Source: a virus (taxonomy: Duplodnaviria; Heunggongvirae; Uroviricota; Caudoviricetes). Taken from it: a stretch of DNA of 64,000 nucleotides. Of the stretch, positions 1 through 64,000 are shown piece after piece; the stretch's first letter is position 1, and each line of letters opens with the position of its first letter. The translations under genes were made by a program, and so were the position numbers. The notes below the pieces were generated by a model. The model did no database searches. It worked only from the letters and a program-made list of their open reading frames with translations, and was not told where the DNA came from. Where the stretch lies: the IMG/VR virus record IMGVR_UViG_3300006143_000275; one strand, given 5' to 3'.

Positions 1-16
1 GAGCGTACAAAACGGG

Positions 17-3000
17 GTGAACATCACAGGGCTCAAGGATTTCCTTGGTGCAGAGGGCGTTGACGCGACGATGCGCAGCACCGCTGACGCCGCAAATGCC
101 GCAGTTCAGAAAATGAACGAGGCAAAGACCGCAGCGGCAAGCTGGGCTGGTCAGATGGAAGTGCTTGACTCTATCGCCAAGAGTGTTGCAAAGACATATA
201 AGAGTGGTTTGTCCGGCAGTAATATGGTTGCGGACGAAGCGCAAATTCAGAGAATTACGGCAGCCTATAACGAATGGGCGCGGAAAGTAAACGAGGTCAA
301 GGTCAGCCATTCTGGTGATATTGAGGCTCTCCAGCAGGAGGGGCTCGCCATCCAAAGGAATATAACTGCGATCCAGGACAAGCAGGCCGCAGAAGCAAAG
401 GCCGCCGCTGAGGCTGAGCGTGCCGCAAGAGCGGCAGAGAACGCCGCTGAAAGAGAGGCCGCAGCAAACCAAGCAGAGCTCGCTTCTCTTAAACAGGTTG
501 CGAGCCTGCAGGAACGCATGACGAAATTCCTGCAATCTAACAGCAAACTCTCCTATTCTGATGCCGGCAATAGTATTCGGCTTATGCTTACAGAACTTAG
601 GTCTGGGGCAGAGATTACGACTGAGCGGCTTAGAGAGATGGAAGGCGAGTTTGCGAATATCCGCACACAGGCCACAGCGACTGGATCGCTTGGCCGCTCT
701 ATGCTTGATGCGTTATCAAAAGCATACGAGCGTTTTGGTGGATGGATGCTGATCACCAGAAGTTTGACGACAGCTATCCATACTATCAAAGAGATGATTG
801 CCAACGTTAGAGAACTTGACGGCGCATTGGCTCAGTTGCAAATCGTCACGGGTGCCACTGATACACAGCTTACATATTTCCTGCAAAATGCTACTGTTCT
901 TGCAAAAAATCTTGGCAAAAGCATCACAGATGTGCTTGGGTCTATTGAGACATTTAGCCGGCTGGGCTACAACTTAGAAGATGCAACAATACTTGCGGAG
1001 TACGCAAATGTTTTGGCGAATGTAGCTGCTGTCGATACAGATGCCGCCACAACTGGTATGACATCAATTATCAAGGGTTTCAACATGGATGTTGAAGAAG
1101 CAGAACATGTCGCAGACGTATTGGTTGAGGTCGGCCAAAAGTACGCAGTTTCTGCTGGCGAAATGATGGAAGCATATGAAAAATCTGGTGCCGCATTGAA
1201 TGCGGCTAATACCAGCTTTGAGAAATCTGCCGGTCTGATTGCGGCTGCAAACGCTGCTGTTCAAAATTCTTCAACTGTTGGTACAGCCTTGAAAACAATC
1301 AGCGCCCGTATTCGTGGCTCTAAGTCTGAACTTGAAGAGCTTGGTGAAGATACTTCAGATCTCGCACAAGGATTCTCTAAGTATGCAAGTGAAATCAAGG
1401 CATTAACCGGCTTTGATATTATGGTCGATGGGACTACAGATACATTCAAAGATATCTACGATATTTTTGAGGGCATTGCTGTGGTTTGGGATGAACTATC
1501 TGATACACAACAGGCACGTATTGCTGAGATCCTTGGTGGCGTACGACAACTGCAAGTCGTCAGTAGTATCCTTACAAACTGGTCAGACGCGGCCGGCGCT
1601 TATGCTGATGCGATGGATTCTGCTGGTGTTGCAACAGAAGCAAATTCCATTTATATGGACACAATTACTGCAAAGATTGGGCAGTTCAATGCAGCATTTG
1701 AGGAGTTATCCAATACATTTTTCAGTTCTGATTTTATCAAAAATGTAGTTGATTTTGGCACCGGATTTATCGAGACGCTTGATAAGATCATTGAAAGATT
1801 TGGTACACTTCCAACACTGATTACTACTATCGTTGGTGCATATACCGCTGTAAAAGGTGCCAAAGGTGTTTCCATTGGGCTTCTTGATTTTAATGATAAC
1901 AAGATTCAGCTTGCTAATCGTGGTATTGGCTCGCTTATCAAGAACTTTAATGCAGCAAGGGAATCTGGGGCACGGTTAACAGATTCTCTGCGAATTGGAT
2001 TTAATGGAGCACTGAATAATATCAATCAACGTATCGGTGCATATAACCTGCAGCTTGGTACATCAGCAGAGGCCCAAACGCTCTTTATGCGCAATTTGGA
2101 GGGGACAGATAGTTCTCTTGCGGCATATCTAAAGAGTTTGAACGGTGGAACGGCAAGTCTCAAGGGGTATATGACATACTGCAGAAATGCTGGTATCCAA
2201 ACAAACGCACTTGGGACGAAATCAAAACTCGCCGCAGTTGGTGTAACTGTACTCAATACAGCGCTGAATATGCTTATCACTATGGGAATTGCTCTGGCGA
2301 TTCAGGCAATTATATCTGCCCTTGGTTCTTTGATAAATGCCGCTGAGATAGCCTCGGAGAAGGCGAATCAACTTGCCAGTGAGACGCGAGAAAAAGCAGA
2401 AGCAAATAGGGAAGAACTGCAAACTCTGAATGACCTGATCGAGAAGTATCAGGAACTCAGGAAAGAAGAGTATGTTGATGCTGGCACACGAGCCGAGGTT
2501 CGAAATATCCAAGATGAAATCACAAAACTTGTCGGAGATCAAGCAAATAACCTTGATTTAGTCAACGGAAAGCTGGATGACGAGATTGATAAGCTAAAGC
2601 AGATTGCGCTTGCTGAGGCTGGAGATACTGTTGATTCGTATGTTGCAGCATATGCGGCCGCTACAAACGCAAGTGACAAGGCGGTCGGCAGTAGCAAAGG
2701 CTCATTCGTACATCCCGCTTTCGGCTCATGGGATTATGTTGGCTCTGGGGATAACAAGGCAGAAGAAATTTTGCGTAATGCTGGGTATGGTTTACAAGTC
2801 ACCGATGGCGGCTGGTTCTCCAATACTACATATGTTTCGACATATGGGGATGCTATGCAGAGAGCAGAACAGCTCCTTGGCATGATGGAGGCATTAAAGG
2901 CCGCTGCTGATTACGACTATTCATCCAGCGAATTGTTTACGACCCTTCGCCAGCAATATGAGAGATATCTTGAGTATGGCGACGAACTGACAGAGCAGGC

Positions 3001-6000
3001 AAAAGGGCTCCGTGACAGTGTTATCTATGAACAATTTCTGAGAATGGACACTTCTGCAATCAAAACGGCAGAGGGATTGTCACAATTCAGGGAAGAATTG
3101 ATAGACACAGTGGAATCCAGCAGAGACCTAAAGGATGCCATGAGTAATGGTGATATTAATATTGATAACATTACAAATGGCGTCGATGATCTGCTGGCTG
3201 TGCATTTTCCAGAACTGTTTAATCAGTTACGTCAATATGAACTGTATGAACAACAGCTTAATGATCTTGCTAATAAGCTGGTAGATAAGTCTGATGAGCC
3301 CGGCTATTCATCTTGGAATCCGGACGATCATTTTGCTGCCATTAAGTCTTTGTATGAAAAGCGAAATGAAATCAAGGATCAGCTTCGAAATCTATCAGAA
3401 GAGGATTTTGTGATTGCTGTTAAGGCTATTACAGAAGACGGAGCTACGTCTTGGGATGAAGTTCTTAATGCGATTGCTGCCTATAATGACGAACAAGTGG
3501 TTGCCGCAAGAAGAACAGAAGAATTGCGGCAGCAAATCAGCACTCTATGGAAGTCCGAATCGTTTACAGAGGCAAAGTCCGAGTTAGTATCTTTACTTAG
3601 TTCCCTTGGAGAAATTTCACCTGACAAAATTGAGGAGCTTGCTGACAGTAGTTTTGAACTTGCGTCTATCCTCGAACAGGATGGAATGAATGCGCAGTTC
3701 TTATCCGTTATTTTGACGAATCTTGCAAACGGTGGGGATGGTATCAGTCTCATTACAACGGAGGCTCTGGCGCTCAACAAGGTCCTTGATGGCATGGTTG
3801 GTGAGTTTGATAAGGTTACTGATGCAAAAGCGAGATACGACGCCGCTATGTATGTTGAAGAAAAGGATACTGACTTCAAATCCTATGCCGCTGCTTTTGA
3901 GGAACTGAACAAGCAGTTTGAGGCTGGCACAACCAACTCAAACAGGTTCTGGGCCGCTGCGGAATTCCTGTTTGGTAGCGAACAGCTTGCCGCTTGGGGC
4001 TGGAGCGATGGACTGGATGAAATCTATGAGTCCATGAAACGCAGCGAATCTATCTTTTCTGATGCGGATAGCGCGGGTGCCGGTTTTATCGAGAGACTAT
4101 ACGAAATGTCGGAAGCCGGCAAGATGGTCAATGAGCAGGGTGAAAAACTGCTTGAGATCAGCAAAGATTCGCATGGTGCTTATATCTTCGATATTGACCA
4201 GGAAAATATTGCTGCTATTGCAGAGAAGATGGGACTCACAGAGGAGGCCGTTCTGTCGTGCCTTGAAGCGCTGTCTATGTGGGGCGACATTGACTTCTTC
4301 AATATTGATGAGGTGCTTAAGAAAATCGAGGATCTCGGCATTGTTATGGATAGCTGTGCAGACGATGCGGAGGAACTTGGCGGTAAGGTCATCAATCTGG
4401 ACAGACTTACTGAGCAGCTCTTGACCCTCGGAAAGACAGAAAAAGAAATCTACGATATTACCACTGCTCTGTCCGGTCTTGACAATGTGAGTTTTATCAG
4501 TGTGACACAGGACGCAAACAATCTGGTTGAAGTGCTGGATCAACTTGGCGTCGTTACAAAAGACGGAATCAATATCTCCATTGATTATGAGGGATTCGGC
4601 GATATCCTTCAGACGCTTGGGTTTACGAAGGACGAGGCTGAGAGCCTTATCACGAAACTCGGCGAGGTTGACAACATATCTCTGACAAATGCAGATGGGG
4701 AGATCAAGGATGTTAGTGACGCGCTTGATTACATTCGCGGTCTGGAGTTTACCGATGTTACTGCAAGCGTAGATGGTATTGGGAACGCTATTGACGAAGT
4801 TGACGATCAATCAACGGAGAATGTTGTCTCTGAAATTGAGAATATTGGCAATGCGGCAGATTCTGCGGTAACGAAGATATACTCTATTGGGGATGCAGTT
4901 TCAGACATTGACGGCAAGACCGCAACGGTCTACTATGATGTCAGAAAGAAAAACAACGTGCTTGGTTCTCTTGGCAGTATCCTTGGGTTTGCAAACGGTA
5001 CAGATGGAGCTCCTGCCGGTCCGGCGCTTGTAGGTGAGGAAGACCCAGAGCTTATCAAGTCCGGGAAAGAAGCATATCTGGCTGGTGTAAACGGACCGGA
5101 GATCGTTGACCTTAACGAGGGAGACCAGGTATATAATGCTGACGAGACAAAGAAGATACTCCGTGGTTCCGGTAAGCATATCCTTGGCTCTGTCCCCGCC
5201 TTTGAGGGTGGTGCGCATGGCGGTCTTGTCATCAACAAGGATAAGGAGGGCACATACGGCAAGCCATATTCTCCAAGCGCAGAAGTCGAAGTGAAGGCAA
5301 CAGTTGATGACAAGGAACTGGAAGACGCGCTTGAGGACGCACTGAAAAAGCTCAAAGAAGAATTGAGTGAAATCATTGGAAACTTTGAGCACTCTATTTT
5401 CCTCTTGGAGAAAAACGGTGGAAGTGCAGATCAGATTGTCGCAATCTATCGCAAGATGCAGGAGACCGTACATGAGTACGCGGAAAAGTATCGTGCGATG
5501 GGTCTTGATGAAAATTCCGACTATATCCAGGAACTCCAGAAACAGTGGTGGAATTATCAGGATAGCATTCAGAAAACGATTGTTGATAATTTTGAGAAGA
5601 TGGCCGGCGAACGCGAGAACGCCATCAAGCTGACAGAAAACTGGATGGAAGACGCTATGGACAAGGGATTCCATCCTGGCGTTGCCGGATATGCAAACGA
5701 TATTGTAGATTACTACAAACGGATGCAGGAGATCATCCATGAGCAGGCGGAATATTACAGGTCTCAGGGGTACGCCGACACCAGCGATGAGGTCAGCAAA
5801 CTCAGTGATTTGTGGTGGGACTATGCGCAAAAGATTAAGGATGTCAGAGATGATGTTGTTGATAATTTGCTGGATATGGTCGATGCCGCATCTGACCTTG
5901 TGGACAAGGTGCAGAGTGTGTACGATACACTGCATGACGCAGCGGACGAATATGCGTCAAATGGCGGTTTTATATCCGTAGATACACTCCAGTCTATTTA

Positions 6001-7768
6001 CGACCTCGGGCCGCAGTATATGCAGTATCTCCAGGATGAAAATGGTCTGCTTGTCATCAACGAGGAGCGCATCAACGCGGTTATTGCAGCAAAGACAGAG
6101 CGGCTTGCATTGGAGAACGCCCTTGCTTATGTCGAGAGGCTGCGCCTCGCCGCGCTCGGTGAGTCAAACGAAAGCCTGAACGAACTGTGTTTTGCCACAA
6201 CAGAGGCGACTGGGACAACATGGGGGCTTGTATACGCACAGCTTGAACAGATGAAGCTGGCCGGTGAGCTCACTAATTCTCAATATAACGCTGCGATGCA
6301 CAATATTAAAGCAATCCAGTCGCTGTCAAAGAATGCTATTGCTGGAATTGGACGGGTATCTAATGAAGCAAAAGAGTCCCTAGAAAGTCTAAAAGAAGAA
6401 CTCACAACGATGCAGGATGGCGTAGAGGGTATCATCAAGTACGTCATGGATATGTTGAAACAGCGTATTCAGGATCAGATCGATGCGCTTGAGGATATGA
6501 AAGATGCCTATGCTAAAATTATCGACCTTCGCAAGGAGGCTCTCGAGGCCGCGAAAGATGAAGCGGATTATGAGGATGAAGTAGCGGACAAAATCAAGGA
6601 GATTGCTAAACTGCAGGAGCGGATCAACGCTCTGTCACTCGATGACAGCCGCGACGCCCAGGCGCAGAAGATCAAACTTGAGGAAGATATGGCTGCGCTC
6701 CAAAAGGAACTTTCTGATACTCAGGCTGACTATGCCCGTGAGGCTCAGGAGAATGCTCTGGACGATATGCAGGAAGCGTATGAGCAGCAGAAGGATGAAG
6801 AGATTGCCGCTCTTGAGAAGACAATTTCTTCGTACCAGAAGCTCTACGATATGGCAATCGACTATATCAACCAACACTGGCAAACACTGTATCAGGAGCT
6901 GATCGACTGGAACTATGAATATGGTTCTGTGTTGAATCAGGAAATCACTGACGCATGGGCTCAGTGTGAGGCAGCCGCACAGCGATATGGTACATCTGTT
7001 CAAAGTATGCTTGCAGGCTTAAAGGCTGAGATTTCAAGTATAACCTCACAGCTTAGTAGCATAAGCAGTGGATCGTATAGCTTTAGCTCAGGTGATGACG
7101 GAACATCTGGTGGAAATAGAGTTGTCGGTCCGTCCGATTCAGACACATCTGTATCGAACACAGATATGGTCAAGGCCATTGTTGCCCGCATGAAGAAGCT
7201 GGGTGCTCAGTGGAGCACGTTCAACACAAAGGATAAGAACGATGCTCTACATAAGCAGGCGGCTATTGAGGCGGCAAAGCTCGATCAGTATGGCGTACAT
7301 GCTGATTTCCGTGGCTCTGATGGAACATGGTGGATTACCAGAGATGAACTGAATCCATCCAACATTGGTAAATTGCTTCATAACTGCTATCACACAGGTG
7401 GGTTTGTTGACGATCAGTTCCCTCTGAACCGCAAAGAAGTGCCAGCAATCCTTGAAAAGGGTGAATTGGTGCTTGATGCGAAGAAGGAAAAGGGACTATA
7501 CCGACTGATTGACTTTACTACCATGCTGTCCGAGAAACTTGGGAGAGCACTGGATTCCGTTGATTTGAGTGGTATCTTTGATATTACAAAGAATGGGGTA
7601 GACAGTACATACGCTCCCCTACCGGCTGTCACAAACAACCAAAGCGAAGCCATTCATTTTGGTGATGTCTATATCTACGGAGGCAATGAGGAGACGGTGA
7701 AGCAACATCAGGAGATCAACCGTCAATTCACAAACGAGGTTCTGTCCCATCTTCGAATCAAACGATAA
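17..7768 (+). CDS. Phage tail tape measure protein (frame open to the window edge, may start upstream)
   Basis: 2583-aa Ala/Glu-rich helical ORF. Has a TP901-type TMP core (~aa 260-560) and typical C-terminal TMP motifs FANGTDGAPAGPALVGEEDPEL and YHTGGFV...EVPAILEKGELVL. Followed by Dit and tail genes. Confidence 0.93.
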   Translation: MNITGLKDFLGAEGVDATMRSTADAANAAVQKMNEAKTAAASWAGQMEVLDSIAKSVAKTYKSGLSGSNMVADEAQIQRITAAYNEWARKVNEVKVSHSGDIEALQQEGLAIQRNITAIQDKQAAEAKAAAEAERAARAAENAAEREAAANQAELASLKQVASLQERMTKFLQSNSKLSYSDAGNSIRLMLTELRSGAEITTERLREMEGEFANIRTQATATGSLGRSMLDALSKAYERFGGWMLITRSLTTAIHTIKEMIANVRELDGALAQLQIVTGATDTQLTYFLQNATVLAKNLGKSITDVLGSIETFSRLGYNLEDATILAEYANVLANVAAVDTDAATTGMTSIIKGFNMDVEEAEHVADVLVEVGQKYAVSAGEMMEAYEKSGAALNAANTSFEKSAGLIAAANAAVQNSSTVGTALKTISARIRGSKSELEELGEDTSDLAQGFSKYASEIKALTGFDIMVDGTTDTFKDIYDIFEGIAVVWDELSDTQQARIAEILGGVRQLQVVSSILTNWSDAAGAYADAMDSAGVATEANSIYMDTITAKIGQFNAAFEELSNTFFSSDFIKNVVDFGTGFIETLDKIIERFGTLPTLITTIVGAYTAVKGAKGVSIGLLDFNDNKIQLANRGIGSLIKNFNAARESGARLTDSLRIGFNGALNNINQRIGAYNLQLGTSAEAQTLFMRNLEGTDSSLAAYLKSLNGGTASLKGYMTYCRNAGIQTNALGTKSKLAAVGVTVLNTALNMLITMGIALAIQAIISALGSLINAAEIASEKANQLASETREKAEANREELQTLNDLIEKYQELRKEEYVDAGTRAEVRNIQDEITKLVGDQANNLDLVNGKLDDEIDKLKQIALAEAGDTVDSYVAAYAAATNASDKAVGSSKGSFVHPAFGSWDYVGSGDNKAEEILRNAGYGLQVTDGGWFSNTTYVSTYGDAMQRAEQLLGMMEALKAAADYDYSSSELFTTLRQQYERYLEYGDELTEQAKGLRDSVIYEQFLRMDTSAIKTAEGLSQFREELIDTVESSRDLKDAMSNGDINIDNITNGVDDLLAVHFPELFNQLRQYELYEQQLNDLANKLVDKSDEPGYSSWNPDDHFAAIKSLYEKRNEIKDQLRNLSEEDFVIAVKAITEDGATSWDEVLNAIAAYNDEQVVAARRTEELRQQISTLWKSESFTEAKSELVSLLSSLGEISPDKIEELADSSFELASILEQDGMNAQFLSVILTNLANGGDGISLITTEALALNKVLDGMVGEFDKVTDAKARYDAAMYVEEKDTDFKSYAAAFEELNKQFEAGTTNSNRFWAAAEFLFGSEQLAAWGWSDGLDEIYESMKRSESIFSDADSAGAGFIERLYEMSEAGKMVNEQGEKLLEISKDSHGAYIFDIDQENIAAIAEKMGLTEEAVLSCLEALSMWGDIDFFNIDEVLKKIEDLGIVMDSCADDAEELGGKVINLDRLTEQLLTLGKTEKEIYDITTALSGLDNVSFISVTQDANNLVEVLDQLGVVTKDGINISIDYEGFGDILQTLGFTKDEAESLITKLGEVDNISLTNADGEIKDVSDALDYIRGLEFTDVTASVDGIGNAIDEVDDQSTENVVSEIENIGNAADSAVTKIYSIGDAVSDIDGKTATVYYDVRKKNNVLGSLGSILGFANGTDGAPAGPALVGEEDPELIKSGKEAYLAGVNGPEIVDLNEGDQVYNADETKKILRGSGKHILGSVPAFEGGAHGGLVINKDKEGTYGKPYSPSAEVEVKATVDDKELEDALEDALKKLKEELSEIIGNFEHSIFLLEKNGGSADQIVAIYRKMQETVHEYAEKYRAMGLDENSDYIQELQKQWWNYQDSIQKTIVDNFEKMAGERENAIKLTENWMEDAMDKGFHPGVAGYANDIVDYYKRMQEIIHEQAEYYRSQGYADTSDEVSKLSDLWWDYAQKIKDVRDDVVDNLLDMVDAASDLVDKVQSVYDTLHDAADEYASNGGFISVDTLQSIYDLGPQYMQYLQDENGLLVINEERINAVIAAKTERLALENALAYVERLRLAALGESNESLNELCFATTEATGTTWGLVYAQLEQMKLAGELTNSQYNAAMHNIKAIQSLSKNAIAGIGRVSNEAKESLESLKEELTTMQDGVEGIIKYVMDMLKQRIQDQIDALEDMKDAYAKIIDLRKEALEAAKDEADYEDEVADKIKEIAKLQERINALSLDDSRDAQAQKIKLEEDMAALQKELSDTQADYAREAQENALDDMQEAYEQQKDEEIAALEKTISSYQKLYDMAIDYINQHWQTLYQELIDWNYEYGSVLNQEITDAWAQCEAAAQRYGTSVQSMLAGLKAEISSITSQLSSISSGSYSFSSGDDGTSGGNRVVGPSDSDTSVSNTDMVKAIVARMKKLGAQWSTFNTKDKNDALHKQAAIEAAKLDQYGVHADFRGSDGTWWITRDELNPSNIGKLLHNCYHTGGFVDDQFPLNRKEVPAILEKGELVLDAKKEKGLYRLIDFTTMLSEKLGRALDSVDLSGIFDITKNGVDSTYAPLPAVTNNQSEAIHFGDVYIYGGNEETVKQHQEINRQFTNEVLSHLRIKR

Positions 7769-7774
7769 ATCTAT

Positions 7775-7800
7775 GGAGGGGAGCTACTGTGCTCCCCTCC
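7775..7800 (+). other. Perfect 10-bp GC-rich stem-loop between TMP and Dit (no U-tract; possible mRNA processing or stability element)
   Basis: GGAGGGGAGC-TACTGT-GCTCCCCTCC. Confidence 0.4.
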
Positions 7801-7830
7801 ACAATCATATTTGGAAGGAGGCGATGTGAT

Positions 7831-8622
7831 GTGGCATTCAATTCCTACGAATTTTCTTTTAATGGCGAATCTTCCCTGATGTATGGCCTGATGATTTATG
7901 ACTTCAATGGTAACGGACAAGGGAACGTCAGTTTTGGCAATCAAGCATCTATTGTCGAGACCAGGACAAATCTCCGTGTTCAACCTCTGCATTTCGGTGT
8001 GAATTACCACCAGAAGCCGTTGGAGTTCAAGCTGGTGTTCGGAGCAGAGGAACCGCTTGACCGGTACGAACTTGAGAATATCTCTATGTGGCTGACAGGC
8101 CACCAGCAGTATCAATGGTTGTCAATCGACCAGCCTGATTTGGAGTGGGTGCAGTTCCATTGCCTTATTACAAAGCTGACACCACTGGCGCATGGCTGGC
8201 TCCCTGTTGCGTTTGAAGCGAACGTGGTGTGTGATTGTCCGTATGCGTATGGCTATCCGTTTGAAAATCAGTATACAATCAGCGGGAAAACAAATATCGT
8301 ATTCCGGAACAATAGCTCTATTCACGAGTACATTAAGCCGCATATTTCTTTCCGTCCGGCATCTGGCACATCAAAGCTAAGTATTGTCAACCGCGATGAC
8401 GGAGACAGGGAATTCTTGCTTAGCGGTATTCCAGCGTCTGTTTCAACTGTAGAAATAGATAACATGAACGGTATTATACAAGATATGACAAACAAAAGCA
8501 ACTTGTATGGCGGGTTCAATTTGAACTTTTTCCGTCTGGTACACGGTGATAATAATCTTGTTGTGACTGGGAATGGTACGCTGACGATTTCTGGCCGGCT
8601 CATGTATAACGTGTCGGCATAA
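7831..8622 (+). CDS. Distal tail (Dit)-like protein
   Basis: Directly after TMP, GTG start behind the GGAAGGAGG SD. C-terminus resembles siphovirus Dit (NLNFFRLVHGDNNLVVTGNGTLTI). Confidence 0.75.
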   Translation: MAFNSYEFSFNGESSLMYGLMIYDFNGNGQGNVSFGNQASIVETRTNLRVQPLHFGVNYHQKPLEFKLVFGAEEPLDRYELENISMWLTGHQQYQWLSIDQPDLEWVQFHCLITKLTPLAHGWLPVAFEANVVCDCPYAYGYPFENQYTISGKTNIVFRNNSSIHEYIKPHISFRPASGTSKLSIVNRDDGDREFLLSGIPASVSTVEIDNMNGIIQDMTNKSNLYGGFNLNFFRLVHGDNNLVVTGNGTLTISGRLMYNVSA

Positions 8623-8633
8623 GGAGGTGCAAC

Positions 8634-11600
8634 ATGTATCTCAATTACTCAAAATTAGAGTTTGACAGAGATGGTAATCCAGAAACGCCGGAGCTTGTGC
8701 TGACGACACTGAGCGATAAGGTTATCGGGGTAATCCCCGGTGCGCATAACCTAAAACTGCATATTAAATACTCGGAACCAAGTGAAATATCTTTTGATGT
8801 GCCAGCTAAAATCAACGGAGAGGACAATCCGCTCTATGAGGCCGTATCCGGACACAAGCAGGTATACACTAAGTGCTACGGCATTTATGAAATCCTAAAT
8901 CCATCCATCGAAGCAGATGGAATTTCCGAGGTCAAACATATCAAGGGGTACTCACGCGAGAAAACGCTCGAATCCAAAAAGTTCTTTTTGGAAGAGGGCA
9001 CGTTCAACTTCTGGAATCCGGCCTCTCCAACAAATACTGTGCTTGGCCGTATTCTTGAAATTGCAGTTGGGTGGAGCGTAGGATATGTTTCTCCGTCTCT
9101 GATTGGGCGGTATCGTACCTTTGACGATTATGATGATTATTTACTGTCGTTTGTGTATAATAGCGCACCTGAAAAGTACAGGTGTGTGTTCGTATTTGAC
9201 ACATACGGCAAAACAATCAACGTCTATGATGCTGATGAAGAAATAACGAATCTTCCAATCTACTTGGATTTCGAGAATCTTTTGAAGTCTATGGATATAG
9301 AAGAGCAGAGTGATGAGCTTGTGACTGCAATTCGCCCATATGGTGCGGATGATCTTGATATCCGTGCTGTTAATCCAATCGGTACGAACTGGCTCTATGA
9401 TTTGTCGTACTTTATGCACAATGGAGACATATCTGGAGCACTTGCTTCAAAATGGAATACATGGCAGCGCAGCGTCATCAACAACCAGATGTACTACAAA
9501 GGGCTCGTTGCACTTCAGGCGTCCGCCACATCGCGCATTCTTGCTGAGCAGGCCGCACTTGCTGATTTGAATGGTGAACTTGATTCCCTGACCGGTCAGC
9601 AGAGTGTTACGATCCAGGCACTGGCAATGGAAACAACGAGCGCAGGCATATCAAGCCAACAGGCGGTTCTGAATAATATCAATACAAAGATTGCCGCCAA
9701 GAAGTCTGAGATTTCTGCGAAGAATTCACTTATTGGAACAATCCAGAGTGAACTTGATTCTTATACTGCTGAGATTAAAGCGGTTGTTGACAGACTTTCC
9801 ATCAAAAATTATTTCACTCCGAGCGAATACGCGGAGCTATCTCACTTTATGATTGAGCAGGATATTACTGAGAACACGTTTGTGGCTTCAACAGTCGATG
9901 CGTCGATATCTGGAAATACTTACAAACTTTCCAATGAAGTTGTTTCTATCAGTAATTCTTCCATTTCGATGGTTGACCTGACAAGTACGTTTTCAAAGAA
10001 AATGTATGTAATGTCCGGCGGCACGTTCGCATTATCTGGTGGGTATTCCGTCTCTGGCGATATCATTCGCGGTACACTGGAAACAAGAAGCAACGGGAAC
10101 TTTGTCATGAGTTTCTATGCTGGAACAACCCGTGTTGGGAATACGACTGCGGCAAGTGGGAATATAACCATCATCGGCACATACTCCGGTCTGTCGAGCA
10201 ATATTAGGGCTGTCACAGTTGATGAAGTTACCACAAATGAAGGTACGACGCTTCGACTCACGGCGCGTACTGGCTCTATGTTCTTGACAGGAAATGTGAG
10301 CGAGTATCAGAAGTATTCCGTGCAAATGGAGCTTTACGATTATGCTGTTGGTGTACTGAGCGACCTTGCTACGCCAACCTATGAATTCTCGGTTGAATCA
10401 GGGAACTTTCTGTTCAATCAGGAGTTTGCACCATTTCGCAATCAGCTTGAACTTGGTAAAGGTGTCTATCTGAAGGTTGGAGATTCAACAATCACACCTT
10501 ACATTATTGAGTTCGAGCTGAGCTTCGAGGATCGCAGTCAATTCTCCATCGTTTTTTCTAACCGCTTTAAGCGGCATGATAACGTGAACACGTTGAAGGA
10601 TATGATTGAGACAAGCTATTCAACAAGCCGTAACTTTGATGCAAGTAAGTACATCTACAATCAGGCTTCCAGTCAGGCGTCTGCGGTGTCCAAATTTATG
10701 TCCGATTCTTTGGATGCGGCAAAAAATATGATTCTTGGCGCATCAAACCAGAGTGTTATTATCAGCGGTTCTGGAATCGGTGTAAGTAGTCCAAGCAATC
10801 CCAGATTGCAGCTTCGCATTGTAAATGGGATGATTGCGATGACGGATGATAACTGGGAACATGCGAAAGTTGGTATTGGTCTGTTTTCCTCTCCAGAAGT
10901 CGGCGAATACTTTGGTGTAAATGCCGAAGTGATTGGCGGCAAGTTAATTATCGGCAACAATCTTATCATAGAAAATGAGAACGACACTGGAGTAATGCAG
11001 TTTAAGGTAGACAGCACAGGAGCATGGCTCAATAACTCTACCTTCGTTCTACAAAAGGATAATGGCGGGAAAATCATTATCGATCCAAAGTACGGAATCA
11101 TGGGTGGATCAAATCTGTTGTTTGATACGAATGGGACAACAGTAATACCAGGTTTTATTGATAGATCTGGAAACATCATATTTGATTCAGATGGGATGCC
11201 TCAGAATTCCAATTTCTTTCTGGATATCAATGATGGAAGTGCATATTTCCGTGGAAAATTGCTTGCCAAGAGCGGAAAGATTGGCGGATATACGATTGAG
11301 AACAGTTATCTCCATTCTGGTAGCGGGGGCAACTATGTGGCGTTGAATGGCGGTACAAGCGTGCATTCCGCTTATGCTATCTGGGCTGGTGCAAGCAATC
11401 CGGCCAATGCGCCATTCTATGTGAAAAAAGATGGCACTTTGTATGCGAAGAAAGGTAAATTCGCCGGTGAACTTGAAGCAGCGACTGGTACGTTCAGTGG
11501 TGCATTGAGAGCAGCAACCGGTACGTTCTCAGGAAGTTTAAGTGCTGTAAATGGCACATTCACTGGAACCCTGAGTGCTGCGAACATTAGTGGCAACCTT

Positions 11601-12242
11601 ACGGCTAATTCAGGCGCTGCTTTGGTCGGATGTGCGATCTACGTTCCAAACAAAACCAATCCAAAATTCAGTGTAGACTCTGCTGGGAATGTAAACATGA
11701 CCGGTAACCTTGTGCTGAGCAATGGATCAATCTCATGGAGCCACTTAGCTGGTGGAGTGCAGAACAGAATCACTAATGTTGAAAGTGATGTGTCTGCTCT
11801 TAGCAGTGATCTTTCTTGGACACAGAGAAATATTGACAACCGGCTATACAATTTCAATACCCGTATGGATGGAGTTGAAAACGACATTACATGGCTGTCC
11901 AATAATACGTGGACTGAGCGAGAAATCAAGAGCATCGCAAGTACACAAATCACAAATGAGCTTGTTGCATCTCCACGGATTTATGGTGCCTATATTCAAG
12001 GCGGCACAATCAACGGAGCTCATTTCATGTTCGGAAACTTTGGCTCTATCTATGACGGGTATGGTTCAGATGGTGTACGCAGAACGGACTTGGCATGTAT
12101 TGAGTCTAACAGAGGTATGTCACTTTCTGCATCCGAAGGGATGGCGATCAATGCCGGGAACGGCATTTGGATAAATTCAGAAGTACACATCCGTGTCAAC
12201 GGTAGATTTGTCAATTTGAATGACGCACTCGCGTCTCTTTGA
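8634..12242 (+). CDS. Tail protein (Tal/baseplate hub with coiled-coil and beta-rich spike region)
   Basis: 1202 aa after Dit. N-terminus resembles prophage tail endopeptidase/hub proteins, then a coiled coil and Gly-rich beta repeats. Confidence 0.75.
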   Translation: MYLNYSKLEFDRDGNPETPELVLTTLSDKVIGVIPGAHNLKLHIKYSEPSEISFDVPAKINGEDNPLYEAVSGHKQVYTKCYGIYEILNPSIEADGISEVKHIKGYSREKTLESKKFFLEEGTFNFWNPASPTNTVLGRILEIAVGWSVGYVSPSLIGRYRTFDDYDDYLLSFVYNSAPEKYRCVFVFDTYGKTINVYDADEEITNLPIYLDFENLLKSMDIEEQSDELVTAIRPYGADDLDIRAVNPIGTNWLYDLSYFMHNGDISGALASKWNTWQRSVINNQMYYKGLVALQASATSRILAEQAALADLNGELDSLTGQQSVTIQALAMETTSAGISSQQAVLNNINTKIAAKKSEISAKNSLIGTIQSELDSYTAEIKAVVDRLSIKNYFTPSEYAELSHFMIEQDITENTFVASTVDASISGNTYKLSNEVVSISNSSISMVDLTSTFSKKMYVMSGGTFALSGGYSVSGDIIRGTLETRSNGNFVMSFYAGTTRVGNTTAASGNITIIGTYSGLSSNIRAVTVDEVTTNEGTTLRLTARTGSMFLTGNVSEYQKYSVQMELYDYAVGVLSDLATPTYEFSVESGNFLFNQEFAPFRNQLELGKGVYLKVGDSTITPYIIEFELSFEDRSQFSIVFSNRFKRHDNVNTLKDMIETSYSTSRNFDASKYIYNQASSQASAVSKFMSDSLDAAKNMILGASNQSVIISGSGIGVSSPSNPRLQLRIVNGMIAMTDDNWEHAKVGIGLFSSPEVGEYFGVNAEVIGGKLIIGNNLIIENENDTGVMQFKVDSTGAWLNNSTFVLQKDNGGKIIIDPKYGIMGGSNLLFDTNGTTVIPGFIDRSGNIIFDSDGMPQNSNFFLDINDGSAYFRGKLLAKSGKIGGYTIENSYLHSGSGGNYVALNGGTSVHSAYAIWAGASNPANAPFYVKKDGTLYAKKGKFAGELEAATGTFSGALRAATGTFSGSLSAVNGTFTGTLSAANISGNLTANSGAALVGCAIYVPNKTNPKFSVDSAGNVNMTGNLVLSNGSISWSHLAGGVQNRITNVESDVSALSSDLSWTQRNIDNRLYNFNTRMDGVENDITWLSNNTWTEREIKSIASTQITNELVASPRIYGAYIQGGTINGAHFMFGNFGSIYDGYGSDGVRRTDLACIESNRGMSLSASEGMAINAGNGIWINSEVHIRVNGRFVNLNDALASL
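11451..11582 (+). repeat. Four degenerate 33-bp (11-aa) coding repeats in the tail protein
   Basis: KGKFAGELEAA / TGTFSGALRAA / TGTFSGSLSAV / NGTFTGTLSAA. Confidence 0.75.
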
Positions 12243-12260
12243 TTATGAAGGAGAAACAAT

Positions 12261-12476
12261 ATGGAAAAGATTGAACTTGCACATCGTATTGCAGACGATC
12301 ATAACAGGCTGGCGGATATCTTATCTTCCGGCGGTATGAAACTGTTGAATACTGACAGTGTTATCCTGATGGGTGATATCATCAGAGATCTCCGCGCAAT
12401 CACGCAGCAGCTTATGGCAGAGGTGGAAGCCGAAGCAAAGGCCGATAAGAAAGAGCAGACTGCGGAAGAGAAGTAA
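12261..12476 (+). CDS. Small tail-module hypothetical protein
   Basis: 71-aa helical ORF with a strong SD (GAAGGAG). Confidence 0.65.
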   Translation: MEKIELAHRIADDHNRLADILSSGGMKLLNTDSVILMGDIIRDLRAITQQLMAEVEAEAKADKKEQTAEEK

Positions 12477-12489
12477 GGAGGGGAGCAAT

Positions 12490-12870
12490 ATGGATATCCC
12501 TAATCCATACACCTTGCCAACGATTGAATTTGTTGGTGGAGAATCACAGGAGCTCTTGTTTAATGTGTATTTCTACAAGAACAGAAAGCCATTCAGCATG
12601 ATAGGGTGTACGAGTAACTTCTCGGTTGTGGACTTTACAAACAAGAAGGGTTCACCAATATTGAATAAGTCCATGGATGTTCTCGAAAATGGGGACGGGT
12701 CTGCGTTCAACATCCTGTCTGTCGATCTTACGCCCAAAGAGACATACGAATTATCCGGTAAGTACATTTACCAAATTACAATTAGAGATGTGAACGGTAA
12801 TGTGGAAATTCCGAGGCAAGGTCTTATGTATATCACGAACAATATCAACAAGAGCTTTATCCAGAAATAG
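12490..12870 (+). CDS. BppU N-terminal-like baseplate/adaptor protein
   Basis: Start revised to ATG 12490 behind an SD. Beta-rich, with the motif LSGKYIYQITIRD...GLMYI typical of BppU-like domains. Confidence 0.55.
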   Translation: MDIPNPYTLPTIEFVGGESQELLFNVYFYKNRKPFSMIGCTSNFSVVDFTNKKGSPILNKSMDVLENGDGSAFNILSVDLTPKETYELSGKYIYQITIRDVNGNVEIPRQGLMYITNNINKSFIQK

Positions 12871-12927
12871 CCGGCCCATTAGGAGGCCGGATTTATTATG
12901 CCTATTTTTCGATAAGGAGGGTCATCT

Positions 12928-13326
12928 ATGACTACACAATACTTTTTGAACGTTGTGGCGGGCAATGTATATGCTACCGATGTTGCTACTACCCTGCCCA
13001 CACAGTATTACATTGGCCTGTCTACTACAGCGCCTACTATTACTGGCACCAACGTAAGCGAACCTTCTGGCGCTGGGTACTCCCGCGTTGAACTGACTAA
13101 ACTCAGCAAGCCTTCCGGCGGTGTTGTAACAAATACGGAATCTATTGATTTTCATGAGAGTACAGCAAGTTGGGGCACCGTAACCCACTTCGTAATCTAT
13201 GATGCGCTCACTGGCGGCAATCTGCTGCAGTATGGGCAGCTCTCCACCCCTCGTAGCATTGAGCCAGCTACTATCATGTCTATTCCGGCGAACTACCTCA
13301 ACCTGAGCGTGCAGAACCCTGTCTAA
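12928..13326 (+). CDS. Minor tail protein (small tail-fibre-associated family)
   Basis: Motifs YIGLSTTAP, EPSGAGYSRV, WGTVTHFVIYDALTGGNLL are common in phage tail-region proteins. Confidence 0.6.
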   Translation: MTTQYFLNVVAGNVYATDVATTLPTQYYIGLSTTAPTITGTNVSEPSGAGYSRVELTKLSKPSGGVVTNTESIDFHESTASWGTVTHFVIYDALTGGNLLQYGQLSTPRSIEPATIMSIPANYLNLSVQNPV

Positions 13327-13341
13327 TTTGAGGGGTGGCGT

Positions 13342-14280
13342 ATGGCAAAGGACTTTGATATTTTCCTGCATCGCCACCTGACAGAGTGCGATCTTCTCAT
13401 TCAGTCTATTCCTTTTCGAGACGGAATCTCTGTAACTGACCGTATGATCCTCAATGCGACGCTTCAAGGATGCAAATTGTTACGGATTGCGTCTATGCGG
13501 TCAGATATGGAACTTGCAGCAAGGCTTGACCGAATGATTAAAACCTGCTATGAGAAGCTTGGCGCATCTGTTTCAATGGATGCCTCCGTTGAACTCAGAG
13601 CTACGGATATCTTATCTATGAACAATGAGCCACTGGAACTTTCTGTTGAAAATCTTGTGACACTGGCTACTGTGCTCAACCGGGCAGAGACCGGTATGAT
13701 TATGTCCGTAGAACCGTTGGTGACCAAAATTGCAAAATCGCTTGGACACATGGATGCTTCAATCATGTTGGATGCCAACGTGACAGATACGCTCAAGAGG
13801 AGCCTCATTACCCTGCGTTCAGGAATAGCCATGGACGCAGGGTTAGATAAGGACTTGAAAACAGGGCTGATACTTGATGCTAATACTGGTATGTCCATGG
13901 ACGCCACGCTGGATAATCTATGTAGCCGTATAGGGTTTGATGCTGTTGCTGGCATTGAGATGACGGCAATTATCCTTGGAACAAGATTATCCCATTCTCT
14001 TGGGCGTGCCATCAGCGGTATCACCATTGATTCCAAGGTGACTGGTACGAAAGCGAGAAAATTGGAGACTGCAAATGGCATTATTCAAATCATGGCTGAT
14101 ATGACTCCGATTCTTATCAAGCTGATTTGCCCAGAGACTGCAGCTCTGCCGTTAGATGCTGATATTTCAGGTTCTATGCTCAAGAGATACCGCCTGTTGG
14201 ATGAGATGGACGACTTCTCATTAGAGGATTTTGATGATATGACACTCGATGAGGTGGACTATGTCATTTTGGAACAATAA
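13342..14280 (+). CDS. Tail-module hypothetical protein
   Basis: 312-aa ORF with SD, co-oriented within the tail operon. Confidence 0.6.
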   Translation: MAKDFDIFLHRHLTECDLLIQSIPFRDGISVTDRMILNATLQGCKLLRIASMRSDMELAARLDRMIKTCYEKLGASVSMDASVELRATDILSMNNEPLELSVENLVTLATVLNRAETGMIMSVEPLVTKIAKSLGHMDASIMLDANVTDTLKRSLITLRSGIAMDAGLDKDLKTGLILDANTGMSMDATLDNLCSRIGFDAVAGIEMTAIILGTRLSHSLGRAISGITIDSKVTGTKARKLETANGIIQIMADMTPILIKLICPETAALPLDADISGSMLKRYRLLDEMDDFSLEDFDDMTLDEVDYVILEQ

Positions 14281-14358
14281 CACTGTATTTTCAAACTATG
14301 AATCAAGCGCGGTGACATACAGAGCCGTGCGTATTATATGAGGAGGTGGCTAAAATAT

Positions 14359-15288
14359 ATGTTTTATATCAAACTGGATAGTGGTATGAATCTCGTAGTT
14401 ACATCACGAGAACCACTTTATCGAGGGGATCACCTTAGCCAAAAACTCACATTCCTGATTCCAACAAAAATTGGTGATCTGGATATGGCCTCCGCAACGC
14501 TATATTTGAGCTATATTAGAGCAGATGGTACGGCAGATATTGATCTGCTGAAACGCGGAGAGGAACTTTATAACGAAAGCTACTATCAGTTCACGATGCC
14601 TGTCACAAGCAAACTGACTCGCTATGCCGGTCCTGTAACAACATTCCTGACAATCTACTCTGGCGCGTATAACAGGCCACGTATCGCCAAGAGTGGTGAG
14701 TGCATTCTGCATATTCAGGCATCTACTAATATGGACGATGTGATAACTGACCAACACCTATCCCTTATTTACAGTATGCAGAGGCAGATGGAAGATAAGG
14801 TTGAGAAAGCTGAGGCTACGCTTACTGAACGTATTGACAGAACGGACGAAGCTGTTGCGGCTAAAGCTGACAACATTGTTTTCAATGAAGAAGACAGCAC
14901 GATTCAACTGGTGTCTACCGTTGAAATCAAGGATGAAGAAGGTAATCCGACCGGTGAGTTTGAAAAAATTCCGCTGGGCGACCCGATTTTTGTTCGTGCA
15001 GATACTGCTCGCGGCATTATCAATATGGAGATCAACGAAGATGGTGAACTCGTCGTTACCTTCGATGATGAGACGACACAGAACCTTGGCCTTGTTGTTG
15101 GTAAGAACGGATCTGTCTATGTCCCGCATGTCGATGAGCACAAGGTTCTCACCTTTACCATTGATAGCGAACCGGGCGAAGTGCCTGAACCCGTTGATTT
15201 GAACCCAAATGATGAATGGAGTGACATGGGAGACGGCGGGATGGACGAACCCGGCGGCGAGTCCACTTATGTGTGGGAAGATATGTAA
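14359..15288 (+). CDS. Tail fibre attachment/adaptor protein
   Basis: Start revised to ATG 14359 (SD AGGAGG). BppU-like N-terminal half; ends YVWEDM. Confidence 0.55.
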   Translation: MFYIKLDSGMNLVVTSREPLYRGDHLSQKLTFLIPTKIGDLDMASATLYLSYIRADGTADIDLLKRGEELYNESYYQFTMPVTSKLTRYAGPVTTFLTIYSGAYNRPRIAKSGECILHIQASTNMDDVITDQHLSLIYSMQRQMEDKVEKAEATLTERIDRTDEAVAAKADNIVFNEEDSTIQLVSTVEIKDEEGNPTGEFEKIPLGDPIFVRADTARGIINMEINEDGELVVTFDDETTQNLGLVVGKNGSVYVPHVDEHKVLTFTIDSEPGEVPEPVDLNPNDEWSDMGDGGMDEPGGESTYVWEDM

Positions 15289-15348
15289 CCAAGATATAGG
15301 CGCTTAGAGAGCGTTTCTATATAGAAAAACGTTGAGGAGGTTATTGTT

Positions 15349-16203
15349 ATGGCAAATGTAATTTTCAAGCAGGGTACTCGTGCCCAGTATGATGCCATTA
15401 CCGTCAAGGACAGCAATACCCTGTACTGGCTGAGCGACACTCATGAGCTCTTCAAGGGTGAAGTGCTCTATGCCAAGGGCACCGAGGCCACCACCCTGGC
15501 GTCCGGTCTGATGTCCGCCGCAGATAAGGCCAAGCTGGATGCGCTGTCCGCTGGCGGCGCTGCTGGCCTGACTGCGGTTGACGCAAGCGTTATCCTGTCT
15601 GCTGGTGAGGATGGCACCACCATTGGTGTGCAGCTCTCCAAAGAGGAAGGCAACGCCATCGAGCTGAAAACTGACGGTCTGTTTGTTCCTGCTACTGCTG
15701 GCGGTGTGGCTATTGAGTTCGCAATCGAGGAGCAGGAGACTCCGGCGGATGGCTTCGAGAAGACCTATAAGCTGAAGCGTACCGAGGGTGAAACTTCCAC
15801 CTATGTGGGCGATGATATCAACATCCCCAAGAGCGCCGTTCTGAGCGGCGGCACCTTCGGTGTTGTCGAGACCGAAGGTGTTCCTTATGAGGGCGCAGAG
15901 GTGGGCGACCCCTATGTTGACCTGACTGTGGCCGATGCAGAAGGCACACACATCTACATCCCACTGAAGGGTCTGGTCGATACCGTTGCAGCCGGTGCCG
16001 GTATTGAGGTGACCAGCAACACCGTTTCTATCAAGCTGGATACGGCGAATGCGAATGGTCTTGCTGTTGGGGCGGATGGCCTGAGTATGGCTGTCGCTAC
16101 CGCTACCACCGCTGGCGCTATGAGCGCTGAGGATAAGGCTGCACTCGATACCGTTATGGCAAGCGTTGTCTGGGGCGACCTGGGCGACGAGTCTGCGAAG
16201 TAA
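15349..16203 (+). CDS. Tail fibre protein
   Basis: Mtd_N/hyaluronidase-like N-terminus (FKQGTRAQY...TLYWLSDTHELF). Fibre motifs GLMSAADKAKLD and AGAMSAEDKAALD; ends VVWGDL. Confidence 0.65.
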   Translation: MANVIFKQGTRAQYDAITVKDSNTLYWLSDTHELFKGEVLYAKGTEATTLASGLMSAADKAKLDALSAGGAAGLTAVDASVILSAGEDGTTIGVQLSKEEGNAIELKTDGLFVPATAGGVAIEFAIEEQETPADGFEKTYKLKRTEGETSTYVGDDINIPKSAVLSGGTFGVVETEGVPYEGAEVGDPYVDLTVADAEGTHIYIPLKGLVDTVAAGAGIEVTSNTVSIKLDTANANGLAVGADGLSMAVATATTAGAMSAEDKAALDTVMASVVWGDLGDESAK

Positions 16204-16216
16204 TCAAAATAAAAAG

Positions 16217-16241
16217 CCCGCAGTGGGATTTCCACTGCGGG
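16217..16241. terminator. Perfect 10-bp hairpin preceded by an A-tract (minus-strand terminator or mRNA-stability hairpin)
   Basis: AAAAAG-CCCGCAGTGG-GATTT-CCACTGCGGG. Confidence 0.5.
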
Positions 16242-16263
16242 TAACACGAAAGGAGGCATAAGG

Positions 16264-17094
16264 ATGGCTAAAGTAGCATTTAAGAAAGGGCTTCTGGCAA
16301 ATCTTCCCGAGGCCATTTCTGAGGGCACTTTTTACATCACTACCGATGAGCACGCCATGTACCTGGATGTAGACGGTACTACCCGTGTGCGTATCGGTGA
16401 TTTTCAGGAGTTTGCCACCCTGACAGCCCTACAGGCGAATACGAATCCCAGCACAACCGCTCTATACTATGTGACTGAGCTGAATTGCCTTGCCAAGTGG
16501 GACAGCACCAAGTATGTTCAGATTAACCTGGACACTGGTGCTACCAGTGTTGAAACCACTGGTGCGGGTAACGCCCTGGACGGTGTGACCTATGACCCTG
16601 CTACCCGCAAGCTGACCTTTACCAAGGCCAAGACCTTCGTCACAGCCGCCGATGTGGACGCTCAGATTGCGGCTAAGGTGGGTGAGCTGAAGATTGGTGA
16701 CGAAACCTTCGCCACCGTTAAGGCATATGTGGACAAGAAGACCGACGGCATCGCCACTGATGCTGCGTTGGAGGACTTGACCAAGCGTGTGACTACTGCA
16801 GAGGGTAAGATGGACACGCTGATTGGTGACGATGCCGACAAGTCCGCCCGCACTATCGCCAATGAGGAACTGGCAAAGCAGCTCATCCCAGAGAACGCCA
16901 AGGAATCTTTGGATACTCTGGCTGAGATTGCCGCATGGATTCAGGCACATCCAGATGACGCCACCGCCATGAATAAGGCAATTACCGACCTGGCGGCCCT
17001 GGTGGGTACTCTGCCCGAAGATGCTACCGCAACTGACGTTGTAGCGTATATCAAGGAGTACGCCGATGAAGCGATGACCTGGGGAGCATTCTAA
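16264..17094 (+). CDS. Tail fibre protein
   Basis: Similar N-terminus to the previous gene (FKKG...GTFYITTDEHAMYL), fibre motif SLDTLAEIAAWI, ends MTWGAF. Confidence 0.65.
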   Translation: MAKVAFKKGLLANLPEAISEGTFYITTDEHAMYLDVDGTTRVRIGDFQEFATLTALQANTNPSTTALYYVTELNCLAKWDSTKYVQINLDTGATSVETTGAGNALDGVTYDPATRKLTFTKAKTFVTAADVDAQIAAKVGELKIGDETFATVKAYVDKKTDGIATDAALEDLTKRVTTAEGKMDTLIGDDADKSARTIANEELAKQLIPENAKESLDTLAEIAAWIQAHPDDATAMNKAITDLAALVGTLPEDATATDVVAYIKEYADEAMTWGAF

Positions 17095-17119
17095 TCTCGG
17101 ATAAACAAACAGCGAATAG

Positions 17120-17150
17120 AGGGGTGGGCCTGCGGGTCTGCCCCTTTTAT
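17120..17150 (+). terminator. Rho-independent terminator
   Basis: AGGGGTGGGCC-TGCG-GGTCTGCCCCT followed by TTTAT. Confidence 0.6.
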
Positions 17151-17183
17151 CAAACTCAGACTCAAGATGAGGAGGGTTAATCT

Positions 17184-17609
17184 ATGCTTTTCAAAATTTT
17201 GCAGGGTGATAGCTCTCGCATCTCGACAGATATCACTCCGCTCCATCCAGGTTGGTGTTACTTTACACCAGACGATGGACGACTGTATATCGATTCCGCA
17301 GATGATGATGGAAGCAATCCGAAGCGTACCTGTATCAACCCAAACAGCAGCGGAGCCAGCGTTGCAGTTAGAGGAACGCTAACAAAGAATGGTTGGGTTA
17401 GCGGCCAACAGATTTTACTTGTGAACGGCTTGCGTGCCGAACATAATGGCGTAATTGGCGTTGCTCAGGAAATTACTGACTCTCAGATGGAGGCGGCCAA
17501 AGGTGCAGAATTGTATGTGTGCAACCAAGTAGATGGCGCTCTAACGGTTGCTGTTTTCGGAGATACTCCGCAGATCGATATTCCTGTGGTCACCATCCTG
17601 CTGGCCTAA
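17184..17609 (+). CDS. Tail fibre adaptor protein
   Basis: Mtd_N-like N-terminus (GWCYFTPDDGRLYIDS). C-terminal domain is paralogous to that of the next gene. Confidence 0.6.
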   Translation: MLFKILQGDSSRISTDITPLHPGWCYFTPDDGRLYIDSADDDGSNPKRTCINPNSSGASVAVRGTLTKNGWVSGQQILLVNGLRAEHNGVIGVAQEITDSQMEAAKGAELYVCNQVDGALTVAVFGDTPQIDIPVVTILLA

Positions 17610-17625
17610 ACGGGGGTGGACATAT

Positions 17626-18030
17626 ATGAGTGGAACAACAAACTATGATCTCCATTTGACAGACGACAGCACGGAGAAGTTTCGAGAATGGCGCAGAGCC
17701 ATGAATGGACCGGACAATTCCAACATGGTCAAGATTGACAACATTCTTGGCATGAAAGCGGACAGCAGCGTGTGTATTTCCTGCACGCTGCTTGCTTCTG
17801 CATGGGCAGGTCTCGATTCTCCATTCGTGCAAACATTGTATGTTGATGGACTCGGCCAGTCGCAGAACGGAACAATCAATGTGGCGCAAAATGCGACTTT
17901 TGAGCAACGAAAAATGGCACGCGAAGCAATGCTCTCTGTCACTGGTCAGGCGGATGGGGAACTTATCATCTCAGCGGACGGAGAAATGCCGGATATTGAT
18001 ATTCCCGTCCAAATTATTCTGATCGGATAA
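17626..18030 (+). CDS. Tail fibre adaptor protein
   Basis: Start revised to ATG 17626 (SD GGGGTGG). C-terminal domain ends DIDIPVQIILIG, against QIDIPVVTILLA in the upstream paralogue. Confidence 0.6.
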   Translation: MSGTTNYDLHLTDDSTEKFREWRRAMNGPDNSNMVKIDNILGMKADSSVCISCTLLASAWAGLDSPFVQTLYVDGLGQSQNGTINVAQNATFEQRKMAREAMLSVTGQADGELIISADGEMPDIDIPVQIILIG

Positions 18031-18089
18031 TTACATAACGGCTGCGTCATTTGGCGATCAGCTGCACGAAGATACAAGGGAGGTTTTAT

Positions 18090-20354
18090 ATGCCTATTAT
18101 CTCTAATTTTCCAGGCGGCTCCGGAAGCGGTGGCGGAGGTCTGGCTTTGGCTGCCGCGACCGGCATCAAGACCGTAACATCGCATGAGAAGGTCTATATT
18201 CAGTGGACAGATCCGGAGGACCTTGTGGTGGCTGGTTCCACCCTGGCGTCCTGGGGAGGTACTCTGTTGGTGCGGAAAGCCGGTTCTATGCCCGTGAGCC
18301 GTCGTGACGGCGTTATCGTACTGGACAGCAAAACGCGTGACGCATATAAAACGGCGTATTTCTGCGACAGTGGGCTGACTGATGGAACAACCTACTACTA
18401 CAAACTCTTCCCGTATACCACGGCAAATTCCTACACAGACGTTGAGGATGGTGGCTTCTCCGCCACGCCCAATCCTGTTGCGCTTGGCAACGTAAGTGGT
18501 ATTAGTGCATCAGCCGCAGGCAATGGGAAAATCAGTGTGAAATGGACTGATCCGGCATCCACTGTCGTAACAGACGGTATCACTGTTGCTACATGGGCGA
18601 ATACGACCATTGTGGTGAAGACCGGATCATACGCAACTAGCCCGGATGACAGCGGAGCTGATGTTGCATTCCGTCAGGTGGTGAACACACGCAATCAGTA
18701 CGCAAGCAACCCACTGACTATCACAGGATTGACGAATGGGATGACCTACTACATCTCGTTCTTCCCTGCGTCCACAGATGGCGCTGTGAATACCAACACA
18801 GCCAACCGCACGACCGGTGTTCCGAACCGTCTTGTGATTAGTACCGTACCGTCTCAAAGCGGATCACTGACCTATAATACAAACCCACAAAATCCAAGCT
18901 GGAGCGGATATGATTCTACGAAGATGGTGCTGTCAGGAGAAACTGTCGGTACGAATGCTAAAACATATACCGCCACTTTTACACCGAAGGATGACTACGT
19001 TTGGTCTGGAGACACCGAGCCAAAGGCAAAAAATGTAGCCTGGACAATCGGCAAGGCGACCGGAACGATGACAATTTCCCCACTCTCAATCACACTGAAT
19101 AAGACCGCTACAAGTGCCACTTTTGTTATTTCTGGTAACTTTGACGGTTCTTATTCTGTTGTGTCACAGAACACGGGAATCGCAACTGTCGCACTGGCGA
19201 GTGGAAAAACCTACCGCGTCAGCAGTGTGAATAGTGCAACAGGCAATACCACTATCAAGGTTACCTGCTCTGGTGGAAGCAACTACACTATCCCAGCCGC
19301 CCAGTCGGTAAGTGTGACAGCTAAGTTTGTAACCATTTATGGCGCATCTTGGGATGGTTCCAGTACGACAAAGTGGTCTCGTACCGACGCCTCCGCGAGC
19401 TTCACCGATCCCGTTCCTGCCGTGAACAACGGCAGCGGCAGTTCTCCTTTTGATAATTTGCTGCCATGGTCCGGGATGACAAAGAGCAATCGTACTGGCG
19501 GTGTTGTTGTTGCTATTCCTAAGTTCTGGTACAAGTGGACAAAGAGCGGAAATACACTGAAGCTCCAAATCGCAGATGGAGAAACGGACGGCTTCAAGGT
19601 ATCCCCCGCTCATGCAAACAGAGGAGACGGAAAGGGTGAGCGAGATGTAGTCTATGTCGGGCGATATCATTGCGCAAGCGGTTATAAGAGCACCACTGGC
19701 GTTGCCCAACAGGTGAGTATTACCCGGTCTGCCGCACGTACAGGTATTCATAATTTGGGTGCAACCATTTGGCAGTTCGACTATGCCATGCGTGTGACCA
19801 TCCAAATGCTCTATCTGGTGGAGTTCGCAGACTGGAACTCTCAGGCGAAGATCGGATATGGCTGTTCCGCAAGTGGCTCCAAGGAGAACAACGGGAAAAC
19901 GGACGCTATGAAGTACCACACTGGCACCACAGCAGCTAACCGTACTACATACGGCTATACGCAGTACCGCAATATTGAGGGATTGTGGGATAACGTGTAC
20001 GACTGGATGGACGGATGCTACTACAACAGCAATGGTATGTACGTTATCAATACCCCGTCTGCGTTCAGTGATTCCTCTGGTGGGTCTCTAATCGGGAAGC
20101 CGTCAAACGGCTGGCCATCTGCTATTGCGGTGTCTACCGTAAGTGGCCTTGAGTGGGCGATCTATCCTACGGCTGCAAGTGGTTCTGAGAGCACATACGT
20201 CGCGGATGGCTGGGTCTATTACGCTTCCGTCCCGTGCCTGTGCTGTGGGGGTGGCTGCGACCAGGGCCAGGGCCGCGGGTTGTTCTGCGTGAGCTGCGGC
20301 GGGGCGTCGGGCACGGGCTCGGGCGTCGGCTGCCGCCTCCAAGAACTCCCCTAA
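18090..20354 (+). CDS. DGR target: receptor-binding tail protein with FN3/Ig-like domains and C-terminal C-type-lectin (Mtd/FGE-like) domain
   Basis: Start revised to ATG 18090 (SD GGGAGG). Two FN3-like repeats (WTDP...YYYKLFPY; WTDP...YYISFFP), CLec motif YRNIEGLWDNVYDWMDG, VR in the last ~50 codons. Confidence 0.9.
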   Translation: MPIISNFPGGSGSGGGGLALAAATGIKTVTSHEKVYIQWTDPEDLVVAGSTLASWGGTLLVRKAGSMPVSRRDGVIVLDSKTRDAYKTAYFCDSGLTDGTTYYYKLFPYTTANSYTDVEDGGFSATPNPVALGNVSGISASAAGNGKISVKWTDPASTVVTDGITVATWANTTIVVKTGSYATSPDDSGADVAFRQVVNTRNQYASNPLTITGLTNGMTYYISFFPASTDGAVNTNTANRTTGVPNRLVISTVPSQSGSLTYNTNPQNPSWSGYDSTKMVLSGETVGTNAKTYTATFTPKDDYVWSGDTEPKAKNVAWTIGKATGTMTISPLSITLNKTATSATFVISGNFDGSYSVVSQNTGIATVALASGKTYRVSSVNSATGNTTIKVTCSGGSNYTIPAAQSVSVTAKFVTIYGASWDGSSTTKWSRTDASASFTDPVPAVNNGSGSSPFDNLLPWSGMTKSNRTGGVVVAIPKFWYKWTKSGNTLKLQIADGETDGFKVSPAHANRGDGKGERDVVYVGRYHCASGYKSTTGVAQQVSITRSAARTGIHNLGATIWQFDYAMRVTIQMLYLVEFADWNSQAKIGYGCSASGSKENNGKTDAMKYHTGTTAANRTTYGYTQYRNIEGLWDNVYDWMDGCYYNSNGMYVINTPSAFSDSSGGSLIGKPSNGWPSAIAVSTVSGLEWAIYPTAASGSESTYVADGWVYYASVPCLCCGGGCDQGQGRGLFCVSCGGASGTGSGVGCRLQELP
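20199..20340 (+). repeat. DGR variable region (VR)
   Basis: Aligns without gaps to 20541-20682: 31 mismatches at TR adenines and 2 at non-A positions. Confidence 0.96.
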
Positions 20355-20364
20355 GAGAGGGGTT

Positions 20365-20388
20365 TGGGGAGAACCGCAGTTCTCCCCA
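20365..20388 (+). promoter_or_regulatory. DGR target-recognition hairpin/cruciform downstream of VR/IMH
   Basis: TGGGGAGAAC-CGCA-GTTCTCCCCA, a perfect 10-bp stem about 25 nt after the VR, the position known for DGR homing hairpins. Confidence 0.8.
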
Positions 20389-20414
20389 TCCAGTAGCCAA
20401 GTAAACAATGTAAA

Positions 20415-20440
20415 AGGGGACGTGCGCAAGTACGTCCCCT
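20415..20440 (+). other. Second GC-rich hairpin with GNRA loop between target and TR
   Basis: AGGGGACGTGC-GCAA-GTACGTCCCCT (11 bp with one G-T pair). Confidence 0.6.
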
Positions 20441-20540
20441 AAATCGAATCATTCCTATTTTTAGTAAAGCAAACAAGAAGCGCATTTTATGTGCGCTACG
20501 GGATTGCCTACGCAGCAGTCGCTGGTTCATTTATTGTGCC

Positions 20541-20682
20541 GTCGCGGATAACTGGAACTATAACGCTTCCAACCCGTGCCTGCACTGTGGGGGTAACTAC
20601 AACCAGAACCAGAACCACGGGTTGTTCTACGTGAACTACAACAGTGCGTCGAACACGAACTCGAACATCGGCTGCCGCATCC
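20541..20682 (+). repeat. DGR template region (TR)
   Basis: Non-coding AAC-rich copy of VR (13 AAC codons in the VR frame), ending GGCTGCCGC before the IMH* divergence. Confidence 0.96.
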
Positions 20683-20922
20683 TTGTTTTTCGCTGGGCCT
20701 CACCAGAGGTTCCGGGCGAGTGCGTGGTTAGCATTATTTTTGGTAGATCGGGCTCCTCACCCTTTCTATAAGGGCTGTGGTGCGTATTTCGCACTACACC
20801 CTTGGCGCGGGCAATCGCGTGCCCCTTGGCAAAGATTAACCGATAGGACATGGGTTAGTACCCTCTGAGAAACCGGAGCGTGGGAAAGCTCATGAGGTTA
20901 CAAGGAGGTACTGTAACAACCT
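20683..20922 (+). ncRNA. Probable structured DGR-RNA spacer (Sp) between TR and RT
   Basis: 240-nt non-coding interval with several stem-loops and the segment CCCTTGGCAAAGATT...GGTTAGTA, which resembles DGR spacer motifs. Boundaries are inferred. Confidence 0.5.
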
Positions 20923-22038
20923 ATGAAACGTACAAAAAATCTATACGAGAAACTCATTTCACACGACAACCTGATGCTTGCCCTCGTGGAGGTAAACACG
21001 AGTCACAGGTGGCTGCCGAAACACAGGCCAAACAAAACGGTCGCATGGATTGAACAGGATATGGAGGCGCGTGTAGAGGATCTGCGCCATATCATCGAGC
21101 AGATCGTATATCATAAGCGCCAGCTCTCCAAGCCGAAGCAGAAGCAGCGGTATGATAAGAGCGCCGGAAAATGGCGTATCATCAACGAACCAAAGCTGTG
21201 GCCGGATCAATATATACACCATGCGCTTGTGCAGGTTCTCCAACCAACCATGATGCGTGGAATGGACAGGCATTGCTGTGGTAGTATCCGCAATCGTGGC
21301 ATTCACTACGGAAAGAAGAAAATTGAGAAGTGGATGGACACGGATGTTAGAGGGACCAAATACTGCGAAGAACTCGACATCCATCATTTCTACGACAGCA
21401 TTGATCCAGGGTTCATTTTGATACGGTTGCGCCACCTCATCAAAGATTGGCGCGTATTGAAGGTATGCGAGGAAGTCCTACGGTACGGCGTACTGATTGG
21501 CCTATACACCTCGCAGTGGTTCGCAAATACGCTTCTACAGCCACTCGACCAGCTCATCAGAGACAGCGGATTCTGCACCCACTATCTCAGATACATGGAC
21601 AATTTCACAATCTTTGGAAGTAACAAAAGGAAACTGCACAGGCTGAGAAAGCTAATTGAAGAATGGCTTGCGGGAGTCAATCTCTCTTTGAAAGACAACT
21701 GGCAGGTGTTCCCCACAAGGAGCCGTATGCCATGCGCACTCGGCTACAGGTTCGGCAGAAGGTTCACATTGCTCAAGAAGCGCAATCTGTTCCGTCTAAA
21801 ACGGAAGCTGAACGAGTATTACCGCCGCAAAAGGCAGCACAGAAAAATATCCGCCAGAATGGCGACTGGGCTGATTTCAAGATTGGGTCAGCTCAAACAT
21901 TGCAACAATAAAAACATCTATGAAAAAATCTATCACGGCAAGGTTCAAAAGGAACTGAAACAAGTGATTCGAAATCATATGCGAGAGGAGAGATTAACGT
22001 GGAGTATGTATTTGGAGCAAATGGCTACAGCGGCGTAG
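20923..22038 (+). CDS. DGR reverse transcriptase (YMDN active-site variant)
   Basis: 371 aa, basic. Motif A LDIHHFYDSI, DGR signature IGLYTSQ, catalytic motif RYMDNF (tac atg gac aat ttc). Confidence 0.93.
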   Translation: MKRTKNLYEKLISHDNLMLALVEVNTSHRWLPKHRPNKTVAWIEQDMEARVEDLRHIIEQIVYHKRQLSKPKQKQRYDKSAGKWRIINEPKLWPDQYIHHALVQVLQPTMMRGMDRHCCGSIRNRGIHYGKKKIEKWMDTDVRGTKYCEELDIHHFYDSIDPGFILIRLRHLIKDWRVLKVCEEVLRYGVLIGLYTSQWFANTLLQPLDQLIRDSGFCTHYLRYMDNFTIFGSNKRKLHRLRKLIEEWLAGVNLSLKDNWQVFPTRSRMPCALGYRFGRRFTLLKKRNLFRLKRKLNEYYRRKRQHRKISARMATGLISRLGQLKHCNNKNIYEKIYHGKVQKELKQVIRNHMREERLTWSMYLEQMATAA

Positions 22039-22283
22039 AAACTCTCCGTACCAAAGGGAGCGAGCACACCGATTTTGAGGGGTTCGCGGAGGTGGTACAG
22101 GAATACGATGACAGCACCATCACAGACACCTTCCACGTCATCCAGAAGACAAAATTCGATGAGGATGCGGAAGGCAACTGCTATGATTGGTATGAAATCG
22201 ACCATCACAACCGCATCGTTGATAAGACGAAGCGCATGAAAGCGAATATGGCTGTGCTGGTCGCATCCATTTTGGAGGGCTAA
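21999..22283 (+). CDS. Acidic hypothetical protein overlapping the RT stop by 40 nt
   Basis: 94-aa ORF with SD GGAGAG and a downstream SD for the next gene. Does not resemble the helical, basic Avd. Confidence 0.65.
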   Translation: MEYVFGANGYSGVETLRTKGSEHTDFEGFAEVVQEYDDSTITDTFHVIQKTKFDEDAEGNCYDWYEIDHHNRIVDKTKRMKANMAVLVASILEG

Positions 22284-22286
22284 GAT

Positions 22287-22880
22287 ATGGACAAACAGTA
22301 TATTTCACAGCTTTATCACGATGGCGGACTGACCAATATGGGTGTGCTCCAGGCTATTACTATGGGCTGGATCACCACAGAGGACGCCGTTGATATCCTC
22401 GGTTTAGATAATTCTCTCAGCGTTGTCCGGTCTGCAAAGCTGCTGGAAATCTCCAAAGCCTGCAATACGGTGATTGTATCCGGTGTTGACGTTCAGATCG
22501 GCGACCGTACAGATCACTTCAATCTGGCACTGGAAGACCAGAGCAATATCAACAACCTGTTCCGCGTGGTAGAGTTGGGCGGCACCGCATTCCCCTATCA
22601 GGCGGATGATGGAACCTGTACGGTCTACTCCGCTATGGAGATTGCACAAATCTACATTGCCGCACAAACCCTTATCACAACACAGACTTCATACCACAAC
22701 GCGCTGAAAGCATACGTCCTGTCTCTTAAAGATGAGGATACTATCTCCGCTGTGGTATACGGAATGGATCTGCCGGAGCCCTATGCTTCTGAACTGACCG
22801 GTAAGCTGACCGTAGCACAGGAGCAGATGGCGGCAATCGTTGGGAGGTTGAGCGCAAATGCGGCTTCCGCAACTGATTGA
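22287..22880 (+). CDS. XkdX-like plus DUF4376-like tail fibre assembly protein
   Basis: N-terminal YHDGGLT...AITMGWITTEDAVDILG resembles XkdX. Remainder (AKLLEISKACN...EDQSNI...TTQTSYHNALKAYV) resembles DUF4376. Confidence 0.6.
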   Translation: MDKQYISQLYHDGGLTNMGVLQAITMGWITTEDAVDILGLDNSLSVVRSAKLLEISKACNTVIVSGVDVQIGDRTDHFNLALEDQSNINNLFRVVELGGTAFPYQADDGTCTVYSAMEIAQIYIAAQTLITTQTSYHNALKAYVLSLKDEDTISAVVYGMDLPEPYASELTGKLTVAQEQMAAIVGRLSANAASATD

Positions 22881-23040
22881 TCTTCTGATTGATATCTGCC
22901 GGCGGCAGGCGGATGTGATTCGAGCACAGGCATTTGCACTGAGTCAATATGATGCTGCTGTCTGCGAAGACGAAGCAGAGTGGGCCCGGCGCAAGCTGGA
23001 CGAAATCTGTGATGATTGGGAGCCTGATGCGCCATGGTAG
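22858..23040 (+). CDS. Small hypothetical protein
   Basis: 60-aa ORF overlapping both neighbours, SD GGGAGG upstream. Confidence 0.5.
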   Translation: MRLPQLIDLLIDICRRQADVIRAQAFALSQYDAAVCEDEAEWARRKLDEICDDWEPDAPW

Positions 23041-23483
23041 TCAATAAGAACGGAAAGTGGGTTCTGAGCGTACTCCTTTGGGTATGGACGGGGACGTTCT
23101 ACTTCTTCACTGAGGTTATCTGGAAGACAGCAAACGGGAGACCGGAAACAATCAGTTGGACGATGCTTTTGCTTGCTATTTTCCTTGCCGTACCTCTGGA
23201 GCGATTCGGAGCAGAACTTCCATGGAATATGCCTCTGCTCTTACAATCTGTTATTTGTACCTGTGCTATCACAGCGGCGGAGTTCTGTGCGGGTTGTGTT
23301 CTGAACTTATGGCTTGGCCTTGGTGTCTGGGATTACTCTCACATGCCCGGGAACATTCTCGGTCAAATCTGCCCGCAATTTATCTGCGTGTGGTTTCTTC
23401 TGTCAACTTTTGCAATCGTTATGCTCGACTGGATGAGGTACAGTGTTGAGGGTGGAGAGCGACCACACTACAGATTTGTCTGA
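23034..23483 (+). CDS. CmpB/TMEM229-like (putative ABC-transporter type IV) membrane protein
   Basis: Four hydrophobic segments; motif EFCAGCVLN...VWDYSHMPGNILGQIC. Confidence 0.75.
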   Translation: MVVNKNGKWVLSVLLWVWTGTFYFFTEVIWKTANGRPETISWTMLLLAIFLAVPLERFGAELPWNMPLLLQSVICTCAITAAEFCAGCVLNLWLGLGVWDYSHMPGNILGQICPQFICVWFLLSTFAIVMLDWMRYSVEGGERPHYRFV

Positions 23484-23553
23484 ACATCATATAACGAGGG
23501 CTGTGTCTATTGAGACATTGCCCTCTATCTAAAAACCGAAGGGAGGGATTTCA

Positions 23554-24576
23554 GTGAGCAGGAAAACGAACCGCTGTTTGACGGCGCCACCTGAGAAAAT
23601 CGCACAGATCAACCCGGAAAATATCAGACTGATGAATGATTTCATTATGTATCTGCGCTCCGTGGACAGGTCTGAACAGACTATCGTGGTTTACAAGAAT
23701 GATTTGCTGATTTTCTTCTGCTGGGTCGTAGACAACGCAAACAACAAGTTCTTCACTGATATTTCCAAGCGCGACATCATGGCATTCCAAAATTATGCGC
23801 TGGGACAGGGGTGCTCTGCGAATCGTGTCCGGCACCTGAAGGCCGCGCTTTCTTCACTGTCAAACCTTATCACAAATATTCTGGACGATGAATATCCAGA
23901 CTATCGGCCGGTTGTCCGGAAGATCGAGAACCCAGTCAATGAGCCTGTACGCAAAAAGACCGTTCTGACTAAAGAGCAAATTCAGGGCTGTCTTGACTAT
24001 CTGGTCGAACATAAAAAGTATGAGCAGGCGTGTTTCCTTGCACTGGCGGCGTATTCGGGCCGGCGAAAATCTGAGCTGGGTCGATTCAAAGTCGTGTATT
24101 TCTCTGATGAAAATATCATCTACGGTTCTCTGTATAAGACGCCGGAGAAAATCAAAACCAAAGGACGCGGCAAGAGCGGAAAGATGCTGACATGCTATGT
24201 GCTCGCAAAACCCTTTAAGCCATACCTCGACCTGTGGATGGAAGAGCGCAAGCGGCGCGGCATTGACAGCGAATGGCTGTTTACGGACGTACACGACAAA
24301 ACGCAGCCCATTACAGTATCCCGCATGAACAGCTTCGCCCGTACATTTTCCAGTATCATTGGTGAGGATGTATATCTGCACTCTCTTCGGCACTTTATGA
24401 CGAGTGAACTGGCGAGAGCAAACATCCCGGATTCTGTGATCCAGTCTTTGATTGGATGGGACTCTGCGGATATGGTCGGTGTGTATAAGGACATTGACGC
24501 AGATGAAGAGTTCGGCAAATACTTCAAGGACGGCGAAATTGTCGCACAAAAACAGGCAGGTCTTGGAGACTTGTAA
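23554..24576 (+). CDS. Tyrosine recombinase/integrase family protein
   Basis: SAM-like N-domain. Catalytic residues recognisable: SGRRKSE (R), KTKG (K), HSLRH (HxxR), IGW (W), VYKD (Y). Confidence 0.9.
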   Translation: MSRKTNRCLTAPPEKIAQINPENIRLMNDFIMYLRSVDRSEQTIVVYKNDLLIFFCWVVDNANNKFFTDISKRDIMAFQNYALGQGCSANRVRHLKAALSSLSNLITNILDDEYPDYRPVVRKIENPVNEPVRKKTVLTKEQIQGCLDYLVEHKKYEQACFLALAAYSGRRKSELGRFKVVYFSDENIIYGSLYKTPEKIKTKGRGKSGKMLTCYVLAKPFKPYLDLWMEERKRRGIDSEWLFTDVHDKTQPITVSRMNSFARTFSSIIGEDVYLHSLRHFMTSELARANIPDSVIQSLIGWDSADMVGVYKDIDADEEFGKYFKDGEIVAQKQAGLGDL

Positions 24577-24736
24577 TATGTTGCTTAGCCATAGGCGGGG
24601 TGGGCTGCGGCCCTCCCCTGCACCCCTCCCATAGGGGTTTGAAGGAGGCGGCGACAGATAAGGATAAAAGGACGGGAGTCGGCTGTGCTGGCTCCCTTTG
24701 TATATAAAACCATCGTTTTACCGAGGAGGTGGTTTC

Positions 24737-26173
24737 GTGAACGAAGTTACTATTTGGAAATTTCTGAAAGCGCAAGGGCTGACCGACGCTGGCGCAGCAG
24801 GGCTGATGGGGAATATCTATGCGGAAAGCGGCCTGAACCCAAAGAATCTCCAGAATACATATGAGAAGAAGTTGGGATATACAGATGAAACATACACCGT
24901 CGCCGTGGACAATGGGACGTATACCAACTTCGTCCGAGACAGCGCTGGCTACGGCCTGTGCCAGTGGACATATTGGACTCGGAAACAGGCTTTGTATGCC
25001 TTCTGCAAGGCCATAGGAGCGTCTATCGGCGACCTCAACGCCCAGCTCAGGTTCCTCATGAAAGAGCTCTCAGAGAGCTTTAAGGGCGTACTGGGGGTGC
25101 TTCTGACCACGGCATCCGTGCGAGAGGCATCCGATGCTGTGCTGCTCCAGTTTGAGCGTCCGGCAAAGATGAATGACCCCGCAGTCCAGCAGAAGCGGGC
25201 TGAGTACGGGCAGACCTATTACAACCAGTTCGCCATTGTGGCGGCTGAGAGAGGAGATGACGTGAAGATGAAGTATGCTTCCGCAAATCCACCCATGAAG
25301 TGTTTCATGCGGCAAAGTACCTGGTACAAGGGCGCCGGGAAAACCACCGTCAGAGGCGTACTGTGGCACTCCACTGGTGCAAATAATCCGAACTTGAAGA
25401 GGTATGTCCAGCCGGATGATAATGCGTCAGACAAAGCGCAGATGCTGGCGTTGCTCGGTACGAATAACAGCCGCAACGACTGGAACCACAGCGAGCGGCA
25501 GGCTGGCGTTCATGCCTGGGTCGGTAAGCTCGCCAACGGAGATGTGACCAGTGTTCAGGTGGGAGATTGGGACAAAAAGGCGTGGGGCTGCGGCTCCGGC
25601 AAGAAGGGCTCCTGCAACAACGGCTGGATTCAGTTCGAAATCTGTGAGGACAAGCTGAACGACCCCGCCTACTTTGAGAAGGTGTATCGGGAGGCGGTCG
25701 AACTGACGGCCTACCTGTGCAAACTCTACAACCTCGACCCACAGGGGACGGTTACATACAGCGGAGTCAAGGTTCCCGTTATCCTGTGCCACCAAGACAG
25801 CTACCGGCTTGGGCTCGGCTCGAATCATGGCGATGTTCTGCATTGGCTTCCGAAGTACGGAAAGAGTATGCAGACTGTTCGTGACGATGTCTCTGCACTT
25901 CTGGCGGGGGCAAATACCAATGTAGAGGAGGATGAAGATATGGACGTAGCACGTTTCAAGGAACTCTGGGGCGAGATGCGCAAGGAACTCCAGGACAATG
26001 ATTGCGGGGCATGGAGCAAAGACGCCCGTGAATGGGCTGTATCTACTGGTCTGATTGCCGGTAACGGGACAACCATTAACGGCGAGCCAAATTGTATGTG
26101 GGCCGATGTACTCACCAGAGAGCAGCTTGTTACTGTTCTGTACCGTTTTGCACAAATGATGGGTAAGGTGTAA
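24737..26173 (+). CDS. Endolysin: phage-tail-lysozyme-like domain, Amidase_2 domain and SLH-like C-terminal domain
   Basis: GTG start behind GAGGAGG. Motifs GAAGLMGNIYAESGLNP; VLWHSTG...FEICED...CHQD...HGD; WSKDAREWAVSTGLIAG...LTREQLVTVLYRF. Confidence 0.9.
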   Translation: MNEVTIWKFLKAQGLTDAGAAGLMGNIYAESGLNPKNLQNTYEKKLGYTDETYTVAVDNGTYTNFVRDSAGYGLCQWTYWTRKQALYAFCKAIGASIGDLNAQLRFLMKELSESFKGVLGVLLTTASVREASDAVLLQFERPAKMNDPAVQQKRAEYGQTYYNQFAIVAAERGDDVKMKYASANPPMKCFMRQSTWYKGAGKTTVRGVLWHSTGANNPNLKRYVQPDDNASDKAQMLALLGTNNSRNDWNHSERQAGVHAWVGKLANGDVTSVQVGDWDKKAWGCGSGKKGSCNNGWIQFEICEDKLNDPAYFEKVYREAVELTAYLCKLYNLDPQGTVTYSGVKVPVILCHQDSYRLGLGSNHGDVLHWLPKYGKSMQTVRDDVSALLAGANTNVEEDEDMDVARFKELWGEMRKELQDNDCGAWSKDAREWAVSTGLIAGNGTTINGEPNCMWADVLTREQLVTVLYRFAQMMGKV

Positions 26174-26177
26174 TGCT

Positions 26178-26534
26178 ATGACCATCAAGATTGAGCGTGG
26201 GCAAAAGAAACCCAAGCGGCGCAGAAATAAGCGTCCAGGCATTGGTTTCACTAACCGGCTGGCGCTCTATCTGATGCTGTTTCTGGCAGCAGGGCTTGCA
26301 GGAGGTTTCATCCTCGCCTGGAAAAGCATCGAGTATCAGTATATGGGCGCTCTGGCTTGCTTTACTGTAGTATTCACCCCAGTGGGTACTGCTATTGGTA
26401 TTGTACTGAACAGCATCGTACATAAGAGCGAAACGGAGAACAAAGGTGCTGATGGCGAGGGAATCAAGTATGCTGCCGCGAAAGCAGCGGGATTTTCACA
26501 GGACGACGGGACTGAGGACAGCCCCGCAATTTGA
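26178..26534 (+). CDS. Two-TM membrane protein of the lysis cassette (holin/antiholin candidate)
   Basis: Basic N-terminus, two hydrophobic helices, directly after the endolysin. Confidence 0.55.
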   Translation: MTIKIERGQKKPKRRRNKRPGIGFTNRLALYLMLFLAAGLAGGFILAWKSIEYQYMGALACFTVVFTPVGTAIGIVLNSIVHKSETENKGADGEGIKYAAAKAAGFSQDDGTEDSPAI

Positions 26535-26540
26535 GGAGGA

Positions 26541-26879
26541 ATGACTATGAATATGGAGTGGGCAAAGTTAATTCTTTCTAATCTGACCGGAATTGCTGCT
26601 ATCATCGCTCTGATGATCAGTATGGTAAAGTATGTGCAGCAAATTATTAAGGACAAAAATTGGCCAGAGGTTGTAAAGATGGTCGCTGGATATATGGAAC
26701 AGGCAGAGGACATGTTCGACAATGGAGCAAGTAGGAAAGAATGGGTTATGGCTATGGTTAAGGCTTCACCTGAAGCAGTTAAGTACGGCATCAATATGAG
26801 TGATATTGCTAAACTCATTGATGACCTGTGTAAGATGAGCAAGACGGTTAATGCGCCTACGGAGAAGGCAGGTGAGTAA
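26541..26879 (+). CDS. Holin (LL-H-like)
   Basis: Single N-terminal TM helix followed by YMEQAEDMF...GASRKEWV, typical of LL-H-type holins. Confidence 0.6.
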   Translation: MTMNMEWAKLILSNLTGIAAIIALMISMVKYVQQIIKDKNWPEVVKMVAGYMEQAEDMFDNGASRKEWVMAMVKASPEAVKYGINMSDIAKLIDDLCKMSKTVNAPTEKAGE

Positions 26880-26882
26880 GCT

Positions 26883-27350
26883 ATGAACCTTCAAGATATC
26901 ATGACGAGCAGTGGAGCTCTGCTCGTTCTGATGACACTGATTCAAATCGCGCCGATCAAGGTAAATCCATGGTCTGCAATCGGCCACGGATGCAAAAAGG
27001 TTATGTCTGCAATCGGTTCTGCCCTGCATGGAGATATTATCGGAAAACTCGATAAACTCCAAGAGATGCAGACGGAGACACAAAAACGTCTTGACAACCA
27101 TATTCACACCGACGATGAACGCAACGCTGATTTACATAGGGTGCAGATTCTGCGTTTTAATCGAGAGTTGCTTCAGAATTTGCCTCATACACATGAGGAT
27201 TTCATTGAAGCCCTGCATGAGATTGACTTCTATGAGCGTTATTGCGAGACGCACAAGGAGTACGAAAATAACCGAGCCGTATTGGCTATTGAGAACATCA
27301 AGCGCGCCTATCGTGAGTGGCAGGAACATCACGAAGGACATGAGGCGTAA
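26883..27350 (+). CDS. Lysis-cassette membrane-anchored coiled-coil protein
   Basis: N-terminal hydrophobic LIQIAPIKVNPWS, then RVQILRF...YERYC...YENN, a family often seen beside clostridial phage holins. Confidence 0.6.
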   Translation: MNLQDIMTSSGALLVLMTLIQIAPIKVNPWSAIGHGCKKVMSAIGSALHGDIIGKLDKLQEMQTETQKRLDNHIHTDDERNADLHRVQILRFNRELLQNLPHTHEDFIEALHEIDFYERYCETHKEYENNRAVLAIENIKRAYREWQEHHEGHEA

Positions 27351-27389
27351 CGCCGCACGCCCATACACCAGGGTATGGTATCAAAGTTT

Positions 27390-27429
27390 TAGGAGAGCGT
27401 CCATTTATGGGCTGCTCTCCTATTTTTTT
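27390..27429 (+). terminator. Rho-independent terminator ending the late operon
   Basis: TAGGAGAGC...GCTCTCCTA followed by TTTTTTT. Confidence 0.8.
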
Positions 27430-27545
27430 GCGCAAAAGAAGAAAGCGGAGCTAAGTTGCCGCAGCCCCGCCATGACGTAGATATTCACTTATAACATAGC
27501 CACAATCGTTTATGACTCTCTTGTAAATGAACATCTGGTATGTAT

Positions 27546-27572
27546 TCGTCTCAAATGATTGATTTGAGACGA
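27546..27572. other. Perfect 11-bp inverted repeat, candidate attP core or minus-strand terminator
   Basis: TCGTCTCAAAT-GATTG-ATTTGAGACGA, 70 nt downstream of the serine recombinase stop. Confidence 0.4.
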
Positions 27573-27641
27573 TTATGAAATAGGTAAGATTTCGCTGTAT
27601 GTTGATTGTCCTGCTTTGGCGATACAATCAGACTACAACGC

Positions 27642-29153
27642 CTAAATCTTCCATGTAATTTCAACACGCTCCTCGTCCACTTTGATTGTATCAACCAGCG
27701 TGTCGATAACCACTAGCTTGTCGCTGATACTTATTTCATTCCATTGGCGCAAATAGTCTTTGACTGCACCAACATCTTTCCTGCCGTAAATGTCTGCTGA
27801 CATTTCAGCAATTTCTCTTTTTAGGACTACCTTCTCAGCATCCAGCTCCTCTATCTTCCGATTGATGTATTCCATTGTTGCAGAATTTGCAGATATAATC
27901 CTCTCTACAAGAATTTTAATCTCGTTCTCAATCTGATCTACCCTCACCTTTTTCTTTGTGACTTCCAAGCTGTCCTCGCGCTTTTCGTGCATTTGAAGTT
28001 CATTAAACTCTGCCAGCTTCTTCTGCATTTCAAGGAATACAATATCTTCTATTTTCTCTGCAGGAACAGCACCGATACCATCGCACGTCATAGCGACGTA
28101 TTTCCTTGCACACACGTAATACCTTGCTGTATCTGCATATTTCCGTTTATACTCTCTGAGCGACAGCGCATATCCACATTTCCTGCATTTTATCTTACCC
28201 GCCAGCCACGTATTTTTGGCCTTGACCGGCTTTGCGATTTGTCTGACATTGAGACACTTCTTTCTGCACTGGAGCCATAGCGTTGAATCAATACATCCCA
28301 TGTGTGGTGCCAGAACCACGATGTGTCCATCCAGCGATATAGACTTTCGTTTATCGGTATCCTCACCAGTATAGAGATAAACACCATTCATCCCTATAAA
28401 CTGCGATATATCATTCACGATAACAGCCCCTTGGTTCTGGAAAAACTCATAGATCATGTCATCCGCTTTCAGATAGATTGGATTCACAATCACATCCCGT
28501 ATTCGTGTTCTGCTGAAAGCTTCTCCGTCCCGGTTTCGTACTCCATGGTCGTACAGATACCGCATTACATCTGAAAATGATGTCTGTGGGTCTGAGTATA
28601 GGGAATAAATAAGCTTCACCACTTCAATCTCTTCTGGTATCGGCTCATACATACTGGTTTTGATACCATCTATCACTGTATCTTTCAAGCGAAAACCGTA
28701 TGGAACACGACCGCCCATATAGAACCCCTTGCGGCTTCTTGAGCGGTATGCGTCAATTACACGCTGCTGTATTGTTTCGCGCTCAAGCTGAGCAAAAATC
28801 ATGACGATCATCAACATCGCTTTACCTATCGGTGTCGATGTATCAAACCGCTCCGTTACTGATATAAACTCGACACCATATTTTTGAAACTCGTTGATAA
28901 GCTCAGCAAAGTCCAGAACAGACCGGCTGATACGGTCGAGCCTATATACAATCACTCTGGTTGTGTCGCCAGCCTTAATGCGCTCCATCATACGCTGGAA
29001 GTCTGGCCTGTCTGTGTTCTTCCCACTGTACCCCTTATCCGAGAATGTCATGCACTCTGGAGAGGAAACCTCTTTTTTGCAGAGTTCAATTTGACTTTCA
29101 ATAGAGATACTGTCCTCGCGGTCTACTGATTGTCTGGCGTAAATAAAATCCAT
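27642..29153 (-). CDS. Large serine recombinase (phage integrase)
   Basis: Resolvase N-terminus YARQS (catalytic Ser), VYRLDRISR, recombinase domain PYGF, Zn ribbon CRKCG...C...C, coiled coil; 503 aa. Confidence 0.93.
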   Translation of the reverse strand: MDFIYARQSVDREDSISIESQIELCKKEVSSPECMTFSDKGYSGKNTDRPDFQRMMERIKAGDTTRVIVYRLDRISRSVLDFAELINEFQKYGVEFISVTERFDTSTPIGKAMLMIVMIFAQLERETIQQRVIDAYRSRSRKGFYMGGRVPYGFRLKDTVIDGIKTSMYEPIPEEIEVVKLIYSLYSDPQTSFSDVMRYLYDHGVRNRDGEAFSRTRIRDVIVNPIYLKADDMIYEFFQNQGAVIVNDISQFIGMNGVYLYTGEDTDKRKSISLDGHIVVLAPHMGCIDSTLWLQCRKKCLNVRQIAKPVKAKNTWLAGKIKCRKCGYALSLREYKRKYADTARYYVCARKYVAMTCDGIGAVPAEKIEDIVFLEMQKKLAEFNELQMHEKREDSLEVTKKKVRVDQIENEIKILVERIISANSATMEYINRKIEELDAEKVVLKREIAEMSADIYGRKDVGAVKDYLRQWNEISISDKLVVIDTLVDTIKVDEERVEITWKI

Positions 29154-29176
29154 GTTTTGTACTCCCTTTCTGTGCT

Positions 29177-29225
29177 AAAAAAAAGCAGAGCTCGCCCACG
29201 AAGGACGAAGCTCTGCTATTTTTTT
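29177..29225. terminator. Bidirectional terminator immediately upstream of the serine integrase RBS
   Basis: A8-GCAGAGCT...AGCTCTGC-TA-T7. On the minus strand the U8 tract ends about 23 nt before the integrase ATG. Confidence 0.75.
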
Positions 29226-29394
29226 ACGATGGTTGGTATTTGCTAAAGATGGAGTAGAGACGGTCTTCAACTTCCCGTTTTTGTTCATCTCTATCCTCTT
29301 TATGTATATTGGGAGTATTGTTGACTACGGTAAAAATAGATCCGCAGTGATTGACCTGGTGCTCGTCTGTGATATACTTTGGAATATCAATCAC
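29224..29394 (-). CDS. Small protein upstream of serine integrase (not in ORF track; RDF candidate)
   Basis: Manual translation from GTG: MIDIPKYITDEHQVNHCGSIFTVVNNTPNIHKEDRDEQKREVEDRLYSIFSKYQPS (56 aa). Start codon uncertain. Confidence 0.5.
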   Translation of the reverse strand: MIDIPKYITDEHQVNHCGSIFTVVNNTPNIHKEDRDEQKREVEDRLYSIFSKYQPS

Positions 29395-29563
29395 CTCGCA
29401 AGAGAATCGCCAGAATAAAGGCGACGGCCGGAGGCATCCAGAGCGGCGCTAATACCAGCAACCAGCTCCATCTGATGATACCGAACAGTTTAAGAATGAC
29501 GAATACGGCGGTCAATACCTTACAGTCAATTCGGAATATGAGCTTATTTGATTTTTTATCCAT
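29387..29563 (-). CDS. Small membrane protein (not in ORF track)
   Basis: Manual translation: MDKKSNKLIFRIDCKVLTAVFVILKLFGIIRWSWLLVLAPLWMPPAVAFILAILLRGD. ATG overlaps the dut stop (TGATG); LKLxGxIxWSW..VxAPLW is a common phage family. Confidence 0.7.
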   Translation of the reverse strand: MDKKSNKLIFRIDCKVLTAVFVILKLFGIIRWSWLLVLAPLWMPPAVAFILAILLRGD

Positions 29564-30087
29564 CACTTTGCTCCTGTACTGCCGATGCCTCCATTTCTGA
29601 CGGCAACAGCATTGTCGTTGTATGTGATACCGTATGGGATGAAAATAGCCTGCATAAAGCCATCGCCAGCATCGATGCAGATATCTTTTCCTTCATTGGT
29701 ATCGTTGGTGATCTTGGCAAAGATATGACCTTCATTATCAGAGCCGTAATAGTCTTCATCGATCACGCCGATGGTGTTGTTAAGCTGCATCCGGTACTTG
29801 AACCCAAGACCACTACGCGGAACACACGCCAGCCACCATCCAGGCTCAATCTTTACCCGGATGCCAGTCGGAATTTTGATAGTATCACCTGGGTGCAGAG
29901 TAAAAGAGAAGGGGGCTCTGAAGTCATACCCTGCAGACCCTGACGTTGCCCGTGTCGGAAGTTTGATCTGCTCGTATAAGTCATGAACATACGCTTTATA
30001 AAATTCCCACTCATTTGCAATCGGCATATCCTTCATGGATTCAAGGAACTGTTCGAAGCTGACTTTTTCAAATTTTCCTACTTGCAT
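29563..30087 (-). CDS. dut: Trimeric dUTPase
   Basis: Motifs SAGYDF, PRSGLG, GVIDEDY, MQAIF, RNGGIGSTG. Confidence 0.93.
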   Translation of the reverse strand: MQVGKFEKVSFEQFLESMKDMPIANEWEFYKAYVHDLYEQIKLPTRATSGSAGYDFRAPFSFTLHPGDTIKIPTGIRVKIEPGWWLACVPRSGLGFKYRMQLNNTIGVIDEDYYGSDNEGHIFAKITNDTNEGKDICIDAGDGFMQAIFIPYGITYNDNAVAVRNGGIGSTGAK

Positions 30088-30096
30088 AGTTTCTCC

Positions 30097-30594
30097 TTAA
30101 TTCCGTGTACGTTTCCAGTAGTTCTTCATCTTGTATGAAGGATCATTTGTGACGTCCATTTTGCAGATACTCGGCGGTACAAAGTTATTTGCATCCTCTA
30201 CGCTTTGGAATTCTACTTCTGCGTACATAAACTCTGTATCAGTGCCTTTGTCTACATGTGAGCATTCCAATATAAGGCCATCGATGTCATATATACTAAA
30301 ATCCTTTTTGACAAATGGGTGTTCGACCATATCAGCCAGTGCGTAGAAGTATTCTTTTGAAATAGGAATCTCGACTTCACGGCGAATAAGTTCACCGTTC
30401 GATTTGATAGCGATGTAATATGAGACGTCTATTCCTTCAACAACATTCCTTCGAATTCTTACCTCTGGATCAATAGACAGATATGCTTGATAGACTTCTT
30501 TCCTCTCCAACATTGGCAAGGAAGTTGGTAATCTATCAATTAAGAACTTGCGTTCAATTTCTGTGAATTGGTTTTCCAACAAATCACTCCTCAT
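30097..30594 (-). CDS. CYTH domain protein
   Basis: EIERKFLI, VRIR, YAEVEF, DVTNDPSYK. Confidence 0.85.
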   Translation of the reverse strand: MRSDLLENQFTEIERKFLIDRLPTSLPMLERKEVYQAYLSIDPEVRIRRNVVEGIDVSYYIAIKSNGELIRREVEIPISKEYFYALADMVEHPFVKKDFSIYDIDGLILECSHVDKGTDTEFMYAEVEFQSVEDANNFVPPSICKMDVTNDPSYKMKNYWKRTRN

Positions 30595-30922
30595 ATCTAA
30601 ATTCTGTGTGAGCTACAACAGAGTACAAGATGTCTGAGGAGATGTCTTTGTCATACAAAACAAAGTTGAACTTGTGTCCTCTTGCACTGTCTCCGGCGGA
30701 TAAAAACCTGATGCTGCTTCCATTTTTGAAAGTTACATATCTGTCTTGTACTTTGGAAATGGCATCCTTTTCTTCTTCGTCTAAACATATCTCATTTACA
30801 AAGTCCATATAAACGCACTTTGCATCATGGATAAGTTTTGTAAAGACACCGACTCTGAATCCTGGTAGCTGCACACATTTTCTGATGGCTTTCAGTTCTT
30901 CAAGGTAGTCAAGCTGTACCAT
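30584..30922 (-). CDS. Hypothetical protein (resembles a terminase/ATPase mid-region fragment)
   Basis: FKNGSSIRFLSAGDSARGHKFNFVLYD. Confidence 0.5.
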   Translation of the reverse strand: MVQLDYLEELKAIRKCVQLPGFRVGVFTKLIHDAKCVYMDFVNEICLDEEEKDAISKVQDRYVTFKNGSSIRFLSAGDSARGHKFNFVLYDKDISSDILYSVVAHTEFRYEE

Positions 30923-30923
30923 A

Positions 30924-31163
30924 TCACTTGCGCCTAAAGATGTTGCTAATTACAGCAGCGCACACACCAATAACCGTAACAGCCAGCGTTGTAACAGCCA
31001 TTACTACGCAAGGACCATCGACAAGCTCTACCTCACCTGTGAGAAGCTCTCCATCTTCACATTCACCACACGGAACTCCCTCTGTAGTTTCAGTGATTAC
31101 CTTTCGATCCATCTTACCAGTTACTTCATTGTAGAAATACTGGATTTCAGTCTTCGTTTTCAT
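30924..31163 (-). CDS. Hypothetical protein with C-terminal TM helix
   Basis: 79-aa ORF with SD; hydrophobic C-terminus followed by RRK. Confidence 0.55.
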   Translation of the reverse strand: MKTKTEIQYFYNEVTGKMDRKVITETTEGVPCGECEDGELLTGEVELVDGPCVVMAVTTLAVTVIGVCAAVISNIFRRK

Positions 31164-31172
31164 ATTGGCCTC

Positions 31173-31358
31173 CTATTCTGCACACTTGATATAAAGCCCG
31201 CAATGACAGGCGCCCTCTGTCATTTCTCGGAATTCTTTACACATACATTTTGTATCTGCATTTTTTACCAGAGCACATGGGCAGTATCCATTGTTGGCTT
31301 TTAGCTGCTGTCTGATTTCATACACAAATTCTGTGTCAGGGTTCGTTGTGATTCTCAT
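31173..31358 (-). CDS. Ferredoxin-thioredoxin reductase catalytic-subunit-like protein
   Basis: GYCPC...CMC...CHCGLY cysteine pattern of the FTR beta chain. Confidence 0.85.
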   Translation of the reverse strand: MRITTNPDTEFVYEIRQQLKANNGYCPCALVKNADTKCMCKEFREMTEGACHCGLYIKCAE

Positions 31359-31843
31359 TATGAAATCCTCTCTGCATATTGATTATCACTTGCGAGGGTA
31401 ACGCCAAGAACATCATCAAACCGGCTTGTACTATTCGGTACGAATCGTCCAAACTTTACAATAATGTTCTTATAAGCAGATAGTGTCTTGAGCTGCTCCT
31501 TTATCTCCTCTGGGTAATAGCCTGTATAGATTACAACATCGTCGTTGCACCTAAAGACAAGCCGTAAATCATGAATAACTTCTTCCATCTCATTAAACTG
31601 CTCGAACGGTTCCAGACCACCAAAAATAACTGCCTCGGTAACTTTATTGGCGAGGTATCGTTCACACAGTTCACAACTGTCAATAGTGACGGGGGCGCGT
31701 GAGCGCCACCCGTCATTCTGACAGACAGATGTAGGTATTCCTGCTTCTATGCAGCATTTGCCGCCGCAGGATATTGCGCCGATGAACATTGACGGTTTCT
31801 TGTAATCATCGAACCGTTCATCAACAACAGTGAGGACTCGCAT
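31358..31843 (-). CDS. nrdG: Anaerobic RNR activase-like radical SAM protein
   Basis: CGGKCC...CQN cysteine cluster, FGGLEPF, IYTGY, VKFGRF; adjacent to nrdD. Confidence 0.8.
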   Translation of the reverse strand: MRVLTVVDERFDDYKKPSMFIGAISCGGKCCIEAGIPTSVCQNDGWRSRAPVTIDSCELCERYLANKVTEAVIFGGLEPFEQFNEMEEVIHDLRLVFRCNDDVVIYTGYYPEEIKEQLKTLSAYKNIIVKFGRFVPNSTSRFDDVLGVTLASDNQYAERIS

Positions 31844-33594
31844 CAGAGTTGAACCCTGTCTGAAAACTCGGCTTTTTTGCCGCGATTGAAGTTATCCACA
31901 CAGCGCAGATACCCAGTGATGCGCTGATACTTCTTGAGCCGTTGCTTGCAGTACGGACACTTATCCACTTTTTCTGGTATATATCCATGTTCGTCGCAGT
32001 AACGAGAGATCGGGGATAGGCTCATATACGGAACCCGATAGTTCTCACACATTGCTTTGACGATGGCTTTTGCCTGCTCGCCAGTAATAGCGCCTTCTTC
32101 CCACACATGAATGACAGTTCCGCCTGTAAACTGCGTCTGAAGATCTTCCTGGTGCTTGAAGGTGCTATCGATACCATCAATCATGCTGACAGGAATGTGA
32201 CAGCTATTCGTGTAATAGCAATCAAGTCCGCTGCCCTGAGTAATGATGTCAGGGTAGATTTTCCTGTCGGCCAACGCAAACCGGTAGCATGTCGATTCGG
32301 CCGGCGTTGCCTCGTAGTTATACAGGTGGCCGGTCTCCTCCTGATAAACCAGGAGCCGTGCCCTGATGTGGTTGCCAACATCAACACAGAACTGCTTGGC
32401 TTCAGGGTCAATAATGTTCTTCCCCATGAAATTTTCACACATTTCATTCATGCCGATGACGCCGATTGTTGAGAAGTGGTTGTTGATCGTACCAACATAC
32501 TCCATATATGCCGGCAGCATGTGCGCGTCGATAACCTCTTTCTGGAGCCAGTCCCGCTTGATTTCCAGACTATCTCTGGCGATGTCGAGATACTTATCCA
32601 AAGCGGCGTAAAAGCTTGCCTGATCGCCTTTGTTCTCATATCCAAGGCGAGGAAGATTCAGTGTAACAACGCCAATAGAGCCTGTTGAGTCTCCTGCTCC
32701 AAACAGGCCGCCATTTCTATGGCGAAGCTCAGACAGATCGAGGCGCAGGCGGCAGCACATAGACCTCACGTCTGAGATATCCAAATCGCTGTTGATAAAG
32801 TTGGCAAAATACGGAGTCCCGTACTTCCCCGCCATCTCCCACAGCATTTCATTGTTAGGATTATCCCAATCAAAACGTTCGTGGATATTATAAGTCGGAA
32901 TAGGATATGCAAACAGCTTCCCGTCTGCATCACCATTGAGCATAATCTCAAAGAATACTCTGTTGAGCATGTCCATTTCCTGCTGGCAGGAACCATAAGT
33001 GAAGCTTTGGAGTTTGCCGCCAACGATGACATATTCGTCCAACATATCTTTTGGTGGTGTCAGGTCAAAGGTAATGTTGGAAAAAGCAGGTTCTGCTCCA
33101 GCCCGACTGTTCGAGTTAATGCTGAAAATAAAGTTCTGCATTGACTGCTTTACTTCGTCATACCCGATTTTGTCGCTTTTGATGAACGGAGCGAGCAACG
33201 TGTCAAATCCGTTCAAAGCAACAGCTCCCATGATTTCGTTCTGGAAAATCGTAATCAGGTTTGCAATCTGATTAAGAACAGAGTCAAAGTGCTTTGCCGG
33301 AGCAGATGTTGGCACACTTGGTACATTACGAACGCCTTTGAGCAGGATTTCCCTCAGAGAGTATCCAACGCAATAAAGTGTCAGTCCCCCAAGATCATGG
33401 ATGTGGATATGTCCATCAACATATGCTTGCGAGATGTATTCAGGGTAGACTTCGCGGAGCCAGTAGTCCTTGCTGACCTCTGCCGTAATGTACTTGTTCA
33501 TTGCTCCAAAGCTGTATGGAGCATTTGAATTTTCCTTTACTCGCCAATCCTTTTTGTCCAGATAAGATTCAACAATATTTTTACTGCTTTTCAT
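31843..33594 (-). CDS. nrdD: Class III anaerobic ribonucleoside-triphosphate reductase (no ATP cone)
   Basis: GHIHIHDL, SMCCRL finger loop, EATPAES, CDEHGY...CPYC metal site, glycyl-radical motif RITGYL. Confidence 0.93.
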   Translation of the reverse strand: MKSSKNIVESYLDKKDWRVKENSNAPYSFGAMNKYITAEVSKDYWLREVYPEYISQAYVDGHIHIHDLGGLTLYCVGYSLREILLKGVRNVPSVPTSAPAKHFDSVLNQIANLITIFQNEIMGAVALNGFDTLLAPFIKSDKIGYDEVKQSMQNFIFSINSNSRAGAEPAFSNITFDLTPPKDMLDEYVIVGGKLQSFTYGSCQQEMDMLNRVFFEIMLNGDADGKLFAYPIPTYNIHERFDWDNPNNEMLWEMAGKYGTPYFANFINSDLDISDVRSMCCRLRLDLSELRHRNGGLFGAGDSTGSIGVVTLNLPRLGYENKGDQASFYAALDKYLDIARDSLEIKRDWLQKEVIDAHMLPAYMEYVGTINNHFSTIGVIGMNEMCENFMGKNIIDPEAKQFCVDVGNHIRARLLVYQEETGHLYNYEATPAESTCYRFALADRKIYPDIITQGSGLDCYYTNSCHIPVSMIDGIDSTFKHQEDLQTQFTGGTVIHVWEEGAITGEQAKAIVKAMCENYRVPYMSLSPISRYCDEHGYIPEKVDKCPYCKQRLKKYQRITGYLRCVDNFNRGKKAEFSDRVQL

Positions 33595-33802
33595 CTGATA
33601 CCTCCCCGTATGTATTTGCCCAGTTAATTGCTGCGTTGTATTGAATCAACTCATCGCCCACACGCAATACTGGGACTTTTGTAATACCAAGAGAAAACAT
33701 CTCATCGACGGAATTGTTCTCCACGTATGGAATGTTCTTCTCATCCAGCAAGTCTTTTAGCGCCCGGCAATTCGGGCAGCCTGTGGTATACATTACGACC
33801 AC
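33581..33802 (-). CDS. Glutaredoxin/NrdH-like redoxin
   Basis: YTTGCPNC...VPVL. Confidence 0.85.
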   Translation of the reverse strand: MVVMYTTGCPNCRALKDLLDEKNIPYVENNSVDEMFSLGITKVPVLRVGDELIQYNAAINWANTYGEVSDEKQ

Positions 33803-33810
33803 TGTATCAC

Positions 33811-34371
33811 CTACCCTTCGTTTGCAATTCGCCAGATCTCGTCATATGCTTCAACCCAGCTATTGACTCTTACGGCACCAACCATGCTTTCATCCAGATC
33901 CAAATTGTGCATGGCGCTCATAAGGATCTTCCTGTATGAACCGCCGTAAAGATTATGAATACCGTCATCAACAAGCACATCTCCAGCAATCAAATGCTTT
34001 CTACATGTGATGATGACGTCATCCCAAGTTAAGAATGGGAAGTATCGGAAAAGAACCTTCTCCATCTTAGCTTTGATGGTATGATAGGTAGAGGCGGTCA
34101 CGATCAGAACGTCGTGACCATCCTCTTTCAGTTTCAAGAGAGTCTCTGCTGCTCCATCGATTGGTTCGACCCAATCCCAGAAATCGTCTTCCAATAGAGG
34201 CCCATATACCTGATCTTTGGTAAGTGTTGGATATGCTTTAGATACATCCCATTGATTGACTGCTTCGTATGGAACGTTGAGTCCATATTTGTGGTTTAGA
34301 TACTTTGACCACGCAAATGACAATTTCTCAATGCAGTCATCCATATCAACCAATACAGTTAATTTCCGCAT
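33811..34371 (-). CDS. 5'(3')-deoxyribonucleotidase (NT5C, HAD family)
   Basis: VDMDDC (DxD), IVTAS, GDVLVDDG. Confidence 0.85.
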   Translation of the reverse strand: MRKLTVLVDMDDCIEKLSFAWSKYLNHKYGLNVPYEAVNQWDVSKAYPTLTKDQVYGPLLEDDFWDWVEPIDGAAETLLKLKEDGHDVLIVTASTYHTIKAKMEKVLFRYFPFLTWDDVIITCRKHLIAGDVLVDDGIHNLYGGSYRKILMSAMHNLDLDESMVGAVRVNSWVEAYDEIWRIANEG

Positions 34372-34374
34372 TGG

Positions 34375-34794
34375 TTACTCCTTGCTGACGCTCATAATGT
34401 CGTCAAAAGTAATCTGATCTGGGTCAACTCCGTGAGAACTGAGGTAGTGTGGCATATCGTCAAACTGGGTCTGACCAAGTTCCTCATGGTGCATGATAGC
34501 GAGGATATTCCACGCCGCAGCAGCCAGATGGTCTTCGTCGTCCATACCCATGATGAACTTATCGAGGTGTCGCTTCGTCGAGTCTATGTAGCGGGAGAAA
34601 GGCATACCTTTTTCCCAATTACGATCCGCATATTTGCGGCTTCCAGCCTCATACCACATGGCAAGACGGCGGATGCCGAACGGAGTAATGAGGTCGTAGC
34701 GACCCTTTCCGGTTGATGGTTCACGCATTGCGAGACCTTCGCCGTAAACCATGCGTTCTCCACCGTCGTTGATCTTTTCATCCGCATAACTCAT
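34375..34794 (-). CDS. DUF5664 dATP/dGTP diphosphohydrolase-domain protein
   Basis: GKGRYDLI...GSRKYADRNWEKGM...RH...EDHLAAAAWN. Confidence 0.8.
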   Translation of the reverse strand: MSYADEKINDGGERMVYGEGLAMREPSTGKGRYDLITPFGIRRLAMWYEAGSRKYADRNWEKGMPFSRYIDSTKRHLDKFIMGMDDEDHLAAAAWNILAIMHHEELGQTQFDDMPHYLSSHGVDPDQITFDDIMSVSKE

Positions 34795-34800
34795 ATCGAA

Positions 34801-35490
34801 TTACTCCTTCCTCGGCATCAAGCCGCAGGTGTATCGTTCCTTACAGAAGCCCATATACTTGCACTTCGGCACAAAATAATGTCCAACAACGTACTTCCAC
34901 TCTTCGGAATAGTTGGACAGAGCATCACACAGATCGTTGAACAGTTTCCGGTATTCATGATACGCCCTCTTACACATCCTCTGATGGGACATATCAATGA
35001 GGTTTCGCATGTTATGCTTACACACGATTTTGGTCGTCATACCAAGCGGAAGAGCAAGTGCTGAATCCTCTCGTGGTATCCCAAGTTCGTCAAGGTCTTT
35101 CAGACCATCTTCGATAGATGCCATGATATTTGCATAGATATCGCCAGCAGTGGTATTCTCCCGAATGCTGAGCGGAGTTACAAAATCAAAGCCATGCTCA
35201 TAGTCGATGTACCGTGTACTTGCCTGAAGGCGAGTTGGGGAACCGCCAATATGCGTATACCACTCACGAATAACGCGGGCAGAATACCCATCCAGAATCA
35301 TATAGACATCCGGAAATTCGAATGTTCTCCCGTGCTCACTTTCAAGACAATCAATCCCGCGCTTGTAGTTTTTCTTGTCGTCACTGGTGTCTGCTCCCCA
35401 GCAGCATCCAGCTTCCTTTCCAATCATTGTGATTGGGGTTTTGCTTGTAAATTCATCCTGAATAATGACTTTGCTCATATGTATCCTCAA
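34801..35490 (-). CDS. thyX: FAD-dependent thymidylate synthase
   Basis: HGRTFEF, ARVIREWYTH...LQASTRY, EDSALALP, NMRNL. Confidence 0.8.
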   Translation of the reverse strand: MRIHMSKVIIQDEFTSKTPITMIGKEAGCCWGADTSDDKKNYKRGIDCLESEHGRTFEFPDVYMILDGYSARVIREWYTHIGGSPTRLQASTRYIDYEHGFDFVTPLSIRENTTAGDIYANIMASIEDGLKDLDELGIPREDSALALPLGMTTKIVCKHNMRNLIDMSHQRMCKRAYHEYRKLFNDLCDALSNYSEEWKYVVGHYFVPKCKYMGFCKERYTCGLMPRKE

Positions 35491-36095
35491 CTTTCATATG
35501 GGGTTTCTAAGCTGTAATCCCATATTGAGAACTGACCTTTGTATGCGTTGCGGAAATGATTGTGTTCACCATCTCCAGAGAACCAAAGGTAATCGGGTGG
35601 CAATACTCTGCCAACGTTAACCTCGCCATTTTTCTCGTTGTTCCAACGGGTCAAAACGTCTTTTGCAAGCTGATACAGCGCATCATCAACCGGCCTGTCA
35701 TTGTAATAGGCGAATTGATTCTTCGCTGTTACAACCTCATAAATCGTTCCGCCGTATTCATCAACTCGATTCAGAACAGTCCACACGACACATGCTTTCT
35801 CTGTGTCGCTCGGAACCCCTCCGCATTCCTGATACATGAGTTTTGCGAGCATAACAATATCACTCTCATTGTAATACATCACATAAGGCGGTTTGGTCTG
35901 TTCCTTCTTAATCTCCGACTTGTTCGTGTGGGCAGAGATTATAGTTCTCTCTTCGAGTGTGCGCACCGTATTGGACGTCAAATGTACGGGGTCTACCATC
36001 TGCACATTTGGCTCCGGCTCCGGTATCGTGGTTAACCCACACGCCAAAAGCATAATTGCGGTGACAACAAAATATACGATTAAAGAACGCTTCAC
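35487..36095 (-). CDS. Secreted cell wall hydrolase (SleB/Hydrolase_2)
   Basis: Signal peptide; LAKLMYQECGG...VVWTVLNRVD...VVTAKNQF. Confidence 0.8.
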   Translation of the reverse strand: MKRSLIVYFVVTAIMLLACGLTTIPEPEPNVQMVDPVHLTSNTVRTLEERTIISAHTNKSEIKKEQTKPPYVMYYNESDIVMLAKLMYQECGGVPSDTEKACVVWTVLNRVDEYGGTIYEVVTAKNQFAYYNDRPVDDALYQLAKDVLTRWNNEKNGEVNVGRVLPPDYLWFSGDGEHNHFRNAYKGQFSIWDYSLETPYES

Positions 36096-36152
36096 TTATT
36101 TATACCTCCGTTATCTGGGCGGTAAAAAGGACGGCGCTTTAGCACCGCCCTC

Positions 36153-36440
36153 TTATACCGAATCCTCCCCGTATACGCGAACAAACGCCTGGTTTCCAAA
36201 GGCGATGCTGCATTCTCTATCAAGCCATTTCTGTTCGAACTGGCTGTATATGGGGATTACCCTGCTTAGCTTCACTTTAACTGGCTCCATTGCCTGCGCC
36301 GCTTCATATATGAGATTGATAAACTGCCTCTCAATGATAATTCGCGGAGCTTCAATGGTTTGCCTTCGTGTGCCTCGTGTCGTAATGATATCGATGGCAC
36401 AAGTGAATATCTCAAATTGATCCTGCATCGTCATGACCAC
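36153..36440 (-). CDS. Hypothetical protein
   Basis: 95-aa ORF in the minus-strand operon. Confidence 0.55.
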   Translation of the reverse strand: MVMTMQDQFEIFTCAIDIITTRGTRRQTIEAPRIIIERQFINLIYEAAQAMEPVKVKLSRVIPIYSQFEQKWLDRECSIAFGNQAFVRVYGEDSV

Positions 36441-36978
36441 TACCGCCTTTCAGAATATCAATGAAGCTGCCTTCATCAATATCCGTTGGCTCATCTATAG
36501 TAGCTGTTTTCTTAGCAGGTGGTTTCTTTTTCTTCGGTGCTGCATCCAGATTGAACGCCGCTTGATATACCGGATTCATAAACGGGTCAGCCCTTACTTG
36601 CCAGCCACTCGGAGTAGTGAATGGACTTACCGGGAACCATTCATCTGCGCCTGTGTCCGATGTACTTGAAAAATCAATACCGAGTTGTGGTTGAACGCCT
36701 CTGTTAGGAATCAGACACACCTTACCGGGCTCCATACCAGGAGAAACCGAGATGGGTATACCCATATATCTCGCGGCATACCCTCTGCCACTCTCTACAT
36801 CATCGTTGCTGACATAGATCATTCTGGTCTGTTCCCAGAGCTGTTGAAGCGTTTCCTGACTGCAGAGAATCTGCCCTGGCTCTCCACCCGTTCGTGACTG
36901 CATTTCCTCAATTATACGGCTAAGTTCTTCCGAAACATTCATAACAGACCTCCATCCTCTACCGGCGAGATCTTGCAC
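36412..36978 (-). CDS. Hypothetical protein (true start probably MNVSEEL near 36942)
   Basis: ORF track; overlaps neighbours in an operon-like way. Confidence 0.5.
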   Translation of the reverse strand: MQDLAGRGWRSVMNVSEELSRIIEEMQSRTGGEPGQILCSQETLQQLWEQTRMIYVSNDDVESGRGYAARYMGIPISVSPGMEPGKVCLIPNRGVQPQLGIDFSSTSDTGADEWFPVSPFTTPSGWQVRADPFMNPVYQAAFNLDAAPKKKKPPAKKTATIDEPTDIDEGSFIDILKGGSGHDDAGSI

Positions 36979-37154
36979 CTGGGAACTATGTAATCATTTA
37001 TCAGCTTGTCGAAACAGTCGCAGCACAGATCAAGATCAATATAGCTGCCGTCGAACCCGCTTCCATAACCGACATAGCGGTGAAGACTGAAATCCTCCTG
37101 TGTATCAAACTCATCGAAATCTTTACCGCACATATTACAAACTCGCTTTAACAT
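36939..37154 (-). CDS. Small Zn-finger-like hypothetical protein
   Basis: CNMCGK...DLCCDC. Confidence 0.6.
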   Translation of the reverse strand: MLKRVCNMCGKDFDEFDTQEDFSLHRYVGYGSGFDGSYIDLDLCCDCFDKLINDYIVPRCKISPVEDGGLL

Positions 37155-37177
37155 CTGCTTTCACCCCTTTCATAGCG

Positions 37178-38830
37178 CTATGCCGCAATCGTACTCCGCC
37201 ACTCTTTCATGCTATGGCATATTTCTTCCCTCGCATATTCAGGGATATTTGCCGCCGCAATCAGACCAGCGAGGTCAGGACACACGGCGTTTCCGCACTT
37301 TTCCATTTGCTCAGACGATGTCATCTTCTTACCGTCCGCATCCACATCGAACACGTAATCCGGCGCAAAACCCATTGCCCTGTACGCTTCCTTCGCCTTC
37401 AGCATCCGCAGACCAATATCCACAATGTAATACCAGTCTCCGTTAATGTACTTGAGCAGGACTTCATCATCCTTCATGCTGTAACCAGCCCATCTGTTTA
37501 GCATTTCTCTGACTTTTGTCCAGTTACCCATATTGACACCGTCGGAATACCTTACTGCCTTTGTCTTGATGACGGCAAACTCACCGGCAGTAGTCGTAAT
37601 TGTTTGAAGCGGATCTGACGGATGCTGACCGATATTGTCCCCTTTGAACTTACAGATATGAGCAAGCACAAGCCCCTCGCGGTCATGCGCCGTAACAGTA
37701 TGCAGCGGCTCTTCAATATCCTGACCGTGTTCGTCATTCCCGTAATATTTCGTCAGAATAGGGGCAACAACGCCATAGCGATTGGATGCGTCCAGCGTCA
37801 TGATTGGTTCGTCCACCGCCTGACCGCGTACATTCTCAGACTGCTCTGTGTGGTACTGAGCAAGATACGGCGCAATAGCCTGTGGAGCCGTGACGACATA
37901 AGGATCATCTGCTTTCAAAACGAACTTATCCAAACCTCTGGCGATCCTTCTCATAGTATTATCTCTGAGCGGACGAACAGCGCGGATAGAATACTTCGCC
38001 TTGATGGCTTCTTTTGTATCAAAGATACTTGGCGCCGGCAGAGAAAAATCGAGAACCTCAGCCGCAGGAGCCCACGGTAGAAGTTCTCCATTCAAAACCG
38101 CTTCTGAATTTCGTCTGGCGTGAGTCTGCTTTGGCCACACAATCGGTTTGCCATCACACCGGAATACACCAAAGAATCGTGTCCTCGTTGTATGTACGCC
38201 ATAGTCAGCAGCACACAATTCCTTCCAGTCCATCTCATACCCAAGACCGGCGATGAGCTTCGTTGCATCCTCGCCTGACGGATCGATGTGAAGGAACTCA
38301 CAACACTCCAAGAGTGCCGGATGGTCTGGCTCAATACCAGTGGTCAGTATCTTCACGAATCCGTCAAAAGTTTCGCCAGAACGCTGTGGATCAGGATACT
38401 TCTTTCCATCGCGTTCGATAAGCGGTCCCCATGTTCTGATCTCTGGTACGTTCTCCATAGCCATAACACGCGGCCTGACGCTGAGAGCCCATTTGACCAT
38501 AACCCAAGACAGACCTCGGATTTCCTTCTTAACCGGAGTCGATCCACGAGCCCGTGAGAAATGGGTACAGTCTGGAGAGAACCACGCAAAGCCCATCGGG
38601 TATCCACCACAAAACTTTTTCGGGTCTACCGCGAACACATCTTCCTTATAGTGTTCGGTGAACGGATGATTGGTCTGGTGCATCCTGATGGCGGCAAGGT
38701 CATGATTGACCGCGCCAACAACCGGAATGTTTGTATATCTCACGATGCCGTCCGTACTGCCGCCGCCGCCACAGAAAAATACACCTGCTACCTCATTTGT
38801 CTCAATTTTTGCTTTGTATATGGTTTCCAC
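37178..38830 (-). CDS. C5 cytosine DNA methyltransferase
   Basis: Motif I FFCGGGG, motif IV SPDC, motif VI ENV, motif VIII TTRTRFF, motif X GNAVCP. Confidence 0.92.
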   Translation of the reverse strand: METIYKAKIETNEVAGVFFCGGGGSTDGIVRYTNIPVVGAVNHDLAAIRMHQTNHPFTEHYKEDVFAVDPKKFCGGYPMGFAWFSPDCTHFSRARGSTPVKKEIRGLSWVMVKWALSVRPRVMAMENVPEIRTWGPLIERDGKKYPDPQRSGETFDGFVKILTTGIEPDHPALLECCEFLHIDPSGEDATKLIAGLGYEMDWKELCAADYGVHTTRTRFFGVFRCDGKPIVWPKQTHARRNSEAVLNGELLPWAPAAEVLDFSLPAPSIFDTKEAIKAKYSIRAVRPLRDNTMRRIARGLDKFVLKADDPYVVTAPQAIAPYLAQYHTEQSENVRGQAVDEPIMTLDASNRYGVVAPILTKYYGNDEHGQDIEEPLHTVTAHDREGLVLAHICKFKGDNIGQHPSDPLQTITTTAGEFAVIKTKAVRYSDGVNMGNWTKVREMLNRWAGYSMKDDEVLLKYINGDWYYIVDIGLRMLKAKEAYRAMGFAPDYVFDVDADGKKMTSSEQMEKCGNAVCPDLAGLIAAANIPEYAREEICHSMKEWRSTIAA

Positions 38831-38854
38831 CTCTTTCTAAAATGCAAATTGGAC

Positions 38855-39043
38855 TCATAACCAGCAGAGCAACCAGTGCCAAGTTGCACGCAAAGTTCGC
38901 TTCCAATGTTCCCCTGTCCATTCAAATCCATTTACATACACATTCCCGTTGTGCTGTGAAATACAGATGCAATCAGATGGTTTTGGGGGTTCAACGGCCA
39001 TTCCATCAATAAAGATTTTATCGTTGTGTGTTATTACTCGCAT
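38855..39043 (-). CDS. Small hypothetical protein
   Basis: 62-aa ORF overlapping the upstream gene stop. Confidence 0.5.
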   Translation of the reverse strand: MRVITHNDKIFIDGMAVEPPKPSDCICISQHNGNVYVNGFEWTGEHWKRTLRATWHWLLCWL

Positions 39044-39390
39044 AGATATTCTCGCCTAAAATCGTCGAGAGAAAGTGCCGTTTTTGCTCTGTCGATAAGG
39101 TGCTGATCGATCAATCCATATTCCAGAGCATCGCTGTATGGGAACACAATATCCGGAGTTTTGTTGTAGTCATTTTTGTCGCAAAGACTTGAAACGTATT
39201 GCCCAAATGCCTTTGCCACATAAGTGCGTCCGACACAACGAGCGGAACGAACTTCTTTTCCCTCACAAAATGCTTTAAGCATTTGTTTTTGATACGGGAA
39301 AAGACTCACTCTTAATTTTTCTTCCACAAATCGCAAACAATCCTTGTAGTTATATTCCATATCAAACCTCCAGTGTGAATAAAAGGCCAA
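39034..39390 (-). CDS. Hypothetical protein (resembles terminase/helicase N-terminal fragment)
   Basis: LFPYQKQML...RSARCVGRT (Q-motif plus degenerate Walker A). Confidence 0.5.
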   Translation of the reverse strand: MAFYSHWRFDMEYNYKDCLRFVEEKLRVSLFPYQKQMLKAFCEGKEVRSARCVGRTYVAKAFGQYVSSLCDKNDYNKTPDIVFPYSDALEYGLIDQHLIDRAKTALSLDDFRREYLCE

Positions 39391-39392
39391 TT

Positions 39393-40130
39393 TTATACTT
39401 CTCTTGATAGCATCAGCTCTATATCATGGAGTGTCTTATCTGAAAATGTATTCCATTTATTAAATGCAACATTTTCATTCTCAAGATTGATATACTGTTC
39501 CCATGCTTCCGGGTATCTGTCTCGTATATCTCTGTGTTCCGCCAACTTAGCGTTCGGGCAGAACCAACACCCGCCTCTTCGGGACAATTCATACGTTGGA
39601 CTTAACAACCCGTAATCTTTACATAATTGCATAGCGTCAGCTTCTGTAAGTCCATACTTCTCCAACAAAGAAATATTTCTTGACTTATGGAGGCTGACAA
39701 GACGTTTTGGCTCATCGATTGCAATTCCAACATACTGGACGCACTCTTCCCCAATAGCTTTGTAGTACGATTTTATTGCCCTTAGTTTACATTCCCGTTT
39801 TATAGAGCAAAGCCCATTTACAGGGAATCCATATTTCAATCCTTTGTGTTCGAGATGTTTTGTGGGTCTTTCAATCACTCTATTAAACACAGATAAAAAA
39901 TCTCGATCAGAATGAACAATATCGACCCTATATCCCCATGATTCAAACAGAGGGATTGCTTTATTTTTGATGAAATCAATATGTTGTGGATTTTCTCCAC
40001 TGATTCCATTTGATATATCAAACATTACCTCTGCAAACAGGATGCTATCAACTGGTTCATTATGTATGTGTGCCAAGATAATGCTTGCTGTGCTGTCTTT
40101 TCCACCAGACCAACCGACTGAATAGTGCAT
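39393..40130 (-). CDS. PAPS reductase family (PP-loop, DndC/CysH-like) protein 1
   Basis: WSGGKDS PP-loop, YVGIAIDEPKR, RGGCWFCP. Confidence 0.85.
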   Translation of the reverse strand: MHYSVGWSGGKDSTASIILAHIHNEPVDSILFAEVMFDISNGISGENPQHIDFIKNKAIPLFESWGYRVDIVHSDRDFLSVFNRVIERPTKHLEHKGLKYGFPVNGLCSIKRECKLRAIKSYYKAIGEECVQYVGIAIDEPKRLVSLHKSRNISLLEKYGLTEADAMQLCKDYGLLSPTYELSRRGGCWFCPNAKLAEHRDIRDRYPEAWEQYINLENENVAFNKWNTFSDKTLHDIELMLSREV

Positions 40131-40240
40131 GAAGGTATGTGTTTAACAACATACCCGACACCTCTTGACTACCGTTAGATTGATTTACAATCCGCAAAGG
40201 CTTCAGTGTAATTTGCTCGCCGCTCGCCATCGCAAAACAG

Positions 40241-40468
40241 TTAGGTTGCTAAAAGCTCCCTTCTTTGCACTTTTGCTGTCTGGAGCATACGTCTCCAAAA
40301 GCTAATTTCGCTCTTATCAGTCCGGTAGATAGCATTGTCAAGCATTGCCATACATTCCGCAATGCTTTGATCGATATCGCTGAGTGTTGGTTCACACTCA
40401 GCACAGCAAGAATCTCCCATGAATGCGAAGTATTCAACTTGGGAGTCTTGCATGGTCATTATTACCAC
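40241..40468 (-). CDS. Hypothetical protein
   Basis: 75-aa ORF in operon. Confidence 0.4.
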   Translation of the reverse strand: MVIMTMQDSQVEYFAFMGDSCCAECEPTLSDIDQSIAECMAMLDNAIYRTDKSEISFWRRMLQTAKVQRRELLAT

Positions 40469-40898
40469 TCCTCACTTGAATTTCTGTTGTTCCCCACTTG
40501 CTTGTCACCAGGGAGAGAGTAATACGATTCACATCTTCTCGTTCACTATCATCCGCTTTCTCCATGATAATCCGTTCGCGGACAACACTCTCTACAAGCG
40601 TTGCAATACTGCGGCCAAATTCAGCGCCAAGGATTTCCATGAATAGTTCTAACCTCTCGTAGTCTGATTTTGTCTCCAGAGTCATCATGGTCGTCATGCG
40701 CTTCTCGAAACTCTTGTAGTAAGTATTCTTGAAACGACGGTATGTATAGAAATCGATCTCTACGCTTTCGAGGCTTGTCCATCGTCCTGAACCGCCTTTG
40801 CGATAGCGAATATCGAGTACGGGAAACAGGTTCGACTTTTTGCATAGAAACCCTCCGTGATGCGTTGTTCTGATCCTATATTGAATGCTGTACCACAT
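40434..40898 (-). CDS. Hypothetical protein
   Basis: 154-aa ORF following the dnaE stop, SD GGAGGG. Confidence 0.45.
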   Translation of the reverse strand: MWYSIQYRIRTTHHGGFLCKKSNLFPVLDIRYRKGGSGRWTSLESVEIDFYTYRRFKNTYYKSFEKRMTTMMTLETKSDYERLELFMEILGAEFGRSIATLVESVVRERIIMEKADDSEREDVNRITLSLVTSKWGTTEIQVRSGNNDHARLPS

Positions 40899-40910
40899 AT
40901 GCCCTCCTAT

Positions 40911-41860
40911 CTAAAACAAAAGATGCTCATAATCGAGCATCCTGAAGTAGATCTTATCGCGCTCCCACCGCTTACAGATAACGATGTCGCCCTCTTTAAT
41001 GGGGTCTTGGTCGAACCTGCGCTTGAACACTGTCATACGGCTTTCTATACCGCTCCCAATGGACTGCGTTAGAACACTGTAGCCGAAAATCTCGTTGTCC
41101 CTTTTGCGGCGAACAGGATAAACGCCGGTGATAAACAGCTTATTGCGGTCAGCTTCATTCCCAGACGTATAACCAGCATACCCCATGATATCATTGAAGT
41201 TTTTCGCTTTCATAAAGACCGACAAGTCGTTCACATGAGAACCCTTGATGTAGAACTCAATATCGTGCAGGATTTCTTCCATATCAACGATAGTATAGCT
41301 CTTTGCGTCATCGCCGCTTTTAGTTTTCCCATTCGAACTTTTACTGACAATTTTTTTGAGCCATGTACCATCAATCACATCTTTGCGGATTTTCTTTGCG
41401 GAGCCCTTCTTGAACAACTCAAACATCTCAACGATCTTGAACAACTCGCGTTGGTTCCCAAAATCAACAAAATAGTCGATCTTGATTAGGATATCCATTT
41501 GTCTGGAGTCAAGCGATGTGTGTTCAGATATGTCTCTGAGCAGATCGATAAAAAACGTATACTGGTGAGTTTTGGATAGCTCGTATAGTTCATCGGCCGC
41601 AGCCTTACTCATATACTTGACGCTGCTGACTCCCTTTGAGATAATGTTTTCTTCTTTATCAAAGAAATAATCCGCTTTAGAAAACCCATACTTAGGCTGA
41701 ACAATACGGATGCCACGCTGTCTTGCCAACGCTGTCCCGTTTTGAATGTCATCTTCGTTTGCCGCATTGTTGAGAAACGAAGTGATGAATTCGATTGGAT
41801 TGTAGTACCTATAGTAGGCGCACAGGTAACCGAGCAGACAATATGCAACTGAATGATTAT
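40911..41860 (-). CDS. dnaE: DNA polymerase III alpha subunit, exon 2
   Basis: Joining to exon 1 restores SYMFG-Y-NHSVAYCLLGYLCAYYRYYNP. Spliced CDS is 3216 nt (1071 aa). Confidence 0.9.
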
Positions 41861-42760
41861 CGTTTATTCGAATGTTTCCATTCGGACAGACTATATCTTC
41901 GGCCTGAGCCGTTCTTGCGCTTCCAGCAGAGACTCATCTTCTGCCGTACTCCCTTTTGGGATAGTCGTTACACCCTCCAATATGCTTCCCACGCAAACCC
42001 ACCAGCGGAGAAGATGCGAAGATTGATGCACTGCAAAATCAGTCTCGCACTGATTCCAGTGATTCGCTCCGCTTCTGCGGCAGATTCATAAACCTCAATG
42101 ATATCCCCGTCTTCTGTCATCTGAATGACCGGTATACCCCTTGGCTTGCGCAGATTGTTGTATAGAGCGTGGATGTTGTTATAGCTATATGTCGTCCACT
42201 CCAAATTGCTCACGGCATTATTAGTCTTATCACCGTCGATGTGATTGACCATCGGATATCCGTGTGGATTCGGAATAAACGCGGTTGCAACCAGAATATG
42301 TATGAAGGCCACATACGAAGTGCCGTCGCGCCGCAGGTTGACGACCATATATCCATTGCCGTCCTTTCCTTTGGTGCGCGTCAGTTTCATGTCTCTCCCC
42401 CGATATCTCCGAGACCATCCATTTTTGTCGTAGATGATACGATCAACACTTCTAACGCACCCTGCGTCGCTGACTTCATAATAACCTTCATATCCTTGGA
42501 TCGCTTTCCAGAGCATTACAGCACCCCTCTCAATGGCTTGGCACGGTATCGCCTGCTACCCGTTCGACGGGCCGTAGGTTCTCTTAGTCAGAGGCTTCGT
42601 CCCCATATATACGCACAGGTTTGTATGTCACCTAATATGGAATTGGCCTATATCTCCTTGTAAGGCTTCATAGACCGGTCTTATTCATCTGATACCGTTA
42701 GCGCGGCTTACGCCGCACACCCCTGAGTCATAGGGTTCACAAGAAATGAGCTAATCAATA
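41861..42760 (-). mobile_element. Group I self-splicing intron (900 nt) interrupting dnaE
   Basis: On the minus strand: 5' splice after U with P1 U-G pair (UGGGU|UA..UAGCUCA), P10 pairing UGAUUA/UAAUCA, R element AACGACUA, S element GAAGAUAUAGUCU, P9 CGAAUG-GAAA-CAUUCG, terminal G at 41861. Confidence 0.93.
41968..42516 (-). CDS. Intron-encoded NUMOD4-HNH-NUMOD1 homing endonuclease
   Basis: WKAIQGYEGYYEVSDAG (NUMOD4), IHILVATAFIPN...VNHIDGDKTNNAVSNLEW (HNH), YESAAEAERITGI (NUMOD1). Confidence 0.92.
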   Translation of the reverse strand: MLWKAIQGYEGYYEVSDAGCVRSVDRIIYDKNGWSRRYRGRDMKLTRTKGKDGNGYMVVNLRRDGTSYVAFIHILVATAFIPNPHGYPMVNHIDGDKTNNAVSNLEWTTYSYNNIHALYNNLRKPRGIPVIQMTEDGDIIEVYESAAEAERITGISARLILQCINLRIFSAGGFAWEAYWRV

Positions 42761-45026
42761 ACCCAAACATATAGGACGATGCGTCCTGGATAATTTGCAA
42801 AAATTGTTTTGCTTCCTGTTCAGCCGTTTCACGTGGCTTGGTTGACTTTTCACAGTATCCGTTCAGGATCACAGGCATCCATTCATCCAGCAGTTCCATC
42901 TTCTTTTTGGCGATGCCGCGCCGGACAGAGTCCGCCTGGCTCCCGCTTAGTCCACATATCCTTTGCAGGAATTGGATGATATCCTCCTGATACACCAGAT
43001 ACCCAAGGTTGTCTTTCAGCAGATCGTCAATCAACTCAGATGGATTACTGTGCGGCTTCCTTGCCAGCAATTCATTGCGATATGATGCGCCAGATGGTCG
43101 GATGCAGGCTGTTACCAGAGACATGTCAAAAATGCTGTGCGGAACAAACTTTTTCAAGCTGTCGAACGCGAACGCGCTTTCAAACTGGAACAAACCGGCT
43201 GGGCTTTTTATCATATCGGCCCATACGGCCTCATCGTTCCAGTTGATTTCACTTGTCTTTGGGTACGGGCGTCCCATGTAGCTGCAAGCATCCCGGATGA
43301 CCTGTACGGTCTTTAAGACTAGGAAGTCATACTTGGCTAAACCGGCTTCATGTGCTTCGTCCATATCCAGCATCAGACAGTTTTCCCCATCTTTTTCAAA
43401 TACACCATAGTTGTCAACGAGCGTGATGGGGCTGATGACCATTCCGGCGGGATGGACGGACTGCGAAACCTTTACGCCGAACATGCCCTTGACATAATAG
43501 AACAACTCAGGATACTTCTTTGTTGTTGCGACACTGACAACCTCGTCCAGATGTTTCTTATAGAGGTCATCCTCTGTCATGTCATATTTCTCCATGAGCT
43601 CCTGCACATCTGCGCCGAATTCCTTTTTAATCTGGCTAATTTTCTCCAGCGACCAAGGATTATCAACGAGTTCGCCATGTTCCTTGACCCATTGGAAGGA
43701 CAGATGCCGTCCAACGTCATCTATGACGCCCTTTCCTTTGATTGTGCCGAAAGAAGCAACGCGAGCGGTCTTATCCGTTCCAAACCTGCCAGTGATATAC
43801 TCAAAGATTGCTGGCCGGTCTGACTTGACCACGTCAATGTCGATATCTCCAATCTCTACGCGATCCACGTTCGCAAACCGAGAGAATGCTGTGCGCCATG
43901 TCTCTGGGTTCAGGTCGATGATGTCGGTGACATAAGCCACCCTCGAACCGCCGACAGAACCACGAGCTGTACCGATTGCCATATTGTGCTCCTTACACCA
44001 GCAAATCAGTTCTGACATGGAACCCATAAAGCCCATCATACCTATCTTGTGGAACACATCCATCTCTTCGTCGATGGCGCTTCTGAACACATCCGCCTGT
44101 TCTGGCGGGATGGTTCCGTTAGATACCTTTTCTGCGAACATCCGCTCAACACGTTCCGCAAACTTCCGCTCATCCTCTTCCTGAGAACCATACAGAATGG
44201 GATATTTGATGGATGTGTCGAGCTTGAAATCCTCAACCATACTGTCAAGCAGATTTGTGTTTGCGATTGCCTCCAGATACACATCCTCGCTCAGAGCCCC
44301 TTGTTTGGCAAACATCTCAACCAGTTCGTCATAAGTCTTGTGGGTGAGATCGAAGTTATCCTCGTCGCCATATGTCTTACGCTTGGCGCCAAGCAAAATC
44401 CTCCGACACTCAGCTTTATATGGAGATGAACTATGTGTATCTGTTCCTGCGATCAGCGGAGTCCCAATTTCTTTGGAGAGAGCCAGAAGCCTTTTGTTGA
44501 AGGCGACTTGATCCGGATGGTCGTGCGCCTGAACCTCAAGAAAATCGTACTTGCGGGCGAGTTCCATATACTTTGGATGGGTAGATGGCAGCCTGTTCAG
44601 AGGAGATGCAAGACATGCGCTTGTTGATATGATGTTTCCCGAAATACCAAGAAACTCGTCAAAGGTAATGCGGTTGGTGTAGTAGAAGTGGTATTGGTCG
44701 CATGATTTGCAGACCAGAGCATTCAACTCTTTTACACCTTCCCAGTTCCTGGCAAGCAGCACTGTGTGGTAGTTGTCGCGGATACGCTCCCCGTTTGGAC
44801 TCACCAGATGCTCTGTAAGGTAGATTTCGACTCCGTGTATAAACTTGATGCCGTTCTTGTCACAGTAGAGCTTCTTGGAGACCCATCCAAGAGGTTTCCC
44901 ATGTTCCGTACTCGCTATTGCTGTTTGGCCGTTTTTGACTGCGAGATCAACATATTCCTGGAACTTTGTGCAGCTATCCAGTAAACTGTAATCCGAGTGC
45001 ATATGATACGGGATGTAGTTGTTCAT
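42761..45026 (-). CDS. dnaE: DNA polymerase III alpha subunit, exon 1
   Basis: PHP domain HMHSDYSLLDS, ARGSVGGS, DIDID catalytic motif, HPAG, KYDFLVL, LVYQE. Confidence 0.93.
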
Positions 45027-46033
45027 CGCAACCGCCCCCTTTCTTGGTAAAGCGACCGGAACACGTCTTCCCCCTTGTCTGTTGGGCTATCCTTTGGGTC
45101 AAGCGCATTGTCTCTGTTTCTGATCCAATACACCTGTGTGTACTGCCTAAGCTTCATGATGTTTGTATCTTCTCGGATATCAATCTCTGCGTCCAGCGCA
45201 AATGTGACCTTGACGCAAAGTTGGATCAGAATCTTGAACTGATATGGGTTGAGGTGCGATGTTAAAATCGCCCCAGTATTTTTGATTCCCCAACCATCAG
45301 CCATTATGACTGATTTTGCGCCCTCGAACAGAATAATCTCTCCGCATTTGCGAATTTCCTCGCTGTTATCTGACAGACCATAAATGGTGTCTAAAATTCC
45401 AATAGGCTGGAAATAGGTATACTTTCTAAGATTCTTCTCTTTGAAATGAGGGTCGAGCGTCCTGCCGCAGACACTGAAAATATTACCGCTTGCGTCTTTG
45501 ATGGGATAAACGAGACGGTCTGAGAACGGGTCGTATCGCACCTGAAATCTCTCCATGGATTCCATCGTGATACCTTCTCGCTCCCAGACCGCAAGTTTCT
45601 TTACATTCCACTCATAACGGTCCATATAGTCCTTGGGAAGTATGGAGGTCTTTGACGCCTTCTTTTTTTGCGGTTTGCTCTGGAACCGCTTTGCAATAGA
45701 TGTCGCTAAGAGTCGCTGCGGGGCTGTCGATGTGCCGCTTTCGGAAATTCCAGCGTAATCCTTCAGTATCCGCAGACCTTCCAAAAAATCGCAGTTGTTG
45801 TATGCGCGGATAAAGTCCAGGACATTCCCGCCTTTACCAGATGAGAAGTCGTAGAACCTCTGCATCTCCTGATTGATGGAAAATGACGGCGTGTTTTCAT
45901 CTTTCAATGGGCTGAGGCACCAATACTCTCCGTCTTCTTTCTCCTGCGGATCACAAAACTGAGATATGTATTCCAGAATATCTACGCTTTCGATGATTTC
46001 AGATACTTCCACGCCATCACCTCCATTCATCAA
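45023..46033 (-). CDS. DnaG-like DNA primase (CHC2-like N-terminus plus Toprim)
   Basis: ENTPSF...FYDFSSGKGG, LFEGAKSV, ALDAE. Confidence 0.85.
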   Translation of the reverse strand: MMNGGDGVEVSEIIESVDILEYISQFCDPQEKEDGEYWCLSPLKDENTPSFSINQEMQRFYDFSSGKGGNVLDFIRAYNNCDFLEGLRILKDYAGISESGTSTAPQRLLATSIAKRFQSKPQKKKASKTSILPKDYMDRYEWNVKKLAVWEREGITMESMERFQVRYDPFSDRLVYPIKDASGNIFSVCGRTLDPHFKEKNLRKYTYFQPIGILDTIYGLSDNSEEIRKCGEIILFEGAKSVIMADGWGIKNTGAILTSHLNPYQFKILIQLCVKVTFALDAEIDIREDTNIMKLRQYTQVYWIRNRDNALDPKDSPTDKGEDVFRSLYQERGRLR

Positions 46034-47397
46034 TACGGCATTTGCACAACGTGTTGCCGCGCTTCCTCATAGGAAATAAGATTGCCGCAGAAAGCCATGT
46101 CTATGTACTCGTCTGGCGCCATTTGTGGGCCGTTACGATTCAGAACTACTCTGAGTTTCTTATTGCCGCACTCAGGGCCGTCAGTCTCAATTTCTTCCGG
46201 CAGCTTGTCCTGTATGACTGCAATCGTAGAAGCATTGCGCCCGATCTTCGCGCTATCCGCTACCTTACCGGTCGATGTCGCTTGAGCTGCACCGATACCA
46301 GCGATGTTCATATCACCGCAGATTTGGTTCTTGACCATATCGACGAATCTTCCGAGTTCTTGGTAGCTGTCAAACGCATCGCCTTCGCCTTTCCCTTTGA
46401 AGTAATCCACAATTAGAACGTCAATGCCCTGTGTGTGATTAACCTTCTTAACGGTTGTAAAGATGCTCTGTGCATCGAACATCGGCATATAGAGATGGGT
46501 GAAACTTTTTGACTTCATCCACTCTTTGCAGGTAGCAATACGTGCTGCCTCCTCCGGCGAGTAGTTGCCGCTGCGAACCCTGTTGAACTCGATCTTTGCT
46601 AAGTGTGCCATCAGCCGGCAAGTAAAGAGCCGTGAGTTCAGCTCACTGTCAATATACATCACTCGCTTACCGCGTCTGAGCAAATCTACTGCACAGTTTA
46701 GGAGCATCATGCTCTTGCCCTGCTTGGCCTCTGCAGCGAAGATAACCAGCTCGCCAGGTTCAATCGTGACGTACTGGTTCAGGGTGGGGAACTTGAACGG
46801 AATACCAGACACACCGCTTCTCTGCCGCTGACATATCTGCTCCCATAGTTCGTCAACGACATCTTTATATTGCGGAACCTCTTTTGTCGTTGAAAACTGT
46901 ATCATCACATCATCAAGCGTTGCATATATTTTCTGTTCGATTTCTGTTTCTGACTGGTTCTGACAGATACTCTGACATTCGCATAGCTTCTGATAGGTTG
47001 CACGCCGGAACGCAGAACTGAGCACGGCATCTGCAACGAGTTTGTATCCCTCTGGTGTGTTTCTCGCAATCGAGGAGGCATTGCCTATGAACTCCTCAAC
47101 GCCGCGCTCTGTCAGGACTCTATCTGCCTTACCTTTCATCTTTTGATCCGAACGCAGGATACTCATAATGTTGTAGGCATCGATAGTCTTGACGTTTCGC
47201 TCCGCCAGCTTCTTAATCGCGTAGAAGATGTAGGAGTTCTGTTGGTTTGTGAAGTGCTGCGCCGTAAGCTGTTCTACAAGATAGATGTAGTCTGGATTGA
47301 AAACCAGAGATGCCACTACGCCGGCCTCACTGCTGATATCGCAAATCTCATTGATGTCCAATGCAATCACCTCCTGTTCATCTGGAAGTAACAGCAA
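46030..47397 (-). CDS. DnaB-like replicative helicase
   Basis: Walker A AAEAKQGKS, IVDY, AAQ, LNRNG. Confidence 0.88.
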   Translation of the reverse strand: MLLLPDEQEVIALDINEICDISSEAGVVASLVFNPDYIYLVEQLTAQHFTNQQNSYIFYAIKKLAERNVKTIDAYNIMSILRSDQKMKGKADRVLTERGVEEFIGNASSIARNTPEGYKLVADAVLSSAFRRATYQKLCECQSICQNQSETEIEQKIYATLDDVMIQFSTTKEVPQYKDVVDELWEQICQRQRSGVSGIPFKFPTLNQYVTIEPGELVIFAAEAKQGKSMMLLNCAVDLLRRGKRVMYIDSELNSRLFTCRLMAHLAKIEFNRVRSGNYSPEEAARIATCKEWMKSKSFTHLYMPMFDAQSIFTTVKKVNHTQGIDVLIVDYFKGKGEGDAFDSYQELGRFVDMVKNQICGDMNIAGIGAAQATSTGKVADSAKIGRNASTIAVIQDKLPEEIETDGPECGNKKLRVVLNRNGPQMAPDEYIDMAFCGNLISYEEARQHVVQMPY

Positions 47398-48140
47398 TCA
47401 TCACTCAGGTCGCAAATGTATCTACACTTCCAGTAGTCTATCTTTGGCGACCAGTCTTCATTTCTCGTGATCGTATCAATGGATTTGAGTGCCCATTCTT
47501 TTGTCTTTTCAAATTCTTGCTCCCGGAAAGGCTCGGAGATCAACTGCCCCGTTCGGAAACAGTTGAACTCCAGCCTGACTGGGTATGTATGATAAAGCTG
47601 TTCCATCGGAACGCTATACAGGTAGAGCTGCCTCAGATAGGAGTCAAGCTCTTGGTCAGAAACTGTTGGCTTACCTCTGCCTGATCGCGGCTTCAACGCT
47701 CTTGACTTGTTGTCAATGATAACAAGTTCCCCATCGTCCATAGCCGCGCAGTCAATGATACCTGTAAATGGTTTGTCCCCAATGAAGAAATTAACCTTTT
47801 GCTCAATCCCGACTGGAGACAGATATGGGAAATCAATGTGGCTCAGGTACTCATACCCTTGCTCAAAATAACTCTTGAAGATTTTTCCGTTTGGCGCCTT
47901 CCCTCTGACGTTTTTCCTGAACCCAGCCAGATATGTGGCCGCCAATTCGTCTTTCTCCAAAAAACCACGCAAATATTGTTCAATCAGCTTGTGCATGAAA
48001 CTCCCATAGTCCGAGAAGAACATGGGTTTCTTACTTGCTCTTTTGATATAGTTCAGCAGAAACCCATAAGGACACATCTCAAACTGACCGATCCGAGAGT
48101 AAGACCATGTGAAATCCGAAATGATATTCGAGTAATTCAC
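47367..48140 (-). CDS. PD-(D/E)XK exonuclease (RecB/Cas4-like)
   Basis: WSYSRI...CP, GIID...IIDNKS, RQLYLY, C-terminal CRYIC...C. Confidence 0.85.
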   Translation of the reverse strand: MNYSNIISDFTWSYSRIGQFEMCPYGFLLNYIKRASKKPMFFSDYGSFMHKLIEQYLRGFLEKDELAATYLAGFRKNVRGKAPNGKIFKSYFEQGYEYLSHIDFPYLSPVGIEQKVNFFIGDKPFTGIIDCAAMDDGELVIIDNKSRALKPRSGRGKPTVSDQELDSYLRQLYLYSVPMEQLYHTYPVRLEFNCFRTGQLISEPFREQEFEKTKEWALKSIDTITRNEDWSPKIDYWKCRYICDLSDDCCYFQMNRR

Positions 48141-48158
48141 TTAGTCTCACCGACCTGA

Positions 48159-48551
48159 TCAGAAGGGGAGATCGCTGTCGTCCGCTTCGCCACCGTCAAC
48201 ATCGAATGCAGATTTCTTCCTGCCGCTGGCCTTGTTGCCGCTATCGCCGGATTTACTGCCGTCAGCCATCTCAAAGTCGAACACCTTATAGTTGACGTAC
48301 TCCTTCTGCTTCTCCTTGTCGTATGTAGTACCGACATCGCATTCCAGAATCTTGATGCGATCCTTCGGCTGCAGGCTCTGCGCCATATCGTGTGCCTTCC
48401 CGATGAAGGTACAGAATCCAGAGAAATCCTGCTCGTACTCCCCGCTTGACTGATTCTTCCGGCTGGACGATAGACGAACCCTCGTTGTCTTGCCGGACTT
48501 GCTTGGCTCTGTGCTCCACACGGAGCAGAAACCACCTTGCCGAAATCCCAT
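48159..48551 (-). CDS. ssb: Single-stranded DNA-binding protein
   Basis: OB-like N-terminus and acidic tail ending DDSDLPF. Confidence 0.75.
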   Translation of the reverse strand: MGFRQGGFCSVWSTEPSKSGKTTRVRLSSSRKNQSSGEYEQDFSGFCTFIGKAHDMAQSLQPKDRIKILECDVGTTYDKEKQKEYVNYKVFDFEMADGSKSGDSGNKASGRKKSAFDVDGGEADDSDLPF

Positions 48552-48557
48552 ACTAAA

Positions 48558-49277
48558 TCACTCCTTCTTTGTATTAGAAAACTCAGCCTTCAGCGCCTCC
48601 AGAAGTTCAGACGCTTGGGCTGAGGTTTCGATAGCGTAATAGTTCGCGCTCGGCTTCCCGTTTTCACGAACATATTTTTTTGTGAGAGCGATAACCTTCT
48701 GCTTTTCGTCAGGGTTCTCTCTCAGATATGTAGTCACCAAAGCGTGGATTTGCTCCACAATTTTTCCGGCGATTGTGCGGTCTTCCTCGCCTTCGGCGAA
48801 CCGCTGTTTGCTGCGCCAGTCATCCGGATCTTCGCCATCCAGCGTAGCAATCTGGAAAAACTGGATCAGGAATTGGCGCAGACCGTATGTCAGTCCGCTG
48901 CCGAACGCCTGCGCTGGGTCTTGTTGGCTGCCAACAACAAACCAAGGGATTTGAAGCGTCTCATCAGGGTTATCATCGTTGACCCAGGTATATATGACGC
49001 GGGCCTGTGCGATGATCTCGTTATTCTGCTCCTCGTACTGCTGCCCGTCCTTGGTGAATTTTGTCTTCCCGTATGAGTATGGTGTGATAACCTCGGACTG
49101 CGGATCTACATTTGGGTACAGGGACACATTGTATTTGTTCATGCCAGCCGTCACACGCGCCAGAATCTCGTCAATAGATGTGTACCTGTAATTGAACCCC
49201 TTCTTGTTCTTCTGGATAACCTCGGTCATCTTACGGATCTTGGCAAGCTTCTGCTGAAGATTCAGTTCTTCTGCCAT
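48558..49277 (-). CDS. ERF-family single-strand annealing protein
   Basis: FNYRYTSIDEI, GSGLTYGLRQFL...IAT..EDPD. Confidence 0.85.
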   Translation of the reverse strand: MAEELNLQQKLAKIRKMTEVIQKNKKGFNYRYTSIDEILARVTAGMNKYNVSLYPNVDPQSEVITPYSYGKTKFTKDGQQYEEQNNEIIAQARVIYTWVNDDNPDETLQIPWFVVGSQQDPAQAFGSGLTYGLRQFLIQFFQIATLDGEDPDDWRSKQRFAEGEEDRTIAGKIVEQIHALVTTYLRENPDEKQKVIALTKKYVRENGKPSANYYAIETSAQASELLEALKAEFSNTKKE

Positions 49278-49297
49278 AGGATACTCCTCTCTGATGG

Positions 49298-49591
49298 TCA
49301 GTCGATGGAAAGCAGGGACTTGAAGTTTGCGATGACCCGCTCTGTTTTGTCCCTCGCCTCGGAGAGCCCGGCTTTTGTGGTCTCCAATTCCTTCTCGTAT
49401 TCGCTGATCTCCTGCATCGTCTCAGCGATGTCATGGCTGGTCATCCCAAGACTGTCAATCGCATCGTTAAAGAGCTCGACAGCGTGGTCGAACCTAGCGT
49501 TGTAGAGATCGAGTTGGTTCTTCTTTTGCGCCAGAATATCCGGTGCTGAAACCGGCGCTGCGGGTTTTGTTCTGCCGAAAGGCATTAACAC
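49298..49591 (-). CDS. Coiled-coil hypothetical protein
   Basis: 97-aa helical ORF with SD. Confidence 0.55.
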   Translation of the reverse strand: MLMPFGRTKPAAPVSAPDILAQKKNQLDLYNARFDHAVELFNDAIDSLGMTSHDIAETMQEISEYEKELETTKAGLSEARDKTERVIANFKSLLSID

Positions 49592-49598
49592 TTCCTCC

Positions 49599-50159
49599 TT
49601 AATCTTGTTTGCTTTCGAGTATGTATGTAGCAGCTTCGTCCGCTACATGGAGTGCCCACGCCAGCTTAAACTGTTCATAGGCGTTTCCAACGTCCTTGTT
49701 CCCGTCCCAGGAACCCATGTGGCAGTTGATGGCAGCGGCCTCTTCCGGTGTGAGCTTTATGAAATTCTGGACAATGAACACCGATTTGCTGCCATGACCA
49801 CCGAAGCAGAACTTTTCTTTGATGGTGTACGCGTCATAGCTCTCCCATCGCCCATCTTCGTTCTTTCGGTTCCGTTTCTCGCTGGCATAGAAATTCACCT
49901 TACAGAGATCGTGGAACAGAGAGACGACGGCCACAGTCTCGTCACTTGCCTCAATCTCAGGGTAGGTGTGCAGGATTCGCCTCAGCTCGTCATAGACATT
50001 CAACGAGTGCTGGAGTAATCCTCCGGGGTGATTGCCGTGGAACCTTGTGCTTGCTGGAGCGGAGTAGAAGTCACTCTTCTCCAACCAGTCCATCAGATCT
50101 GGAATGCCGTCACGATGGATACTATCGCAAAGTTCCAGGAATCGCTCTTTTTCTGGCAT
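49599..50159 (-). CDS. HD-domain hydrolase
   Basis: APASTRFHG...GGLLQHSLNV, LFHDLCK, HM, HVAD. Confidence 0.85.
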   Translation of the reverse strand: MPEKERFLELCDSIHRDGIPDLMDWLEKSDFYSAPASTRFHGNHPGGLLQHSLNVYDELRRILHTYPEIEASDETVAVVSLFHDLCKVNFYASEKRNRKNEDGRWESYDAYTIKEKFCFGGHGSKSVFIVQNFIKLTPEEAAAINCHMGSWDGNKDVGNAYEQFKLAWALHVADEAATYILESKQD

Positions 50160-50317
50160 AAAACCAACTCCTTTCGTTCTTATCCCATGGATATATAGGA
50201 ACTCTGCATAGATAGGCGAAAGTCCCTATTCCAAGGCATTTATAGGCATACCCTAAATCAAAGTTCGCCAGAAAACTGATGTGGTATACCGGTCAACAGC
50301 ATCGCTGTGTAACCCGA

Positions 50318-50512
50318 TTAAAGATGTATGTATTTCTCCTCAAGGGCGCGAGGATTGCGATCCTTCCCGAGTTTGACAAACTTCCCATCCTTCAATTCAT
50401 ATAAATAGTAGTAGTCTCGCGCTGGCTTGGAGGTTGTGATATATCTGAGATTGCTGTCCTTGTCATAGTGCCCGACCCATACAATCTCTCCCTTTGGGTA
50501 GACAAGTCCCAT
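50318..50512 (-). CDS. Small hypothetical protein
   Basis: 64-aa ORF with SD GAGG. Confidence 0.55.
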   Translation of the reverse strand: MGLVYPKGEIVWVGHYDKDSNLRYITTSKPARDYYYLYELKDGKFVKLGKDRNPRALEEKYIHL

Positions 50513-50540
50513 CTTATCGCCTCATATAAAAGTATTGTAA

Positions 50541-50580
50541 AAGCAAAAGAAAAGGAGCAGCAGCTCCTTTTCCTTGCTTT
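50541..50580. terminator. Bidirectional terminator after the mazF-mrpR-like operon
   Basis: AAGCAAAAGAAAAGGAGC-AGCA-GCTCCTTTTCCTTGCTTT. Confidence 0.75.
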
Positions 50581-50586
50581 ATTTTG

Positions 50587-51501
50587 TTAAGTGAACGCGG
50601 CTTTCCAGCAAGCATAGTCATCGAAGAAGTCTCTTTTGAGCAGGTTCGCAACTTTGCCCCTGGTGTAGTTCCTGTGATACGTGCTGCCCATCTTGATAAT
50701 GTGCTCTGCGATCAGGCCATCAAAGTTTACCTCTTCACCCATACGTTCCGCTTCGTATGCCCTGTAAAAGACACCAGACATTCTGATCTTACTGTACGTC
50801 AATTCAACCTCGTTGGCCTTGAACGCCTTTTGTATAATGCTCCGTACGGTCGTTGACTTTACCTGCTCTGACCGAATGCCCCGCATCAGGTACTCGCCAG
50901 GGAATCGGCTTCTTGTCTGCGTATACCTTGGGTGCTGGTACTTGAACGCCGTCGCCTCACATGCCATTCGAAACGCAGGTATCGCCTCACGATACAGCTC
51001 GAACGATTTCCCGCCATGCTCAATCAGCATAGCTCCGAAGTCCACTTCGTTAACCTTCACCTCTATCGTTTCAGGTTCTTCAAGCCCAGCAAATGCCATC
51101 CACAGGTAGCAGCGGTAAATACAGTCTACTGTTTCCTCTTCCACTGGTGAGAACACCTTGTCGAGCACAACCTGCAAGTGTTTTGGCGATGCAACCATGT
51201 AGCGCTTCATTTTCTCGTCCATTTGTGTCTGAACGGAATAGATGCCATCACAGGCCGGATATCCCTTCTCCTTGCACCATGTCACATAGGATCGCAGAAA
51301 GGCAATCGTTGAATCCATTGTTCTTGTCCTTGATCCGAAGTGACTATTCGCAATTTCCTGCAGAACCTCTGTTGGAAGCTCACACAGATCTTGACCTGTC
51401 TTCTGTTCATATGGCTCCGTTGTCCGGAATACAGACTTCCCGAAATCAGAGGAACTCCTTGTCTCCTCTATGAACGCTGTTTTACGATCTTCGTTATACA
51501 T
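50587..51501 (-). CDS. MrpR/YopR-like repressor with degenerate tyrosine-recombinase fold
   Basis: N-terminus MYNEDRKTAFI...LRSYVTWC and C-terminus KIRMSG resemble SPbeta MrpR as recalled. The first catalytic Arg of active recombinases appears absent (AGLEEPE). Confidence 0.6.
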   Translation of the reverse strand: MYNEDRKTAFIEETRSSSDFGKSVFRTTEPYEQKTGQDLCELPTEVLQEIANSHFGSRTRTMDSTIAFLRSYVTWCKEKGYPACDGIYSVQTQMDEKMKRYMVASPKHLQVVLDKVFSPVEEETVDCIYRCYLWMAFAGLEEPETIEVKVNEVDFGAMLIEHGGKSFELYREAIPAFRMACEATAFKYQHPRYTQTRSRFPGEYLMRGIRSEQVKSTTVRSIIQKAFKANEVELTYSKIRMSGVFYRAYEAERMGEEVNFDGLIAEHIIKMGSTYHRNYTRGKVANLLKRDFFDDYACWKAAFT

Positions 51502-51510
51502 GACGACCTC

Positions 51511-51951
51511 CTATGCCACGCTCACTCTGTTCAGTCTGACAGATTTCCGCCAGACATCCAGCAAATCAGCTTCGTCCAAGAAGGAGACTGCGGCCGTTGC
51601 AATCAGGCTTGCCTTTGCAATCTGCTTCATATACTCGTCGGATAGTTTGGTGATAAACCCGCCGATCCGTTTCTTTGACATCTTTTCAGGGTTCTCACAT
51701 AATACCATGCTATCCTTCGGAATGCCGGTATCCTCCGCCGTCACGAGGACATGGGTAGGCTGTCCAGTTTTCTTGAGTACCTTGGTCATAGGAAGCGCAA
51801 TCACGTTAGGGCTATGCGCGTTGCCGACATTGTTTTGGAATACCACGCCAGGTCTCCACCCGTTCTGTTCATTCCCGCTACCTTCGAATTTCATATAGTA
51901 GACTTCCCCGATCAGAGGGGAAACACGCTCTGCTTGACGAGTCTCGCTCAT
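51511..51951 (-). CDS. mazF: PemK/MazF family endoribonuclease
   Basis: GEVYY...GNEQNGWRPGVVFQNNVGNAHSPNVIALPMT. The catalytic Arg and Thr of B. subtilis MazF are conserved. Confidence 0.88.
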   Translation of the reverse strand: MSETRQAERVSPLIGEVYYMKFEGSGNEQNGWRPGVVFQNNVGNAHSPNVIALPMTKVLKKTGQPTHVLVTAEDTGIPKDSMVLCENPEKMSKKRIGGFITKLSDEYMKQIAKASLIATAAVSFLDEADLLDVWRKSVRLNRVSVA

Positions 51952-51983
51952 AATTCAATTCCTTTCTTTGATTTTATGAGCCA

Positions 51984-52012
51984 ATTATACCACAAGCGGG
52001 AGCGTTTGTCAA
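51984..52012 (-). promoter_or_regulatory. Perfect sigma-A/sigma-70 promoter driving mazF-mrpR-like
   Basis: TTGACA-17 nt-TATAAT on the minus strand, 32 nt before the mazF ATG. Confidence 0.88.
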
Positions 52013-52034
52013 CACTTTTTTATGAAGAAATTTT

Positions 52035-52343
52035 TTAGGCGCAGTTCAGCACATATTTGACCGGTATAGGGTCGTTTGAGAGGGTAAAATCGTTACAAAC
52101 GAATATATACGACTGGTATCCGTCTGTTTTGCCGCGTTTCTTGATAGCCTGGATGTGGCTAAGGCACAGATGACCACTACTGTTTTTCAGCGCGATATAG
52201 GGGGAGGCAGACAGAATCACAGCAGCATGATTGAACAAGGTGGAGAATGTGAGCGGACTAAGAGGGTCATCAAATACAAGCTGGAAGCTGTTATACGACC
52301 CCAGCTCTGCACGGAACTGACCAAGAGACATGTTTGACTTCAT
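52035..52343 (-). CDS. Hypothetical protein
   Basis: 102-aa ORF with SD GGGAGG. Confidence 0.6.
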   Translation of the reverse strand: MKSNMSLGQFRAELGSYNSFQLVFDDPLSPLTFSTLFNHAAVILSASPYIALKNSSGHLCLSHIQAIKKRGKTDGYQSYIFVCNDFTLSNDPIPVKYVLNCA

Positions 52344-52533
52344 TGAGTACCTCCCGAAAAGTGATTGATTTTGCGGGAGCCTCGTGGTATACTACACCCG
52401 TCAGGTCATATTTGCGGTATGATCTGATCGTAGCATTGCGCTGCGCCCGCTTTTGGTTTTGGTGTATTCCTTTCTTGCGGGAGAAGAAGTAGGCGTTTAT
52501 GGCGCCTGCTTCTTTCTTTTTGCACAAAGGAAC

Positions 52534-52562
52534 TTGACATACAAATTGTTTTGTGGTAGTCT
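52534..52562 (+). promoter_or_regulatory. Rightward promoter for the CI-like repressor
   Basis: TTGACA-17 nt-TAGTCT. Confidence 0.65.
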
Positions 52563-52591
52563 GCGGATATAACATCTTGTTTGTGCAAGAA

Positions 52592-52620
52592 AAGATAACA
52601 CAAACAGCTTGTAATGTCAA
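52592..52620 (-). promoter_or_regulatory. Leftward promoter facing the repressor promoter
   Basis: TTGACA-17 nt-TATCTT on the minus strand. Confidence 0.65.
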
Positions 52621-52643
52621 GACCATTTTTCGGAGGTGTATTC

Positions 52644-53429
52644 ATGGACTTCAGCGAAAACCTGAAAACGATCAGGTTAGGCAGAGGTATGACTCAGAAG
52701 TCCCTTGGCCAAAGTATTGGCGTGACTCCGGTCACAATAGGGAACTGGGAGAGAGGCGCGAGGCAGCCGTCTTTCGATACCCTGATCCAGCTTGCAAATA
52801 TACTTGGCACGAGTACAGACGAACTTCTTGGCCGACCTCTCGCCACCACAGAATCTGCTTTAGATATAGCAATCAGCGCCCTGTCGAAAAAATACAGAGC
52901 GCTGGATGCACATGGCCGCAATCTGGTCGATACAATATGTGCAATGGAATATGAGCGTATCAATCAGGACGCGAAGATTATCAAACTGCCGCTAAACAGG
53001 AGTGAACAGCGTATCTCCAGGAATAGATACATCCCGAGGTATCTATCCCCGCCGGCGGCTGGCTTCGGAACTCCGCTGGAGGGAGAAGACTTCGAGATGA
53101 TTCGTGTGGACGACAGCGTTCCAGGTGATGCGGACTATGCCGTCTGTATTTCTGGTGACAGCATGGAGCCTTATATCCATGACGGAGAATTGGTCTTTGT
53201 CAAAGAAACGACGGACCTTGATGAAGGCGATGTAGGAATTTTCAGTGTAAACGGTGAAATGTACTGCAAGCAATACTATCTTGATGAAGACAGAAACCTT
53301 CACCTGCTTTCTGCAAATCCAAAACGTTCTGACTTGAGCGTGCATGTCCATAGCGACAGCGGATACACAGTACGGTGCTGCGGGAAAGTATTACTGGACT
53401 TCGATATTCCGCTGTCAGACAATTTTTGA
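52644..53429 (+). CDS. CI/LexA-like repressor (XRE HTH plus S24 peptidase)
   Basis: LKTIRLGRGMTQKSLGQSIGVTPVTIGNWERG (HTH), PPAAG cleavage loop, SGDSMEP (Ser), YCK (Lys). Confidence 0.92.
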   Translation: MDFSENLKTIRLGRGMTQKSLGQSIGVTPVTIGNWERGARQPSFDTLIQLANILGTSTDELLGRPLATTESALDIAISALSKKYRALDAHGRNLVDTICAMEYERINQDAKIIKLPLNRSEQRISRNRYIPRYLSPPAAGFGTPLEGEDFEMIRVDDSVPGDADYAVCISGDSMEPYIHDGELVFVKETTDLDEGDVGIFSVNGEMYCKQYYLDEDRNLHLLSANPKRSDLSVHVHSDSGYTVRCCGKVLLDFDIPLSDNF

Positions 53430-53432
53430 TGG

Positions 53433-54002
53433 TTAGAGTCCCCTGTGTGTTAGGCTGTAGGCATGAGCGACCGCTTCTTGATAGGCTTTTTCCGTCTCAT
53501 AATCCGTAGGAAAAATCTCTACACATGTACCATGCGGAGTTCTGGATCGCCATTCTTCTCTGCGGGCCGTCTCCGTGTTCATTTCACGAGCCTTGTCATC
53601 ACCAACAAATTTGCCGCAAAATTCTCCTGGGATCTGATAGTCCGGCCACTTTCCGCCGATGAGCTCCACATATGCTGGATCACTGTACTGCTCACCAGCG
53701 TCATAATACTTCCAGCCCTCCATAAGAGATATCTGCCTGATGGCAAGAATAACATCCCAGCTATTTTTCCCTCTCCGAACAGTTCTGCGCACAAGATGGT
53801 TAAATGCGGTTCGCTCTTCTGCTGATGCGCTGTATGCCATCCGTTTAAGTTCATTCTGCCGCGTCAGATTATATCCTTTTTGCTTTGAATTTTGCTGTAC
53901 CGCATACCTCGTTGCACTCTCGTCCGCACACTTCCCCAAAAAGTGCGCAGGCCCGGCTATCAAGAAAAACAGATCGTCAATACCAAACATTTGTTCTATC
54001 AC
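53433..54002 (-). CDS. Hypothetical protein
   Basis: 189-aa ORF. Confidence 0.5.
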   Translation of the reverse strand: MIEQMFGIDDLFFLIAGPAHFLGKCADESATRYAVQQNSKQKGYNLTRQNELKRMAYSASAEERTAFNHLVRRTVRRGKNSWDVILAIRQISLMEGWKYYDAGEQYSDPAYVELIGGKWPDYQIPGEFCGKFVGDDKAREMNTETARREEWRSRTPHGTCVEIFPTDYETEKAYQEAVAHAYSLTHRGL

Positions 54003-54005
54003 ACC

Positions 54006-54251
54006 TTACGCGATTGCTTCATTTATATTTTCTTTCGCTTCGTCAATCTTATCAATGGCATCCTCCAAACTGTCGATAGCACTTTCCATGCTTTCGTACC
54101 GGTCACTGTTCTGGAGATTTTCCGGAAGATTGTCAAGGCAATCCTGCTCCTCATCCTTCGCGTCCCGAACAATGTCAATCGCTTGATCAAGAAGGCTTGT
54201 TGCCTGTTTGAGCGACGTACGTCTGCTTTTATTCACTATGCCACCTCCCAT
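54006..54251 (-). CDS. Acidic helical hypothetical protein (likely GTG start near 54236)
   Basis: DEEQDCLDNLPENLQNSDRYESMESAI, a common phage family. Confidence 0.65.
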   Translation of the reverse strand: MGGGIVNKSRRTSLKQATSLLDQAIDIVRDAKDEEQDCLDNLPENLQNSDRYESMESAIDSLEDAIDKIDEAKENINEAIA

Positions 54252-54607
54252 ACATCGTTCACAGTCGCACCTATCATAATGCCGTCAAACTCGGATGGCT
54301 TAATATCAAGCACATCCATATACTGTAGGATCTCCACAAACTTCTTCATCCAGTCACGATACAAGTCCAGAGGAGGAACCTCGATCTCGATCCTCGCGTT
54401 GACAGACTCTGGCTGTATGTCCAGACATGTAATATCGCCGTCATTATTATCCGCAAGATTGTTGAAGAAATCGTACACTTGTCCAAATTTCTCCATACTG
54501 TGTTCATTTACAGTATACTTTCCGCCACACGCTGAGAACTTCTCCTCAATCTGTATGGCAAGATCATGTGGGCACGCGAACGACACGCATTTCTTCATTT
54601 CAGACAT
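54236..54607 (-). CDS. Hypothetical protein
   Basis: 123-aa ORF with SD GGAGG downstream of a strong promoter. Confidence 0.6.
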   Translation of the reverse strand: MSEMKKCVSFACPHDLAIQIEEKFSACGGKYTVNEHSMEKFGQVYDFFNNLADNNDGDITCLDIQPESVNARIEIEVPPLDLYRDWMKKFVEILQYMDVLDIKPSEFDGIMIGATVNDVWEVA

Positions 54608-54638
54608 TTCTTATAAACCTCCGTAGCTTTCTTGTTAC

Positions 54639-54667
54639 ATTATACCTGCTATGTATCTGATTTTCAA
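54639..54667 (-). promoter_or_regulatory. Sigma-A-type promoter
   Basis: TTGAAA-17 nt-TATAAT on the minus strand. Confidence 0.75.
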
Positions 54668-54673
54668 CCGCAA

Positions 54674-55291
54674 TTACGGGAGAACCTGACATTTTACCTC
54701 TAACCGTACGCTTGATCCCGGACGGAGCATAGATATAATTGAGTTGACGACTGTTTCGGGCTTGATGACACCCTCGAAACTTAAACTGAACGCCGTCATA
54801 TCCATACCAGATGTCTGTCTGCTAATAGACAACTCTGGTGCGGACTGTTCTGGCTTCGGTTCAAGAGCAGCTGGCACAGCATCGTCGTCCGCGCCGCACA
54901 GGAACCTCTCAAACTCTGCCCTGTTATCTCTCGACATACGTTTCCCACGAGAGAACTCTATGCCAATTTCCTGATTGCCGCAAAACCGCGTAACAGTCTG
55001 CGAAGTAATGCCAAACATACGCGCCAAATCAGACGCTGTGGTCGAGTATTTGTCAATCAGCAGCAGGAGATACTCTTTTTGGAGAGCAACCGGCATCTGT
55101 TTGAATGCCTCCCAACCCATTGGTTTACCAAGTTCATAGGTCACAACTTCACCACACCTTTCTATCCACTGTTTTCTGGTCATGCGATCCGTTGACATTG
55201 GGCACTTTCTACTTTTGCTTCCGCCTTTTTTATGGAACGCCTGACGCGCAAGTCGCTTCTTCTGCAGAACCTCATAGTCGAAATCATTCAT
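54674..55291 (-). CDS. Hypothetical protein, possible HTH DNA-binding
   Basis: Basic N-terminus and TASDLARMFGITSQTVTR HTH-like segment. Confidence 0.55.
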   Translation of the reverse strand: MNDFDYEVLQKKRLARQAFHKKGGSKSRKCPMSTDRMTRKQWIERCGEVVTYELGKPMGWEAFKQMPVALQKEYLLLLIDKYSTTASDLARMFGITSQTVTRFCGNQEIGIEFSRGKRMSRDNRAEFERFLCGADDDAVPAALEPKPEQSAPELSISRQTSGMDMTAFSLSFEGVIKPETVVNSIISMLRPGSSVRLEVKCQVLP

Positions 55292-55300
55292 ACTGAGACC

Positions 55301-55720
55301 TCATGTGAGCTGATAACTATATTTCTTCTCCAAGGTATCGTCAGGTGTCCACTCGTCCAGCTTTTCCGGATCGAAATCATCGTATATAATCTGCGCACGA
55401 CATTCCTGCATCCGCCCGTTGACAAAGAACTTTTGCCAAAGGTCTTCTTGGCTTTCGCCCTGGCCGCTAAGCCAGAATACCATGCCTGGGAATCTGGCAG
55501 ACAGGATACGCATATCTTCCTCGTGGTCATACCACTTTGCATTGGTGTAGTATGAGTCCTTGATATTCCCGTCTGAGAAGATATTCATCCTGTCAATTTC
55601 TTCATCAACCAGTTGTTCCATGATCGGTGAAATCTTATCTGACAGTTTCATTGGACCGGCAGGAACTTCATAGTCTACGGTGCTGTAGACGCTCAGTGTA
55701 TAGTCAGTGTAGTACCCCAT
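55301..55720 (-). CDS. Hypothetical protein
   Basis: MGYYTDYTL...AKWYDHEEDM...GQGESQED, a common phage family. Confidence 0.6.
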   Translation of the reverse strand: MGYYTDYTLSVYSTVDYEVPAGPMKLSDKISPIMEQLVDEEIDRMNIFSDGNIKDSYYTNAKWYDHEEDMRILSARFPGMVFWLSGQGESQEDLWQKFFVNGRMQECRAQIIYDDFDPEKLDEWTPDDTLEKKYSYQLT

Positions 55721-55722
55721 AA

Positions 55723-56859
55723 TTAACCTCCTCGTAGCTCTTTGACCGTATCAACGATAGCCTGTATGGCCTCGTTGATTTCCTCGAATGTGGTGTACTT
55801 CGATACGGAAATGCGGATAGAACCTCTCGCTTCATCGTCGGTTAGGCCGATGGCAGACAGTACGTGGCTTGGTACAGCATAATGTGCGGAACAAGCAGAG
55901 CCGGCCGACACCTCAATTCCCATACTGTCAAGCACCATAAGAAGCGTTTCGCCATCCACTCCATCGAAACGGATGTTGACAGTCTTTGAGTTTGCAAATG
56001 GTGTTCCATTGATATGTGCATCGGGAATCTCGGACAGAATTTGCTGCTTGACGTGCGAAAGCATTTCTCCGTAAACACAATCTCCGCTTAGATAGCTCTT
56101 ATGAGCAATCTGCGCCGCCCACCCCATGCCAACAATATACGGCGTGTTATGTGTCCCCCCACGCAGGCCGTACTCCTGACTTCCGCCGTATATGACAGGA
56201 TGAAGCATCTCCTTTCTTGACGTATACAGAAAACCAACGCCCTTTGGCGCATGTATCTTGTGCCCTGAAGCAGACAGGAAATCAATGAAGTCCCGCTTTA
56301 CATCAATGCCGGTCTGGCAATATCCCTGCACACAGTCTGTATGGAACAGTACGTTGTTTTGGTGACAAATCTCTCCAATTTCATGGATTGGATACAGGTT
56401 GCCCGTTTCGTTATTGACAGTCATCACAGAGACAAGACCGGTTCTATCACAGATGCTTGCTTCCAGCAGTTCAATATCAATGCTTCCATCTCTGCGAACA
56501 GGCAGATAGGTAACATAGAATGTGTCATAAAATGACTGTTTTAGACACTCCAAAACGGAGTGGTGTTCCACCTGTGTTGTGATGATATGATTCTTACCGA
56601 TTGACTTCAAGTATTCCGCGACCCCGCGAATTGCAAGATTGTTAGCCTCAGAACCGCCGCCAGTAAAAATGATATTGTTCGGGTCTGCCCCGATTGGAGC
56701 TGCAACGTATTTACGGGCGTTCTCCACGGCCTCTTCCGCTACGCGCCCCGCGAAGTGGATACTGCCTGGATTCCCATAAAATTCAGAGAAGTATGGAGAC
56801 ATCGCCTCCATAACCTCTGGTGACACTTTTGTAGTGGCAGCGTTGTCGAGATAAATCAT
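55723..56859 (-). CDS. iscS: Cysteine desulfurase (IscS/NifS group I)
   Basis: YLDNAATT, TGGGSEANN, EHHSV, NNETG, HTDCVQ, SGHK (PLP Lys), SAGSACS (catalytic Cys). Confidence 0.93.
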   Translation of the reverse strand: MIYLDNAATTKVSPEVMEAMSPYFSEFYGNPGSIHFAGRVAEEAVENARKYVAAPIGADPNNIIFTGGGSEANNLAIRGVAEYLKSIGKNHIITTQVEHHSVLECLKQSFYDTFYVTYLPVRRDGSIDIELLEASICDRTGLVSVMTVNNETGNLYPIHEIGEICHQNNVLFHTDCVQGYCQTGIDVKRDFIDFLSASGHKIHAPKGVGFLYTSRKEMLHPVIYGGSQEYGLRGGTHNTPYIVGMGWAAQIAHKSYLSGDCVYGEMLSHVKQQILSEIPDAHINGTPFANSKTVNIRFDGVDGETLLMVLDSMGIEVSAGSACSAHYAVPSHVLSAIGLTDDEARGSIRISVSKYTTFEEINEAIQAIVDTVKELRGG

Positions 56860-56931
56860 CTGGAACCACCTCCTTGCGTTTTTCTGAATTTGTGTTATAC
56901 TTGTGACACTACATGATAAAGGAGTTTGTAT

Positions 56932-57249
56932 ATGCGGACTTGTAAAATCCTGCTTATCTCAATCATATCGGCTATAGCTATGTTCATCATCTCAATCAAT
57001 TTCGTGTTCAAAATTCCAGCATCCCCTGGATATGAGGATGATGCAATGCTCATTACTTCGGCTGTTGGAGTTGCTCTTGCCTTGATTGTTGCATTGGTCG
57101 CCGCACTCATTAGTAACAAATTACTCCCCAGAACCAATAAGAGCGATCTTGAGAATAAACTCAAAGACCTAAGTTCCATGCGCAAAAATGGAACAATTAC
57201 TCAGGATGAATATGAAGCTAAGCGCAAACAACTGATTGAACGATATTGA
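56932..57249 (+). CDS. Two-TM membrane protein with C-terminal SHOCT domain (moron)
   Basis: Opposite strand to neighbours, extended -10 TGTGTTATACT upstream, SD AAAGGAG, LKDLSSMRKNGTITQDEYEAKRKQLI. Confidence 0.8.
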   Translation: MRTCKILLISIISAIAMFIISINFVFKIPASPGYEDDAMLITSAVGVALALIVALVAALISNKLLPRTNKSDLENKLKDLSSMRKNGTITQDEYEAKRKQLIERY

Positions 57250-57254
57250 TAGGA

Positions 57255-57827
57255 TCAAGAAACCCGCCTGATGGCGGGTTTTCTGTTCCCAAGCAGTTCT
57301 TTACGGGCTATGTACTGTGCGTCTCTGATGACTCTTGATGCCCACGACCGGCTGAAACCATAGATTTCGGCAATCTCTACAGCTTTGAACCCATCAAGGT
57401 GCATTTGGAATGCTTCGGCATCTCGCTCTGATAGTTTCTTTTTGACGGAGGACAAATCGTAGTCGATCTCGCAATAGCCCTCCTCGATGACTGGTATCAG
57501 ATGTCCAACTGTAATGTCACTTCCGGATTCTCTGTCGGTCTCAATCACACGATCAAGCGACTCCACACACCCAAGCTTCCATTCGTTGTTGCGGTTCTGC
57601 AGCTCATGCACGATTGCGTTATAGATACACTTGCTCGCAAACGTAGAGAACTTACTTTTCCCGCCGTCAAACCTCTCGCAAGCCCTCCATAGGCCAATTC
57701 TGCCGCACTGTATAAGATCTTCGTCGGCGCGATAGTCGTAGAAATACTTGTTGATAATGAAATATACCAGCTTTTCATTATCAATAATTTGATGTTCAAT
57801 TTCTTGGTTAGACACAAATACCACCAC
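57255..57827 (-). CDS. Phage sigma-70 family RNA polymerase sigma factor (regions 2 and 4)
   Basis: NEKLVYFI, EDLIQCGRIGLWRACERFD...FSTFASKCI, SLD, EIAEIYGFSRSWASR. Confidence 0.88.
   Translation of the reverse strand: MVVFVSNQEIEHQIIDNEKLVYFIINKYFYDYRADEDLIQCGRIGLWRACERFDGGKSKFSTFASKCIYNAIVHELQNRNNEWKLGCVESLDRVIETDRESGSDITVGHLIPVIEEGYCEIDYDLSSVKKKLSERDAEAFQMHLDGFKAVEIAEIYGFSRSWASRVIRDAQYIARKELLGNRKPAIRRVS
57258..57284. terminator. Bidirectional terminator between SHOCT gene and sigma factor
   Basis: AGAAACCCGCC-TGAT-GGCGGGTTTTCT. Confidence 0.7.
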
Positions 57828-57846
57828 CTTTGCGCAGCCAGCAGGT

Positions 57847-58194
57847 TTATGACACCTTAGTTAAATCTCCAATCCAAAACAGCCATTTCGGTTCGGTTTT
57901 ATCTTCAACAAGGCATACAATACTTTGACGGAGCCTCTCATCATATGCGACAGTGAAAACTGTTTCAGTGTTTTCTTCACAGAACTTTCGGTATGCAGGC
58001 AGTTGTTGCTGATAGCCAGGATGCTTCATGATGGCATCAAGGTTAAGCTTTACTTTGTCACCCTCTTTGATTGGCCAATCCCCTTCAATGGCGGCCTTGA
58101 ACTGGTTGGCTATTTTTATGTCATTGAGAACGCCCATAAACGTTCCGTTCTTTGCCGTACGCCGTCTTTCTTCACGATTCATATAGCACCTCAA
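57847..58194 (-). CDS. Hypothetical protein
   Basis: ORF track; likely start MNREERR. Confidence 0.55.
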   Translation of the reverse strand: MRCYMNREERRRTAKNGTFMGVLNDIKIANQFKAAIEGDWPIKEGDKVKLNLDAIMKHPGYQQQLPAYRKFCEENTETVFTVAYDERLRQSIVCLVEDKTEPKWLFWIGDLTKVS

Positions 58195-58685
58195 TGATTG
58201 TCATTATCTGTATGAACATAAACGCCTCGACCGTAAACGAATTCAATCACATCAACACCATATTCATCCAAAAATTCTTGCGTTGTCATGTAATCCTCAT
58301 GGCTTTGATGATCAATGTATCCACCATCAATTCCGTCCAACATGACACCTTTACAACCGGCGTACTTTGCAACCGCATCGCTGATCATCTTGAAGTCTTT
58401 CGTCTTCATGAACCTCTTGATATCATCCGGCTGGGAATACTCGTCAGACCAACTGTGGACGCTTGGCGGGTTTTTCATGTACGCCATTGTCAAAAGATAA
58501 GACAGCTTTGCATCTTGATCTCTGTATGTCTCAATCTCCCACCCAAATTCGTCAAGGCTTGCATGGATATACCCGTCGTTTCCAACCGGCATCCAGTTTT
58601 GCTGAAGCCCTTTACCGCATCTCACAGAAACAGAATGTGTACTGCTGCTGTTTGTCTCAAATACGCCGTTTCTAATTTGCCTCAT
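58191..58685 (-). CDS. Hypothetical protein (RxxVFETNSSSTHS family)
   Basis: N-terminal MRQIRNGVFETNSSSTHS and GYIDHQS motifs are frequent in phages. Confidence 0.65.
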   Translation of the reverse strand: MRQIRNGVFETNSSSTHSVSVRCGKGLQQNWMPVGNDGYIHASLDEFGWEIETYRDQDAKLSYLLTMAYMKNPPSVHSWSDEYSQPDDIKRFMKTKDFKMISDAVAKYAGCKGVMLDGIDGGYIDHQSHEDYMTTQEFLDEYGVDVIEFVYGRGVYVHTDNDNH

Positions 58686-59250
58686 TTGCTTTCTCCTCCT
58701 TAGCGGTAGAAATGATTTCGTTGAGTGTACGTGGAGTATAGTCCATCCATGGCATCATCGCACCAACATTGAACATATTGCATTGACGGTCGTATAACTC
58801 CTTCATTAAGAATTTGGTATGTTCCATCATGTTATACTCAAACGAATTATGTACGTGCCCGTAAAGGTGATACCAGCCATAGAAATGATTCTTGAAGCAT
58901 GGAATTGGGTAGTGGCATAGCACAACCTTACGATCCTTGTCTTCAATTTCCATATACTCGGATACCTTTACGAACTGATCCACGAACCTCTTGATATGAC
59001 ACCTGTCATGATTCCCTTTGACCAGGAAAATCTCTCCGGCCAGAGAATTAAGAATCGGGATTGCTGTGTCCGCATTGCACCAGAACATATCGCCAAGCAC
59101 ATATACGGAGTCGCCAGGCTTAACTACACTATTCCAGCGTCCCACAAGAGCTGTATTCATTTGCTCAATAGTTGTGAACGGGCGATTATCAAAGGCCAGA
59201 CAGTTCTTATGACCATAGTGCCAATCCGAGATATAAAACTTTTCAGGCAT
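58672..59250 (-). CDS. Calcineurin-like metallophosphoesterase
   Basis: SDWHYGH, GDMF, GNHD, CHYP, GHVH. Confidence 0.88.
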   Translation of the reverse strand: MPEKFYISDWHYGHKNCLAFDNRPFTTIEQMNTALVGRWNSVVKPGDSVYVLGDMFWCNADTAIPILNSLAGEIFLVKGNHDRCHIKRFVDQFVKVSEYMEIEDKDRKVVLCHYPIPCFKNHFYGWYHLYGHVHNSFEYNMMEHTKFLMKELYDRQCNMFNVGAMMPWMDYTPRTLNEIISTAKEEKANEAN

Positions 59251-59431
59251 TGCGCATCACCTCATTCCCGCCCTTACGACTCTTAAACCTGTCGTCAACG
59301 ATAAGATTCTCGCCAACAATCATCCCGCCCGCAATAGCTGATCCAAGAAGGTACTCCGGCTTGCTTGCAGGGCACTCTGAACACGACCTGTTCTCATAGG
59401 GGCCGCAACTGCCGTTTCGATAACACGCCAT
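59243..59431 (-). CDS. Small Cys-rich hypothetical protein
   Basis: 62-aa ORF with SD AAAGGAGG; C...C...CSEC. Confidence 0.5.
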   Translation of the reverse strand: MACYRNGSCGPYENRSCSECPASKPEYLLGSAIAGGMIVGENLIVDDRFKSRKGGNEVMRNA

Positions 59432-59446
59432 AATTGCCGCCTCCTT

Positions 59447-59878
59447 TCAATTTAACGTTTTGACCATAGACCAGCAGCCGTCCATGAATACCTTTCTATA
59501 TCCATATCTGGAAAGCGCCTTTTCGTACATACGAAATCGTTTTGAGTCTGTTGCGCAGACCACAATCTTCGTGTCTTCCACCTTGTCTGTCGGAACAAAT
59601 TCTTCAAACTCCAGAAGTCTGTCACGACACCAAAGCAACGCTTCTACTCCGCATCGTCCGGTCATCTTATACTCGATGTTATTGTTCTTGTTATTCTCAA
59701 ACCATCCATTCAGGTTCTTCTTTTTGTCCGCAACAGCAAAAGCCACATAATAGCAGGTAGCGCGCTTCGTGTGAAAGCGGAAGAAACCAACCATACAGTA
59801 TTGTCCGTTGGATAACTTGTGTCTGGAATAGAATCCCTCGCTTTCTTTGTTCCATGTGAAGCTGGATGCGGGCTCCAT
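59447..59878 (-). CDS. Hypothetical protein
   Basis: 143-aa ORF in operon. Confidence 0.55.
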   Translation of the reverse strand: MEPASSFTWNKESEGFYSRHKLSNGQYCMVGFFRFHTKRATCYYVAFAVADKKKNLNGWFENNKNNNIEYKMTGRCGVEALLWCRDRLLEFEEFVPTDKVEDTKIVVCATDSKRFRMYEKALSRYGYRKVFMDGCWSMVKTLN

Positions 59879-59879
59879 A

Positions 59880-60332
59880 TCAACCGAACCCTACGACATG
59901 CAGGTCATCGTCAATCATTAGATCGATTTCGTCTGACTCCAAGTCAGCCACCTGCTGCACAGCCGCAATAATACGGTTGTGAACCTCTTGGATGTTCTTG
60001 GGCTCAGTATCTCGCATCTCCCAAGGCATGGAGGGTGGGTAATAGAAGTAGTAGCTGCCCTCGCCATCATCACCATAAGTGATGGAGTCTGTATCATCGC
60101 AATGGGTCAGCAGGTCAGCAATATTATCGAACGGTTGGCCGTACAGATAGTCTTCAATATCGAGCGAACTGAAGTCTCCGGAAGCGACCATGCGTTTCAG
60201 TTCCGTCACCGTTCCCGGCTCCTGACCAAGCTGCTCAATCAGGAACTGCGCAAGTTTTTCACTGTTCAGGTACGGAATAATTTTGTCGGTGTCCAGTCCG
60301 ACGCCTTCGATCATCCAATAGCTCATACTCAT
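59880..60332 (-). CDS. Acidic hypothetical protein
   Basis: Start revised to MSMSYW behind SD AAGGAGG. Confidence 0.55.
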   Translation of the reverse strand: MSMSYWMIEGVGLDTDKIIPYLNSEKLAQFLIEQLGQEPGTVTELKRMVASGDFSSLDIEDYLYGQPFDNIADLLTHCDDTDSITYGDDGEGSYYFYYPPSMPWEMRDTEPKNIQEVHNRIIAAVQQVADLESDEIDLMIDDDLHVVGFG

Positions 60333-60346
60333 GCCAGCATTCCTCC

Positions 60347-60958
60347 TTAATGTTCGTTGAAAATTACCTGCTCTCCTCTCTGGAGAGTCCAGCATCCATC
60401 GTCTGTGCAAGCGCACTCAGTACAGTTACCTCCGCAAAGTTTCGCGTCATCTCTCGCGGTGGTAGAGCCGTCGCGGTATCTGACATGAGCCTCGGGGAGC
60501 AGAAATGGGTTCTGCATCTCAAGTCCAGTCCATGCGCTAAGGATCATATGTAAATTTGATGGGAGAACGGCTCCACCTGAAAGATAATCGTTCACCAACT
60601 CATACTTCTTTGTGAAGCATAAGATTTGGCAATGCTGGTTTCTCTGCGCGACATCGACCATCCGGATCAAATACGTGATGTCGGGAATATCGCCCGATAC
60701 GTGGAATCTAAAAAATCGAGACAGCATGATTGCCGCCTCGACCTCTCTCCAATATGTATCTGGATCGCTCTGAAGAACATCCAGGTTTCGTTTGTACGCC
60801 GCCGCTACTGCCGGTCGCAGACGTTCCAGCTTCCTCGCATAACACTTTTGCTGACATGCGCACTTCCGGCACGTTACCACAGATGGAAGAGATACGCTGG
60901 AGATCTTCCCCATCTTCTTGTTTGCGCTGCTGATACTTACCTCGCTCACCGTCACCAC
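60347..60958 (-). CDS. Gp88-like (radical-SAM-related) cysteine-rich protein
   Basis: NKKMG..S.SLP...TC..CAC..KCYA, FRFHVSGD, FTK, C-terminal C..C..C..C. Confidence 0.65.
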   Translation of the reverse strand: MVTVSEVSISSANKKMGKISSVSLPSVVTCRKCACQQKCYARKLERLRPAVAAAYKRNLDVLQSDPDTYWREVEAAIMLSRFFRFHVSGDIPDITYLIRMVDVAQRNQHCQILCFTKKYELVNDYLSGGAVLPSNLHMILSAWTGLEMQNPFLLPEAHVRYRDGSTTARDDAKLCGGNCTECACTDDGCWTLQRGEQVIFNEH

Positions 60959-60964
60959 TCCTTC

Positions 60965-61720
60965 TTATGTTTTCGTATCACAGTCAAACCTCCGTTTAAG
61001 TTCAAATATTCCTCTTGATTCGCCATTATAAAAGCCCTTAAACGGCCTGTTAATCTGGCGCTGTAAATCTTCAAGTTTACTCCAATACTGCGGAAGATAA
61101 CGGTAGATATTCCGCAGTTCCTTCAGGTTCTTGTTTGCACAGCACCAGCATGAAACTCTATCGAGGATGTCGTACAGATCTATTGTACCGGATTCTGTTT
61201 CTGGAGACTTTTCCTTCCAGCTCCATCCCCTATTCCTGCAATAAGAAAGGCAGTCTGCTTCTGTCATTCCCCATTCAACAAGCGGCAAAAGCTTTCCTTC
61301 AGATTTCTCCTTCTCAAACCGTTCTGGTTCATCCGCTGCAATCCCAACATAGTCTGTAACGTCATCTGCCAAAGATTTTTTGAACCTCCGGATCGCCGCT
61401 GTCTTCGCAGTTGTTCCCCAGCGGCATCTACCGCCGCACCACGCATATCCATAATGACACGATCCATCACGGGACCTTACCGGCCTTTCTAACATGGAAT
61501 ACAGAAATGGTTCAGCCGGGTATAGCTCAATAAAATCTATGCCAAGGCTACACAGTATCGGCTTCATTTTGTCCCTGATGCGATATATTGCGTCAAATTC
61601 CATTCCCGTATTATAGAAAACAACGGCATCCAGAGGTTTCTTTTCTTCTACCAAACGCAGCAACATGGAAAGTGAGTCCTTCCCGAAGCTGACGCTCGCT
61701 ATATATTTCATACCGACCAC
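60965..61720 (-). CDS. PAPS reductase family (PP-loop, DndC/CysH-like) protein 2
   Basis: SFGKDS PP-loop, WCGGRCRWG, YVGIAADEPER, RVSCWCC. Confidence 0.85.
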   Translation of the reverse strand: MVGMKYIASVSFGKDSLSMLLRLVEEKKPLDAVVFYNTGMEFDAIYRIRDKMKPILCSLGIDFIELYPAEPFLYSMLERPVRSRDGSCHYGYAWCGGRCRWGTTAKTAAIRRFKKSLADDVTDYVGIAADEPERFEKEKSEGKLLPLVEWGMTEADCLSYCRNRGWSWKEKSPETESGTIDLYDILDRVSCWCCANKNLKELRNIYRYLPQYWSKLEDLQRQINRPFKGFYNGESRGIFELKRRFDCDTKT

Positions 61721-61871
61721 AACCGAATCTGGCTGAGGTCAACCGCCTAATCCTCCCAAGCTTGTACTTACTGGTTTGTACTCACGCTGTAACAGGCAGC
61801 TTTACCATGCACTTTTCAATCCTACATGAACCTGGTTTACCAGGATTGGTATTATCTCCTTTCTCTGTTCA

Positions 61872-62324
61872 TCATGCGTACACCGCCACCGGAATTGTGG
61901 ACATCCCACATTCCTTGCACGCAATGTATGCGGTGTATCCATCGAGGAGGATACCTTCATCGTCGATATCGACCTTCGTTCGCACGCAGCCATAAGACCG
62001 CAGCTCACGCCTGCGCCGCTCAACCTTGTTCTCATGCGGCTGATGAAGCTCCATCCAGATCGGAATCCTGACACCCACAATATCAATGTTTTTCACAACA
62101 GCAATGATATTGCGCAGCGGCGTGGTGGCGCCATTCTCCGCCGTTACGCGTTCTGCATCCTCGCCTGACAGAACAGGCGATACAACGCAGCCCGGGTTGT
62201 TTCCTCGCCTTGTTTCACATATCACATTGGCGCCTTGATGGATATGCGGCAAGATGCTATCTGGGACAGAAAAACAATATTTCTTCGTCTGCTGTTCGCT
62301 ATGCTTTACGAGTACGATGTTCAT
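61872..62324 (-). CDS. Hypothetical protein, possible ParB-like C-terminal part
   Basis: Start revised to MNIVLVKH behind GGAGG; IDDEGILLDGYTAYIA is ParB-like. Confidence 0.5.
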   Translation of the reverse strand: MNIVLVKHSEQQTKKYCFSVPDSILPHIHQGANVICETRRGNNPGCVVSPVLSGEDAERVTAENGATTPLRNIIAVVKNIDIVGVRIPIWMELHQPHENKVERRRRELRSYGCVRTKVDIDDEGILLDGYTAYIACKECGMSTIPVAVYA

Positions 62325-62397
62325 TGTGATTCCTCCTATCATAATAACCGTTTGATGGTTTGCGTACAAAAATGTTTCAATTCTTTGACCTGTCCCA

Positions 62398-62426
62398 TTG
62401 ACAACCTTTGCGCTATCGCTTATACT
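62398..62426 (+). promoter_or_regulatory. Near-consensus sigma-A promoter of a moron
   Basis: TTGACA-17 nt-TATACT. Confidence 0.85.
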
Positions 62427-62458
62427 GGGAACATCTTTCAGAAAGGTGGTATAACAAC

Positions 62459-62656
62459 ATGGCCGCTAAAAGCGTTGAGGAAAGAATCGCCCTTATTGAG
62501 GACAAAATCGCCAAGAAAAAATCAGAGATCGAAGCCCTCGAAGCGCAGAAGCAGAAGCTTCAGCATCCGGTCAACATGAAGACTGTTATGGCGAAAGCCA
62601 AAGAGGCTGGCCTTTCTCCGGAAGAGATCGCTGAAAAACTCGGTTTAGAAGTCTAA
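62459..62656 (+). CDS. Small coiled-coil protein (moron)
   Basis: 65 aa, MAAKSVEERIALIEDKIAKKKSEIEALE...GLSPEEIAEKLGLEV. SD AAAGGTGG, own promoter and terminator. Confidence 0.8.
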   Translation: MAAKSVEERIALIEDKIAKKKSEIEALEAQKQKLQHPVNMKTVMAKAKEAGLSPEEIAEKLGLEV

Positions 62657-62657
62657 G

Positions 62658-62697
62658 AAAAAGCCCGCCCAGTACATAGATACAGGGCGGGTGTTTT
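62658..62697. terminator. Bidirectional terminator
   Basis: AAAAAGCCCGCCC...GGGCGGGTGTTTT. Confidence 0.7.
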
Positions 62698-62712
62698 CAT
62701 AAAAGTCAGGTT

Positions 62713-63561
62713 TTATAATCCGGTCTGTGTGCTTCGGAAGTTGATAGGCTTGCTAGTTCTTTTGTTAACACCGTGACCGACAACATGGACGCTGTAGTCC
62801 TCCCATTTCTCGCCATTCTTGTTGTACTCAGTATCGTCATCGTACACACCTTCCTCGCGCTCTACCACAAACTGAACAGTCCCTTTGAAATCAGGGATCA
62901 GCGTCGTTGTCCATGTCCGCTCTTTGTGATAGTCGAAGTCTGGATTATACTTGATAACTTCATCCAGCAGAAAAACAGAAACGAGCCCTGCATCTGCGCA
63001 GAACTCGCCAATAGATTCCTTGGTATCTGTATTGTAGACCGTACAGCCCCAGTCGCCATAAATGGTGTCGCGGGTCATAAAGTTCTTGATGCCTAGGTCT
63101 TCCATGTTTTCGCCGTAGTTACACGCCGCCCAATCGTCCTCGGTGATAGGTGTTGTACCATGGTGCTCAGCACGCATAATGTAGCAGGGGTCTGTGATGA
63201 TGATGTCGCCATCGAATTCAACTTTGTCTGAATCAAGATATCTGTCCAGCCCACGGCGAATCATATAGAGTATCGACTCATACTTTGCAACACCAGTGTT
63301 TTTGACAAAGCCCATAATGTCGAAATAGTTGAGTGCAAAATCCTTGTCGCCCTTATGGTTCTCATATAGCTTGAGCCTTGCGGCTGTGTCGAAACAACTG
63401 TACGGATTACCGTCGTGGTTATCGAGAAGCGCGATCAAGTCTTGTTTGTCCTGTACTGTAAATAGTTCAGAAGCATTGATTGTTTCAGCGATTTTGTCTC
63501 GCATAGACTGTGCTTCCAACATAAGTTGCTGTTTTCTGGTATCAACCCATTGCTTGTCCAT
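62713..63561 (-). CDS. Hypothetical protein with DUF4241-like C-terminal domain
   Basis: GDIIITDPCY...DAGLVSVF. Confidence 0.55.
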   Translation of the reverse strand: MDKQWVDTRKQQLMLEAQSMRDKIAETINASELFTVQDKQDLIALLDNHDGNPYSCFDTAARLKLYENHKGDKDFALNYFDIMGFVKNTGVAKYESILYMIRRGLDRYLDSDKVEFDGDIIITDPCYIMRAEHHGTTPITEDDWAACNYGENMEDLGIKNFMTRDTIYGDWGCTVYNTDTKESIGEFCADAGLVSVFLLDEVIKYNPDFDYHKERTWTTTLIPDFKGTVQFVVEREEGVYDDDTEYNKNGEKWEDYSVHVVGHGVNKRTSKPINFRSTQTGL

Positions 63562-63583
63562 TCCGTCCTGGCCACCTTTCTCT

Positions 63584-64000
63584 TTAATTAAATATCACAT
63601 CTTTGTTAAACTTTTCTTTGAATAGTCTTTTGGCAAACATCATGTGAGCTTCTACTTGCTCGATGTACGGAATACTGGTGTCATATCCAAAATATAGAGT
63701 AAACAGCAGAGCATCTAAAAGCAATCCATTGATTTTGCTTTTATCCATCCTGAAAGTTACCTCTATCAATCCGCCAATCAGTCGATTCCACGCTTGCGTC
63801 ATTTGTTCGGTCTCAATAATCTTGAACTCGTCGAGCCATTCCTGCAACGTCCACTGCTTTCCATCCTTGCAGCTCGGCTGACAGGTTCTTGGGTTCAGGA
63901 AGTAATGAAATGTGTTGTCCCTCAAGTCATAGAATCGGCCAAGAGGATACAGCGCACAGACGGCAGGCTTATTTTGATGTACCATACAGCGGCCTTTCCG
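63584..64000 (-). CDS. YkgJ-family cysteine-cluster (Zn/Fe-S) protein, 5' end outside the window
   Basis: Frame open to the window end: RKGRCMVHQNKPAVCALYP matches the YkgJ C-x-I/V-H/Y-xx-R/K-P-xx-C-xx-Y/F-P pattern. Confidence 0.65.
   Translation of the reverse strand, partial: RKGRCMVHQNKPAVCALYPLGRFYDLRDNTFHYFLNPRTCQPSCKDGKQWTLQEWLDEFKIIETEQMTQAWNRLIGGLIEVTFRMDKSKINGLLLDALLFTLYFGYDTSIPYIEQVEAHMMFAKRLFKEKFNKDVIFN

Follow-up and report, generated by a model that had tools for sequence, protein, structure and literature searches.

The window, the whole 64,000-nucleotide stretch analysed, derives from a 139-kb metagenome-derived viral contig and carries an active DGR, borne by a gut phage, with a YMDN reverse transcriptase (RT), an RT-18 RNA and no Avd. 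The target gene, VR, TR, structured RNA and RT gene lie on the same strand in the following order.

18090..20354, plus strand: target gene for a phage tail-fibre-like variable protein of 754 aa (ORF list)
20198..20340, plus strand: VR of 143 nt, which codes for the C-terminal 47 residues of the target protein
20327..20340, plus strand: G+C-rich, IMH-like 3′ end of the VR, with C at 20337 in place of the A of the TR
20365..20388, plus strand: perfect hairpin with a 10-bp stem and a 4-nt loop, 24 nt past the VR (region z-score −5.9)
20415..20440, plus strand: second hairpin, with an 11-bp stem, in the VR–TR spacer (structure scan)
20540..20682, plus strand: TR, with 39 adenines and 13 AAC codons, identical (100%) in every recovered copy
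20820..20907, plus strand: RT-18 RNA motif (Rfam RF03021), located 3′ of the TR and 5′ of the RT gene (77.6 bits; gathering score 41.3)
20923..22038, plus strand: DGR reverse transcriptase, 371 aa (RVT_1, E 2.5e-13), with YMDN as motif C and the sequence IGLYTSQ
21999..22283, plus strand: 94-aa ORF that overlaps the end of the RT gene, is not Avd and has no Pfam match

Organization of the DGR

The target ORF is open from position 18051, and the gene callers place its start at about 18090; identical copies of the gene are also called at 754 aa. The target protein matches no Pfam family, and a 47-sequence profile retrieved nothing from the PDB. Its last 300 aa are predicted by AF2 to fold with a pLDDT of 92.5, and the best structural match found by Foldseek is TaqVP (5vf4; E 1e-8, TM 0.59), followed by FGE, Mtd and TvpA. 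The sequence searches having given nothing, the target was identified as a DGR variable protein through the fold search alone, and the VR is predicted to form the C-terminus of a C-type-lectin-fold tail protein.

The RT signature IGLYTSQ, read directly in the sequence, conforms to the [I/V/L]GxxxSQ definition of DGR RTs (PMC7826257). Motif C deviates from the canonical YxDD. Y[M/I]DN is found in 67/67 viral relatives at an identity of at least 45% and also in genome relatives, with one exception (NMDN). The YMDN motif is therefore a variant and not a lesion, because it is conserved across an active clade down to 45% identity. The RT-18 RNA occupies the equivalent site in 9/9 tested loci of the YxDN clade and in one YMDD locus.

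The locus combines an adenine-specific TR/VR pair, a DGR-type RT, a C-type-lectin-fold target and ongoing diversification. The VR end is G+C-rich with a fixed TR/VR difference and is followed by the 10-bp hairpin, both with a predicted function in target recognition. The IMH/IMH* label of 20327..20340 is putative and follows its likeness to BPP-1, and the hairpin at 20365..20388 is a candidate DGR target-recognition stem-loop after the BPP-1 hairpin 3′ of its VR. The hairpin at 20415..20440 is terminator-like on the minus strand only in a pattern scan. The accessory Avd is missing, with no PF05635 match across the 139-kb record and no Pfam match among the neighbouring small ORFs. The same record contains a single VR partner for the TR and no second target. 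No sigma-70-like promoter was found in a scan of the VR–TR–RT spacer, and the phage GenBank collection contains no near match to the 5-kb cassette.

Adenine substitutions in the window and its sibling haplotypes

The VR (20198–20340) and the TR (20540–20682) align without gaps over 143 nt at an offset of 342. Adenines account for 31 of the 33 mismatches (P about 9e-16). As the earlier note had counted, the 39 TR adenines give 27 A>G, 3 A>T and 1 A>C with 8 kept; its codon changes are likewise borne out, with AAC converted to GGC in 8 of 13 cases and TAC to TGC in all 3, and the VR peptide contains 13 Gly and 7 Cys. Two non-adenine differences were absent from that list: VR 20241 has T for the C of the TR, and VR 20303 has G for T. 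The A>C was correctly placed at the IMH edge but is not mutagenesis: it lies at VR 20337 and is common to all 17 copies of the element, and is therefore a fixed difference at the TR/VR boundary. With this boundary change set aside, 38 adenines remain, of which mutagenesis has turned 27 into G, 3 into T and none into C. The 5′ part of the VR is normal-looking (4 G, 3 T and 3 A), and the 3′ part contains 23 G, 0 T and 5 A. In the 3′ two-thirds, G replaces about 88% of the mutable adenines, and T replaces none of them. This 5′/3′ mosaic rests on few sites, with a P of about 0.009 for the three T.

Sixteen other VR haplotypes with an identical TR were recovered from assembled contigs, giving 17 distinct haplotypes with the window. 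They occupy one site in otherwise near-identical copies, of which several have flanks with 0–2 differences. One copy differs from the window at 23 positions over 5.5 kb, all within the VR (L150). The run that reproduces the window haplotype (X1) may be the record's own assembly source. The 16 siblings, taken as a pool, show a substitution rate of 0.456 with shares of 0.657 for G, 0.34 for T and 0.004 for C. In a normal event, about 45% of the adenines are changed, with ~30% becoming G, ~15% T and hardly any C. Within AAC, A>T falls mainly on the first A and gives Tyr, and A>C at the second A occurs in 0/208 cases.

Hyper-G VRs are observed in 2/17 natural haplotypes, the window (27 G) and one from a rat sample (X13; 24 G), and come from different hosts, mouse and rat. 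In both, the excess G is located in the 3′ two-thirds of the VR, where T is wholly absent. The 3′ part of the rat haplotype contains 20 G, 0 T and 8 A, an architecture like that of the window. The 15 normal haplotypes have 4–14 G in this part, leaving a gap in G counts between 14 and 20. On the sibling spectrum, the probability of at least 27 G among 38 adenines is 2e-7 in a binomial model and <1e-6 in a site-specific model; in a clade-wide beta-binomial fit, the window has a P of 5e-5, and a rate above 69% is reached by 0/59 clade pairs. T versus A is homogeneous among the haplotypes (p 0.84), whereas G versus A is heterogeneous (p 4e-7), and the clade-wide values follow the same pattern (p 0.69 and 4e-4, respectively). 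The odds of G:(A+T) are shifted about 7- to 15-fold in the hyper-G haplotypes, which is large for a dNTP-pool effect. Four adenines that never change among the siblings remain A in the window too. The window VR is a genuine single haplotype and an extreme outlier among the products of the same TR and RT.

Two accounts of shared positions were rejected. The window and rat haplotypes have 17 G positions in common against about 16 expected from their G densities, which supports neither shared descent nor convergence. T at TR position 44 is not an ancestral base kept by partial homing; the nine haplotypes that carry it differ from each other on both sides and are therefore not identical by descent.

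Origin of the hyper-G haplotype

The whole of the evidence is probably best explained by the haplotype's own history, either a homing event or later selection, and not by the enzyme. The candidate causes are the state of the dNTP pool, selection and RNA editing. The TR RNA and the adjacent RT-18 RNA would be copied by the YMDN RT with miscopying of adenines, and the cDNA would replace the VR at the end of the C-type-lectin-fold tail protein. The hyper-G VR would stem from a homing event that spanned the TR from position 45 onward and during which dTTP and dATP lost out to dCTP opposite adenine. Such a bias would be expected in a cell with a high dCTP:dTTP ratio, and the phage itself encodes ThyX; ThyA was looked for and not found. 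Selection would then have left the resulting variant in place. Opposite A, bRT has nearly the same kcat for correct and incorrect dNTPs and a raised Km for TTP, so that its products depend on the dNTPs available (PMC7826257). Misinsertion in E. coli is mainly of dC, for which the dCTP pool has been invoked (PMC12875486). We propose the dNTP pool as the cause of the hyper-G haplotype only tentatively, and somewhat against the balance of probability. It is also doubtful, though conceivable, that the element has two discrete modes, one normal (~30% G and ~15% T) and one rare, with hyper-G over the 3′ two-thirds and no T.

Selection, named in the earlier note among the possible causes, acts strongly on these VRs, and as the source of the skew it is only possible and on the whole unlikely. 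Mutagenesis would be ordinary, and a binding face of Gly, Cys and other small residues would have been enriched for another receptor or for escape; in an alternative form, the variant would have persisted unselected in a lysogen. C>T occurs at 28/128 in-frame His codons and at 1/172 CA[C/T] in silent third positions, and this excess indicates strong selection. A mutational hot spot at CA[C/T] was rejected as its main cause on the silent-context count, as was a re-read of the neighbouring A, which would also yield A and G there, neither of them seen. The Tyr-giving T is nearly fixed at some sibling sites (12/16 at position 56), the hyper-G haplotypes come from two hosts, and AF2 keeps the VR of the window confident, a result driven by the alignment. 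Selection alone could favour Gly-rich variants. However, 23 G among 28 sites is expected in about 4e-8 of events at a per-site G of about 0.3, so that selection would need an enormous variant pool. Moreover, the near-chance overlap in G positions between the two hyper-G haplotypes gives no sign of a specific selected pattern, and T is absent altogether, not merely reduced at particular sites.

Conversion of adenosine to inosine in the TR RNA before reverse transcription, by an adenosine deaminase of the host or of a defence system, is improbable. Inosine is read faithfully as G, and such editing predicts that A becomes G almost throughout, that T does not arise and that T/(A+T) is unchanged, as observed; hyper-G would also be a discrete mode, in keeping with the gap in G counts. 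However, the 139-kb phage record contains no PF00383 deaminase-family gene, and the four never-changed adenines stay A in the window. To our knowledge, no bacterial enzyme edits long mRNA stretches in this manner.

The earlier note had also suggested a distinct bias of the YMDN RT towards dC opposite A. In this reading, the Asn of motif C would direct dC there at a very high rate. The conservation of Y[M/I]DN through a large, active clade would suit such a bias, and a comparison with YxDD enzymes, which the same note had proposed, reveals a spectrum particular to the YxDN clade. A>C is near-absent, at 4% of substitutions versus 16% in YxDD relatives (OR 0.21, p 8e-19), and the substitution rate is 0.42 versus 0.66. 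The G share is nevertheless alike (0.64 versus 0.62, with A>G predominant in both), and the rate falls below that of the YxDD relatives instead of exceeding it. With RT and TR identical, the 16 siblings show a 46% rate with 66% G, 15 of these haplotypes being ordinary, and the nearest hyper-G counterpart elsewhere (the VR of L133) is that of an FADD enzyme. Because identical template and enzyme yield ordinary variants in 15/16 other samples, the skew is independent of the RT and TR sequences and is no built-in enzyme property, and an intrinsic YMDN bias is very hard to sustain as its cause. A>G predominance in vivo has already been published for other DGRs (PMC12875486; bioRxiv 2024.11.15.621889).

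An assembly artefact, either a majority vote or a chimeric path through a diversified population, has some appeal in the metagenomic origin of the record and in the related phages of sample X1, which break the graph around the TR, but it is scarcely credible: the majority vote of the siblings is 26 A, 6 G and 6 T, a chimera would be an average of its parents and could not surpass them, an independent Logan contig reproduces window positions 19800–20373 with 0 differences at a depth of 27.8 (about 28x) and no alternative letters in the VR, and a rat sample yielded a 9.8-kb contig with a second hyper-G haplotype.

The locus is thus an ordinary system with an unusual haplotype. DGR spectra are usually inferred from a single TR/VR pair per genome. 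One element sampled 17 times demonstrates that a single pair can stray far from the true spectrum of its enzyme, and selection acts as a strong filter on natural VRs. A lone G-skewed VR is therefore no ground for ascribing the skew to the enzyme. For the Avd-less YxDN/RT-18 clade, the natural spectrum has G at about 2:1 over T and virtually no C and, with a rate below that of YxDD relatives, provides a baseline for enzyme characterisation and targeted diversification. If a distinct hyper-G mutational mode is real, host or phage nucleotide metabolism would be linked to the output of hypermutation. Whether through dNTP supply and the phage ThyX or through A-to-I editing, a mutational origin would mean that host physiology sets the sequence space explored by the DGR.

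Comparison with known DGRs

The locus resembles the system of Bordetella phage BPP-1 (mtd VR/avd/TR/brt), which is also phage-borne and has its VR at the 3′ end of a receptor-binding protein with a C-type-lectin fold. In both systems, the TR is rich in AAC and the changes are adenine-specific, the VR ends in a G+C-rich stretch with a hairpin 3′ of it, and a structured RNA separates the TR from an RT gene that encodes the IGxxxSQ signature. They differ in that the present locus has no Avd, has YMDN instead of YMDD and uses RT-18 as the structured RNA. As here, bRT concentrates A>T at the first A of AAC, giving Tyr (PMC12875486). However, bRT inserts dG at 26.8% in NAC contexts (PMC12875486), whereas A>C at the second A of AAC is absent among the siblings. 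In vitro, bRT favours A>T, followed by A>G and lastly A>C (PMC7826257).

In gut DGRs of Bacteroides analysed by amplicon sequencing, A is the commonest base at the variable positions, G and T follow and C is rare, which is also the order in the siblings (bioRxiv 2024.11.15.621889). These DGRs belong to another RT clade, have Avd, reside in Bacteroidota rather than in the Oscillospiraceae-type Clostridia hosts of the present element, and target pilus adhesins instead of a phage tail protein; no hyper-G subpopulation is described in the accessible part of that source.

TaqVP of Thermus aquaticus (5vf4) has a C-type-lectin/FGE-like fold with the VR at its C-terminus, like the predicted target. 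It differs in being a cellular protein with 14% identity, and only the target described here has a long N-terminal tail-fibre part. The closest counterpart in saturation is the VR of the Ihubacter isolate (L133, a complete genome), in which 38/43 adenines are changed (32 to G, 4 to T and 2 to C). Its FADD RT is only 30% identical, its RNA is RT-17 and A>C is present. The L133 VR thus demonstrates that such G-skewed VRs exist in a complete isolate genome.

Organization of the DGR and its TR/VR pair

The diversity-generating retroelement (DGR) of the window consists of the following features.

18051/18090-20354, target ORF (754-767 aa) with the variable region (VR) at its end
20198-20340, VR
20365-20388, hairpin with a perfect 10-bp stem and a 4-nt loop, 24 nt 3' of the VR
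20540-20682, template region (TR)
20820-20907, RT-18 RNA (Rfam match, 77.6 bits)
20923-22038, reverse transcriptase (RT) gene (371 aa; RVT_1, DGR signature IGLYTSQ and motif C YMDN)

The VR and TR were identified by a repeat search as a single direct repeat of 143 nt with 77% identity. The accessory protein Avd (PF05635) was not found anywhere in the 139-kb IMG/VR record that contains the window. The target ORF has no match in Pfam. In a fold prediction using an alignment of 47 clade targets, its last 300 residues have a mean pLDDT of 92.5, and a structural comparison with the PDB ranks the DGR variable protein TaqVP (5vf4, E 1e-8) first, ahead of formylglycine-generating enzymes, Mtd and TvpA. 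The C-terminal region is predicted to adopt the C-type-lectin fold known from DGR targets.

A base-by-base count of the 39 TR adenines gives 27 G, 3 T, 1 C and 8 kept adenines in the VR, exactly the numbers of the earlier note. The note listed the adenine changes correctly but overlooked two differences at bases other than adenine, a C>T (VR 20241) and a T>G (VR 20303). Adenine sites hold 31 of the 33 mismatches, although A makes up 27% of the TR (P ~9e-16). In the VR reading frame, AAC is converted to GGC in 8 of 13 codons and TAC to TGC in all three, and the 47-residue VR peptide contains 13 Gly and 7 Cys residues. The A>C change at VR 20337 is common to 17/17 copies and thus represents a fixed boundary difference of the IMH type. 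The T>G change at 20303 was observed only in the window haplotype. It falls on a third codon position (TR AGT, VR GGG), where the neighbouring A>G renders it silent, and it probably arose as an ordinary RT error or as a subsequent point mutation.

The window haplotype among sibling copies

Many mouse-gut contigs carry the identical RT protein and the gene that precedes the target. The TR is 100% identical in every recovered copy that contains it, and the VR varies among copies. Contig L150 differs from the window at 23 positions over 16500-22030, every one within the VR, and four further copies differ by 1-2 bases outside the VR. These near-identical copies, with changes concentrated in the VR, indicate that the element is diversifying in nature. 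Other siblings (L081-L085, L153 and L154) have identical TR and RT sequences and carry ~45-90 clustered substitutions midway along the target gene (window ~18930-18960, with scattered sites at 17429-18956), a pattern that resembles a recombined segment of the tail-fibre shaft. In an otherwise near-identical copy from an ENA mouse-gut assembly (L155:7298-8286), the RT gene is called as 260- and 59-aa pieces, possibly reflecting a lineage with a broken RT.

Seventeen VR haplotypes were obtained: 14 from identical-TR contigs, one from L157, whose contig stops before the TR, and two from sequencing runs X15/X17 (cultured isolates sharing one haplotype) and X13 (a rat sample). Spectrum counts were restricted to 38 mutable adenines. 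The 16 siblings pooled have 331 A, 182 G, 94 T and 1 C, corresponding to a rate of 0.456 and substitution shares of 0.657 for G, 0.34 for T and 0.004 for C. Their G counts are 4, 7, 7, 7, 7, 10, 10, 10, 10, 11, 12, 14, 16, 16, 17 and 24, compared with 27 in the window (P 2e-7 for at least 27 G by a binomial test; <1e-6 with site-specific G frequencies). X13, with 24 G, is the other outlier (P 1.4e-5). Heterogeneity among haplotypes is confined to the G channel (G vs A, p 4e-7; T vs A, p 0.84), and once the window and X13 are set aside, almost no heterogeneity remains (p 0.057).

In both the window and X13, the surplus of G is limited to 20242-20325 (VR positions 45-128, the 3' two-thirds), and the 5' third resembles that of an ordinary haplotype. 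Through position 33, the composition of the window (4 G, 3 T, 3 A) is sibling-like. From position 45 onward, the counts are 23 G, 0 T and 5 A in the window (two of these five kept adenines are invariant in all copies) and 20 G, 0 T and 8 A in X13, compared with 4-14 G in the other 15 haplotypes. The lack of T among these 43 substitutions of the window and X13 has a P of 9e-7 under the siblings' T share. This distribution suggests that two homing events contributed to the VR, joined by a crossover around positions 34-44. Adenines at TR positions 9, 21, 66 and 72 (window 20548, 20560, 20605 and 20611) are kept in 17/17 haplotypes. Their codons are GAT, TAT and two CAG. Their retention reflects either structural constraint, as residue Asp252 does not vary among the aligned targets, or context-dependent fidelity.

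Origin of the G skew

The DGR is active, and the window VR is a genuine, extreme haplotype whose skew is independent of the RT and TR sequence. The last homing event, or the event covering positions from 45 onward, would have taken place under conditions that let dC win opposite nearly every mutable adenine. The G:(A+T) odds are 7.7 in the window, 3.3 in X13 and 0.5 in normal haplotypes, and the constant T/(A+T) ratio fits simple dNTP competition. Among the phage genes is one for the flavin-dependent thymidylate synthase ThyX (window ~34918-35433, minus strand; G000:C1:32577-33092; 98.6 bits), so dNTP pools may differ between lysogenic and lytic cells; neither ThyA nor a dCMP/cytidine-deaminase-family gene was found in the phage. 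Selection for a Gly-rich face is a possible alternative and predicts a similar end state. An A-to-I change of the TR RNA also predicts it, but the phage carries no deaminase gene.

A bias of the YMDN RT, one possibility raised in the earlier note, is contradicted by the ordinary spectra of siblings with identical RT and TR and by spectra from related DGRs, for which an adenine-tolerant TR/VR detector was applied to 135 viral and genome loci.

Substitution spectra of distinct TR/VR pairs
YxDN clade (relatives of the YMDN RT): 59 pairs; rate 0.42 (0.22-0.69); G 0.64, T 0.32, C 0.04
YxDD relatives (outgroup): 41 pairs; rate 0.66 (0.33-0.88); G 0.62, T 0.23, C 0.16

The two groups have a similar G share, so a preponderance of G sets neither apart. 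Specific to the YxDN clade are A>C depletion (OR 0.21, p 8e-19) and a reduced rate. Under a beta-binomial fit to the clade, the window has P values of 3e-5 for its rate and 5e-5 for its G count, and no clade member reaches a 79% rate. Y[M/I]DN is found in 67/67 viral relatives at ≥45% identity and throughout the genome relatives (Oscillospiraceae-type Clostridia), with the exception of one NMDN. RT-18 accompanies 9/9 YxDN-clade loci tested; outside the clade, it occurs at one YMDD locus, L066. RT-17 RNA (Rfam) takes its place upstream of more distant YxDD/FADD RTs (L074, L114 and L133 vs L003-L066).

VRs with a similar A>G excess also occur among YxDD-type DGRs. In L133, a complete Ihubacter isolate genome with a FADD RT and RT-17 RNA, 38 of the 43 adenines are substituted in the VR (3451-3585; TR 3695-3829), with G at 32 sites, T at 4 and C at 2, which makes it a further hyper-G VR, from an RT clade that is unrelated.

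The note's consensus or assembly artefact fails, since a sibling majority vote at VR adenines yields 26 A, only 6 G and 6 T, an assembly path that mixes parents cannot exceed their average, and an independently built Logan contig from run X1 reproduces window 19800-20373 with 0 differences (depth 27.8, no alternative letters in the VR). X1 is possibly the source sample itself, and the match therefore demonstrates assembler rather than sample independence. The G skew is neither an enzyme property nor an assembly artefact.

Selection on VRs and comparison with known DGRs

Non-adenine differences in the YxDN clade are C>T in 23 of 29 cases. C is changed at 20/220 CA[C/T] sites and 3/2359 other sites; no reverse T>C was seen in the clade, and CA[C/T] C>T was found at 0/72 sites in the YxDD outgroup. 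In the clade and siblings, C>T affects the first base of His codons (CAC/CAT) in 28/128 cases, compared with 1/172 at silent third positions in the same context (p 1e-10). The His-codon changes occur in the window and at clade loci L004, L007, L008, L013, L016, L018, L021-L023, L030, L033, L037, L041, L095-L097 and L101. In the element of the window, the VR base at TR position 44 (TR 20583, VR 20241) is T in 9/17 haplotypes, and these nine are not identical by descent. In the simplest reading, rare non-adenine errors yielding Tyr, Phe or Cys are strongly enriched by selection, which effectively widens the CAC codon repertoire from 3 to 6 residues. What natural VRs show is therefore RT output after filtering, and a single VR is accordingly weaker ground for inferring an enzyme bias.

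The string YMDN was not found in the DGR literature searched. Opposite A, the purified Bordetella phage BPP-1 RT with Avd (bRT-Avd) misinserts dA (22%), dC (18%) and dG (12%), 52% in total and 30-76% per site, with comparable kcat for correct and incorrect dNTPs and an elevated Km (PMC7826257). In E. coli, dC constitutes 59% of misinsertions, for which the dCTP pool has been discussed, and dG is high in NAC contexts only (26.8%; PMC12875486). Variable positions of Bacteroides DGRs are described as A, then G and T, with C rare (bioRxiv 2024.11.15.621889). The G-then-T order with rare C was therefore already known. As with bRT, A>T clusters at the first A of AAC (71/94). Unlike bRT, whose dG misinsertion reaches ~27% in the NAC context (PMC12875486), A>C occurs in 0/208 cases at the second A of the 13 TR AAC codons across 16 haplotypes, a clear difference in error profile between the present RT clade and bRT. 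The window VR is an unusual haplotype within an otherwise typical phage DGR, though one that is Avd-less and of the YxDN type.

Follow-up and report, generated by a model that had tools for sequence, protein, structure and literature searches.

A natural YxDN reverse transcriptase in an evidently active, avd-less phage DGR and a coupled change in motif A

YxDD is treated as a universal signature of reverse transcriptases (RTs), and its mutation serves as the standard dead control, as in the YMDD>SMAA variant of bRT. The 2012 DiGReF survey reported 100% conservation of the two aspartates across 155 DGR RTs (PMC3521204). The locus studied here encodes a DGR RT in which the second of these aspartates is an asparagine, and it raises the question of whether such an enzyme works and, if it does, what accompanies the exchange. 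We addressed this in the window, by which we mean the whole 64,000-nt stretch of Caudoviricetes DNA that was analysed (IMG/VR record IMGVR_UViG_3300006143_000275), and in related viral and bacterial loci.

A DGR cassette with a YMDN reverse transcriptase

The RT gene and its motifs are located as follows.

20923..22038, plus strand: DGR reverse transcriptase, 371 aa (Pfam RVT_1, E 2.5e-13)
21370..21378, plus strand: motif A, E150-L151-D152; D152, the Asp of LDIHHFY, is the catalytic Asp, and E150 co-varies with N227
21496..21516, plus strand: IGLYTSQ, residues 192-198, the DGR-type GxxxSQ motif
21592..21603, plus strand: motif C, Y224-M225-D226-N227; the Asn codon aat is at 21601-21603

The DNA reads aga tac atg gac aat ttc, which encodes R223 Y224 M225 D226 N227 F228. 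All that the first-pass annotation of this DNA had listed here, namely RYMDNF with its aat codon, intact LDIHHFY and IGLYTSQ and a full-length ORF, is present in the sequence. The best solved relative of the window RT by sequence is bRT of phage BPP-1 (8ub7, E 6.8e-17, HMMER alignment). RYMDNFTIFG of the window RT aligns to RYMDDIVVLG of bRT, placing N227 opposite D216; IGLYTSQWFAN aligns to IGSLTSQLFAN, and D152 to D138. The catalytic aspartates of bRT are D138, D215 and D216 (10.1101/2023.10.23.563531), and the alignment, taken with the residues named in that structure paper, makes D152, D226 and N227 their equivalents. An AF2 model of the window RT (pLDDT 82) likewise has bRT in its active state as the closest fold (8ub7_A, TM 0.81 by target). 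The enzyme thus belongs with DGR RTs by its [I/V/L]GxxxSQ motif and by having bRT as its nearest solved relative in both sequence and fold. The motif-A catalytic Asp and the first motif-C Asp are both in place, D152 and D226 being invariant across all aligned relatives; the canonical box with two motif-C aspartates is replaced by YMDN. The window RT differs from bRT in having YMDN for YMDD and, two residues before the motif-A aspartate (position −2), Glu for Lys (K136); it is also 43 aa longer, and the two are about 22-28% identical.

The remaining parts of the cassette precede the RT gene.

18051..20354, plus strand: DGR target gene, coding for a 767-aa tail-fibre-like protein with a C-terminal C-type-lectin/FGE-like fold
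20198..20340, plus strand: variable repeat (VR), at the 3′ end of the target gene, forming a 143-nt ungapped pair with the template repeat
20326..20340, plus strand: IMH-like G/C-rich 3′ end of the VR, TCGGCTGCCGCCTCC, with one base different from the template repeat (20337 is C in the VR, A in the template repeat)
20366..20387, plus strand: GC-rich hairpin GGGGAGAAC-CGCA-GTTCTCCCC, with a 9-bp stem and a 4-nt loop, 26 nt 3′ of the VR
20540..20682, plus strand: template repeat (TR), with 39 adenines and 13 AAC codons
20806..20909, plus strand: conserved structured part of the TR-RT spacer, holding candidate DGR RNA elements and ending in AAGGAGG

The VR makes up the last ~50 codons of the 767-aa ORF and so lies in a C-terminal domain of CLec/FGE type, as in other DGR targets. 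This domain was identified by fold search alone, with no match at the sequence level in Pfam, NCBIfam or PDB. The AF2 model of the last 317 aa (pLDDT 90.8) has TaqVP of Thermus aquaticus as its best match (5vf4, E 1.2e-7, prob 1.0), followed with far weaker scores by Mtd, FGE and TvpA. The G/C-rich end of the VR may play an IMH-like role, by analogy with the IMH/IMH* pair of BPP-1; at 20337, no variation is listed among four other assemblies. The hairpin is a candidate target-recognition stem-loop, by comparison with the stem-loop of BPP-1 (PMC3240598). Of 77 related loci, 53 have perfect stems of 7-12 bp 3′ of the VR, the commonest starting point being 20-25 nt past it; the loops are mostly of 4 nt (CGCA or AGCA in the examples listed), and the stem sequences vary from locus to locus. 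In the spacer, AAGGAGG is the ribosome-binding site of the RT, and an alignment of 13 spacers (from loci with RTs 51-90% identical) revealed conserved blocks in the last ~100 nt along with 15 predicted pairs, of which 10 show compensatory changes. The cassette consists, in this order, of the target gene with the VR, the IMH-like end, the hairpin, the TR, the structured spacer RNA and the RT. A 94-aa downstream ORF had no match in the Pfam, NCBIfam or PDB searches.

As regards avd, there is no ORF between the VR and the RT, nor any PF05635 match in the whole 138,873-bp phage. Avd is present in 74% of DGRs and is essential for bRT. However, 29% of DGRs have no accessory genes, and the accessory-less Architecture A is known (PMC5758913), so that a missing Avd does not exclude membership among the DGRs. 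The window cassette in fact resembles the Architecture A DGRs of Wu et al. (2018), which have a target-TR-RT order without an accessory gene and occur in Bacillota phages beside tail genes. With the BPP-1 DGR (mtd-VR / avd / TR / brt; 8ub7-8ubf) it has in common the order of target-VR, TR and RT, the adenine-specific differences, and a VR located C-terminally in a phage receptor-binding protein whose fold is of CLec type. The G/C-rich IMH-like end followed by a hairpin, the GxxxSQ motif and the RT fold are also alike; unlike BPP-1, neither the cassette nor the 139-kb phage has an Avd-family match.

Retention of the asparagine and evidence of retrohoming

In the closest homologues of the window RT (55-100% identity; the best 120 of 1,097 hits), Y[MVI]DN was found without exception (120/120). 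The possibility that close relatives all carry YMDD, which would have made N227 a one-off dead allele, can therefore be set aside. All 43 genome loci with readable motifs in species-representative bacterial genomes also have DN. Over 139 related loci, the Asn codon is AAC in 105 and AAT in 34; the use of both codons indicates that the amino acid is held while the codon drifts. For the window RT and its closest relatives (90-92% aa identity), dN/dS was 0.03-0.04, a rough value with synonymous sites near saturation, and the median over 34 other in-clade pairs was 0.14. Hence, the asparagine is ancient and conserved, and has been kept through synonymous codon turnover.

That N227 might be a sequencing or assembly error, or an allele peculiar to the window phage, is a negligible prospect. 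The aat codon is unchanged in assembled contigs from four independent studies of mouse or rat gut, and an RNA-library contig identical to the window spans RT residues 64-252, the YMDN codon included. The agreement of the four studies, together with the AAC or AAT codons of the 139 related loci, shows that the codon is not an assembly error, and the asparagine in all 120 closest homologues is at odds with a single aberrant allele.

The TR and the VR differ at 33 of 143 nt, with 31 of the differences at TR adenines and two elsewhere (20241 and 20303). The adenine changes comprise 27 A>G, 3 A>T and 1 A>C and affect 31 of the 39 TR adenines; the figure of 31 adenine-specific changes given in the first-pass annotation is thus confirmed. 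Differences confined almost entirely to TR adenines are what defines a DGR pair. Related loci were scanned for repeat pairs in which only one kind of base in one of the copies is mismatched. When A was the wildcard base, 59 of the 84 viral loci yielded a TR/VR pair, and most of the others are truncated upstream of the RT; these loci gave no pair when C was the wildcard base, and the hits with G and T were the same pairs in reverse reading. Species-representative bacterial genomes had an A-specific pair in 37 of 47 loci. YMDN marks a clade with TR/VR pairs: the clade is uniformly YxDN, and A-specific pairs occur in most of its loci.

The most direct sign of activity came from the comparison of assemblies. 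Over 19800-22100, the full-length contigs of three further studies are the same as the window except at 18, 18 and 21 positions, all located at 20208-20325 within the VR. The assembly from a fourth study breaks inside the VR at 20219/20222, which suggests VR heterogeneity within that sample. Among the 31 sites that vary between assemblies, 29 are TR adenines, and the remaining two (20241 and 20303) are the very positions where the window itself departs from the TR. Live VR diversity, which the earlier reading had hoped to see in reads, is therefore visible in assembled contigs, whose VR alleles differ between samples. Three close relatives (L006, L007 and L023) have a common TR and distinct VRs, again differing at TR-A sites, and an RNA-library contig identical to the window covers the TR (20468-20698). 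As the flanks and the RT are identical and the VRs are scrambled only at template adenines, retrohoming must have occurred since these phage populations diverged. VR alleles that vary beside a constant TR and constant flanks are the mark of ongoing mutagenic retrohoming, and the YMDN RT is evidently active, as far as population genetics can tell.

It is very improbable that the YMDN RT is dead and that the VR differences are relics or were made in trans by the second RT of the phage or by a host DGR. Several facts speak for an inactive enzyme. HIV-1 D186N is said to be inactive. Ty1 D211N loses transposition in vivo (PMC2148107), and the same phage genome encodes a second RT, the only other one, with an intact YADD. 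This second RT, however, is retron-type (QGxxxSP and YADD motifs; PADLOC RT_II-A, E 6e-47) and not DGR-type, which makes it an unlikely substitute. The dN/dS values of 0.03-0.14 and the synonymous turnover at the Asn codon are unlike those of a dead gene, and the linkage to a TR is strict in more than 90 loci. Sample-specific VR alleles beside identical flanks and an identical RT point to very recent events rather than relics. Moreover, three other YxDN lineages (L177, L178 and L179) also have A-specific VRs, so that four separate YxDN lineages all adjoin A-mutagenised VRs. We conclude that the window holds a complete, currently active, avd-less DGR of a ~139-kb rodent-gut phage of Oscillospiraceae. 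This phage turned up in the gut metagenomes of mice and rats in at least 11 studies; relatives were found in genomes and MAGs of Oscillospiraceae and other Clostridia, including the cultured Butyricicoccus pullicaecorum DSM 23266, Lawsonibacter sp., Oscillibacter sp. 1-3 and bacterium D16-76.

Repeated D/N changes and the residue at −2 of the motif-A aspartate

Trees were built of 124 and then of 186 related RTs, with the trait columns excluded. All 27 rows of the window's clade are YxDN (SH-aLRT 95), and its sister, P0126, is YMDD. Elsewhere on the tree YxDN recurs in the P0143/P0225/P0220 group, the P0239/P0269 group, P0183/P0211 and P0262, and in further groups that have FADN or an SP variant of the SQ motif. 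Well-supported branches require the D/N state to have changed five times or more, and a tree with all YxDN enzymes in one clade is rejected by the AU test (delta lnL 222, p 0.004). Among related avd-less phage DGR RTs, YxDN was thus gained or lost no fewer than five times. A search of IMG/VR for the sister lineage returned only members of the YxDN clade; loci of the sister and the other lineages were obtained by exact-protein match, and three of the contigs (L180-L182) end too near the RT for a full VR.

When the alignment columns were compared between the YxDN and YxDD sets, position 150, at −2 of the motif-A Asp, stood out. The combinations found in the 186 RTs are given below; the counts sum to 187, from 188 tabulated sequences of which two were dropped later.

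Motif C DD with Lys at −2: 97
Motif C DD with Gln at −2: 10
Motif C DD with another non-Glu residue at −2: 7
Motif C DN with Glu at −2: 62
Motif C DN with Gln at −2: 6
Motif C DN with Cys, Ala, Ser or Thr at −2: 5

Neither DD with Glu nor DN with Lys occurs among the 186 RTs. Glu accompanies Asn in five of five independent contrasts on supported branches (sign test p = 0.0625, the minimum attainable with five pairs). In about 15% of the YxDN RTs, position −2 is Q, S, C, T or A instead, which means that a replacement carboxylate is not strictly required. In a subgroup of the main clade, −2 is S, C or T and the next residue is Gly, often with Glu at −4, as in EFSGD. Group II intron RTs combine Asp at −2 with YADD; an acidic residue is therefore compatible with an RT active site at this position, and the rule that Glu never goes with DD is valid only inside this RT subfamily. 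A further exchange was seen at position 229, two past N227, where Val is replaced by Thr in most YxDN enzymes.

Taken together, these results lead us to put at roughly 85% the probability that YxDN RTs are natural, conserved and working enzymes coupled to the residue at −2. The first-pass annotation had proposed a natural, active class of DGR RT with a remodelled site and altered fidelity. Of this proposal, the active class is supported by clade-wide YxDN, purifying selection and sample-specific VR alleles, and the remodelled site by the Lys-to-Glu coupling; the altered fidelity did not stand, as discussed below.

Full-text searches of literature open without subscription returned no report of YMDN or YxDN in any RT, and the YxDN RT clade with its coupled change at −2 is apparently undescribed. 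The DGR itself is genuine and ordinary in design; it is the RT that is apparently an undescribed functional active-site variant. An asparagine after an essential motif-C aspartate is found as a natural lineage trait in the GDN motif C of mononegavirus RNA polymerases, but these are RNA-dependent RNA polymerases with no evolutionary link to the window RT and serve as an analogy only. Two cultured phages, Butyrivibrio phage Arawn and Faecalibacterium phage FP_Epona, have RTs that are 34-40% identical to the window RT and fall in the same region of the tree; unlike it, these RTs have YMDD with Lys at −2. Wu et al. (2018, PMC5758913) did not take up the catalytic motif. A YxDN clade that is large, abundant and evidently active would mean that the second aspartate is dispensable in a natural RT, and that an intact YxDD is a risky filter for metagenomic RTs. 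Motif-based DGR finders can indeed miss variants, as myDGR missed a GxxxSP RT. Cultured hosts such as Butyricicoccus pullicaecorum DSM 23266 open the enzyme to study.

Possible active-site arrangement and the substitution spectrum

In canonical RTs, the side chain at the position of residue 227 is the third conserved carboxylate of the active site. E150 probably lies near N227, to judge from its alignment with bRT K136, from that of N227 with D216 and from the RT palm fold. The Mg2+ observed in bRT is held by D138 and D215, not by D216 (10.1101/2023.10.23.563531), and D152 and D226 correspond to the two residues that hold it. In the arrangement we propose, D152 and D226 would be the ligands common to both metals in polymerisation, and the carboxylate lost at 227 would be replaced, or made unnecessary, by the removal of the neighbouring Lys at −2. 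The newcomer is usually a Glu that would point to the same side of the motif-A strand, and three acidic groups would thus stay near the metal site. The site would then be made up of E150/D152/D226, or plainly of D152/D226 without the Lys.

Stated in full, the proposal is that in avd-less Bacillota-phage DGR RTs the third carboxylate repeatedly left motif C, where YxDD became YxDN, and reappeared on the motif-A strand, where Lys gave way to Glu at −2. We offer it tentatively and give it somewhat less than an even chance; the specific chemistry of such a relocation is likewise possible, though short of probable. If true, it would be a convergent relocation of a catalytic residue, with a working site made up of E-x-D and a single motif-C Asp and possibly with a different metal preference or speed. 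K/D vs. E/N would amount to a ready-made natural double-mutant cycle for the chemistry of metal A in RTs.

A simpler account of the Lys/Glu coupling is electrostatic housekeeping: Lys at −2 would exist only to pair with the second Asp, any non-basic residue would suffice there once the latter is Asn, and catalysis would proceed with two carboxylates. This would suit the ~15% of YxDN RTs in which −2 is Q, S, C, T or A and no Glu elsewhere is an obvious substitute, as well as the visible Mg2+ of bRT, which touches only D138 and D215. Such an account leaves aside that Glu is strongly preferred (62/73) and was gained in each independent lineage, and that some of the enzymes without Glu at −2 carry Glu at −4, on the same strand face. 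We consider it rather unlikely.

In YxDN enzymes, catalysis may be slower or prefer Mn2+, by analogy with Ty1 D211N. The latter enzyme still polymerises in vitro, just as the first-pass annotation had stated; its kpol is 223-fold lower, and it prefers Mn2+ (Pandey, Patel and Gabriel 2008, PMC2148107). Ty1 D211N is an engineered mutant that lost transposition in vivo, whereas the asparagine of the window RT occurs naturally, is conserved and goes together with a second exchange, in motif A. Slower catalysis may be tolerable here because a DGR RT copies only ~140 nt.

The substitutions at template adenines were compared in 50 TR/VR pairs from each group.

Main YxDN clade (50 pairs): A>G 516, A>T 239, A>C 29; A>C share 3.7%
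YxDD relatives (50 pairs): A>G 426, A>T 231, A>C 184; A>C share 21.9%

The A>C share is clearly lower in the main YxDN clade (Mann-Whitney p 2e-14), and taken by itself this difference would favour YxDN as a functional variant selected for an altered misincorporation spectrum at template adenines. The raw association did not survive a look at the YMDD sister and at independent YxDN lineages: P0126, in spite of its YMDD, has no A>C in 44 changes, and three independent YxDN lineages have 14 in 51. The scarcity of A>C therefore follows the clade or the target protein and not the asparagine. In addition, selection on the target protein filters the spectra that are observed, and DGRs in general already show the order G > T > C (PMC3521204). 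Selection for a different spectrum is thus improbable, and the altered fidelity formerly ascribed to the asparagine is not supported, since low A>C is common to the YMDD sister and absent from the other YxDN lineages. Asn by itself does not change the A-to-N substitution spectrum.

Signature motifs and substitution patterns

Some RTs related to that of the window, which itself carries YMDN and IGLYTSQ, depart from the canonical motifs at further positions. The Tyr of YxDD is exchanged for Asn in five of these proteins (RNMDD in P0155, P0158, P0159, P0251 and P0255) and for Gln in three (RQMDN in P0122, P0133 and P0136), while in other related RTs the DGR-type signature GxxxSQ is replaced by GxxxSP, GxxxSH or GxxxNQ. 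Given these variants, both signatures are looser in this RT branch than in their textbook form.

The VRs reveal a bias as well. A>C substitutions were scored over the window VR (20198-20340) and the VRs of the related loci L004-L083 and L175-L176. They are almost absent from the main YxDN clade (3.7%) and from its YMDD sister (0 of 44 changes), the share in related YxDD DGRs being 21.9%. The source of this scarcity could be a different RT residue or selection acting on the shared target scaffold.

Only two differences between the window VR and the TR fall outside adenines, C>T at 20241 and T>G at 20303. They seem to be sporadic errors at non-A sites or point mutations acquired later, because contigs from other rodent-gut studies carry the TR base there: all four of those covering the sites at 20303, and two of them at 20241.

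Candidate RNA elements around the TR

20806-20909, conserved block of the TR-RT spacer, with a small CACC-CCTT-GGTG-type hairpin plus a longer stem
20416-20439, second hairpin, GGGGACGT-GCGCAAGT-ACGTCCCC, downstream of the target gene and ahead of the TR

The longer stem of the spacer block shows compensatory changes across 13 loci, and the block probably represents an Avd-independent DGR RNA scaffold. The hairpin at 20416-20439 is followed by a T-rich stretch and may serve to terminate transcription of the tail-fibre operon.

Over its first ~103 nt (20540-20642), the TR is identical to that of a close relative (L006:4619-4721), and the RT genes of relatives sharing this TR start are near saturation at synonymous sites when compared with the window (dS about 1.7). 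Such identity despite this divergence suggests that the TR either is strongly constrained at the nucleotide level or was recently exchanged.

Neighbouring ORF and second RT

21999-22283, acidic ORF of 94 aa, overlapping the RT stop by 40 nt
G000:C1:109309-110448 (= L230:1243-2382), + strand, second RT of 379 aa in the same phage genome, outside the window

The 94-aa ORF has no match in Pfam or NCBIfam. Relatives likewise have genes lying across the RT end, but of differing families (e.g., Phage_tail_APC in L178, a locus of another YxDN lineage), and the ORF is probably a phage gene, not a DGR accessory.

The second RT is of the retron type: it bears the motifs QGTPISP and YADD and matches PADLOC RT_II-A (E 6e-47), with a score under the NCBIfam retron St85 cut-off. 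Directly upstream of it lies a ThiF/E1-like gene (PADLOC E1-E2 matches).
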